A stretch of 64,000 nucleotides of DNA from Octopus vulgaris (taxonomy: Eukaryota), in NCBI GenBank assembly GCA_951406725.2, contig OX597837.1, forward strand, positions 23,498,001-23,562,000, written 5' to 3'. The notes beneath the pieces were generated by a model that saw only the letters and a list, made by a program, of their open reading frames with translations, was not told the origin of the DNA and ran no database searches. Shown here piece after piece: positions 1 to 64,000 of this stretch. The position numbers were made by a program, and so were the translations under genes. The stretch's first letter is position 1; every line of letters begins with the position of its first letter.

Positions 1-94
1 TTGGTAATTAATATTTATAGTTTTTGTCTGGGTAGGCACTTTTAACCTTGTCGTAAATTTGGCAGAGCAATGACACACGCACACACACACACAC

Positions 95-125
<31 letters not shown>

Positions 126-1004
126 CAGATGCATGCACATGCACACACACACACACAGATGCATGCACATGCACACATACATGCACACACACATGCACAC
201 ATGCACACATACACACACTCACTGAAGCATAAAGCATATCTGTGCATGTGTGTGTGTGTATTCGTGCTTGCATATGTATAACCATTTCCTCCTCTTCCTC
301 CTCCTCTTCCTCCTCCTCCTCCTCCTCCTCCTCCTTCTCATCATCATCATCCTCTTTATCATCATTGTCATCATCATCATCATCATAATCATCATCATCG
401 TTGTTGTTTTAACACCCACTCTCTCCATACTTGGTTGGGTTAGACGAAATTTTGTCGAGGCAGATTTATCTACAGCCAAATGCCCTTCCTGTCAACAACC
501 CTCACACATTTCCAAAAAAAAAGTTGATATTTCCCCATGACCAGATCTGTTTTCACAAAAAGAACAAAAACAAAAGACGCCAGTTGCATGATGGCAACAT
601 ACATTTACAACCATCATATAAAATCAAGACAAGCAAGCCTTCATTTGTTTCTTTTTTAGTTTCCAGACAATGTGTGTAGGACTATCAGTCCTAATGTGTT
701 ATTTGAAGGTCAGTCATTTGGGTTTTTAGCTCAAGAGTTGGCCCGTTCAAGCAAACCTATAATTAAAGATAGTTCTGCCATAACTATCACACACTGGATT
801 GGATTGCCTATGTTCAGTCCACTGTAGAATGAAGGACTCAGCATGTTCTCTCCACCAACCATGGTCTGATTTGGAGGCTGTGAGTTTGAGCTTTAGATCA
901 TACTGGTTTGAAGAGCCTTCTCTGTTACACTGGCTTACCGTGGCTTGGCAGAGGGCTGCAGTTTTTATGCTCTTGTGTTTGTTTTCCAGATATATGATAC
1001 ATTG

Positions 1005-1049
<45 letters not shown>

Positions 1050-1064
1050 TCTTTAGTCTTTAAT

Positions 1065-1252
1065 CTTTTACTTGTTTCAGTCCATGCTGGAGCACCGCCT
1101 TTAGTCGAGCAGATCGACCCTGGGACTTATTCTTTGTAAGCCCAGTACTTATTCTATCGGTCTCTTTTGCCAAACCGCTAAGTGACGGGGAAGTAAACAC
1201 ACCAGCATCGGTTGTCAAGCAATGCTAGGGGGACAAACACAGACACACAAAG

Positions 1253-1283
<31 letters not shown>

Positions 1284-1437
1284 CATATATACGACAGGCT
1301 TCTTTCAGTTTCCGTCTACCAAATCCACTAACAAGGCATTGGTCGGCCCGGGGCTATAGCAGAAGACACTTGCCCAAGATGCCACGCAGTGGGACTGAAC
1401 CCGGCAAGCTACTTACCACACAGCCACTCCTGCACCT
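1065..1437 (-). mobile_element. tRNA-derived SINE family A (CORE-like), near full length
   Basis: Minus strand starts aggtgcaggagtggctgtgtggtaagtagcttgc...gggttcagtccc (A/B-box-like), then cttgggcaagtgtcttct (CORE-like), an internal (TA)/(TG) microsatellite and a conserved 3' half. Other copies: ~2196-2330, 6046-6704, 10235-10470, 11447-11605, 13733-13826, 17488-17920, 18798-18950, 22110-22265, 39375-39540, 41090-41860, 52905-53315, 57821-58260, 58645-59025, 59725-60123, 62990-63400. Confidence 0.85.
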
Positions 1438-1749
1438 ATATATATATAAATTATATAATAAGGGTAGAAATTGTTTAATTTTAAATTATTTAATTTTCAA
1501 TAAAAAATATTCTCTAGCCAGTAAATTGGCTGCTGTAATTTATTAACTGCAGAGTAATTTCCAACCTCAGCGCACCAAAGTGAAGGCATTTGAAAGATAC
1601 ACTTAAATATAATTTGTAGAACTTTATACATACTCGATTTCAGTTGAGCGTTCTGTATGTAATTCTGGAAATTATGTTTTGTAAACAACAGACTATGCTG
1701 ATGATCTTGCAGATATTTACGTGTTCATATACATAAATTTGATAACAAC

Positions 1750-2060
1750 CTGGCACTCCGTCGGTTTTGACATCAAGGGAAGAGCTTGCTCACAAAATTA
1801 ACGTGCATATGGCAGAGCACTCCACAGACACATGTACCCTTAATGTAGTTCTCAGAGAGAGTCAGAGATTCAACATGATACAGCATGTGACAAGGCTGGC
1901 GCTTTGAAATACAGGTCCACCTCTTTTTTGCCAGCTGAGTTGACTGGAGCAATGTGAAATAAAGTGACTTACTCAAGGACACAACACATCACCAGGAATC
2001 AAACTCATAACCTTATGATCGGGAGCCAAATACCCTAACCACTAAGCCATGCACCTTCAT
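1750..2060 (-). mobile_element. tRNA-derived SINE family D
   Basis: Minus strand: tgaaggtgcatggcttagtggttagggtatttggctc...gagtttgattcc...gtgtccttgagtaagtcactttatttcac. Copies at ~7305-7500, 8195-8480, 10677-11000, 44550-44850 (-), 46178-46297, 49780-49965. Confidence 0.8.
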
Positions 2061-2343
2061 GATGACAACCTAAAACTGCATTATATTACATATTTTTACA
2101 TTGTTGTGATGGTGGGGTGTGTGAGTAACCATGTAAAGGCTGTCTCTCATTGGTTTGTTTGATGGAGAATCTGGTTGTGGTGGTAGTGCTAGGTAAGGGT
2201 GTGGCTGTGTGGTAAGAAGTTTGATTCCTAATCATATGGTTCTGACTTGAGTCTCACAGTATGACAATTTTTATAAGTATCTTCTACCATAGCCCAGGGT
2301 AGATCAAAGTCTTGCAAATGGATTTGGTGACAGAAAGTAAAAG

Positions 2344-2577
2344 TAAGGTGGTGAGCTGGCAGAATCGCTAGCACACCTGTCGAAATGCTTAGTGGTATTT
2401 CGTCTGTTGTCACGTTCTGAGTTCAAATTCCGCCGTGGTTGACTTCGGCTTTCATCCTTTTGGGGTCGATAAATTAAGTACCAGTTACATACTGGGGTCA
2501 ATGTAATCAACTTAATCCTTTTGTCTGTCCTTGTTTGTTCCCTCTATGTTTCGCCCCTTGTGGGCAATAAAGAAATA
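2344..2577 (+). mobile_element. tRNA-derived SINE family B inserted in a family A SINE, 12-bp TSD
   Basis: Head aaggtggtgagctggcagaatcg...gagttcaaattcc, core ctttcatccttttggggtcgataaattaagtaccag, tail gtgggcaataaagaaata. Direct repeat agaaagtaaaag at 2332-2343 and 2578-2589. Confidence 0.85.
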
Positions 2578-2824
2578 AGAAAGTAAAAGAAAGCTATCCT
2601 GTGTACACACACACACACACACATGTACATGTATATATATGTAGTAGAATAAGAAGCAGAAAATTCTAGGTACAGTATTATATATATATGGAAAAATGAA
2701 TAGAAATAGCTTTTCTGATAATTTTTCCACTTTAATAATTAGATGTTTATAAGTTTTACTAATAAACATCTAATTATTAAAGTGGGAAAATTATCAGAGA
2801 AGCCATTTCTATTTGTTTTCTTAA

Positions 2825-2893
<69 letters not shown>

Positions 2894-3280
2894 CATACAC
2901 ACACACACAGACAAATATTTTGTCAACACTCGCCCTTACCTCCTCTTCAAAGTAAACACCCATCTGCACACACACATACATACGTGCATATGCACAGACA
3001 TAACAGCAATTCTAAGAGAGATGCAGAGCAAACTTCAGAGTGAGAGTGGAAGTCACTAAGTCACTGGAAAGGTCGTGAACAGCAATGTAAGATCTTTGAC
3101 TGGCAACACAATCAATTGATTATTTAACCAACGCATTAAACAATTGATCGATTGGTTAGGTGGTTGGATATTTAACCAAATGACTAATAATACAGCAGTG
3201 AAATTGAACCTGCACATCTGCTATTATTATTGGTGTAATGACTATCTCAAGGCACAACAAAATACATGTATATATATATA

Positions 3281-3664
3281 TCATCATCATCATCATCATC
3301 ATCGTTTAACGTCCGCTTTCCATGCTAGCATGGGTTGGACGGTTCAACTGGGGTCTGGGAAGCCCGAAGGCTGCACCAGGCCAGTCAGATGTGGCAGTGT
3401 TTCTACAGCTGGATGCCCTTCCTAACGCCAACCACTCCGAGAGTGTAGTGGGTGATTTTATGTGCCACCGACACAGGTGCCAGACGAGGCTGGCAGACGG
3501 CCACGCTCGGATGGTGTTTTTTATGTGCCACCGACACAGGTGCCAGACGAGGCTGGCAGACGGCCACGCTCGGATGGTGTTTTCTTATGTGTCACCGACA
3601 CAGGTGCCAGACGAGGCTGGCGGACGGCCACGCTCGGATGGTGTTTGTTACGTGCCCTCAGCAC

Positions 3665-3665
<1 letters not shown>
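3281..3665 (-). mobile_element. Family C retro-element (RTE-related, (GAT)n tail, internal ~60-bp repeats)
   Basis: Minus strand: ~60-bp repeats, then ggttggcgttaggaagggcatccagctgtagaaac...ggacgttaaac(gat)n. Copies at ~4905-5352 (+), 12505-12895 (-), 14155-15192 (+), 44995-45395 (+), 45820-46147 (+), 55289-55489 (-), 56565-56800, 57225-57460. RTE affinity is inferred from the tail type and a recalled motif. Confidence 0.75.
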
Positions 3666-3737
<72 letters not shown>

Positions 3738-3849
3738 TGTGTAACTGGCTTCTGTGCATGTGGCACATAAAATGCACCATCCAAACGTGGTTGATGCCAG
3801 TACTGCCTGACTGGCTCCGGTGCCAGTGGCACATAAAAACGCTATCTCT

Positions 3850-4218
3850 TCCAAGACCCTGTGGCGTATGTTGACCAAAATTGAGAGTGTGATAGAAGAA
3901 GGCTTGCTCTTCCTTCCATAGAAGAAAGATTCAAATAGGACCACGTTAAGACCAAAAATTATTTACATCAAAAAGGTGCTTTTTTTCTATGAAAATCCCT
4001 ATTTTTTACGATTTTTTGACTGCTGCGTCGCCAGTTTTTGGTGTATTTCAACCAGAAAGATGTTTACTTAAAGAGAATAACAAGCTACATAATGCAAAAT
4101 TTTTACTTTTCAAAAAAAGATTGAAACTATGTCAAAACTTCGTCAACGCGACATCAAGGTGTGCCGTTTTAAGTGCAACTAAAAAACAAACCTGAGCATC
4201 ACCGGGCTATACTGCTAG
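3850..4218 (+). mobile_element. Non-autonomous Helitron-like 3' end
   Basis: Ends cctgagcatcaccgggctatactgCTAG|t (short hairpin, CTAG, T), matching the end at 47512-47539. The 5' boundary is uncertain. Confidence 0.55.
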
Positions 4219-5320
4219 TATTATTATAAACATCATAAGCTCCATACAATCAAAGTCATGAAATTGCATTGCTGTTTAAGGCAATGTTCTCAAATAATAC
4301 TTTTAAGTAATACTGTTAAATAATAAACAGCAGAAACAGGTCACAGTCTTAAAGCGACGAAAATATTTTGACAAATTAAACTTAAATATTGAAGTGAATC
4401 GAACGGCTTTTGTGTGTTTCTTAAATGGCTTACAAACATCTTCCACACTGCAATTGTTTTCGTTTCAGCACACTATCTCAGATCAAATCATTTGCTATGC
4501 AAGTACACCTCCATAATGTTAAATAATACTTTAGCTAGGATTCAGTATTTCATTGACAAATAGTGTGTATGTGGGTACTCATTAAATGAAGATTGGAGTT
4601 GATGGAATTACATTTATTTCATGGCTTACAGTTATTTCAATGGAAGGGTGACGAATCATATGTCACGCATGGAAGCATGAATAAGAACATTGATATAGTC
4701 ATGTCCATTATAGAATACTTATTACATAATGACCTTCACAGTCATTTAATCATAACTGAATGAATGAATATAACACAAACGTAAATTGGTTACTTCACTT
4801 CTATAGGATAAACATAGCAATGTAATAATAGGATTTGCTCCAGATTTCAGAAGGATGGGCTAATTCATGAATTTCAACGGGAGAGTAAGTGGGCAGATCA
4901 CTCAAAATCAAAATCGCAATCGATCAACACCAATAGAATTTGTAGCTGTGATATCAGTGCCGGTGGCACGTAAGAGAACCATCCGAACGTGGCCATAGCC
5001 AGCGCCACCCTGACTGGCCTCCGTGCAGGTGGCACGTAAAAAGCACCATCTTATTGTGACCATTGCCAGCCTCGTCTAGCCTCCGTGCTGGTGGCACGTA
5101 AAAAGCACCATCCGATCATGGCTGTTGCCAGCCTCGTCTGGCACCTGTGCTGGTGGCATGTAAAAAGCACCCACTACACTCATGGAGTGGTTGGTGTTAG
5201 GAAGGGCATCCAGCTGTAGAAACACTGCCAGATCAGACTGGGCCTGGTGCAGCCTTCTGGCTTCCCAGACCCCCAGTTGAACCGTCCAACCCATGCTAGC
5301 ATGGAAAGCAGACGTTAAAC

Positions 5321-5353
<33 letters not shown>

Positions 5354-8300
5354 AGATTCTATTTAGCAATTAATTTTGATTGTCTAGAGTTGTGCTTGCT
5401 GTTTCATAGAAATATCATAAAACCTAAATAGTTGACTAATGGACTCACATTTGACCAGTGACCCAATTTCATTGATGTACAGGGCTACTGACTTACACTT
5501 GACCCAGTTGCAATGGGTCAACCTGAGAACAGGTAGTTGAATGGTGAGCTTCTTAACTATACAACCACTCCTGCACCTATGTTTAAATTTTCTTCATAAG
5601 CTCAAAGAAAATCAATGATGAAACACTTCTTTCTTTTATATAAACTTTTACTGGTACAGGCCTTTGGTCATGCTGGGGTTCTACCTTCAAGAGCTGGTGG
5701 GTTGGTGGGCGGGTTGGTGGGGGAGATCAATCATATTGACCCCAATATACGTTTCACTCTAGTTCTTATTTCATCAATCTCTGTTTGTCAAATGGTAAGT
5801 GTAGGATAGCTGATTAACAGAGAAGTTTATATCACAATCATGAAGTCTTGAATTAAAGGCCTGAGGTTTTGCAGGCAGGGGGCAAGTCAATTACATCGAC
5901 CTCAGTGTTCAACTGATACTTATTTCCTTGACCCCGAAAAGATGAAAGGTAAAGTTAACCTCAGAGGAATTTGAACTCTGACTGTAAAGTTGGAAGGAAT
6001 GCTATATTTTGTCCAGTATGCCAACAATCCTGCCAGCTTGCCGCACTTTTACTTGTTTCAGTCATTTGACTGTGGCCATGCTGGAGTACCACCTTTAGTC
6101 GAGCAAATCGACCCCAGGACTTATTCTTTGTAAGCCTAGTACTTATTCTGTTGGTCTCTTTTGCTGAACTGCTAAGTTACTGGGATGTAAACACACCACC
6201 ATCGGTTGTCAAGCGATGTTGGGGGGACAAACACAGACACACAAACATACACACACACACATATATATATATATATACATATACACGACGGGCTTCTTTC
6301 AGTTTCTGTCTACCAAATCCACGCACAAGGCTTTGGTCAGTTCGAGGCTATAGTAGAAGACACTTGTCCAAGGTGCCATGCAGTGGGACTGAACCTGGAA
6401 CCATGTACTTATTCTGTTGGTCTCTTTTGCTGAACTGCTAAGTTACTGGGATGTAAACACACCACCATCGGTTGTCAAGCGATGTTGGGGGGACAAACAT
6501 AAGACTCACAAATATATACACACATATACATACATACACATGCACGACAGGCTTCTAGTTTCCGTCTACCAAATCCACTGACAAGGCTTTGGTTGGCCTG
6601 AGGCTATAGTAGAAGACACTTGCTCAAGGTGCCATGCAGTGGGACTGAACCTGGAACCATGTGGTTCATAAGCAAGCTACTTACCACACAGCCACTCCTG
6701 CACCTGAAAAGATGAAAGGTAAAGTTAACCTCAGAGGAATTTGAACTCTGACTGTAAACCTGGAAGGAATGCTATATTTTGACCAGTGAGCCAACAATCC
6801 AGCCAGCTTAATAACCTTAATACTAACACCTTAATTACAAAAATAATTATCTTTTCTACTATAGGCGCAAGGCTTGAAATTTGGCACAAGGCATAAGGCC
6901 TGAAAATGGGGAAGGGGGCTAATTGATTACATCTCAACAAACACTTATTTCATTGACTCCAAAAGGATTAAAGGCAAAGTCGACCTCAGCAGAATTTGAA
7001 CTCAGAATGTAAAGCTGAAAGAAACGCTAAGTTTCTCCAGCTCTCTGCCTTCTTTTGTACATAGATAATGAGTTCAAAGTTCACCAAAGACATTTTTTTC
7101 AAAGTCAAACATTTTCAGCTACGTTATGTTCAGGTCAGTTACCTGTCAGTATTTGATATCAGATCAACATGATTCAATATCTATTGATAATCCACCAATC
7201 AGTTCACATAGCTGTCAGAAATAAATACCAGATCAATATTAGTTTCAAATTTTAGCAAAAGGCCAGCAATTTTGGACTAAGGGAATAAGTCAATTACATC
7301 AACTTTTTGTCCTTGAGCAAGATGCTTTATTTCACATTGCTCCAGACGACTCATCTGCCAAAATGAGTCATACCTGTAATTCAAAGGGCCAGCCTTGTCA
7401 CATTTTGTATCACACAAAATATCCCCGAGAACAATATTAAGGGTATTCATGTCTGTGGAGTACTCAGCCACTTGCATATTAATTTCATGAGCAGGCTGAT
7501 ACTTATTTTATCGACCCCAAAAGGATAAAAGGCAAAGTCAACCCAGGTGGCATTTGAACTCAGAACATAAAGATAGACAAAATGCCACTCAGTATTTTGC
7601 CAAGCAAGGTAACTATTTTGCTATCTTGCTGCCTTTTGTGCACACAGATAATGAGTTCAAAATTCACCAAAGGCATTTTTTTCAAAGTCAAACATTTTAA
7701 GTTACATTGCATTTAGTTCAGTTACCTGTCAGTAATCAATATCAGATCAACGTGGTTCCATCTCTGATGACAATCCACCAATCAGTTCACCTCGCTGTCA
7801 GAAATAAATATAAGGTTAATATTGTTTAGTTTCGGACCGCTATCCACCAAGGTGTCAGTTATAGATATTAGATGAATATGGTTCAGCCACAGAACACAGT
7901 CCACAAGCAGTCCACTTTACACTCTCTAAGAGATACCAAATCAATATGGGTCAATCTTTGACCACAATCTTCTAATCAGTTTTATCATTTCTACATTAGA
8001 AACTGGCCTCAATTTTGTTTATACTCTATATGATTTATACTGTGGTAGCATAGTGGTTAAGGCATTTGGCTCATGGTTGTAAGGTTGTGGGTTCAATTCC
8101 CAGTGAACTGTACTTCTTTGTGGGACTTATTTTATTTACACCAACATGTACTGGAACACTGATGGCTGTATTTTGGCAATAACAGTGGTAACATGTGAAG
8201 GCACGTAGCTTAGTGGTTAAGGTGAACAGTTCATGATCGTAAGGTCATGCAGTCAATACTTGGTGGCACTTTTTCTCCTTGAGCAAGATGCTTTATTTCA

Positions 8301-8559
8301 CATTTCTCCAGACAACTCATCTGCCAAAATGAGTCATACCTGTAATTCAAAGGGCTAGCCTTGTCACATTTTGTATCACACAAAATATCCCTGAGAACAA
8401 TATTAAGGGTATACATGTCTGTGGAGTACTCAGCCACTTGCATATTAATTTCATGAGCAGGCTGTTCCATTGATTGGAAAGTATGTGTGTAAACAACTAA
8501 CAGTGTGATGGGTTGTGGCACACTTAATGGTTTGCTTTATTTTACTTTATTGCATGCTT

Positions 8560-9078
8560 TATTACTTCTGCCTTAGCAAAGGTGGAGGTATTGTTTTCAG
8601 TTGTGTTTGTCTTTCATTGTTTGTTTGTTGGACCATGGACAAGATATCTCAAGAACCGCTGGATGGATTAAGATGAAACTTTCAGGGATTTTTGGCATCA
8701 TGACTGGCATGAACTGATTAGATTTTGGGACCGATCCGGTGCCAGTCAACGATTCTGGATTATTTTTCCTGCTTTTCTACTTAATTTTTGAGAGTGGTTA
8801 GCTGACGACTGCTCAGTTCAAAGTCTCTCTTGACCAGAAATGGCCTGAACTCTTTGCATGAACACCCCTGTACATAACTCCATGTCCCCCTACATGGCAT
8901 TGCTTTTTGCTTTTTGAGCCAAAAAATTAACTTAACTTAACTTAACTTTTAGTATTCTTGTTTGTGAGAGCAGTCGAGATTATTTCAGACATTCTCATTT
9001 TAAAAAACAACTCTGGCTAATCATTGAGAGGATTTTAGTGTTGCCTTGGCAGAGGTTTGCACTCTCTGAGTGCTCTTG
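8560..9078 (+). mobile_element. Helentron/DINE-like non-autonomous element with a CR1 3' fragment inside
   Basis: Subterminal inverted repeat acttctgcc...aagg / ccttggcagaggt, (GTTT)n near the 5' end, 3' hairpin gcactctctgagtgc. Uninterrupted copy at 30377-30720. Confidence 0.65.
8803..8946 (+). mobile_element. 5'-truncated CR1-type LINE 3' end with (TAACT)n tail
   Basis: Near-identical to 43352-43492; ends aaaattaacttaacttaacttaac. Confidence 0.75.
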
Positions 9079-9508
9079 TTTTCCCTATTCTTTGTATTTT
9101 TCATATTTTTCTTAATTACTTCCTGTTTATATCCACAGCTTTGCAACAAAATCTGTTCCTTGCCATTCCTTCTTAATGTATTTAAACTACAACCACTAAC
9201 AACATACTCTAGTTAATCTGAACAGCTGAAATGTTACCTATGTAACAAGATACATCAATATATCACCTGATGAGATGTTTCTGCACTGTGGGATGCACTG
9301 AAATTAATTGCATAGTTTCCCACCTGCAATGCAGGATGTATTGAAACAATTGTAGTGACCAATAAAGTTTCCTGTATATTCCATTTTCTGCTTCTATTGC
9401 TTCTATAATATGTGTGTGTGTCTGTATGTACGTTGGTATGTATGTATGTATGTATGCATGTATGTATGCATGTATGTATGTATGTATGCATGTATGTATG
9501 TATGCATG

Positions 9509-9542
<34 letters not shown>

Positions 9543-9690
9543 TGTATGTATGTATAGGGTCAGCCAAAACTCATGCTTAAAATAAGTTCAGCACGTTCTG
9601 GAATTGTGAGACATTCTCCAATTTTTCTAAAATCAAATCAAATAAATAAAATAATGATGAATGCACATGTACCTGTACATGATGAACAAA

Positions 9691-9703
9691 ATGAATAATA
9701 ATG

Positions 9704-9767
<64 letters not shown>

Positions 9768-9859
9768 TAATAAATAATACAATGTGCTTCTCTGCCCTAG
9801 GTGTACGGAAAACACTCGGTGAGAAATGGAATAATAAAATTTGAAAAAGAAGGAAAAAA

Positions 9860-9924
<65 letters not shown>

Positions 9925-9926
9925 GG

Positions 9927-9960
<34 letters not shown>

Positions 9961-10006
9961 TAACAATAATAATAATAATAACAATAATAATAATAATAAT
10001 AACAAC

Positions 10007-10038
<32 letters not shown>

Positions 10039-10163
10039 TAATAATAATAATAATAACAATAACAATAATAATAATAATAACAATAATAATAATAATAATA
10101 ACAACAATAATAATAATAATAATAATAACAATAATAATAATAATAATAATAACAATAATAGTA

Positions 10164-10235
<72 letters not shown>
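9691..10235. repeat. Long (AAT)n/(AAC) microsatellite interrupted by a ~75-bp insert
   Basis: Direct inspection; insert at ~9783-9858. Confidence 0.95.
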
Positions 10236-10241
<6 letters not shown>

Positions 10242-11619
10242 TTCTTGCTTCAGTTGTTACACTGTGGCCATACTGGGGCATCACCTTGAACAATTTTAGT
10301 TAAACAAATCAATCCCAGGACTTATGCTTTTAAAGCCTTGTACTTATTCTATTGGTCTCTTTTAGTGAACCACTAAGTCATGGGGATGTAAACACACCAA
10401 CATCAGTTGTCAAGTGATGGTAGGGAGAAACACCAACACAATCACACACACACACACACACAACACAAACACAGACATTGCTGAATCTTTATGGGTATAT
10501 TCTAAGCAATGCTGCTACTGGAATGGTCAGAGGAGCTGGTGTTCTATCTGGCCGGAACATTGAAGACTCTCATGCCACTTTTGAGAATGGTACTCAAAAG
10601 CTCTCAGGTCATGCAATCCAGGGCACAAACATTACCAAACCTCCCACCCAATTTGTATTTTACTAGTCAGTTGTAGGTGAAGGCACATGGCTTAGTGGAC
10701 AGGGTATGTGGCTCGTGATTGTTAGGCTGTGTGTTCAATACCCAGTGATCTGTTGTTTCCTTGAGCAAGACACTATTTCATGTCGCTCCAGTCCACTCAA
10801 CTGGCTAAAGTGAGTTGTACCTGTATTCCAAAGGGCGAACCTTGTCACATTCTATATCATGCTGAATCTCTTTGAGAACTACGTTAAAGGTATATGAATC
10901 TGTGGAGTATTCAGCCACTTGCATGCTAATTTCCTGAGCTGACTGTTCCTTGATTGGACCAACTAGAAACCCTCTTTGTCACAACCGACGGAGTGCCAGT
11001 CAGTTGTGACATGCTAAATTACTTTTGACTGCTACAGATTTTCCACAGCGATTCAAGAATCAGTAAGGAAGATGCTGAGCTCAAAGAAGATCCACACACC
11101 AGATGTTAATTAGCAGTACCACTACTACCACCGGTGCCAATGATGTCATCATTGAAAACCACCCACCAAAAGCCAGCAATGGTTGTTATTCTAACTCTGA
11201 TTGAAACACAAATCCAGGAAAATCTCTAAAGCCATTATTTATCAGTTATCCAGAATACTTGTTTTTGTTGTTGTTAGTTTGAATTTCGACTTGAGTTAAT
11301 TAATTAACTGAAGAAGACAATGTATCATACATAATCTGCATTCCTTAATCTCTATCAAAACCTTATCACAGAACAAGTATTTCTGTAATCCATTGAGTTG
11401 GCAAGATATTCCCTATGGTTTATTATCAAATAGTTATTACCAGAAGGTGTAGGCATGGCTGTATGGCAAGGAAGCTGTCTTCCCAACCACATGGTTCCAG
11501 GTTCAGTGTTATGGGTGTACCTTGGCAAATGTCTTCTACTGGAGCCTGAAGCTAACTAAAGTCTTAGAAATGGATTTGGTAGGTAGAAACTGAAAGAAGT
11601 CTATCATATCTATCTATCG

Positions 11620-11904
11620 TTCTTTTTTCTCCTTTTCCCCTTTTTTTCCCCTTTTTTCTTCTTTTTTCATTTCTCTTTTCTTTTGTTCCTTTTCTTTTTT
11701 TTTCTTTTTATTCTTATTTTTTATTTTATTTATTTAATTTTTTTTTTGTTCTTTTCTTCCCTTTTACGATCCCTCTTGATCGAAAACCTACGCCACCCCC
11801 CTTTTTTTTTCTTTTGTTTTTTGTTTTTTTCATCCCCCAAAAGAAAAGCTCTACCTTGTAACTTGTCCCATCTGTGTGCAGCCCTGTGTGGCCAATAAAG
11901 AAAC
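11620..11904 (+). mobile_element. Probable LINE 3' UTR inserted in (TATC)n
   Basis: T-rich tract, then ttgtcccatctgtgtgcagccctgtgtggccaataaagaaac, flanked on both sides by tatctatc repeats. The end resembles the SINE B tail. Confidence 0.5.
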
Positions 11905-11943
<39 letters not shown>

Positions 11944-11959
11944 CCTATCTGTCTAACTA

Positions 11960-11993
<34 letters not shown>

Positions 11994-12147
11994 AGTCAGT
12001 CAGTCAGTCTGTCTATCTATCTATCTTCCAACTAACCTGCCTCCCTACCTATCTACCTGCTTGCCTGGTTGTCTGTCTGTCTGTCTGTGCGTCTCTGTCT
12101 CTCTCTCTCTCTATATATATATGCATATTTGTATGTATGTATACATC

Positions 12148-12274
<127 letters not shown>

Positions 12275-12289
12275 ATATTAATTTACTTC

Positions 12290-12501
12290 TAATATAAGGA
12301 TAACATTTTTTCCAAAAAATTTTATCAGTGGCCAGCATATAAAATTATAAACAATTATAACTGACAGCAAAAGAAAAAACTTCTATGCCAATATGCTGAA
12401 AAAATAGACTTTATATCGTCTAACAACATACAATATTTCTCTATAAATACACAGTGTGTTGAAACAAGGAAAGCAAGCTAACAAGTTATAATTGTTTATA
12501 T

Positions 12502-12540
<39 letters not shown>

Positions 12541-13733
12541 GTTTAATGTCCGCTTTCCATGCAGGCATGGGTTGGACAGTTTGACTGAGGACTGGTGAGC
12601 CAGAGGCTATACCAGGCTCAATCTGATCTGGCAAAGTTTCTACAGCTGTTTGCCCTTTCTAACACCAACCATTCCGAGGGTATAGTGGGTGCTTTTATGT
12701 GCCACCAGTATGAAGGCCAGTCAGATGGTTCTAGCAATGACCACACTTAAAAGGTGTTTCTACATGCTACCTGCATAGGAGCCAATCTGTGGCCCTGGCA
12801 ACAATCATGCTTGGATGTGCTTTTAATGTTCCACTGGCATGAGTGCCAATCAGTCGGTACTGTCATCAGCCACGTAAGCAACTTTGATTTGTTTACTCTT
12901 GCCTAACAATTTATAAGTAAGGGCAAAAGAAAAAATTTCTAATGCCAAAATATGCCGAAAATAGACACAACGTCAATAACCATGTAATTTATCACTACAA
13001 GCACGTGTTTTGAAGGAAGCCAACAGAAATCTCTAAAAACATCTCGTTATTACCATATCAGACCCGATATCAGAGTTAGTTCATAAGAACCTTCCCTGTG
13101 TCTATTTTTGGCATATTTTGGCATTAGAATTTTTTTCTTACTTATAAATTGTTTATAAATTTAACCTTTAAAGGTATTTTTTAATATGCTGGCCATTGTT
13201 AGAATTTTTTTCGAAAAATTTTATCCTATATAAGATGTTAATTTAAATAGTGTTCACTTCCGGACTCTCTCACTTTACGGGGGTTTTTCGGTTTGAATCG
13301 CACATGTCCCGAGGTGTGCTAGGGAGTTTCTATTTTAGATATATTTGGGGTACTTAGTTGTGCTCATGACTTAGTGTTCACTTCTTCCATGGATATAAGT
13401 AAGTATTTCACATATTTCTTTGCCACATTTATCACTGATGAAAGGAAGGTTCTTACGAACTAACTCTGAAATCGGGTCCGATATGGTAATAGTGGGATTT
13501 TTTTAGATATTTCTGTCGGCTTTCTTCTAAACACGTGCTTGTAGTGATAAATTACATGGTTATTGATGTTGTGTCTTTTTTTGGCATATTTTCGGCATAT
13601 TTTAGTATTAGAAATTTTTTCTTTTGCCCTTACTTATAAATTGTTTATAAATTTAACCTTTAAAGGTATTTTTTAATATGCTGGCCATTGATAGAATTTT
13701 TTCGAAAAATTTTATCCTAAAATTTTATCCTAT
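12290..13733. mobile_element. Penelope-like element remnant (direct and inverted partial repeats, hammerhead motif), interrupted by family C
   Basis: ~12905-13095 is inverted relative to ~13443-13645; ~13097-13230 is a direct repeat of ~13570-13720; 12295-12365 is inverted to the same end. Motif ctgatga...gaaa at 13435-13471. Confidence 0.65.
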
Positions 13734-14199
13734 GACGCAGGAGTGGCTGTGTGGTAAGTAGCTTGCTAACCAACCACATGGCACCTTGGGCAAGTGTCTT
13801 CTACTATAGCCTCGGGCCGACCAAAGAGGAATATTTTTAAAGAAAGAGTGATATTGTCATTCTATGTTTTATTTTGTCCATTGAAGGTTTTGATTCTTTT
13901 GTCATTATGTTTATTGTTGTGTTTTTCTTGTGAATTCTTTATAAATATATAGATTTGCTAGAATTTTATTTCATATTGGATTTAAGAGACATATCTACAT
14001 TTCCAAAACAAGATTTTCTAATTTAGTTTATTTAGAACTAGTAATCACTTAGTAAAATGTAAACTATTAGGAACATCTGATTTATTCTAAATAGTTCAAT
14101 TGTCATTGAGAATTGAGTTTAAAATTTATTAATAGGTGTAAGACCAGTGAGAACAATCAAAATCAAATCATATATCAGAAAGCAGGGGTTAAGTGACCC

Positions 14200-15120
14200 A
14201 TCTGTTCGTGTCCGCTGTCAGCCTCGTCTGGCACCCGTGCTGGTGATACGTAAAAGCACCATTCGCTCATGGCCGTTTGCCAGCTCTGCCTGGCCCCGTG
14301 TCGGTGGCAAGTAAAAGCACCATCCGTTCGTGTTCGTTGCCAGCCTCGCCTGGCCCCGTGCCGGTGACACGTAAAAGCACCGTCCGTTCGTGGCCGTTGG
14401 CCAGCTCTGTCTGGCCCCGTGTCGGTGGCACGTAAAAGCACCATCCGTTCGTGGCCGTTTGCCAGCTCTGTCTGGCCCCGTGTCAGTGGCACGTAAAAGC
14501 ACCATCCGTCCGCATCCGTTGCCAGCCTCGGCTGGCCCCCGTGCCGGTGACACGTAAAAGCACCATCCGTTCGTGGCCATCTGCCAGCTCTGTCTGGCCC
14601 CGTGTCGGTGGCACGTAAAAGCACCATCCGTCCCTGTCCGTTGCCAGCCTCGGCTGGCCCCCGAGCCGGTGACACGTAAAAGCACCCTCCGCTCGTGGCC
14701 GTTTGCCATCTCTGTCTGGCACCCGTGTCGGTGGCACGTAAAAGCACCATCCGTTCGCGTCCGTTGCCAGCCTCGGCTGGTCCCCGTGCCGGTGACACGT
14801 AAAAGCACCATCCGCTCGTGGCCGTTTGCCAGCTCTGTCTGGCAACCGTGTCGGTGGCACGTAAAAGCACCATCCGTTCGTGTCCGTTGCCAGCCTCGGC
14901 TGGCCCCCGTGCCGGTGACACGTAAAAGCACCGTCCGTTCGTGGCCGGTTGCCAGCTCTGTCTGGCCCCGTGTCGGTGGCACGTAAAAGCACCATCCGTT
15001 CGTGTCCGTTGCCAGCATCGCCTGGCCCCGTGCCGGTGACACGTAAAAGCACCATCCGTTCATAGCCGTTCGCCAGCTCTGTCTGGCACCTGTGCAGGTG
15101 GCATGTAAAAAACACCCACT
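14200..15120 (+). repeat. GC-rich minisatellite, 15 units of ~60-62 bp inside a family C element
   Basis: Anchor cacgtaaaagcacc recurs at ~14248, 14309, 14369 ... 15041, 15103. Two unit variants (gccagcctcg / gccagctctg) largely alternate. Confidence 0.95.
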
Positions 15121-16031
15121 ACACTCGCGGAGTGGTTGGCGTTAGGAAGGGCATCCAGCCGTAGAAACACTGCCAGATCTGACTGGGCCTGACGAAGTCC
15201 TGGAGTCAATTTCTTCAACTAAAACCCTTTAACATGGTGCTCCAGGAAGTAAAAGAATAAAAGAGTATAGAATGGTTCCTTGTGTTGAGCCAAAAACTAA
15301 TCAAGCGCATCAGTGACCAGTCATTACAGCCATGACCATCCCATTGAGATGTACATTAGCCAATGTCTCCTTCTAAATTTTTCAGGCAGTACAGCAATAG
15401 TTCTCAAACCGGTGGGTGGTCTGCAGATGTCTGGTGGCAGTGGTCATGGCAGATAGAGGGTGGGTGGTGGGTGATGAACTGCTTCAAGGGAAACAGTAGT
15501 ATGTTGTTCAAAGCCCATCCACAGTACTAAGGCACCTAATGTCAACAACAGTAAGGAGGTATGTGCCACCTAATCTACTTCAGAAATTTTTTTGTGTCTG
15601 GGAAAAATATATATAAACAAATGAGAGACAGAAAGCATGATTCAGGGGACTCTTTACTCAAAACCACTACAATTGTTTTGAGTTATCATGCACCCATAAC
15701 TTACAGGTTACATACTGTATAATCAATTATGTGTGTGTGTGTGGTGGTGGTGCAGGTGGTGGTGTATAAAGGCGGCAAGCTGGCAGAAACGTTAGCACAC
15801 CGGGCGAAATGCGCAGCCGTATTTTGTCTGCTGTTACGTTCTGGGTTCAAATTCCGCCAAGATCGACTTTGCCTTTCATCCTTTCGGGGTCGATAAATAA
15901 AGTACCAGTTTTGCACTGGGGTCGATGTAATCGACTTAATCCCTTTGTTTGTCCAATCTGGCCTTTTGAAAGGAAAATTATTTTTGCTTAGTGTCTGTAT
16001 CTGTGTGTGTGTGTGTGCATGTGTGTGTGTG

Positions 16032-16065
<34 letters not shown>

Positions 16066-16907
16066 GATGTGCTTATGTCCCTGTAAATTAGTGGTTTGGC
16101 AAAAGAGATCAATAGAATAAGTACTAGACTTACAAACTATAAGTCCTGGAGTCAATTTCTTCAACTAAAACCCTTTAACATGGTGCTCCAGGAAGTAAAA
16201 GAATAAAAGAGTATAGAATGGTTCCTTGTGTTGAGCCAAAAACTAATCAAGCGCATCAGTGACCAGTCATTACAGCCATGACCATCCCATTGAGATGGAC
16301 ATTAGCCAATGTCTCCTTCCAATTTTTTCAGGCAGTACAGCAATAGTTCTCAAACTGGTGGTCTGCAGATGTCTGGTGGCAGTGGTCATGGTAGACAGAC
16401 GGTGGGTGGTGGGTGATGGACTGCTTCAAGGGAAACAGTAGGGGTCACAGATCTGGGGGCCAAAATTTGTTGAGCAGACAACAGTTTTTCTCCCTGAAAT
16501 CTTGTGTTTTTTGGTGGGAGGAAATTTGTTTAAATAAAAAGAGTGTTTTGTAAGGAGATGATTGGATCAGAGTATAATATAATTTATGAGAGATTTGGCT
16601 GCTATTTCTAGTATGTCTAGCAATAAAAGGAGGCAAGTGGTGGTGGTGGTGGTGGTGGTGCAGGTGGTGGTGGTGCAGGTGGTGGTGGATCGTGTAGGGA
16701 GGTGACAGAAATAGCAAGAATTGTTTAACTCTGTGTAAACATAAAAGGAAAGAGAGATAAATGGACTTGAAATTGACCTTTATTTTACTTGACCTTTCAG
16801 CAGTCACTTGGTCAAAGATGACCTTCATCTAATCTGGCCTTTTGAAAGGAAAATTATTTTTGCTTAGTGTCTGTATCTGTGTGTGTGTGTGTGCATGTGT
16901 GTGTGTG

Positions 16908-16956
<49 letters not shown>

Positions 16957-17674
16957 TTGTGTATGCATGAATGAGAAAGGAAGAGTAACACTGCGTATAA
17001 GTAAGAGATTTGTGTTTAAATTTATGAGTTTCTGTATTTGTATGAGGAATAGATTGTATGAGCGAAGAGTTATTGTATGTATGTGCATATGTTGGAGGAG
17101 CGTATGTATGTATATAGGTGAGTGTCAGAGTGTGTATGAGGGAGAGAGAAAGAGAAAGGAAGCATATGTATGTGTGTGTGTTAGATTATGTGTATGTGTA
17201 TGTGTGTATCACGTTTATGGCGAAGACACAAGGAAATGTGCACTGACCATTCCAAGATGAAATTTCATTGTGCAGGTGTCTTCTTTTGCATGTGAACTTT
17301 CGACCTTGGATCCCTAAGATGTCTGGAAGTAACAGAGAATCTCACAATGGGAGCTGGTTTGAATGCGATGGAAGGTTCTAGTTGGAACTCTACGTGTCGG
17401 CAACATGGGATGGGAAATAATCAATGGTAGCCGAGACCGAGTGAAAACTAGTCTGAATATTGGCAATCCATTGGTTATGGAAATGAGTGGCCATGCTGGA
17501 GCACTGCCTTTAGTCGAGCAAATTGATCCCAGGACTTATTCTTTGTAAGCCTAGTACTTATTCTATCAGTCTCTTTTTTGCCGAACCGCTAAGCTATGGG
17601 GACGTAAACACACCAGCATCGATTGTCGAGCGAAGTTGGGGGGACAAATACAGACACACAAATATATACACACG

Positions 17675-17722
<48 letters not shown>

Positions 17723-18059
17723 TAAATATATATATATACATATATATACATATATACGACAGGTTTCTTTCAGTTTCCATCTACCAAATCCACTCACAAG
17801 GCTTTGGTCGGCCCAAGGCTATAGTAGAAGACACTTTCCCAAGGTGGCATGCAGTGGGACTGAACCCAGAATCCTGTGGTTTGTTAGCAAGCTACTTACC
17901 ACACAGCCACTCCTATGCCTATCTAATTGATATTTTTTTTTAATTTTTATTTTGAATTTTTTTATTTTTGGATGGGATATTGTGCTTGCTTTTCTTTTTA
18001 AGCAAACTGTCGAATTTAGCCCCAAATTCCTGTATTTGCTGCAGTCATTGAGACAGGAC

Positions 18060-18600
18060 TACTTGGAGAATGATTCTTTTTTTTTAGTGAGGATGGCGAG
18101 TCAGAGTTATTCCTTTACCATCTTCTGAAAGAGTTACCCCAAGACTGGACATCACCGAGGTGGCATTGGCTTTGATGTAAGGAATAGTTTTCTTTCTAAA
18201 CTGGCTGAAACACCAGCTGACATCAGTGAGCTGCTAATATCACTTTGTATTCCAGACTCTGTATATTTGAGAGAGTTGCTACATTATTTTACTGAGTACC
18301 TTTACAAAAACTCTGTAATCTGATAACCAGATTAAACACATCTAATATTCAATCAGATAGTACTTAATACACAGATGAAATACAATCATCCTAATGGAGG
18401 ATTTAAATGCATGAGGAAGAAGAGATAAAAACTAAAATTGGAAATGAGTGATCAGGAACCATGATGTTAGGAAAACTAACAGTAATGGACCCAGTTGGGG
18501 TTTTTTGGGTTTTTTTCTGTGTATACAGCATGACTTTACCATTACCCACATCACTTTCCAGAAGAACAAAGAAGAATCTCATTAATGTTTCCTATGTTCA
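18060..18600 (+). pseudogene. Highly decayed LINE APE-endonuclease fragment (RTE-like)
   Basis: Broken translations such as TIF*KSYP..GHHRGGIGFDVRNSFLSKL and IILMEDLNA resemble the APE motifs GVGF and GDFNA; many stops and frameshifts. Confidence 0.5.
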
Positions 18601-18746
18601 AATTCTAGCATCATATAAATTCCGCCAAGTTTAGTCAGGTGGATGGAGCTTAAAGTGTTCTACTCACCTGTACAAAGAGGTTAGGGTTAGGGTTACGGTT
18701 CATTGCACGAGGCTAACAAAGACCAGGCTACAAGTTCATCCCTTAA

Positions 18747-19172
18747 CCCTCTAGCATTCAGATTACTCTGTCAAACGTAATACTCATTTATTCACATTAG
18801 GCACGGGCATGGCTGTGTGGTTAGGGAGCTTGCTTCCGAGCTACATGGTTTCGGGTTCAGTCCCACTGTGTGGCACTTTGGGTAGGTGTCTTCCGCTATA
18901 GCCCCGAGCCGACCAAAGCTTTGTGATTGAATTCGGCAGGCGGAAGTTACTGCCGTGTGTGTATGTGTGCGTGTAGGTGCTTGTGCCTCTCCGAAAGAGA
19001 GAGAGGATTTTGAATTACTCCTGAATTGTCTCATAACTGACATTTCAATTTTGCTATTGTACATTTTTAGACTAACATTGTTGGGTAGGCATGAGATGCC
19101 AGGCCTGGTCAGCCTGAACATAAAACAAATACAATATTTGGGCCAGATAGAGTTGGTTGAAATTCTAAAGGG
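18747..19172. mobile_element. piggyBac-like MITE with TTAA TSD and a SINE A inside
   Basis: TTAA|ccctctagcatt ... aattctaaaggg|TTAA (TTAA at 18743-18746 and 19173-19176). A more decayed element of similar type lies at ~34160-34386. Confidence 0.75.
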
Positions 19173-19689
19173 TTAAGAACCTCAAGATGTTCAATTATTG
19201 CAAGTTCAACAATCTGAATATTTGTAATAGCTTTTGTTGCTCTTGGTCAAATCAAAAGTATATGAGGTACTCATCAATCTCATGAGTTTGCACTGATGAC
19301 AAACGGTCCTCTTTAAGGTCCAAGTTCCTTTATATGTTCTGTGATGCAGCTACTGAAAACATTGGTTTCAAGATGAAAAAAACATAAGCCGGGTTCAATA
19401 AAATGTGGAGATGCATGACTTAGTGGTTTGGACATTGGACTCATGATCGTAAGATTGTGGTTTCAATTCCTGGATTGGATGATGCATTGGGTTCTTGAGC
19501 AAAACACTTCATTTTGTATTGCACCAATCTACTCAGCTGGTAAAGATGAGTAATCCTGTATAGGACTGGTGTCCCATCCAGGGAGGAATATATATGCCAG
19601 AGAAACCAAGATACAGGTCCTATGCTTCTTATGAAGTAGTGTGGATTAACCTAACCTGGCTCAATAAAAGTTCCATCCCAATCAGCAAA

Positions 19690-20070
19690 CACCTGAATGA
19701 TATGCACAAGGCCTGCAAAACAGGTCCTCCCTTTTTTCTACAGTCACTATAATGGCCTCTGCTCCTCAAATTTGACCGATCTCATGCTGTTTATATGCAG
19801 GCATTCCCATCTTATTTGCCACCACTCGTCTTATAAACTCTTGTCATATCCAACAAGCTCATCCCCCTCCACCATTCCTTCTCTCCCACTACCACATACA
19901 CATATATTCATCATTACTTTCAGTCCTTCTTTTCCCAGACTGTCATCCCTCTGGAATTTCCTCCCTACTCGTGTCTTCGCTGTAGTTGTTCACTAATAAA
20001 AGTTCCAGAAGAACATTAATAACATCAATCTCACTAGTCTGGAAGGTCCTGTGAAGGCTGTGGGTACTGC
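19690..20070 (+). pseudogene. L2/CR1/Jockey-group LINE ORF2 C-terminus and 3' UTR remnant
   Basis: FFYSHYNGLCSSNL ... SFPRLSSLWNFLPTRVF resembles the SFFPR..LWN.LP motif at ORF2 ends. Confidence 0.65.
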
Positions 20071-20895
20071 CTCTTCCTCCTAAAACAACAAATAAAAAAA
20101 CAAAGAGAAAACTCAGAAAATTTTCTTCATCATGCAATCAAGAACACCAGTGGGGCTCCATCTCACATCTCCAACTCACCAATTTGCTCTATTATTATTC
20201 TATCACATTATACAGTAACTCTGCCTCTTCATTTTTAATGATTTGAAGAACTGTGAATTTCATTAGTCTCATGGACTAATGAAATGGACCTTTGCTTGGT
20301 ACCTATGAGGTGTACCCATCTCTGCATCTGCCAGAATGGGAGGCAGCATCACTGTGTTGTTTTAGAAAGGGCTTGATCTTGTAGTATTGACCATCTAACT
20401 GGACCCAGAATGTAAGTCAGTAGCCATTAGGAGATGGACCTTTCCTTGTGTCTTACTCATCTTATATGCCATCATGTTTTTTTTTTCCTGGCAGTTTCAT
20501 ATCAATTTTGTTCCTCTCATCATGAGGCACAAAATACCTCATCATTGTGATACTAAATACCGTGTTTTTCAATTAACTCTGTGCAGGGGGAGAGAAAACT
20601 TTTGGCTTTTTGGGGCTGAACTTGGTCAACAGCTTCTAGTCTACAAAATGAGGTGATTTCTTTTGCTTCTATCCTCAAAGTGATGCAAATCGTTCTTGGC
20701 GCACAATTTTTGGCCTGTTGTTGCAGTCTCTGCAGTTGTCTGGTGAGTTTTCTTCCTCAGAATAATATAAGCCCTATAGCAGCAACTGGGCTTCACATGT
20801 ATGGTTAGTTCACATTACTCTGTAAGGAGCACAGAGCCAGCTTCCCCAGTTTCTCTGGTGTATATATTCCACCCTGGCATATATATATTCCAGGT

Positions 20896-21082
20896 GCCAT
20901 GATAGATCATTAGCCACAACACACATTTTTTCTCTCTTTGTTTTTTCTGTGTCCTTTTCTGTAGAAGAGCATAGGCTCAAAATATAAACGACTTTCTCTA
21001 TTCCTGAGTGTTATACTAATACATCTGTTTGTTTTGTACACCATCTGTCTTCGTCTTTTGATTTTTTTCGTAAACTCTCCCC
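20896..21082 (+). mobile_element. Family G ~190-bp element with minimal hammerhead-like motif, flanked by (TA)n
   Basis: Starts gccatgatagatc, ends taaactctccc(ta)n. Homologous to 36568-36772, 37120-37311 and partial 43920-43980. Confidence 0.75.
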
Positions 21083-21299
21083 ATATATATATATTCCTCC
21101 TGTTACAGATTTTTTCATTTTTACCAGCTGAGTGGACTTTACCCGGTCTATAAATCAAAACCACAATCTTACAATCATGAGTCCAATGCCCTAACCACTG
21201 AGCCATGCACCTCCACACTTTGCTCACATAATGAGGTGCAATTCCAAGGTGTTCAAGTAGCCTACGGAAATGTGATGTTGTTGAGCATTTCCCTATGCG

Positions 21300-21632
21300 C
21301 ATGACCCAATGTCACTTCGTCCATGTCTTTTGGTCCGACTTCTTTTTGTCTGATGATTTTTTTGTCCAACAACTTTTTGTCCAATTTTAGATAAACTCTT
21401 TAGAAAACAAGGTAAACATCAAAATCAAATAATCATTGAGAATTTTATTGATAGGATTATTTGTCGTTGGACAAAAAAATCATTGGACCAAAAGACGTGG
21501 ACGAAAGACATTTGATGAAGTGACGTCAGACAAAATAACATTTGATGAAATGATGTCAGACAAAAAGACATTTGATGAAGTGATGTCAGACCAAAAGATT
21601 TGGTGAAGTGACATCGGACCAAAAGACATAGC
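21300..21632. mobile_element. Fold-back MITE with arms built from ~15-bp subrepeats
   Basis: Left arm tcacttcgtcc/ttttggtccgac/tttttgtcc(aac) repeats; right arm their complements; spacer tttagaaaacaagg...catcaaaatcaaataatcattgag. Second copy at ~61640-61905. Confidence 0.75.
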
Positions 21633-22936
21633 TCCCTCTATGCTCACCACTTTCACGTATTATGCAGCAAATATGTCAATGAGATGAAAACCAACTTCCA
21701 AGTTGTAACCATTTTTCTTTTAGTCTTTTACTTCTTTCAGACATTTGGCTACAGCCATGTTGGGGCAGTACCTTGAAGAATGTCTGTTGAACAAATCAAC
21801 CCCATTATTTATTTTCTTAGAAGATTGAAAATAAAGGACCTCACTTGCATGATGGTAACATTTATTTTACAATGCCATGATGGACCAAGTCTGGCGTAGC
21901 ATGGTAAATTCCATTGTCTCGACCACGGTCGAACAATGATGATGATGATTATTTTACAACTATCCCATGAATTCAAAGCAAGAAGATAGTGATACGCACA
22001 TACATGCACACACATGCACACACACACAGACACACCCACCCACAGACATGCACACACACACATGCACACACACGCAAACACACACATTTATACATAAGTA
22101 TATATTACAGACTCCTTTCAGTTTCCATCTACCAAATCCACTCATAAAGTTTTGGTTGGCCCAAGGTTATAGTAGAAAGACATACATGCAGGGTGACACC
22201 CAGTGGGCCTGAACCTGTGACCATGGGATTATGAAGCAGAGTTCTTGGCATAGAGCCATGCCTATGCCTATGCCATACCTGTGCCTAGATAAAGATAATT
22301 TCTTTTTCAAAAAAAAAGCACAAAAGTGTCACTATCCTCCATGCTCTTTCCCCAATAAATTTATTGAGCAGCTGGGTACTTGTTTATGTAATGCACCACT
22401 GCCACATTTTCTTTTCACCAAGATTGGCTACATCTGATTTCTAGCAAAACTGAAGTTGTTTCATTTGTTATTAATGTTATTAAAACTAACACAACTTTTG
22501 TATTTGTTAAAGTATTTCGTTTGTGTGATCAACAGTGGATTGTTTTTTTCTGTTTATCTTTCACTTTAGTATCTGTTTTTGTTCACAAAATTTTCCATGT
22601 AGGGGGTTGGGCTTATCCATTGCTACTTCATTTGTGGCTAGCACCTCACTACCACTTCCTAGAAGCTATATTGACTCATCCATAAAAAATATTTTGCAAA
22701 AATATAGAAAAATTATTAAATGTCCAAAGTGAAACATTTTCCTCAACCCACGATAATGGGGTGGACACACGAATGTTCCAAAGACTTCCATTTGCAAGAT
22801 TACCTAAAACCAAAAAATAATTTCTCATCAAGTAAAATGTGATAAATCCAATTTTTCTTCAGAGCTGTGTTTAAAGACGTCCGTTCATTGAACACAATGA
22901 CAACAATAATAATAATGATAATAATAATAGTAATAA

Positions 22937-22967
<31 letters not shown>

Positions 22968-22969
22968 AA

Positions 22970-23000
<31 letters not shown>

Positions 23001-23169
23001 AAGAAGAAGAAAAAGAAGGATGAAAATGATGATGATGATGATATTAATGAGTTCTAACATTTTTAATGAGTTTTAACTAGTAATAGTAGTAGTAGTAATA
23101 ATAAGAATAAGAATAAGAATAAGAATAACAATGGTGATGATAATGATGATGATGATGATGATGATGATG

Positions 23170-23236
<67 letters not shown>

Positions 23237-23570
23237 CATCAACAATGACAAAAACAATAGTAATAATAGTAACAGTATCACGAATAATAATAATAATGAA
23301 TGAATAAATAAATAAATAAATAAATAGAGAAGAAAAATCTGTCTTTGATGATCACAACTCCCAAAGGACGAATGATTCTAAATCATAAAGTGCATGATGT
23401 GCATTAGATATTGCGTTTGAACATGTTGTTGAAATGCAAGAGACACTGCATATTTATAATGTTCCAACATTCTACTGGAAGAGGAATTTTTGCTTCATAA
23501 TTTTTCGCTTTTATTTCACCTTGTTTATCTTTAAAAAAAAATTACTGCTCTGAATGCATGTGTGTGTGTG

Positions 23571-23638
<68 letters not shown>

Positions 23639-23810
23639 CCCAGCTCTCTGTCTCTGTCGCTCTCTATTTCTGTATCTGCTTATTCTGTCTGTTTATATAT
23701 ATCTACAAGGCAACCTGTCTGTTTATCTGTCTATTAAGTTTGTTTCCATTTACTTAGCTATCTATGCATTCAAAGGTGTATAAATCTATTTACCCACCAA
23801 AGTATCTATG

Positions 23811-23913
<103 letters not shown>

Positions 23914-23977
23914 TTCTATCTATCTGTCTGTCTATCTGTTAGTCTGTCTGTCTGTTTATACTACTTGTCTCTCTTTA

Positions 23978-24023
<46 letters not shown>

Positions 24024-24037
24024 CATACATACATACA

Positions 24038-24069
<32 letters not shown>

Positions 24070-24167
24070 CATATTACATACTGATGTTCTAACTCTCTTC
24101 CTACCTGTCGGCTTATCATTTTGTCTGTTTAAATGTTTAAACATTTCACTCCATATATCTAAACATT

Positions 24168-24253
<86 letters not shown>

Positions 24254-24325
24254 CATACATACATCATACATACATACATACATACATACATACACACACA
24301 CATACATACATACATACATATATAC

Positions 24326-24356
<31 letters not shown>

Positions 24357-24491
24357 CATACATATGTGTGTGTATTCATCCATCCATCTATCTATCCACC
24401 CATTCACCCATCCATCCATCCATCCATCCATATATCTACCTACCTACCCACCTACCTACTTATGTACCTACCTACTTACCTATCTACCTAC

Positions 24492-24548
<57 letters not shown>

Positions 24549-24867
24549 CATCTATCCACCCATCTACCTCGGTCTCCACCCATCTCTCCTCCTACTCTCC
24601 ATGTTATACAAATATCGTCAGACCTCTCCAGAAGTCATGAACTCTCTAGTGCAATAAATGCCATCCACTCAGTTTATTCTCACAAGAATGGCAGATACCA
24701 TGCAATTAGAGTAAAAGGGATGGTGCTGTTTTGCAACGTCAATTTGTAGACTCTGGCAATCAACACACACACAGCCTCCTCACTATGCCGTATCCTGATA
24801 AAAACATACGTCCTTCATAAGAATATGAAGATTAGAGATCTGATGCTTCTATGGCTAATAAAAGAAA

Positions 24868-24932
24868 TCATCATCATCACCACCACCAATATCATCATGA
24901 TCATGATCATCATCATCATCATCATTGTCGTC

Positions 24933-24964
<32 letters not shown>

Positions 24965-25041
24965 CATTGTCGTTATCATCATCATCGTCACCATCATCAT
25001 CATTGTCATCATCATTGTCATCATCATCACCATTGTGATTG

Positions 25042-25085
<44 letters not shown>

Positions 25086-25182
25086 GTTGTCATCGTCATC
25101 ATCATCATCATCATCATCATTATAGTCATCATCATTATCATCACCATCATCATCATTGTCATCATCATTGTCATCATCATTG

Positions 25183-25262
<80 letters not shown>

Positions 25263-25300
25263 GTCCTCCTCCTCCTCCTCCTCCTCATCATCATCATCAT

Positions 25301-25347
<47 letters not shown>

Positions 25348-25500
25348 CCACGACCCTCATTATTGTTGTCGTCATTGTCGTCGTCATCATCATCTTCCTC
25401 ATCCTCATCATCGCTATTGTCATTCTTGTCGTTTTTGCCACTGCCAGTGCCTCAGCATCAGCAGCTCCCACCATCATTGTGATCATCGTCATCAACATTG
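24868..25500. repeat. Long degenerate (CAT)n microsatellite
   Basis: Direct inspection; source of the poly-His/Ile/Met ORFs. Similar tracts at 34720-35112 and 63820-64000. Confidence 0.95.
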
Positions 25501-25684
25501 TGACAAGCTGGTGGAATTGTTAGCACGTCAGACAAAAAGCTTAGTGGTATTTTTCTCAGCTCTTTTACATTCCGAGTTCAAATTCCACTGAGGTAAATTT
25601 TGTCTTTCATTCTTTTGGGGTGATTAAAGTAAGTATCAGCTGGGAACCGGGATTAAAGCAATTGATAAGCCTTTTCCAAAAATT

Positions 25685-25835
25685 TCAAGTTTTCAGCAAT
25701 CCTACAAGTACATAGAACTCTCCTGATAATCCTTGCTGTCTTTAAGAGACAAATGTTCTGTAGGAGCTCTATTGGGCATTCTGTTCCAATCTCCTTCAGC
25801 CATTTGGCTATATCTTTGCTACTGTTCCCAACACA
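25685..25835 (-). mobile_element. 5'-truncated R4/Dong-type LINE C-terminal fragment (second subfamily)
   Basis: Homologous to 31590-31747; minus translation VLGTVAKDIAKWLKEIGTECPIELLQNICLLKTARIIRRVL. Confidence 0.75.
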
Positions 25836-25859
25836 CTAATAATAATTATTATTATTATT

Positions 25860-26411
25860 GAGTGAGAGAGCAGTGCATGCCATCAAAGCAACACTGGAGT
25901 AAAATATACAAAGCCCAGTATACCCATCATGACTACCCGTCTGATAAGGGTACACAGGCACATGCATCACAACCATATGTGTGCGACATGGTGAGCTCAT
26001 ATGAAGATAAACAGCACATGACCTTGCAGGTGGGGCCCAGTTAGAATTTTCTTCTGGTTGAGTAGCCCATCCCACTCAAAAGGTCCCTGAATAAGGGTTG
26101 TTTAAGGATGTTGAATGAACCACCCATGTTTCCAAAGGTGACTTATCCAAACCTCCAAGAATATCTTTCAATGCACGGCTATGATGCTCCCCACTACTTC
26201 TGCTTGTGGTCAGAGATGCACATATCGTCAGCCTCTAAGAGACATGCTCATCTGGTTAAGGTCAAACAACTGACAAGCAGATCTGTGGTACTGAGCAGAA
26301 TATTTGCTGTAGCCCATCTTTTATACCAAGACAAAACAATGTACATGATAACACTTCTAATCAGTTAAGATCAGAAGCCATAAGAGTCACTGTCTGGTAC
26401 TGCATCAGGGC
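25860..26411 (-). mobile_element. Family E ~550-bp non-coding element inserted in (AAT)n
   Basis: Highly similar to 32562-33115; both ends abut (ATT)n; no long ORF and no tRNA head recognised. Confidence 0.85.
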
Positions 26412-30361
<3,950 letters not shown>

Positions 30362-30376
30362 ATTTATTATCATCAT

Positions 30377-30720
30377 TATTACCTCTGCCTTAGCAATGGC
30401 AGAGGTATTGTTTTCAGTCGTGTTTGTTTGTTTGTCAAGAACTGGTGGATGGATTCAAATGAAACTTTCAGGGATGTTAGGCCTTGCGAATGGGACAAAC
30501 TGATTGGATTCCGGGACTGATCCGGTACCAGACAAGGATTCTGGATTTTTTTTTTTTTTAGCTTAATTTTTGAGAGCAGTCAATTTCATTTTTAGTATTC
30601 TCGTTTGTGAGAGCAGTCAAGCTTATTTCAGATATTCTCATTTTAAGATTCCTCTCCAGCTAATCGTAGAGAGGACTTTGGTGTTGCCTTGGCAGAGGTT
30701 TGCACTCTCTGAGGGCTCTT
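30377..30720 (+). mobile_element. Helentron/DINE-like non-autonomous element
   Basis: ttattacctctgcc ... ccttggcagaggtttgcactctctgagggc; homologous to 8560-9078. Confidence 0.65.
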
Positions 30721-30722
30721 GC

Positions 30723-30777
<55 letters not shown>

Positions 30778-30832
30778 GTCGTCGTCCTCGTTGTCGTCGT
30801 CGTCATCGTCGTCGTCGTCGTCATCATCATCG

Positions 30833-30863
<31 letters not shown>

Positions 30864-30868
30864 TATTA

Positions 30869-30932
<64 letters not shown>

Positions 30933-31254
30933 CATTATTATTACTATTGTCAGCTTCCTTAAAAAATGAAAACAGTTTTTGTCTTGTTAGTTTTTGCAGT
31001 GCTTGGGTGATCTCTTCAATTGTTGTTGTTGTTGTTGTTAATGTTACTGCTATTATTATTAAGGCAGTGAACAGGTAGAATTATTAGCTTGCCAGGCAAA
31101 ATGTTTGCCAGCATTTTATGTCTTTATGTTCTGAGTTCAAAATTGTGCTGAGCTCAACTTTGCCTTTCATCTTTTAGGGCCTGATAAAATAAGCACCAGT
31201 TGAGCACTAGGTTTAATGTAATCAACTTACTCCTCCCTCAAACTTGTTGGCCTT

Positions 31255-31746
31255 GTGCTATTTTGGTTTGGCTCAGGTTAGGATTCATTCCTGGTAGAAT
31301 TTATGTGGGTAGCTTGCTACTACTTATAGCCTTAGGTATCTACAAGTTTATAAGGCAGCGAGCTGGCAGAACCATTAGCACGCCGGGTGAAATGCATAGC
31401 GGTATTTCTTCTGCCGTTACGTTCTCAGTTCAAATTCCGCCGGGGTCGACTTTGCCTTTCATCCTTTCGGGGTCGATAAATTAAGTACCAGTTACGCACT
31501 GGGGTCGATGTAATCGACATAATCTGCTTATCTGTCCTTGTTTGTCCCCTCTGCGTGTAGCCCCCTGTGGGCAATAAAGAAATAGGTATCTACAAGTTTT
31601 CAGCTGTCTTTCAAGTGCTTAGAACTCTTCTGATAATCCTTGCTGTCTTTAAGAGACAAACGTTCTCTATGAGCTCTACTGAGCATTCTATTCCAATCTC
31701 CTTCAGCCATTTGTCTATGTCTTTGCTTACTGTTCCCAATACACCA

Positions 31747-31747
<1 letters not shown>
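31255..31747 (-). mobile_element. 5'-truncated Dong-type 3' end interrupted by SINE B (31350-31582)
   Basis: The ORF track shows GVLGTVSKDIDKWLKEIGIECSVELIENVCLLKTARIIRRVLST*, typical of R4/Dong C-termini. TSD taggtatctacaagttt at 31333-31349 and 31583-31599. Confidence 0.8.
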
Positions 31748-31826
<79 letters not shown>

Positions 31827-31834
31827 CATTATTA

Positions 31835-31872
<38 letters not shown>

Positions 31873-32036
31873 GATATTATTATTATTATTATTATTATTG
31901 ATATTATTATTATTATTATTATCATTAAGATCATTATTAAGATCATTATTAAGACCTGTGGAAGGCACACTAGATGCTGAAATATCATTCACTTGATAAC
32001 AATGACACTCTTCTTTTTTGCTATTATTATTATTAC

Positions 32037-32127
<91 letters not shown>

Positions 32128-32178
32128 GTTATTATTATATATTAAAAAGAATTGATGTATCCCTTCACAAAGGTAAAC

Positions 32179-32530
32179 CGTCAAGACGAAGAGTGCGATT
32201 TGATTGTAAGATATTTTATTGGTTGAACGATATTTCAACTGTACGTCTGTCTTTGTCAAGTTCAAAATAAGAAGTGATAAAAATTCAAAATTACAGAAAT
32301 TTAAGCGTAAAGTATGAACGAGAGCAACCAGCGTTCACACGTTGATGGAATGACATCATCAGTTTCTAAATTACAATTTTATAACAGGCGAAAAAGAAAA
32401 AGAAAGGAAAAAAAGAAGACAAATTTTTATCACTTCTTATTTTGAACTTGACAAAGACAGACATACTGTTGTTGAAATATCATTCAACTAATAAAATATT
32501 TTACAATCGAATCGCACTCTTTGTCTTGAC
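32179..32530. mobile_element. Fold-back element with ~105-bp inverted arms
   Basis: 32179-32285 (gtcaagacgaagagtgcgatt...aagaagtgataaaaatt) is complementary to 32422-32530. Confidence 0.8.
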
Positions 32531-32561
<31 letters not shown>

Positions 32562-33115
32562 GAGTGAGAGAGCAGTGCATGCCATCAAAGTGACACTGGG
32601 GTAAAATATACGAAGCCCAATATACCCATCATGACTACCCGTCTGATAAAAGTACACCAGGCACATGCATCACAACCATATGTGCGCGACATGGTGATCT
32701 CATATCAAGATAAACAGCACATGACCTTGCAGGTGGGGCCCAGTTAGAATTTTCTTCAGGTTGAGTAGCCCATTCCGCTCAAAAGGTCCCTGAATAAGGG
32801 TTGTTTAAGGATGTTGAAAGAACCACCCATGTTTCCAGAGGTGAATTATTCAAACCCCAAAGAATCCCTCATAACACATGGCTATGATGCTCCCCCACTA
32901 CTTCTGCTCGTGATCAGAGATGCACATATCGTCAGCCACTAAGGGACATGCTCAACTGGTTAAGGTCAAACAACTGACAAGCAAATCTGTGGTATTGAGC
33001 AGAATATTTGCTGTAGCCCATCTTTTATACCAAGACAAAACAATGTACATGATAACACTTCCAATCAGTTAAGATCAGAAGCCATGAGAGCCACTGCCTG
33101 GTACTGCATCAGGGC
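32562..33115 (-). mobile_element. Family E element, full length, with reiterated terminus
   Basis: Homologous to 25860-26411; terminal ggtactgcatcagggcta reiterated to 33176; (ATT)n on both sides. Confidence 0.85.
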
Positions 33116-33174
33116 TATTAGGTACTGCATCAGGGCTATTATACTGCATCAGGGCTATGGTACTGCATCAGGGC

Positions 33175-33255
<81 letters not shown>

Positions 33256-33299
33256 CATTATTATTATCATTATTATTATCATTATTATTATCATTATTA

Positions 33300-33375
<76 letters not shown>

Positions 33376-33398
33376 CATTATTATTATCATTATTATTA

Positions 33399-33459
<61 letters not shown>

Positions 33460-34729
33460 TATTAATGTTGGTATTGTTGTTCTTGTGGTTATGACTGCAA
33501 CCTGTCAGCTTTGTGTCACTCATAAGCTTCACTTTAAACTGTCTTTTATATTTTTGTTTACAAATTTTTGTGCCATCATACACATCAGGACACAAAGGTG
33601 TGAGGAATCTGAAAACTGTGCTGTATTTCCCCTCCTTGAGGTGGAATTTATTATTGAGTTTGTAAAATTTACACATTATAAAAAACATCAAGAAGACGTG
33701 ACATCAATTTTGCTCACACCAAAATGTCAGAAAAGTGAGGAAAGAGATGTTATCTCCTTTCATATGGTTCAGCATCTTGAATTCTGCTTTCATCACTTCT
33801 CTCTGTTTCATTTTCATTCTTCTTCTTCCACAGATTCCCATTTACCATTTGGCTCACTTACTAATTCTTTAGCCAACCATCATTCTTCATATAACTCTAC
33901 CGGCACAGTCTTTTCTCTTGCACACAATGTCTAATTCCTCTTAAACCCAGTCTTTCTCTCAACTCATATGTCATTCATATCCAGTAACATGACACAACAG
34001 TAAGGTGGCGAGCCAACAGAATCGTTATTGTGTCTAACAAAATGGTTAGAAGCATTTCTTCTGACTTAAATGTTCTGCATTCAAATTCCACCATGGTCAA
34101 CTTTGTCTTTCATCTTTGCAGGATCGACAAAATAAGTACCAGCTGAGCACCGGGGTTGATGTACCTTTGTTACCAACCCAGCTGAAATCGCCTCTGGCTC
34201 TACAGTACAAATGTCTTGTTTTCAGAAGTTTTGAATTAAAATCTTCTACCAAAGCTTAGTCACAATTAATATTCCTAACACTAGCTTAATGATAACTGAG
34301 TTATTTTTCTAAATTCTTTGTTATACTTAAAATAATTGATAGAAACACAGAGCATCTCAAAATAGATACAGTAATGAAAGGGTCAATGTATATAAGGAAC
34401 CCTGTCAAAAATTAGGTTTAAAAAATATGGGAGTTTCTTATACATGGATAGTATTATAATCCCTTACAAAACCATTTTTTTTCCGAATTTTAAACCCCCA
34501 AAATTAGGGTGTTCCTTATACATGTTAAAATACGGTAATCACACTTACTTCCTCACCTGTAACTGCTGGCCTAGTGCCAAAATTTGAAACCATCATTATA
34601 CAACAGTGAAGCATGCTAAATCCATTCTTTCTACTTTTCATATATCATCTGCATTCAATGCCCGTATTTTGCTGCCATGCAGCATCTCACTTCATACGCA
34701 GCATCATGCAGTCTAGCCTTCATCATTAC

Positions 34730-34761
<32 letters not shown>

Positions 34762-34763
34762 CC

Positions 34764-34795
<32 letters not shown>

Positions 34796-36328
34796 CATCA
34801 TCATTAGCATCATCATCATCATCATCACCACCACCACCATCACCATCATCATCATCATCATCATCACCACCATCATCATCAGCAACATCATCACCATCAT
34901 CACCACCAAAACCATCATCATCATTATCATCATCACCATCAAAACCATCATCATCATCATCATCATCACCACCACAACCACCACCACCATCATTATCACC
35001 ACCAAAACCATCATCATCATCATCATCACCACCACCACCACCACCAACACCACCACCATCGCCGCCGCCACTGCCGCCGCCACCACCACCACCACCACCA
35101 TCAGCATCATCATTTCCTTTCTGCTGGGTCAGATAGGTCATCAGAATCTGAGTCATTTCCCATTCAGAGTTATTGCCCTTCTAGACAGGTCGAAAGACCG
35201 CATCTTAGTTATATGTTCCACATTTGGCATGCTTCCTACAGCTGGATGGCCTTCCTGACACCAACACCTTCAAGTGCTTTTTTTTTTTTTCATCTCATAG
35301 CATCAGCACTTGAGAGGTTGTCATGCCCTCAACACATCTACAGGATCTTCTCAACAAAGCCAAAAAGTCATCGTAATGAGACTACAGTGTTCTCTCGACC
35401 CGACATCATCTCCATTTGTTCACCCGACCACTTAATAGAAAATTACTCCACACATTTACTTTACAATAAAAACTCTGAAGTTTGTTTCATTTCAACATTT
35501 CGAGTAGAAAGTTTTCATTTCGATTAAATTGATGGAAAATATTTCAATTCTTGCAGATTTAATTATAGTTTCGATATTAAAAGAAATCAAAATACATTGA
35601 CAAGAAGTTGACGTTTATTTTTATTCTGGGCTTTCTTCACTCAAAAATTTTAAGGGAAAATATTGATTAAAAAGAAAAAAACAAAAACAAAAACAAAAAA
35701 CAAATTAAAACATTTTTGTTTTTAATGTAATTCTATTCTGTTATTGATTTTATTTTATTGTTATTTCAATTATATTTTTATGAATATTTTTTGTTTTTGC
35801 CTTTGCTTATGATGATTAAAATAGTGTATATTTTTTCCTATCTATTTATTACCTGCCAGTCAAAATAACCATCATATTTTTTTTATTATCATTATTATCA
35901 TTATTATCATTATTATTATTATTTTAAATTAATTTGCTTCACAAGTTATTGGCTGCAATAGTTTATTTGGAGAAGCATTAGAATGAAGATCTAACAGTTT
36001 CTTTTTTTGCCTGCTCCTGTCTCCAGCGAGGTTTGGTACACAAACACACACACACACTTGCAATCACACAAACACATATGCACACACACACACACACACA
36101 CACACCCATACACAAACGGCTGTAAAAGTCAAAGTGCTGAATCACGTCATCAACTTCCTAACTACCAACTATTCTGTTGTGTCTCTGGCATGGCTGTGTG
36201 GTTAAGAGAGTAGAGACATGTCTATATAGTTAATAGAACACAGGCAGGTGTGTTTTCTGCCATTTCCTCAGGTTGTTTAATACCTACTGAGTAGAATTTG
36301 AGAGATGCAATCTGTGAACGATGTCTGT

Positions 36329-36457
<129 letters not shown>

Positions 36458-36458
36458 G

Positions 36459-36534
<76 letters not shown>

Positions 36535-36567
36535 CATACATACATATACATATATATACATATATAT

Positions 36568-36772
36568 GCCATGATAGATCGTTAGCTCCTACACGCATTT
36601 TTTTCTCTCCTTGTTTCTCTCCTTGTTTTTTTTTGTGTATCTTTCTGTCGAAGAGCGTAGGCTCGAAATGTAAAAGACTTGTTCTATTTCTATTCCTGAG
36701 CACCATATTAATACATTTGTTTGTTTGTACTCCACCTGCCTTTGTCTTTTGTTTATTTTCGTAAACCCTCCC
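36568..36772 (+). mobile_element. Family G element with hammerhead-like motif
   Basis: tcttt-ctgtcga-a-gagc(gtag)gctc-gaaatgta-aaaga at 36640-36677. Confidence 0.75.
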
Positions 36773-37058
36773 TATGTATGTATGTATGTATGTATGTGTA
36801 TGTGTGTGTATGTTTGTTTCCTTGACTTGTCACAACATGATTGTTGAAAATGAATGGCATTCATTTTCAAAATTCTGCATAAACATAACTAACCACGGGT
36901 AAATATTACCTTATTTGGAAACTGGTAAGGGTTGGCAACAGGAAGAACAACTAGCCAAAGAAAATCTGCCTCAACAAATTCCTTTCAACCCATGAAGCAT
37001 AGAAAGTGAATGTTAAAACAATAATGTTTATATATATATATACATCTATATCTGTATG

Positions 37059-37106
<48 letters not shown>

Positions 37107-37119
37107 TATACGTCTATTT

Positions 37120-37308
37120 GCCATGATAGATCGCTAGCTACTACACATTCTTTGTTTTCTCTCCTTGTTTCTTTCTGTGTTCCTTTCTGTGGAAGAGTGT
37201 AGGCTCGAAACGTTAAAGACTTTTTCACTTTCTGAGCATTAAACTAATACATCTGTTTGTTGTCTACACCATCTGTCTTCGTCTTTTGTTTTTTTTTTTG
37301 TGAATTCT

Positions 37309-37311
<3 letters not shown>
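37120..37311 (+). mobile_element. Family G element with hammerhead-like motif
   Basis: cttt-ctgtgga-a-gagt(gtag)gctc-gaaacgtt-aaag at 37183-37219; ends in (TA)n. Confidence 0.75.
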
Positions 37312-37377
<66 letters not shown>

Positions 37378-37391
37378 CATACATACATACA

Positions 37392-37489
<98 letters not shown>

Positions 37490-39157
37490 AAAAAAACATG
37501 CAAATATGTATGCATGTATAGATGTGCAAGCAACAATGCTATATTATACTAAGAATTGAGCCCTATATGTAGGGAGCATACAGAACCTAGACAGAAATGA
37601 AGCAGATATACTGCTCTGCTGTTATTAGAAACCATCACCCTTTCTATACTGCCAGTCATCACTCACTCTTCCCTGCACCTTCTCTTGTTAGTATGTATAC
37701 ATAATTTTCACCAATGACCACCATTGCCCTTATTTACCACCGGCCAACTTTGCCCCTATTTTTTCCCTCCCTCATTCTCAAACTCCACACATACTCTCAC
37801 AACCTTTACCCATTTTCCTTGATTCTTTTGTCAATCTACTCTCTTTTGTTTACCATCTAGGACATCTTGCCATGGGCATACACTCTAGCTTTTCATTACC
37901 ATCGACTTTATTTGTCTTTCCAGCATCACTACATCCACTATTGAACTATATATAATGCTGGGGGGAGGAGAAGGAAGCCCTAAATCTTTTCATACTCGCG
38001 TAATCCTACTATTTTCTTTATTATTCTCCGACTCACATAAATCCATGACATTACTCATCTTATTCTTATATATAACTCCATTTCCTGAATCTATCTCCAT
38101 TAATCTCTTCATTATAACATTGTTCGAACAATAGACCGGTTCCTTCCGTCTTTAACTTTTCAAAGTTTCATCTTAAGTCACCATCCTCTCTCCTAATCTC
38201 CCTCTCAGTAGTGAAGCCCTTTAGTTTTGAGAGGTACAAAGTAACACCTTTGCTGGTGCAAATAAAGAAAGCACAGTGCACTTTGTAAAGTGGTTAGCAT
38301 TAAGAAGGGCAACCGACCCTTAAAAACCCTGCAAAAATTGAGCCATTGGAGCAAGATGGCGTCCTTTGGCCCACTGAATCATGCTAAACTCTACACTCTA
38401 TGCCAACACAGAAAATAGATAGTGATGATGGTGGTGATGGTGATGAAACATGCATGAAACAGCATGAAGGATGGATTTGGTATTCATAGCCACCCTGTCA
38501 GGGATACAACAAAGCCACAGGACTGCAGCTTGGTAAATTGTGAAAAGGTGGTGGAAGAGCTCATCTGAGTCAATGGTGCTTCTTACAATGATGCTGTGTT
38601 GAGGAATCCTAGAAGATCATCAGAAGGTCAGGATCATCAAACTCTATCAAGAGAATAACTGCAAGTCATCCATCGGAGTGGCATCCGTGGTTGTATAATC
38701 AACTGATGAAGGATTTACTGTGACTCAAAGTCCCAGTTCAAATTTATAATAATAGGATTGGATGACAACAGAGAGCCATGGGAATCTGATATATATATGT
38801 GTGTGTATGTGTGTGTGCATATACATATATATAAATATATAATTATAATAATAAGGGTTTTTTGCAACAAGTTGCTTAAACCACATACCGAAAATATTAG
38901 AAATAGCAGTCAAAGAACTACTATTTCCTTTTACTACAAAAATAAGTCTCCACAGACAACAATATTTGTGACTCACTTATGGCAAAAAAAGAAGAAAATT
39001 AACGAAACCACACAGTCTTCGGATTAAGCAACTTGTTGCAAAAAACCCTTATTATTATAATTATATATATTTTTACCGAATATGGTCCTTTTCCATGCCA
39101 AAATACTACTAGGTGAAATTTATTGATTTTATTAAATTAATTATATTTCACCCTTTA

Positions 39158-39239
<82 letters not shown>

Positions 39240-39539
39240 TAGAGAGAGAGACAGACGGACAGACAGACAGATAAATAGATAGATAGATAGATAATAGAGA
39301 TATATTTGTATATTAATATACACACACAAGCACTCATGCATATACACACACACACACATGCACACATTTATATGTACAGTGAGCTTCTTTTAATTTCCAT
39401 CTAACAACAAACCTACTCACAATCCTTTCAGCAGCCTGGGGCTATATTTAGAAGACATTTACCTAAGGTACCATACAGTGGGATTGAACCCTATCCCATA
39501 AGGCTGGGAAACAAGTTTCTTCTTAACCACATAGCCACA

Positions 39540-39595
<56 letters not shown>

Positions 39596-40042
39596 GTTTT
39601 GTGCGTGTGTTGGTCTTTAGCTGATTTATATTAGACACAGGATGGAAATATTTGGAAGAAAGCCAAAAATCCAGTGCTTTATTTTTTAATTTTGCAAATC
39701 AAGTCCCTTGTGATATTTGTTCTGCAGTGAGCTAACAGCACTCCCTTTACGCTCTTATTATCTAAAACGTAGCAAGTGAGTCAGTTACTGCCCCATTGGC
39801 AACCTGTAACTAATGAGCCGACATTATTTTTATACTGATTGCGATGAAAAATACATAGAATATGACGAATAAATAAATATAATAAAATAAAATGCGTATG
39901 TCTAGTTACTTGAGTTGGCTTTATGACTATTGACACCATTGTCACTTACAGCTGAGTGATTGGTTGGTCAGTGGCAGGAAGGACACCCAATAATCAGCTT
40001 AATAAATTATCAATGCAGAAACAGCTGTGTGTGTGTGAGTGT

Positions 40043-40074
<32 letters not shown>

Positions 40075-40224
40075 TTGTGCGTGTGTCAAAAAGAAAGAGG
40101 GTGAGAGAAAGAGAAACAGAGTTTGAGAGAAGATGAAGAGATAGAAAGTTTTAAGAGGTTTCTTTTCTTTTGCTTGCCTAGCCATCAGCATATTGAAAGG
40201 AGTGCGGAGAGGCATGGTTGTGTG

Positions 40225-41090
40225 GCAAGCTGGCAGAAGCGTTAGCACGCCAGACGAAATGCCTAGGCTGCGAGCTGGCATGATTAGAGGTATTTCGCCT
40301 GCCGCTACATTCTGAGTTCAAATTCCGCCGAGGTCGACTTTGCCTTTCATCCTTTCGGGGTCGATAAATGAAGTACCAGTTACGCACTGGGGTCGATGTA
40401 ATCGACTTAATACCTATGTCTGTCTTTGTTTGTCCCCTCTGTGTTTAGCCCCTTGTGGGTAATAAAGAAATAGGTATTTCGTCTGCCGTTACGTTCTGAG
40501 TTCAAATTCCGCCAAGGTCGACTTTGCCTCTCATCCTTTCAGGGTCGATAAATTAAGTACCAGTTACGTACTGGGGTCGATGTAATCGACTTAATCCCTT
40601 TGTCTGTCCTTGTTTGTCATCTCTATGTTTAGCCCCATGTGGGCAGTAAAGAAATAAGAAATGTTAGCACGCTGGGCAAAATACTTAGTGGTATTTCATC
40701 TGCCATTACGTTCTGAGTTCAAATTCCACCAAGGTCGACTTTGCCTCTCATCCTTTCAGGGTCGATAAATTAAGTACCAGTTACGTACTGGGGTCGATGT
40801 AATCGACTTAATCCCTTTGTCTGTCCTTGTTTGTCATCTCTATGTTTAGCCCCATGTGGGCAGTAAAGAAATAAGAAATGTTAGCACGCTGGGCAAAATA
40901 CTTAGTTGTATTTCATCTGCCATTACATTCTGAGTTCAAATTCTGCCAAGGTCAACTTTGCCTTACATCCTTTCAGGGTCGATAAATTAAGTACCAGTTG
41001 CGCACTGGGGTCGATGTAATCGACTTAATCCCTTTGTCTGTCCTTGTTTGTCCCCTCTATGTTTAGCCCCTTGAGGGTAATAAAGAAACA
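40225..41090 (+). mobile_element. Head-to-tail array of four SINE B units nested in a SINE A head
   Basis: Core gtcgataaa.taagtaccag occurs four times (~40360, 40544, 40762, 40978). The SINE A head ggcatggttgtgtggc (40211) resumes as agaagattgcttcccaacc at 41091. Confidence 0.9.
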
Positions 41091-41227
41091 AGAAGATTGC
41101 TTCCCAACCACATGGTTCCAGGTTCAGTCCCACTGCATGGCAACCCAGGCAAGTGTCTTCTACTATAGCTTTGGCTGACCAAAGCCTTGTGAGTGGATTT
41201 GTAGATGGAAACTGAACGAAGACCATC

Positions 41228-41270
<43 letters not shown>

Positions 41271-42121
41271 TGTGTAGGTATGTGCATATGTGTTTGTGTG
41301 TGTGTGTGCAAGTTTGTGAGTGTATGCATGTGGGTGTATGTGTGTGTGTGAGTATACATGTTTGTGTCTGTATTTGTCCCCATCACCGCTTGTGTGAGTG
41401 TCTGTTTGTGTGTGCGTGCATGTGAATGTGTGTGTATGTATGCACATGTGTGCTTGTGTGTGTGTGTGAGAGTTTGTGAGTGTGTGCATATGTGAGTGTG
41501 CATGTGTGTGTGTGTGTTTGTGTCTGTGTTTGTCCCCCACCACCGCTGGACAACCCATGCAGGTTTGTTTACATCCTCACAACTTAGTCATTTGGCAAAT
41601 AAGAAAAAAACCATTAGAATAAGTGGCAGGCTTACAAAAATGAAAGCACCAGTGTTAATTTTTCAATTAAAACTCTGCAAGGTGGTGCTCCAGCATGGCC
41701 ACAGTTTAAAGACTGAAACAAATAAAATATAACAGATAAAAGTTCAATAAAGTAAAAATGTTGCCTAATAAGAATAAGTTCTTGGGTCGATTTGTTCAAA
41801 TAAAGGCGGTGCTACAGCATGGCCACGGTCAAGACTGAAACAAATTAAAGAATAATATTTATTAGGCAGAAAACTGGTAGAATTGTTGGTATGCTGGGAA
41901 GAATGCTCAGCAGCATTTTGTCCATCTTAATGTTCTGATTTCAGATTCTTCCAATGTAAACTTTACCTTTCATCCTTTTCAGGTTGGTAAAATGAGCACC
42001 AGCAGATCACCAGGGGTCAATGAAGTTGACTTATCTCAGCCCTGAAATTGCTGGCCTTGTGCTAAAATTTGAAATCAATATTAAGCTGAAGGAAGTCAGT
42101 GGACTGACAGAATTGTTAGTA

Positions 42122-42346
42122 AGGGCTGGCAGAAACGTTAGCAACTCGGGCAAAATGCTTTGTGGTATTTCGTCCGCTGCTGCGTTCTGAGTTCAAATTC
42201 TGCCGAGTTGACTTTGCCTTTCAGCCTTTCGGGGTCGATAAATTAAGTACCAGTTACGCACTGGGGTCGATGTAATCGACTTAATCCCTTTGTCTGTCCT
42301 TGTTTGTCCCCTCTATGTTTAGCCCCTTGTTGGCAATAAAGAAATA
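42122..42346 (+). mobile_element. Young SINE B inserted in an older B-like SINE, 13-bp TSD
   Basis: agaattgttagta at 42109-42121 and 42347-42359. Confidence 0.85.
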
Positions 42347-42599
42347 AGAATTGTTAGTACACCAGGCAAAATGCTTAGTGGCATTTTGTTCATTTGTATT
42401 TCTTCTGAGTTCAAATTCTATCAAGGTCAAGCTAACAGTTCTGCCATCTCACTACAGCAGGGTACTTGTGTTGTAGAGTGCTCACCTGAACTGGTTAATC
42501 CTTGCCAATCTTAAGAGGAATCCAGCACGGTAGCAATATATTATGTGGTAAGGTTTCAACATGTATGAAAACCTTTTATCAGATAAAAATAATAATAAT

Positions 42600-42955
42600 A
42601 ATAATGAAATTATTGTATACAGTGCTCAGGTGCACCACAACTTGTCAGAAAGTGCATATAAAGTATATGCAGTAATGTACAAATGTCTGGAAAGTGAACA
42701 ATGTATGAGTCAGATACATGCTTGTGTGTGTATGGAGGGGAGAAAGTCAAGTGTAGTGTTGGCAAATCTCAGAAAGCATGGAAGTTTTGAAGGATGCAGT
42801 GCTCCGACAACTAACAACTGATGCTGGCAGTTTGTTCCATGCTTCAGCAACTCTCAGCGGGGAAAAAATGTTTCCTAAAGTCATGGGAGGTGTGCTGTTT
42901 TCTGACTTTGTAAATATGTCCACGGGTGTTAGACGGGTGGAGTTCGAAAAGGTTA
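42600..42955 (-). mobile_element. CR1-type LINE 3' end
   Basis: Minus: FELHPSNTRGHIYKVRKQHTSHDFRKHFF / LRVAEAWNKLPASVV...SFKTSM, then 3' UTR and (TTA)n tail. Confidence 0.85.
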
Positions 42956-42972
42956 TAACAAAATGTTATAAT

Positions 42973-43148
42973 GTTATAACAAAAACCACAATTCTTGTTA
43001 GATACAACTACCCAGGGTTTCTTGGTTGTAAAAAAAGACATCTGTCAAATGGTCTTGTTATCAGCTTGAAAAATGGCAAAATAAATTATTCCAACCAGGG
43101 AATCCTGGGTAGTTGTATGTAACAAGATTTGTGGTTTTTATTATAACA
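42973..43148. mobile_element. Small fold-back MITE
   Basis: 42973-43027 (gttataacaaaaaccacaattcttgttagatacaactacccaggg) is complementary to 43092-43148. Confidence 0.8.
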
Positions 43149-43159
43149 ATATCTTTACT

Positions 43160-43492
43160 CTCTTAGCTGATCAAGTGTTTTTCTACTTGTTGAAGCCTTA
43201 CCATATGATTCCTGCTCCAGAGTGTTGGCGGCGGGGTCACTCCAAAAAGCTCTATCTGCAACGATTTCCTCTCAATTGAAGGAGAGGGGCTTTCTCTGTC
43301 TGAGTTGCGGATCCATGGAATAAGCTCCCGGACGAGATAGTGAAGATGCCGATGACCGCTCGGTTCAAAGTCTCTCTTGACCAGAAATGGCCTGAACTCT
43401 TTGCATGAACACTCTCCCTGTACATAACTCCATGTGCCCCTACATGGCCTTGCTTTTTGCTTTTTGAGCCAAAAAATTAACTTAACTTAACT
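43160..43492 (+). mobile_element. CR1-type LINE 3' end with (TAACT)n tail
   Basis: RRGHSKKLYLQRF...AFSV*VADPWNKLPDEIVKMPMTARFKVSLDQKWPELFA*, then UTR and ttaacttaacttaac. Confidence 0.85.
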
Positions 43493-43883
43493 ATATATCT
43501 ATTATATAAAATCGTTCTGTCTGTATGTGTGTGTGTCTTCTAGGATCTCGGGCATCCTCTATCTGATTGTTTTCAAATTTGATATGTAGATACCGACGGT
43601 ATCAGGGCGTGTATAAGTCTTGAAAAAATTGCAAAAATCGATTCCAGGTAAGAATGCGATCGATAAAGCCGTGGGAACGTACATTTGTAAAATCGTTTTT
43701 CTTGGAATAGAAAAAAGTCTATCTTTATTTCTTCTTTTGCTGGTGTCTCAAATTTAGGTTAAATCAGTATTTCTCAAAGGGGAGGCCAATGGGATGGTCA
43801 GACAAGTTGTTTTGAGAAAATTTGGCTTAAATGTTTGACAACTCAGCACTGTCCATTGGACGGGGGGGGGGGCGTTTTGCTCG

Positions 43884-43915
<32 letters not shown>

Positions 43916-43987
43916 TATATACATTTGTTTGTTTGTATTCCACCTGCCTTCGTCTTTTGTTTATTTCGTAAACCTTCCCGTTATACA

Positions 43988-44025
<38 letters not shown>

Positions 44026-44487
44026 TTTAAAAATAAGATAAAATCTTTATTAGAAATTATCAAGTAGTTAGCGTGAAAAACCTCGTAAGAGAAAAAATCT
44101 GTAAATTTTTTCAACTTTGAAAATACTTATTTATATTATATAGAGAGTACTATTATTCATAGGTACCGCATGCTAGGAGGGACTTTTGCAGTCAAAACTA
44201 CTAAAATAAACAAATTGTACCGAATGCAAAACTTCAAAGCGAGTCATTTAAAAACAGAATTTAGTTACATATCACCTGTGATTTCGCAATCAATGCAGAA
44301 TATGCATTCTATGCTCCTCAGTGCAACGAATTCAAGACAAGTAAGAAAAAACACATCACATACCCGACAACCAACCGTAGAATTTGCCGCAGAATTCTAT
44401 GAAAATGGCGGGCTTTTCCGCAATGCATTTCAGTAACAACTTGCCTACTCTGAACAAAAATTCAGTATTGAACTATTCCGGTGAAAA

Positions 44488-44541
<54 letters not shown>

Positions 44542-44856
44542 ATATATATAGGAGCACTCAGTTGGTTACAACGATGAGCCCAGCTGATACGATCAACAGA
44601 ACAGCTTGCTCGTGAAATTAACATGCAAAGTGGCTGAGCACTCCAGACACGTGTACTTTCAACATAGTTCTCAGAGAGATCCAGTGTGACAAGGCTGGCC
44701 TTTTGAAATACAGGTACTACTCATTTTTGACAGTTGAGTGGAGCAATGTGAAATAAAGTGTCTTGCTCAAGGACACAATATGTCGCCAGGAATTGAACTC
44801 ATAACCTTACAATTGTGAGCCAAATACCATAACCCCTAAGCCACATGCCTTTACAC

Positions 44857-44995
<139 letters not shown>

Positions 44996-45397
44996 ATGTA
45001 AAAAGCACCATTTGAGCATCATCATTGCCAGTGCCACCTGACTGGCTCCTGTGCCAGTGGAATGTAAAAAAACAGCATTTGAGCATGGTCAAATCCGATA
45101 CCACCTGACTGGCTCTCATGCCAATGGCATGTAAAAAAGCACCCACTACACTCTTGGAGTGGTTGGTGTTAGGAAGAGCATCCAGCTGTAGAAACTTTGC
45201 CAGATCAGATTGGAGCCTGGTGCAGCCTTCTGCTCGCCATCCCTCAATCAAACCGTCCAACCCATGCCAGCATGGAATGCACACGTTAAGCGACGACGAC
45301 GACGACGATGATGATGATGATGATGATGATGATGACGACGACGACGACGACAACGACGACGATGATGCGGATGATGATGATGAGATGATGATGATAT

Positions 45398-47539
45398 ATC
45401 TTATATATCAATATATAAAAAATTCTTTGTCGGTGTGTCTATCTGTCTATCTGTTCCCTATGCATTCTTAAACAGCTTGACCAAATCAAGTCATATTTTA
45501 CAAGGTAATAGTATCAGACCCCATGCGTGTCAACATGTAATTGTTTTTTCATTTAGATTAAAACAATATAATATTGGCACTGGTTCAGTATTATATGCCA
45601 AAAGTGAAAGAGTAAGATCTATATTGTAAAGTGATATAATATTGTTTCACTTTTGTTCTTCCACTTTTAATTCTAATTTGATAACATTAAGATCATCTTA
45701 TTTCTATTATATTTATGAGACTTTCACAAGAACAGCAAACACATGCTGCAGCACATCAAATGGAGTCTCAAGACAGAAGTGAGGTGAGACTTCCCAGAGA
45801 TCAGCAAAGGTATGCTGCAGAACCAGGAGCCAGTCAGGTGGCACTGGCAATGATCATGCTCAAATGGTACTTTTTACATCTCGTCTGGCCCCCGTGCCGG
45901 TGGCACGTAAAAAGCACCATCCGATCGTGGCCGTTTGCCAGCCTCGTCTGGCACCTATGCAGGTGACACGTAAAAAGCACCCACTACACTCACGGAGTGG
46001 TTGGCGTTAGGAAGGGCATCCAGCTGTAGAAACACTGCCTGATCAGACTGGGCCTGGTGCAGCCTACTGACTTCCCAGATCCCAGTTGAACCGTCCAACC
46101 CATGCTAGCATGGAAAACGGACGTTAAACGATGATGATGATGATGATAATATATATATTTGTGTGTGTGTGTGTGTAAAGGCGTGTGGCTTAGTGGTTAG
46201 GGTATTTGGCTTACAATCATAAGGTTGTGAATTCAATTCCTGATGACATATTGTGTCCTTGAGCAAGACACTTTATTTCACATTGCTCCACTCAGCTGTC
46301 AATACACAAGAGAGATGAGACTTTCCCAAGATCAGTAAATGCACACCGCAGCATATCAAATGGAGTCTCAAGACAGAAGCGAGATGAGATTTTCTCAAGA
46401 TTAGCAAGGGCATGCTGCAGGACGTCAAATGGAGTCATAAGAGTGAAGGGAGATGAGACGTTCTCATGATCAGCAAAAGTGTGCTGCAGTGCATCAAATG
46501 GGGTCGCAAGACAGAAGTGAGACAAGGCTTTCTCAAGATCAGCAAGGGCATGCTGCAGCACGTCAAAAGGAGTTCCAATACAGATGGGAGATGAAATCTT
46601 CCCAATATCAGCAAATGCTTACAGCAGCACATCAAATGGAGTCTCAAGACAGAAGGAATATGAGACTTTCCTAAGATCAGCAAATGCATGCTGCAGCACA
46701 TCAAATGGAGTCTGATCCCAAGATCAGCAAAGGTTTGCTGCAGCACTTAAAGCTCTCAGATACAGACCACGTACAAATTCCTTCTTCACACCTGGAGATG
46801 CTTTCAGATATGATCCATCCCATTTTTATAAAAATGATAATTTTGTTCAAACTGGTGTGATAAACTCAAATTATTGTTTCTGCAAAGCTTTAAAATTTCC
46901 AAATGAAACTAATGGCATGTGCTGCTCTTGTGGTAAGGTATGATTGCCAAAACTTCCAGCACCTCCTCAACCTCTTATGGGTCTTCTGAAAGGCACTTCC
47001 ATCCAGTCAAAGGATTTTCTGAACAATATCAGACTACAACTCGGCATTTCAAATTACATCGTTTGGTGCATCTAAGGAGATAGATAAACATGAATTTAGA
47101 CTGACGTCAAAGTTCAAGGGCAAGTCTATTACATCATTGGTTCCCTGTTACCCACAAATGAACAACTGCAGTTCCTCTAGATTTACTTTATGAGTGATGT
47201 AGGACAACAAACCCAAAGGAAGTGTCAAAACTTCAGACAATAGGTCAGGTTAGATGCAGCACAGACCACCACAAAGAAGAGTATAACCACTGACAGTTTC
47301 TCAGTGTGTTCAAAAATCACATAACCACCACCCCCAATTTTCCATGACAGGTTGGAGCCTGGAATACCCCAAACAGATGTATGACATGTCACTTAGTCGA
47401 ATTAGCCCATAAATATACTTCACAAATGTTTTGTTGTCAATGATGCATTTTCCCATATCACCTGTTTCAACATAACTGTATTATATTATATACAAACTAT
47501 GCCATTTTAATCCTGAGCAACTCTGGGTATCTCTGCTAG
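45398..47539 (+). mobile_element. Decayed, internally deleted Helitron with nested family C and D insertions
   Basis: 5' end tc..atatataaaa plus (TCTG/TCTA) tract; ~66-bp coding repeats (RLSQDQQRHAAA..MESQDRSE); KFPNETNGMCCSCGKV*LP, FLNNIR/YNSAFQITSFG and KVQGQVYYIIGSLLP match the N-terminal RepHel region; 3' hairpin cctgagcaactctggg and CTAG|t at 47536-47540. Confidence 0.88.
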
Positions 47540-47541
47540 TG

Positions 47542-47591
<50 letters not shown>

Positions 47592-47733
47592 ATAAATAAT
47601 AATAGGGTATAAGAAATTATTATTACCAGTGGCCTAGCACTAATTTTCATTCCTTTCAAAAATTTATCCTTATTTGGTGGTTTTGAGTTTTCTACTGATC
47701 TTTCTAGCACAAGGTTTTCCTATGTATATACAT

Positions 47734-47827
<94 letters not shown>

Positions 47828-47850
47828 ATATATATATATACATACATACA

Positions 47851-47914
<64 letters not shown>

Positions 47915-49314
47915 TTCACACACACGCACATCATTCATCCACAGCATTTGGTGAATATATTCCTAAGGGTGAGTACGTCTAGGTTTCATCACTATTTCAA
48001 TGTGGTATTTTTTTTTGCAATAATCTTCAGTTACATTTTGAGATAAAATAATTGAAATTTGGTTCATTAAAAAAATGTATGTCAAAATTGAGAGATCATA
48101 TGTACTCATAAGGCAACAAATTGACTTTGAATCAAAATATCTGCCATTTTAAAAGAAAATTATAAACTAACTAGGTTTAAAAGAATGCACTCATTGAAAA
48201 GAATCATAAAAAGTAGTGTTGCTTTAAGTGACGAAAGGAATAAGTAACCCCCAAAATTGACTTTGAATCAGAATATCTCAGCTATTGTAAAAGGAAACTA
48301 TACAATAATTGTGTTCAAATGAAAGGGCTCTATGTGATAAATCTTATGGTGAAAACCCCGTCAAAAAATGTTAGCTACAAAAATCGTGGTGTGGTCTTAA
48401 GAGATGCAAATAATTGATCAGTTTAACAAATCAAAATATTTTTCTTATTTTAAGACATTTAGCATTGTAAAAGATGGTATCTGATGTTATGGGTCACTTA
48501 GCCCATTGGCACAGAGTACATAACTGGAGTTTGAGACGTAGGGGGTTTCAAAACTTTATAGCAGCTTGTTGACTACTTATTTTCTAAGGATATTTAGCCA
48601 ATCTTCTAAGCTGTGTTCACAGCTATTCTGCATTCAAAGTTTACTTCAGATAAAAGACCTCTATATGAAGAATCTTATGGTGAAAACCTTATAAAAAAAA
48701 TATTTGCTACAAAAACAAGTTGTGTGGCTTTAAGTGACAAAAAGGTGATAATTTTAAGAAATCAAAATATTTTTGTCTTTTTTAAAGAAAAATATTATTT
48801 GAACTCAAGTGAAAGAGTTCAAGACAAATATTTTAGGAAAAGGCCTGTCTAAAATCTTTAAGCATAAAAAATTTATGATTTTTTTGTAATTTCTTATTAA
48901 TTTTATTATTCTGTTTATGTATCAAAATATATTCATATTAAAGACAGATTAAAATAAAAAATTTCACTCATTAAAAAACTAATTATTAATTACTTAATTA
49001 GAATAAAACATTATTTCATAATAAAAAGTGTTTAAAAATATATTTATTAGTAACAGATATGTGGTTATTAAACCTTTGTTACTTATATGTGCAGAAAATA
49101 TTTTGTATGTTTGAACAAAACCTGTATTTAAAAATTATTTACAAAAGTATTATTTTTTTCAATTATGAAAGTAAATATAATCAGTTATAATAATAGAAGT
49201 GTTGCCCGGAAAAAAAAAGCGAGGCGAGGATGAAAAATGTAGATGCAGAATCCTAGAATATTTTTAGGTATTGATCCGTCCAACCCATGCTAGCATGGAA
49301 AACGGATGCTAAAC

Positions 49315-49348
<34 letters not shown>

Positions 49349-50131
49349 CTGAAAATGTACAGAATAAGCAATAATTAAGCCTGGAAATGTACAGGACAGG
49401 AATAGAAAATCTCAGAATATTGCTACTGAAGTTAGAAGTAAAATAGTAAGAAATACCCTTTTATATATATTTTTATATTTGCTTAAAAGTTTAAATTAAA
49501 ATACTCAAGAAGGTATTTATTTTCAATTTTAGTGAAGAGATTAATTGCCTCCAGGTTTGCTCATTAAAAATTTGATATTACAAATTTATGTATTTAAAAA
49601 ATCACTTAATAGCAATTTAAGCAAAAGTGACAATTATAACTCCTAAGATTTTTAAAAATAAGATAAAGTCATTTTTATATTTTGCGCTCAATTTTTTCAT
49701 TAGCTTTCATTTTTGTAAAAACATTCTTCTAACTGAAAATGAAAAATACTTTGCTATCTGATACTGCAAACTTGAGAAATTCTGTGCTCTTGAGCAAGGT
49801 GCTCTACTTCCCTTTGCTGCAGTCCACTCAGCTGGCAAATGTGAGTTGTAGCTGTAATACAAAGGGGCCAGCCTTGTCGCATTCTTTGTAAGGCTGAATC
49901 TCCCTGAGAACTACATTATGGTATGCATGTCTGTGGAGTACTCAGCCACTTGCGTATTAATTTCATATTCAGTCACCACTCACCCTCTCTCTGATTCTCT
50001 CTCTGTCCCTCCTCTCTCTCACTTTACCATTCATTTCAAGAATACCTCCTCTGCTTAACATCTTTTATTTTTCTTTCCACCTCTCCCTTCAACTATAGAA
50101 AAGTAACAGTAACATCCACAGGTATTTGCTG

Positions 50132-50162
<31 letters not shown>

Positions 50163-50258
50163 GTGAGAGAGAAACAGAGGGAGAGAGAGAGAGGCAGACA
50201 GACGGAATAACTGTCAGACAGACAGACATACAAATAGATAGATAGATAGATAGATAGA

Positions 50259-50552
50259 TGTTTGTTCCTTCTCGAGCCACTCCTGGCTCATAGGGCCGGT
50301 TTTCCAGTTTCCTTGGCGTATAGGTTTCCCATCTGCTTGGTCCATTGCAGGTGAGCTGCAAGATGCAGAAGGAAAGAGTTAGAAAAAGTTGTGGCGAAAG
50401 AGTCAGCAGAAGTTCGCCCCTACCTTCTGCCGGAGCCGCATGGAGCTTAGGTGTTTCGCTCATAAACATACACATCGCCCAGTCTGAGATTTGAACCTGC
50501 GATCCCTCTACCGCGAGTCCGCTGCTCTAACCACTAGACCATATGCCTCCAC
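50259..50552 (-). mobile_element. tRNA-derived SINE family F
   Basis: Minus head tgtggaggcatatggtctagtggttagagcagcggactcgcggtagagggatcgcaggttcaaatc; flanked by (GATA)n. Related copies at 52604-52872 (+), ~19405-19625 (+) and ~20840-21217 (-). Confidence 0.8.
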
Positions 50553-50657
<105 letters not shown>

Positions 50658-50676
50658 GAGAGGCAATATTTCTTTT

Positions 50677-51042
50677 ATGTGCATCTCTGATCACGAGCAG
50701 AAGTAGTGCAAGAGCATCGTAGCCATGTGTTGTGAGGGATTCTTTGAGGTTTGAATAATTCACCTCTGGAAACATGGATGTTTCGTTCAACATCCTTAAA
50801 CAACCCTTATTCAAGGACCTTTTGAGTGGGATGGGTTACTCGACCAGAAGAAAATTCTAACTGGTTCCCAGCTGCAAGGTCATGTGCTGTTTATCTTGAT
50901 ATGAGATCACCATGTCGCACACATATGGTTGTGATGCATGTGCCTAGTGTACCCTTATCAAACGGGTAGTCATGATGGGTATGTTGGGCTTCGTATATTT
51001 TACCCCAGTGTCACTTTGATGGCACGCACTGCTCTCTCACTC
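50677..51042 (+). mobile_element. Family E element, 5'-truncated
   Basis: Reverse complement of the 25860/32562 copies; keeps the ctctcactc(aat)n end. Confidence 0.85.
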
Positions 51043-51082
<40 letters not shown>

Positions 51083-51600
51083 GTAATAGTAATGATAATA
51101 TAACACAAAGATGGAAGTTAACTGGCTTTAACAGTGGATAATGACATATATTTCTACACTCCACATCGATTTCAAGTTGCTGGGTTCGTATTCATTTAGC
51201 ATTATGTAAGATTATTCTTAATAATTGCCCGATGAAGCATCCACAAGACAGCTGTTGTTGAACGATATTCGAATGCATAGTAATTATTAAGAGTAATCTT
51301 ACATAATACTATATGAATATGAACCTGACAACTTGAAGCTGATTTGGGGTGCAGAAACATATGTCATAAATCTCTATCAAAGCTTGTTGACTTCCATCCT
51401 TGAGTTATATCATTATTATTGTTATAGTTATCAACATCATCATCATCATCATCATCATCATTATCATTATTATTCTGCCATAGTCAGCTTTGCCTTTCAT
51501 CCTTTTAGGGTTGATAAATTAAGTACCAGTGAAACACTGGGGTTGATATAATTGACTTACCACATCCCGCCAAATTTCAGAACTTATGCTGGATTATTAC

Positions 51601-51691
<91 letters not shown>

Positions 51692-51699
51692 TTTAGTAG

Positions 51700-51736
<37 letters not shown>

Positions 51737-51738
51737 TT

Positions 51739-51791
<53 letters not shown>

Positions 51792-52020
51792 AGGCGTCGA
51801 GCTGGCAGAATCGTTAGCATGCTGGATGAAATGCTTAGCTGTATTTCACCTGTTGCTACATTATGAGTTGAAATTCTGCCGAGGTTGACTTTGCCTTTCA
51901 TCCTTTCAGGGTCGATAAAATAAATACCATTTGAAGACTGGGGTCGATGTAATTGACTCCTCCACACCTCCCCCAAACACCCCTTGTGGAAAAAATTTGA
52001 AATTACTATTATTAGTAGCA

Positions 52021-52541
52021 CCGTAAATCCTCGAGTATAGTCCGCCCTTGAGTATAATACGCAGGGGATTTTTAGGGGACCGTACCTCTGAAAAACCTAA
52101 ACCTTATGTATAATACGCACCCCTTCTCTAACTTGAGTCATGCGTAATTAAATCAGTAGCACCTAGTTGAACAAACACTTCCGCGCATGCGTAATACAAT
52201 AATGGGGATGTTCTTAACTGTTATATGGGAATGTAAATATGTTTGCAAATTGTTTTTGTTATATGTTATTATGTGTTCTGAATACTTTTATTTTAATAAA
52301 TGTTGCGTACTGCAAGTTATGAATGATTCTTTTATGACTTCATTGCTTTTAGGCTTAGCTTAAGGTATTTTCGCACCCGGCATCACAAAATGCATCTGAA
52401 TAAACATTGCCAGACAGCAAATAGAGACTCGGACATTGCTTAGAAAATATTTTTCATTTTTAACTTCGTATATAATATGCACTCGAGATTTTGACCTTTA
52501 AATTTTGGGAAAAAATGCAGATTATACTCAAGGATTTACGG
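52021..52541. mobile_element. pogo/Tc2-like MITE
   Basis: TIRs ccgtaaatcctcgagtata / tatactcaaggatttacgg; TA on the right, CA on the left; subterminal repeat of gagtataatacgca. A related right end lies at ~34420-34537. Confidence 0.8.
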
Positions 52542-52562
52542 TAGTATATATATATATATATA

Positions 52563-52605
<43 letters not shown>

Positions 52606-53332
52606 ACTCGCGGTTGTAGGATCGCGGTTTCAATTGCCAAACTGGGCGTTGTGAGTGTTTATTGAGCGAAAACACCTAAAGCTCCACGAGGCTCCATCAG
52701 AGGGTGGTGGTGATCCCTGCTGTACTCTTTCGCCACAACTTTCTCTCACTCTTTCTTCTGTTGGCCTGCTCTCTTAACCAGCAGGGTGGTGTCATTTGAA
52801 GGCTAAAACAATGTGAAGCGCATTGTGACCAGCAATGTGTAGCAACATCTGATAGCCTGATCGGTCACGGTGATATATATATCTTTGTGTGTGTGTGTGT
52901 ATATAAGCATTGGCATAGCTGTATAGTAAGAAGCTTGCTGCCCAACCACATGGTTCTAGGTTCAGTCCCACTGCATGACACCTAGAACAAGTAGTATCTT
53001 CTACAATAACCTTAGGCTGACGAAAGCCTGGTGAGTGGATTTGGTAGATAGAAACTGAAATAAGCCTATCATATGTTTGTATATATCTGTATGTGTGTGC
53101 GTCTTTGTGTCTGTATTTATCGCCACCACCATTTGACAACCGATGCTGTGTGTTTATGTCTCTGTAACTTAGCAGTTCGACAAAGAGACTGATAGAATAA
53201 GTGCCAAGCTTAAAAGAAAAGGAGGGAAAAAAAGTACCAGGATTGATTCACTTGACTAAAAATTTTAAAATACTTCAAGCATGGCCACAGTCTAATGACT
53301 GTAAGAAATAAAAGATAAAAATAAATATAATA

Positions 53333-53898
53333 TTGGGTTGTCCAGAAAGTTCGTGCTGATTTATAGTAGCTTACATTTCGACTTATTTTAGAACATGGTT
53401 GAGTCCATAAAATAGGATTTGACATCACCTCCATTTAGAACACAGTTTAAGCTATCTTTTTGTGGAAGAAGGTTTATGTTCCTATAACCTGTGTTAATTC
53501 TGTAACCCTTTAAAATGGAAGATAAGAAAGTTCATTTTCAGCACTTGATGCTTTGGGAACCAGACAAAAATTGCTGCTGCTCAGCTGGGATGTGTTATGC
53601 CACCCTCCATATTCACCAGATAGTGCTCCTTTGGATTTCCACTTATTCAGGTCTCTGCAGAATAGTCTTAATGGTAAAGATTTCAATTCCTTGGATGACG
53701 TAAAAAGATACCTTGATGAATTCTTTGCCATGAAACCACATCAATTCTGGGAAGAGGGTATTTTCAAGTTAAAGGAAAGATGGAGATGCATTGTTCAACA
53801 AAATGGTTCATATTTGGTTGATTAAAAATGTAATGGCAAGTATTTCTTGACCTTTTTCTTTCCTTTAAAAATCGGCACGAACTTTCCGGAAAACCCAA
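53333..53898 (+). mobile_element. Internally deleted mariner element (transposase pseudogene)
   Basis: TA|ttgggttgtccagaaagttcgtgctgattt ... aaatcggcacgaactttccggaaaacccaa|TA. Remnant N-terminus MEDKKVHFQHLMLW joined to WDVLCHPPYSPDSAPLDFHLFRSLQNSL...WEEGIFKLKERW (mariner YSPDLAPSD motif). Confidence 0.93.
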
Positions 53899-54526
53899 TA
53901 GAAGCTATGATCAAAAAATACTTGCCAAAGGTGACATGCAATGGGATTGAACCAAAGACCATATGATTGCAAAGCAAACTTCTTAAGCTCACAGTCATAC
54001 AGTATTTAGTTATAGTTCTTTATGTACCGAGTCCAAAATCCTGCTGGGGTCAACTTTGCCTTTTATCTTTCTAGGATCAATGAAATAAAACATAGTCAAG
54101 TAGTGGAATGAATTTAATATTCTTCCTATAAAGCATTCTAGATATAAATGCAATTATAATTGAATTCTAACATTTCTCACGTTTTTGACGAGAGCAACAT
54201 AAAACTATGGCATTTATTTATTCATTTATTTACCAAATTGTCTATGGAATTATACATTTTTTTTTTCTTTCAATCTACATTTTCGAAACAATGCTTCATA
54301 ATATTCCAAAGACTAATAGATTTTTTTTTTTTTTTTGCAATAGATTGTTAGGTCAAATTATTTCATACAACTTGTTTGAGGAGGAAAAAAAAATGTGGAA
54401 CAATGGAGGGACATGACAGAAGAAAGAAAAAAACCTCATCAACTTAAGTTTAACACATTATTCAACTCAAAGTTGGAAATTTATAGGAAAAAAAATTACC
54501 AAACCAAACCAAACCAAAGAGAAAAT

Positions 54527-54592
<66 letters not shown>

Positions 54593-54863
54593 ACATACAG
54601 AGAAAACAAAAACAAGCCAAGATCTGACATTTTCAATCAAATGCAACCCATTTAAACTGGTAGCTGAATAATTAATTCCTCCATGCAGCTTGACAACCAA
54701 ACTTTAATGTAATTTGTAGAGATTCTCTATACTTCCATGTCACTGATAGTCAGATAAGATTCTTTTGAAAAATCCCAATGCTTTGGAGATTTCTACTAAA
54801 ATAAGAATTGCGTGTTTCAATGATACATACATATACATAAATATATACATATATATATACACA

Positions 54864-54897
<34 letters not shown>

Positions 54898-54906
54898 CAT
54901 ATATAC

Positions 54907-54953
<47 letters not shown>

Positions 54954-54971
54954 CATTTATATATACATATA

Positions 54972-55012
<41 letters not shown>

Positions 55013-55288
55013 ATATGTATATATATATAATATCATTAATAATAGAGATTATGGAGCATTGGAAGAATTCACTGAGTGACTAGCAACAAATTGTAGTCAC
55101 AGACATTGAATACTGATTGTTGTGGTAAGCCGTTAACTGGAACATAACTGGAACTAATACAGCATCCATCTGGATAATATATCCCTCCAAACTCACTTAT
55201 ATATATATGTGTGTGTGTGTATGTATATATATATATGTATATATGGATATATATATATGTATATGTGTATGTATATATATATGTATAT

Positions 55289-55489
55289 ATCATCATCATC
55301 ATCATCATCATCGTTTAATGTCCATTTTCCGTGCTGGCATGGGTTGGACGGTTCAACTGGGGTCTGGGAAGCCCGAAGGCTGCACCAGGCTCCAGTCTGA
55401 TCTGGCAATGTTTCTACAGCTGGATGCCCTTCCTAACGCCAACCACTCCGTGGGTGTAGTGGGTGCTTTTTACGTGCCACCTGCACAGT
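55289..55489 (-). mobile_element. 5'-truncated family C element fused to U6
   Basis: Same sequence as 3281-3470; (GAT)n tail at the 55289 end. Confidence 0.88.
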
Positions 55490-55597
55490 AAAAAATATGG
55501 AACGCTTCACGAATTTGCATATTATCCTTGCACAGGGGCCATGCTAATCTTCTCTGTATCACTCTAATTTTAGAATATGTACCGCTGTAGCTAGTAG
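55490..55597 (-). pseudogene. U6: Full-length U6 snRNA copy (probable retropseudogene)
   Basis: Reverse complement reads tactagctacagcggtacatattctaaaattagagtgatACAGAGAagattAGCatggcccctgtgcaaggataatatgcaaattcgtgaagcgttccatatttttt. ACAGAGA box, AGC triad and 3' end are intact, with scattered substitutions; upstream is (TA)n, with no recognisable promoter. Confidence 0.95.
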
Positions 55598-55676
55598 CTA
55601 TATATATATATATATTTTAGAATATGTACTGCCGTAGCCGTATATATATATATATATATTATATATATATATACAT

Positions 55677-55762
<86 letters not shown>

Positions 55763-56830
55763 CACACACACACACATATTTATATATATATACATATACA
55801 TATATATATGTATGTATGTATGTATATATGTATGTATGTGTGCATGTATGTATGTATGTTTGTAGAGGCAATTATGCAGATAAATGAATTAGATATATTA
55901 AATGTAATATAATAGTTTGGCCAGGAAACATAAAATATGTATATATGTATATATGAAAAACGAGAGAAAGCAGAAGATGAAGAATTTCAGACAATGGACA
56001 TTTTAAGTACCAATATTATATTTAACCCACATAATGTGTCTATATCCGCTCAACTTGATCCCTCAAATAGAACTTTCTTTACCCTGTGGAATCAATCCCC
56101 TGTAAAGAATTCGGAATCTAAGTTTGAATCTTTTTGAGTATTACTATGTGTCTTCTATATGGAAAATCTCTGGATCAAATCTGTGGACTATATATGTGTG
56201 CGTGTGTGTGTGTGTGTATACGTGTGAGTGTGTGTGTATCAGTGTATAAATATATTGTAACTAACTTAAAGTTCATTTGTTCTTCATCACTGCTTGGTGC
56301 TGAAGCTGATATTTTCATTCCCACCAGGTGGTCCATCACTGATGTTGACTGTTTTTAGATAAAGCTACGGCTTCAAATCTGCCAAGGGTTATCTCTCTTC
56401 AATATTCCCCATTGAGGAAGGCTAAAGAGTCAGAAATACACGTCTGGGAATACGCTCTTATGTTGAGTTAAATAAATGCACGAGTGTCTTTTCATACAGG
56501 TATGTCCCCTGCATCCCTCTTCAGATGAGCATTCCTAATCTTGTGGGTTTGTGGTTAGGGGTGTCATGTGAAAAGTACTTGTAATGCCGCCACATAAAAA
56601 GCACCCATGCTGATGCTACATAGAAAATACCCGGTACTCTCCATAAAGTGGTTGGCATCAGGAAGGGTATCCATCTGTAGAAACCATGCCAAAGCAGACA
56701 TGGAGACTGGACAACTCTCCAGCCGACCAGCTTCTGTCAAACCATCCATCTCATGCCAGAATGGAAAACAGGCATTAAATGATGACGATGATGATGATGA
56801 CATATATATATATATATATGTATGTATGTA

Positions 56831-56883
<53 letters not shown>

Positions 56884-57660
56884 GTATATGTATATATGTA
56901 TACAAATAAGGATTTTGAATCTGGGCTGGTACCTAACAAGCACTCTAGTGCAATCCAGGTTCTGGCTAACCCCATCAAAAGATATGGGACAATAAGAAAT
57001 TGTTTAAGGTAAACAATGACATATTTTACCCTGATGTGTAAATCTTAAATTTGCTTCTTTGATTTTTATACAGTACATAGAGTGTATATTTAAGGCATTA
57101 AAAATAAGAATGGAGAATTATACATCCTGTTGGACAGAGATTCAGAGCGAATATATTGTATATATGAAAGTATAATAAGCAGGCTTTTGAAGATTGTTAT
57201 TTTTATTTCATGTGTGTGTGTGTGGTGCCACATAAAAAGCACTTGTGCTGGTGCCACACTAAAAGTACAGCTGTTGGTGCTAGTGTAAAAAGCACCCAGT
57301 ACATTCTTGAAAAAAGGGGTTGGTATTAGGAAGGGTATCCAACAGTAGAAACCATGCCAAAAGCAGACAATGCAACCCATGGCCTTACCAGCTGCTGTCA
57401 AATAGTCCAACCTATGCCAGCATAGAAAGCAGATGTTAAATGATGACGATGATGATGATGATGAGGAGGAGGAGGAGGAGGAGGAGGATGGTGTTGTTGG
57501 TGATGATGATGGTGTTGATGATGATGGTGTTGATGATGATGATGATGATGATATATCTGGGTGCTTTTTACATGGCACCAGCATCAGCACCTGTACTTTT
57601 TATGTGGCACCAGCACAAGTGCTTTCTATGTGGAACCACACACACACATACACACACACA

Positions 57661-57724
<64 letters not shown>

Positions 57725-57995
57725 AATCTTCAAAAGCCTGTTTATTACATTATTATACACAATGTATCCATTCTAAATCTCAGCCTAACAGGATGCATAA
57801 TTCCCCATTCTTATTTTTAATAGGTGCAGGAGTGGCTGTGTGGTAAGTAGCTTGCTTACCAACCACATGGTTCTGGGTTCAGTCCCATTGTGAGACACCT
57901 TGGGCAAGTGTCTTCTGCTATAGCCTCTGGTCAACCACAGCCTTGTGAGTGGATCTGGTAGACGGAAACTGAAAGAACTCCATCATATATATATG

Positions 57996-58070
<75 letters not shown>

Positions 58071-59462
58071 TTATGTGTCTGTGTCTGTCCCCTCAACATC
58101 GCTTGACAACTGATGGTTTTTGTGTTAATGCCCCTGTAACTTAGCAGTTCTGCAAAAGAGACCAATAGAATAAGTACTAGGTTTACAAAGAATAAGTCCT
58201 GGGGTCGATTTGCTCAACGAAAGGCACTGCTCCAGCATGGCTGCAGTCAAATAAAAGAATATATATATATGACATACTTTACTCCTAACATATCTATAAT
58301 GTAGATAAGCCAGCAGGTGCAGTGTTTATCTGGAAAAAAAATCTCTTTGTAGATGTATTGCATTAAAAACAATATACTTCAGAACTAGACAAAACAAAAT
58401 CCTCCCTGAAGCATCTGCGATAGGGACAGATGTGCATTTCACTGTTTGTTTTTTTACCTGTTAATGCCACACACTCATATCACTTCTGATACAAAATAGT
58501 GTTGGCTTGTTTAAAGTATATAGACATAATGAATAAACAACTCACTGACATTGCAAAAATGCTGTTAGGCTGAATAAAATTCAAACTTTGCAATAGAGGC
58601 AACTTTTGATTTAAATCGTTTATCTATATATTATACTCTTTGTAGAAGAGTGGCTGTGTGGTAAGTAGCATGCTTACGAACCACATGGTTCTGGTTTCAG
58701 TCCCACTGTGTGGCACCTTGGACAAGTGTCTTCTACTATTATCTCAGGCTGACCAAACCCTTGTGAGTGGATTTGGTAGATGGAAATTGAAAGAAGCCCA
58801 TCGTATATATGTATATATATATATATGTCTATCACTTGACAACCGATGTTGGTGTGTTTAAGTTCCCGTAACTTAGCGGTGCGGCAAAATAGACCGATAG
58901 AATAAGTACTAGGCTTACAAAGAATAAGTCCTGGGGTTGATTTGCTCGATCGACTAAAGGCGGTGCTCCAGTATGGCCACAGTCAAATGACTGAAACAAG
59001 TAAAGGAGTAAAAGAGTAAAAGAGTACCAGTAAAGTACTGGGGGTCAATGTAATCAACTTGCCCCAATCCCTCGGAATTGCTGGTCTCGCACCATAAGAA
59101 TTTTTAATTATTATTATCATTTTTATCAGCAGCAACATCATTATCATCATCATCATCATCCTCATCATTTTTATTTTGTTAAACACACTTTTTGGCCTGT
59201 CAGAAGTAAAATGATTAAAACGTAGATAAAATGTGCTGTCAAATTGTTCATTTAAGAGATGCAGTAAGAGATAATCAGTTGTTTATAAATGCTAGAATTT
59301 TTTTCAAGAATTTCCTTGGATGATTCACTGTTGAAACTAGATCAGTCGATAGGATATCATTCCACCAAGGAAAAAAAAAAACCAGAAAAATAGATCTATA
59401 GTGTAAACCTCTTAATGGTTACTGTATTGTAATGCTTAAAACTATGCACACACTCACACACA

Positions 59463-59500
<38 letters not shown>

Positions 59501-60847
59501 AACACACATATACACATATATACATACACACATGCATTGGAACTCTACACTAGTGTAATCTCATTTTTACAAAGTTTATCAACTTCATCATTTACATGTC
59601 CGCTTTTCCTCTGGTTGCATTTGCTGAGGAAAATTCCTTGATGCTGGATACCATGCTCCTGCTGATGGCTACACTTGCTTTCAGTTAAGGTATTTTAATT
59701 CATAACTTTGCATATACTCTTTTACACTTTTACTTGTTTCAGTCATTTGACTGTGGCCATGCTGGAGCACCGCCTTTAGTCGAGCAAATCGACCCCAGAA
59801 CTTATTCTTTGTAAGCCCAGTACTTATTCTATTGGTCTCTTTTGCCAAACCACTAAGTTACGGGGACATAAACACACCAGCATCAGTTGTCAAGCAATGC
59901 TAGGGGGACAAAATACAGACACACAAACACACACACGCATATATACATATACATATATATGACGGGCTTCTTTCAGTTTCCGTCTACCAAATCCACTCAC
60001 AAGGCTTTGGTTGGCCCGAGGCTATAGTAGAAGACACTTGCCCAAGATGCCATGCAGTGGGACTGAACCCAGAACCATGTGGTTAGTAAGCAAGCTACTT
60101 ACCACACAGCCACTCCTGCGCCTCTGGAACTGATCCCAGAAATTTTACTTCTGGAAAACAAAAAATAAATCATCATTGTACTGGTGTGAATTTAACAATA
60201 CATAGAAACAAACACTTGCAAATGTTAGCCTCTGTTGTACCAAGGTCTACTCTGATCTAGAGTCCCAGCTTTGGGTGAATTAACATGTAAATAAAAACCA
60301 GAAGAAGTGAAGGAACCCTAACCGTTGTCAGAGCATCCTTCTAAGAGAGAGATTCTCTGATGTTAAACCTTCAGTTTCATGTGATTATTGGTCATCTTGC
60401 TACAGCTTGTTATTAGGTGCTAATCACAGAGACTCAGAGAATGGTACCCGTGTTGTACAAATATTTATCACTATAATCCAATGAGATACAGACGTCTCTT
60501 TGTCATCTTATAGTCCATCTCTGAATGTCCTATATTAACAGTAATCTGCTCAAGAGAGCCAAATTCCAGGTTCTTACAGAGGCTTTTTTAAACCCTTTAG
60601 TATTTAAACCAGCCATAAAAAAGAAAAACACGATTTTTCTGTGGCCGTTGCCAGTACCGCCTGACCCACACACATGCATAGAAACAAACAAGAATGCAGC
60701 ACAGTCAATGACTTTTGAAAAGGTTTCAGGACACAACAAAAATTTTAGAAACAATAAAAATAAGTAAAAGAGTGGGAACTGAACAGGTGAGTGTGTTAAA
60801 TAATAAGGCACAAAAAGAGAATGACTCTCCCCAGACACAATAATATA

Positions 60848-60882
<35 letters not shown>

Positions 60883-60888
60883 ACAATA

Positions 60889-60919
<31 letters not shown>

Positions 60920-60927
60920 ATAATATA

Positions 60928-60971
<44 letters not shown>

Positions 60972-60994
60972 AATATATATATGTATATATATAT

Positions 60995-61052
<58 letters not shown>

Positions 61053-61061
61053 AATATATAT

Positions 61062-61582
61062 ATGATAGAAATATTAAAATTACTAAGTCTCTATAAAAGA
61101 GATTACGGCAGCGTTTACTGGAAACTAATTGTTATCGCCATATTAATATGGCATTCTTATAGATATAAGAATAATCGCTGCTGCTGGTCAGCTCCATGAG
61201 GCCACCGCCATCAAGATAGCTATTGATACACGCTGCCGTAATCTCTTTTATAGAGACTTAGTAATTTTAATATTTCTATTATTGAAAACAAGTGGATGTA
61301 TTCCACTGAAACTAGGTAAATATAAACCTTCGAACAGAGACGTCAGTGGCGACACCTGCAGGTCTGACTGTGCTACATTGACAAGGGGCAATACCCCGAA
61401 ACGCGTCTGTAGCTGTCGGACTGGCAGTGTGAAGTGGCTGACCTCCCTTGTTCGAAGGTTATAATGGATACAGATCGTGTATCAATAGCTATCTTGATGG
61501 CGGTGGCCTCATGGAGCTGACCAGCGGCAGCGATTATTCTTATATCTATAAGAATGCCATATTAATATGGCGATAACAATTA
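61062..61582. mobile_element. Nested fold-back Penelope-like element with type I hammerhead motif, within (TA)n
   Basis: Inverted pairs ~61065-61112/61232-61280, ~61126-61232/61477-61582 and 61321-61335/61450-61463; hammerhead motif at 61372-61413. Confidence 0.75.
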
Positions 61583-61587
61583 ATATA

Positions 61588-61637
<50 letters not shown>

Positions 61638-61905
61638 CATGACCCGACTTTACATTCGATGTCACTTCACTTTCTTCAATACCTTTTCATCCACATCTCT
61701 TGATCTGATGTTTTTTTTCCTGATGATTTTTTTGTCCAATTTTAAATAAACCCTTTAGAAAACAAGCAGGGTGAACATCAAAATCAAATAATCATTGAGA
61801 ACTATATTGATAGGGTTTGTCGTTGGACAAAAAAATATCATCGAGCAAAAAGACGTCGGACCAAAAGATGTTTGACGAAGTAATGTCGGACGAATATAAA
61901 TAGCA

Positions 61906-61974
<69 letters not shown>

Positions 61975-61979
<5 letters not shown>

Positions 61980-62160
61980 CGTAAGGGGGATCAGCCATCT
62001 GAATGTGGCTAGGGACAGGGCGGGGTGGTGGGGGTGTTACTGATGCATTTAGCCCCAGGCGATCATCGACGTCACCAGAAGGACCGACACCATCACGGTG
62101 TCCTTGCTAGCCTGCCCTGTCCCTAGCCACATTCAGATGGCTGATCCCCCTTACGTTATA
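61975..62160. repeat. Perfect 47-bp inverted repeat around a GC-rich 92-bp loop
   Basis: 61975-62021 is the exact reverse complement of 62114-62160. Confidence 0.92.
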
Positions 62161-62196
62161 GAGCAGTTACTGTTTATATCTCACTCAGAGATTTAT

Positions 62197-62327
<131 letters not shown>

Positions 62328-62330
62328 TGA

Positions 62331-62680
62331 GGGATAACCACTAAGTGGGCATCCATTATGCTAGAGGTAGACCCCATATGGTCTAACCACTAAGAAAAGA
62401 TTGTTCTGAAGAAAATTCACCAATATATTTTGTATCTTTTCATTTTTCTTGTTCGCTTACGTTCTGGAATTTGCTGAATTTTCTTCAGAACAATCTTTTC
62501 TTAGTGGTCAGACCATATGGGGTCTACCTCTAGCATAATGGATGTCCACTTAGTGGTCATCCCTTTTATATTTATGTAATATAATTTTTCTGAATCTTCA
62601 GATTTTTCAATATGCTAGGCCACTGGTTTTAAATTGATATTAATCAAATTAATATTCCATTTTCCACCCTTATTATTTAA

Positions 62681-62685
<5 letters not shown>
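62331..62685. mobile_element. (TA)n-embedded element with ~92-bp inverted arms
   Basis: 62331-62423 is complementary to 62471-62563; right end tgctaggccactgg...accctattattt(ta)n resembles 47590-47640. Confidence 0.75.
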
Positions 62686-62736
<51 letters not shown>

Positions 62737-62890
62737 GTGAGTGAAGAAATGAAAGAAAAGGGCACTCAACTCATTTAGTGGGGGTTACAGTTTGATCTAG
62801 TTCCATGTAACTTACTTAAAATTTCACAAGCTTCTGTTAGAGGCTTGTGAAACTGTAAATTGCATGGAGCCAAATCAAATTTTTTAAATA

Positions 62891-62934
<44 letters not shown>

Positions 62935-63009
62935 ATGTGTGTGTGTGTGCATGTGTGTGTGTGTGTGCATGTGTGTGTGTGTATGTGTCTTTGTGTTTGT
63001 GCATGACCC

Positions 63010-63258
63010 CACCACTGTTTGACAACTGGTGCTGGTTTGTTTATGTTTGACCACACCAGTTTGACGGCTGGTGTTGGTTTGTTTATGTTTGACCCCACCA
63101 GTTTGACAGCTGGTGTTGGTTTGTTTATGTTTGACCCCACCAGTTTGACGGCTGGTGTTGGTTTGTTTATGTTTGACCCCACCAGTTTAACAGCTGGTGT
63201 TGGTTTGTTTATGTTTGACCCCACCAGTTTGACAGCTGCTGTAGGTTTGTTTATGTTG
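63010..63258 (+). repeat. 39-bp tandem repeat (~6 units) inside a SINE A
   Basis: Unit ccccaccagtttgacagctggtgttggtttgtttatgtttga is an amplified internal SINE A segment. Confidence 0.9.
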
Positions 63259-63916
63259 CATGGAACTTAATAATTAGGCCAAAAGAAACTGATAGAATAA
63301 GTAGCAGGCTTTAAAAAAAAGTACTGGTGTTGATTTGTTTGACTAAAATTCTCCAAGACAGTGCTCCAGCATGGGCCGCAGTCTAATGACTAGAACAAGT
63401 AAAAACTAGAATATGGCAGCTTCCTTTCAATTTCCATCTACTAAATACACTCATAAATCTTTGTTCTACCCAAGGCTACAATGGACGACACTTGTCCAAA
63501 GAGCCACACTATGGAACTGAAGAACAAGTGTCTTCTATTATAGTCTTGGACATGAAAATTCAATTTATTAAGAAATTCCATTTGGTACGTGATAATAAGA
63601 TATGTCACTCAGTGCTTAACTATATGTTATTATGGCAGAGAGTGCCATTGGGAAATTTAATACTGCATCTCTCTTCGTCTGGCCTGTCATAGAAATCATC
63701 ATACACTGACTGATGATGTCATTCTCGTTAACTCCACAGACAAACAATAGACTGTAACTATCATTGCAATCATTGAACTCATTAGCATTGTTATATTAAC
63801 CATTCTTGTTTAGCATTCTCGTCATCATCATCGTCATCATCATCATCACAATGACCACCACCACTATCATCATCATCATCACCACCACCACCATCATCAT
63901 CATCACCACCACCACT

Positions 63917-63947
<31 letters not shown>

Positions 63948-64000
63948 CCACCATCATCATCATCATCGTCATCACCACCACCATCATCATCATCATCATC

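Follow-up and report, generated by a model that had tools for sequence, protein, structure and literature searches.

Anatomy of the U6/family C locus

The window is a 64,000-nucleotide stretch of the Octopus vulgaris genome (assembly GCA_951406725.2, contig OX597837.1), and it contains a single match to an RNA family of Rfam. This match, to U6 snRNA (RF00026), lies at 55491–55597 on the minus strand and covers positions 1–105 of the 105-position model with a score of 88.9 bits. Immediately downstream of it are the 3′ part of a repeat, which we call family C, and its (GAT)8 tail, all three co-oriented. In the direction in which the minus strand is read, the locus is composed of the following features.

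55641–55837, unstranded: TA/TG microsatellite flank on the 5′ side of U6, which masks any target-site duplication
55614–55640 (about), minus strand: extra U6 5′ piece, corresponding to U6 nucleotides 7–31 (96% identical)
55598–55613, minus strand: (TA)n run separating the extra U6 head from the main U6
55491–55597, minus strand: full-length U6 snRNA retrocopy
55489–55495, minus strand: junction, comprising a six-T run and one base that is foreign to the native family C context
55313–55488, minus strand: 5′-truncated family C, the end of an RTE-like LINE 3′ UTR, broken in its last ~61-nt tandem unit
55289–55312, minus strand: (GAT)8 tail of family C
55198–55288, unstranded: TA-type microsatellite flank past the tail

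The six-T run occupies 55490–55495 and is followed by one extra base at 55489, after which family C extends from 55488 for ~200 nt to its (GAT)8 tail, retaining the native 3′ end found in other family C copies. A preliminary description of this DNA had reported that a complete U6 ending in its T-tract abuts family C with no spacer, which holds to within one base, that at 55489. The same description placed a second U6 5′ piece at 55615–55641; the piece is real, and its end, 55641, was one base off. Such a same-strand extra piece is found at the window locus alone among the 87 U6 chimeras described below. As the two U6 heads carry different CpG changes, the duplication of the head is old, and the extra head has diverged independently of the main U6 copy. 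Because both flanks are microsatellites, a target-site duplication is unreadable at this locus.

The U6 of the window differs from the clustered U6 genes of this genome at 9 of 107 positions (8.4%), four of which are at CpG. The genes comprise a tandem cluster of seven with a variant 5′ stem (L005–L009, L019 and L080, at C1:139.42 Mb) and a dispersed gene of a second variant (L095), and the chimeras stem from both variants. Upstream of the cluster genes and of L095 lie an octamer, at −76 to −78, and, near −30, a stretch resembling a TATA box. Eight gene loci have the octamer, whereas the U6 of the window and every one of the 87 chimeras are devoid of it. The U6 of the window is thus a promoterless retrocopy, with neither gene flanks nor an external promoter. 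The family C part has a best identity of 94.9% among the 90 copies compared (that is, it is 5.1% from its nearest copy), and the ages of the two parts are roughly alike.

Retroelement partners and their parent LINEs

Family C is represented by about nine copies in the window, the longer of which contain tandem units of ~61 nt. In one copy, at 14198–15110 of the window and 3′-truncated, the 3′ UTR contains a tandem array of about 15 of the 61-nt units. A search of the genome with the reverse transcriptase (RT) profile PF00078 found no locus ending in the family C tail among the best 30 RT loci. A query made of the 5′ part of the family C partner in a second chimera, L106, retrieved longer family C copies that run upstream into the end of an ORF, and 23 of 29 such copies end in a tail of the window type. 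The longest copies contain broken endonuclease and RT frames; the RT match (RVT_1) scores 68.3 bits, which is over the cut-off, and the endonuclease match in the broken parent copy scores 20.1 bits, below the cut-off of 27.4. The full-length relatives found for the parent ORF each consist of one protein of ~1,040–1,100 amino acids with both endonuclease (EN) and RT; they lie on contigs of ~3.5 kb and are 51–62% identical. One of these relatives matches human L1 ORF2p with 116 bits only.

Family C is accordingly the 3′ UTR of a LINE that encodes endonuclease and RT in a single ORF. The single ORF with an AP endonuclease and an RT, together with the microsatellite tail, is as in the RTE clade, and we take the parent to be RTE-like by this architecture and by its C-terminal motif. 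A look-up of clusters and a search of the PDB yielded no clade name for the parent LINE. RTE LINEs with microsatellite 3′ UTRs have been reported in octopus (PMC9115989, in the part available to us), and PMC5786205, in its accessible part, gives context on RTE-derived parts of SINEs. The partner proposed in the preliminary description, an RTE-like, (GAT)n-tailed non-L1 retroelement, is thus matched by a LINE 3′ UTR with RTE-like features. A strict U6/L1 chimera is ruled out by the (GAT)n tail, the single-ORF EN and RT relatives and the 116-bit match to L1 ORF2p.

Other chimeras end in short tails. One of these, T1, is the end of a young LINE family, the RT motifs of which we assume to be of the CR1 type, and its motif has 7,989 exact matches in the genome. 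Thirty T1 loci sampled by position comprised 18 LINE ends, 3 SINE ends, 2 U6 chimeras, 6 stand-alone tails that begin at the start point seen in chimeras and 1 tail that begins 12 nt upstream of it. Loci L211–L239 include a young LINE family resembling CR1, in which RT frames are open over long stretches and identity between copies reaches 99.9%. The start points of four related tails of ~50 nt all fall a few bases at most from one GGCGG-type motif, in 35 of the 87 chimeras as well as in stand-alone insertions (examples are L061, L098, L104, L109, L099 and others, and L214, L216, L217, L222, L224 and L240). This start may be a fixed truncation or processing point located just before the 3′ structure of the LINE.

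Recurrence of U6 chimeras and the number of insertions

The genome scanned measures 2.8 Gb in 227 contigs. A U6 search yielded 695 candidates, 40 of which were scored, and an exact 24-nt motif from the U6 3′ end had 207 matches (0 for the control). For a positional sample we read 90 loci, which cover 92 of the first 100 motif matches listed. Eight gene loci and five of six tandem segmental copies were removed to give 77 loci, and three loci that were present in duplicate were also dropped before counts were made. At 64 of these 77 non-gene U6 ends a same-strand repeat starts within 30 nt, at one the repeat is antisense, and at 12 none was scored. The background rate at which the 5′ boundary of a same-strand repeat falls within 30 nt, determined with the same library in the window and the 30 RT loci, is 1.1%, so that 0.8 of 77 would be expected by chance. 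The partner library was cut from the same loci, and two of these, L122 and L127, match themselves, with partners that match 3 and 31 of the sequences compared. The enrichment of U6–repeat junctions over chance that the preliminary description had put forward as a check is thus very large, and U6 and family C at the window locus are not chance neighbours. By extrapolation, about 150 chimeras would be present among the exact motif matches, with more among older copies.

Pooling of 122 loci gave 87 distinct chimeras. In 41 of them the partner is a SINE retained up to its 5′ end (20, 18 and 3 in three families), in 35 a ~50-nt tail, in 6 family C and in 5 another sequence. The six family C chimeras (the window locus, L032, L050, L106, L124 and L139) are all broken at different points. 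According to the earlier description, different family C junctions would mean recurrent formation and identical ones a U6-headed SINE; six chimeras with six junctions mean the former. The U6 part is mostly near-full-length, starting by nucleotide 8 in 53 of the 87 chimeras, and T-runs of 4–7 are found in 63. A defined partner start is available for 72 junctions; U6 meets it directly in 16 of these, extra bases intervene in 36 and 20 are unscorable.

Several loci have unusual layouts. The lone antisense case, L120, consists of U6, an A-run and then the inverted 5′ part of a SINE, S1. One U6 chimera is present six times in a ~20-kb tandem segmental array (L068–L073, C1:132.42–132.53 Mb). U6 is joined head-to-tail to a second U6 in L084 and L091, and an inverted U6 arm lies upstream of the U6 3′ part in L107, L108, L115, L121 and L148, as in hairpin-type insertions. 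The downstream sequence is common to L107, L108 and L137. In L024, L025 and L130, the U6 3′ end is trimmed and an A-run separates it from the partner, which is the arrangement expected of oligoadenylated U6.

Target-site duplications bear on whether U6 and its partner arrived together. Duplications with a score of at least 11 enclose U6 and the partner in 12 of the 87 chimeras, one of which (L105) reflects a neighbouring SINE instead, and enclose the partner alone in one (L149, a tandem copy); permuted pairs gave 0–2. For chimeras with SINE S1, in a count that omits two without a recognisable end, the duplication encloses U6 and the partner in 7 of 17 and the partner alone in none of the 17, as compared to 21 of 272 mismatched pairs. 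No duplication could be read at the window locus or at the five other family C chimeras. Plain family C copies likewise show none of at least 9 nt (0 of 20), which makes its absence from the window locus uninformative.

We consider it very probable that U6 and family C at the window locus represent a single insertion. The converse, that family C inserted later behind an existing U6 copy, by chance or through a preference for the T-run, draws on the abundance of family C, the missing duplication and the somewhat greater divergence of the U6 part from the genes than of the family C part from its nearest copy. It is nonetheless quite improbable, given that 64 sense and a single antisense junction were observed where 0.8 was expected, that the S1 chimeras never carry a duplication around the partner alone and that the layout recurs in five more family C chimeras.

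Mechanism of formation and relation to known chimeras

We propose the following model for the window locus. The RT of the LINE would copy the last ~200 nt of the LINE RNA and then jump onto the 3′ end of U6 RNA, so that the chimera is inserted in one step. Priming would take place on the (GAT)n tail within an AT microsatellite, the enzyme would jump where a broken template ends, adding one base, and the extra U6 head would stem from a second short jump or from a local duplication. The inserted product would be dead. The other chimeras were likely formed by the same process, in which RTE-like and CR1-like enzymes would participate together with the SINEs that depend on them. We assign this template-jumping origin of the window locus a probability of roughly 0.6.

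Template jumping is favoured over a ligation of the two RNAs by the joins to SINE 5′ ends, a three-part insertion, the U5 chimeras and the extra bases at junctions. In 41 of the 87 chimeras, U6 is joined to a tRNA-type SINE (identified by partial A and B box matches) at its 5′ end, at which a 5′ triphosphate is expected. Experiments with RtcB gave full-length products in 0 of 26 cases with a triphosphate partner, a 5′-OH partner being needed (PMC6789731, in the part available to us). In the three-part insertion L025 (C1:217667312 area), a 24-nt duplication surrounds a SINE 5′ piece, U6 and a full SINE, a layout for which a join at the U6 5′ end is needed. This end of U6 is capped. Two of 26 matches in a U5 search are dispersed copies (L297 and L299), both joined to SINE 5′ ends; the U5 of L299 is 3′-truncated and has a 20-nt duplication, and L297 keeps four bases of the gene 3′ flank. 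The available part of PMC8594491 reports that non-LTR RTs perform end-to-end jumps in vitro and add untemplated bases, and that overhangs of more than 2 nt inhibit jumping. A possible match of the U6 gene 3′ flank to the junction was dropped, the stretch being too short to test.

Alternatively, in a single insertion as well, RtcB could first have ligated U6, through its 2′,3′-cyclic phosphate, to a LINE RNA whose cleavage had left a 5′-OH, and copying of the hybrid would have begun at the (GAT)n end. Such ligation has been demonstrated for human U6/L1 (PMC6789731, as far as accessible). The window partner is internally broken and could have carried the required 5′-OH, its U6 ends in a six-T run, and the T-runs of 4–7 fit the ligation of mature U6. 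Several findings across the set likewise weigh against jumping: (i) the strong preference for U6, since chimeras account for 2 of 26 U5 matches and for none of the 30 top U2 loci, the latter all gene-like and thus a weak sample, (ii) junction extras that are in some cases longer than 2 nt, (iii) extra bases before SINEs that could be leader sequence of the source locus, and (iv) the constant position at which the short tails are broken, their near-fixed join point in 35 of 87 being what a cleavage site would give. Ligation, however, does not account for the SINE 5′-end joins, the tripartite L025 or the U5 chimeras, nor for the extra bases at many junctions, including the one at the window locus, where the extra U6 head would moreover require a second step. 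We therefore regard ligation as possible at the window locus but clearly the less probable course, and the two processes may both operate. A U6-headed SINE family amplified from a master copy, akin to the SINEU elements, would explain why 35 of the 87 share the layout of U6 plus a ~50-nt tail with a near-fixed partner start, and an Octopus vulgaris annotation lists one ‘U-L1’ consensus of 52,753 bp (PMC13282606, seen in part). Against it, all six family C junctions differ, linkers vary within each class, recurrent U6 substitutions are scattered over partner classes (one cross-class pair has two common non-CpG changes), the heads trace to two variants of the U6 gene (31 and 10) and the upstream octamer occurs in none of the 87. 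Furthermore, family C and T1 each share their 3′ end with a parent LINE, which sets both apart from a SINE family by Kojima’s criterion (PMC4494074, accessible part). For family C, this reading is largely refuted, and we hold it to be the least probable of all those weighed here.

By its layout, the window locus appears to be a U6/non-LTR chimeric pseudogene of group IV of Doucet 2015 (PMC4476161, this and the following points resting on its accessible part). There, too, U6 precedes the 3′ end of a LINE or SINE in the same orientation, several LINE clades take part in one genome and duplications are short or absent with some partners. The preliminary description had regarded such a non-L1 partner in an invertebrate as undescribed; for the non-L1 partner, this is contradicted by that report of U6-L2 and U6-Mon-1 in platypus and of U6-L1, U6-L2, U6-RTEX-2 and U6-AnolisSINE2 in Anolis. 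The report covers vertebrates only, with no occurrence of the word ‘invertebrate’ in its available text; the octopus, in contrast, is an invertebrate, with 87 distinct chimeras sampled as opposed to 40 and 16 reported. Octopus U6 parts are mostly near-full-length, whereas those of platypus are nearly all 5′-truncated, and, unlike in group IV, half of the octopus partners are SINEs complete to the 5′ end. The human U6/L1 chimeras attributed to RtcB ligation (Moldovan 2019, PMC6789731, in part) share with the window locus a short U6 T-run joined to a 5′-truncated LINE. The octopus partner differs in not being L1 and in ending in (GAT)n rather than poly(A), and many octopus junctions have features unexpected of ligation, namely a position at a SINE 5′ end or extra bases.

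Crocodilian SINEU (Kojima 2015, PMC4494074, in part) also places an snRNA-derived head on a retroelement tail, but its heads are U1 or U2 derived from master copies, whereas the octopus chimeras have independent junctions and parent LINEs with the same tail. Membership in SINEU was rejected: no junction or master-copy changes are shared, and the family C and T1 3′ termini occur in parent LINEs. The ‘U-L1’ SINE class mentioned above is one family labelled as a U/L1 chimera, the size of which could fit the chimeras. In the text and supplement as available, the name is a table label, with ‘snRNA’ and ‘chimer’ occurring 0 times, and the comparison is one of label and size; the family may be the octopus U6 chimeras (PMC13282606). 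Of further reports, PMC11838501 deals, in the part available to us, with L1 only, PMC2104539 is listed as a paper on fungal chimeras and the retroSeeker paper (PMC11727581), as far as accessible, contained nothing relevant. The literature searched, outside of which lie subscription journals and Repbase reports, held no description of U6 chimeras from molluscs or from any other invertebrates.

More tentatively, the octopus genome would contain a few hundred independent U6 chimeras, formed mainly by end-to-end jumping of RTE-like and CR1-like enzymes and representing the first such set from a mollusc. In this set, jumping and ligation might be separated in vivo by partner class, with full-length SINEs accessible to jumping only and contrasted with ~50-nt CR1-type tails that share one fixed break in four tail families. 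Such tails would point to a minimal recognition RNA that arises by processing, and to an initial step of SINE birth that has occurred repeatedly.

Most U6 matches in the Octopus vulgaris genome are presumably dead chimeras, with 8 gene-like loci seen to carry promoter elements. Taken singly, the window locus is ordinary, and the set is of modest importance. It extends the formation of U6 chimeras from vertebrates to a cephalopod, at a larger scale than in the platypus or lizard reports, and its natural junction classes bear on the question of ligation versus template switching for LINEs other than L1.
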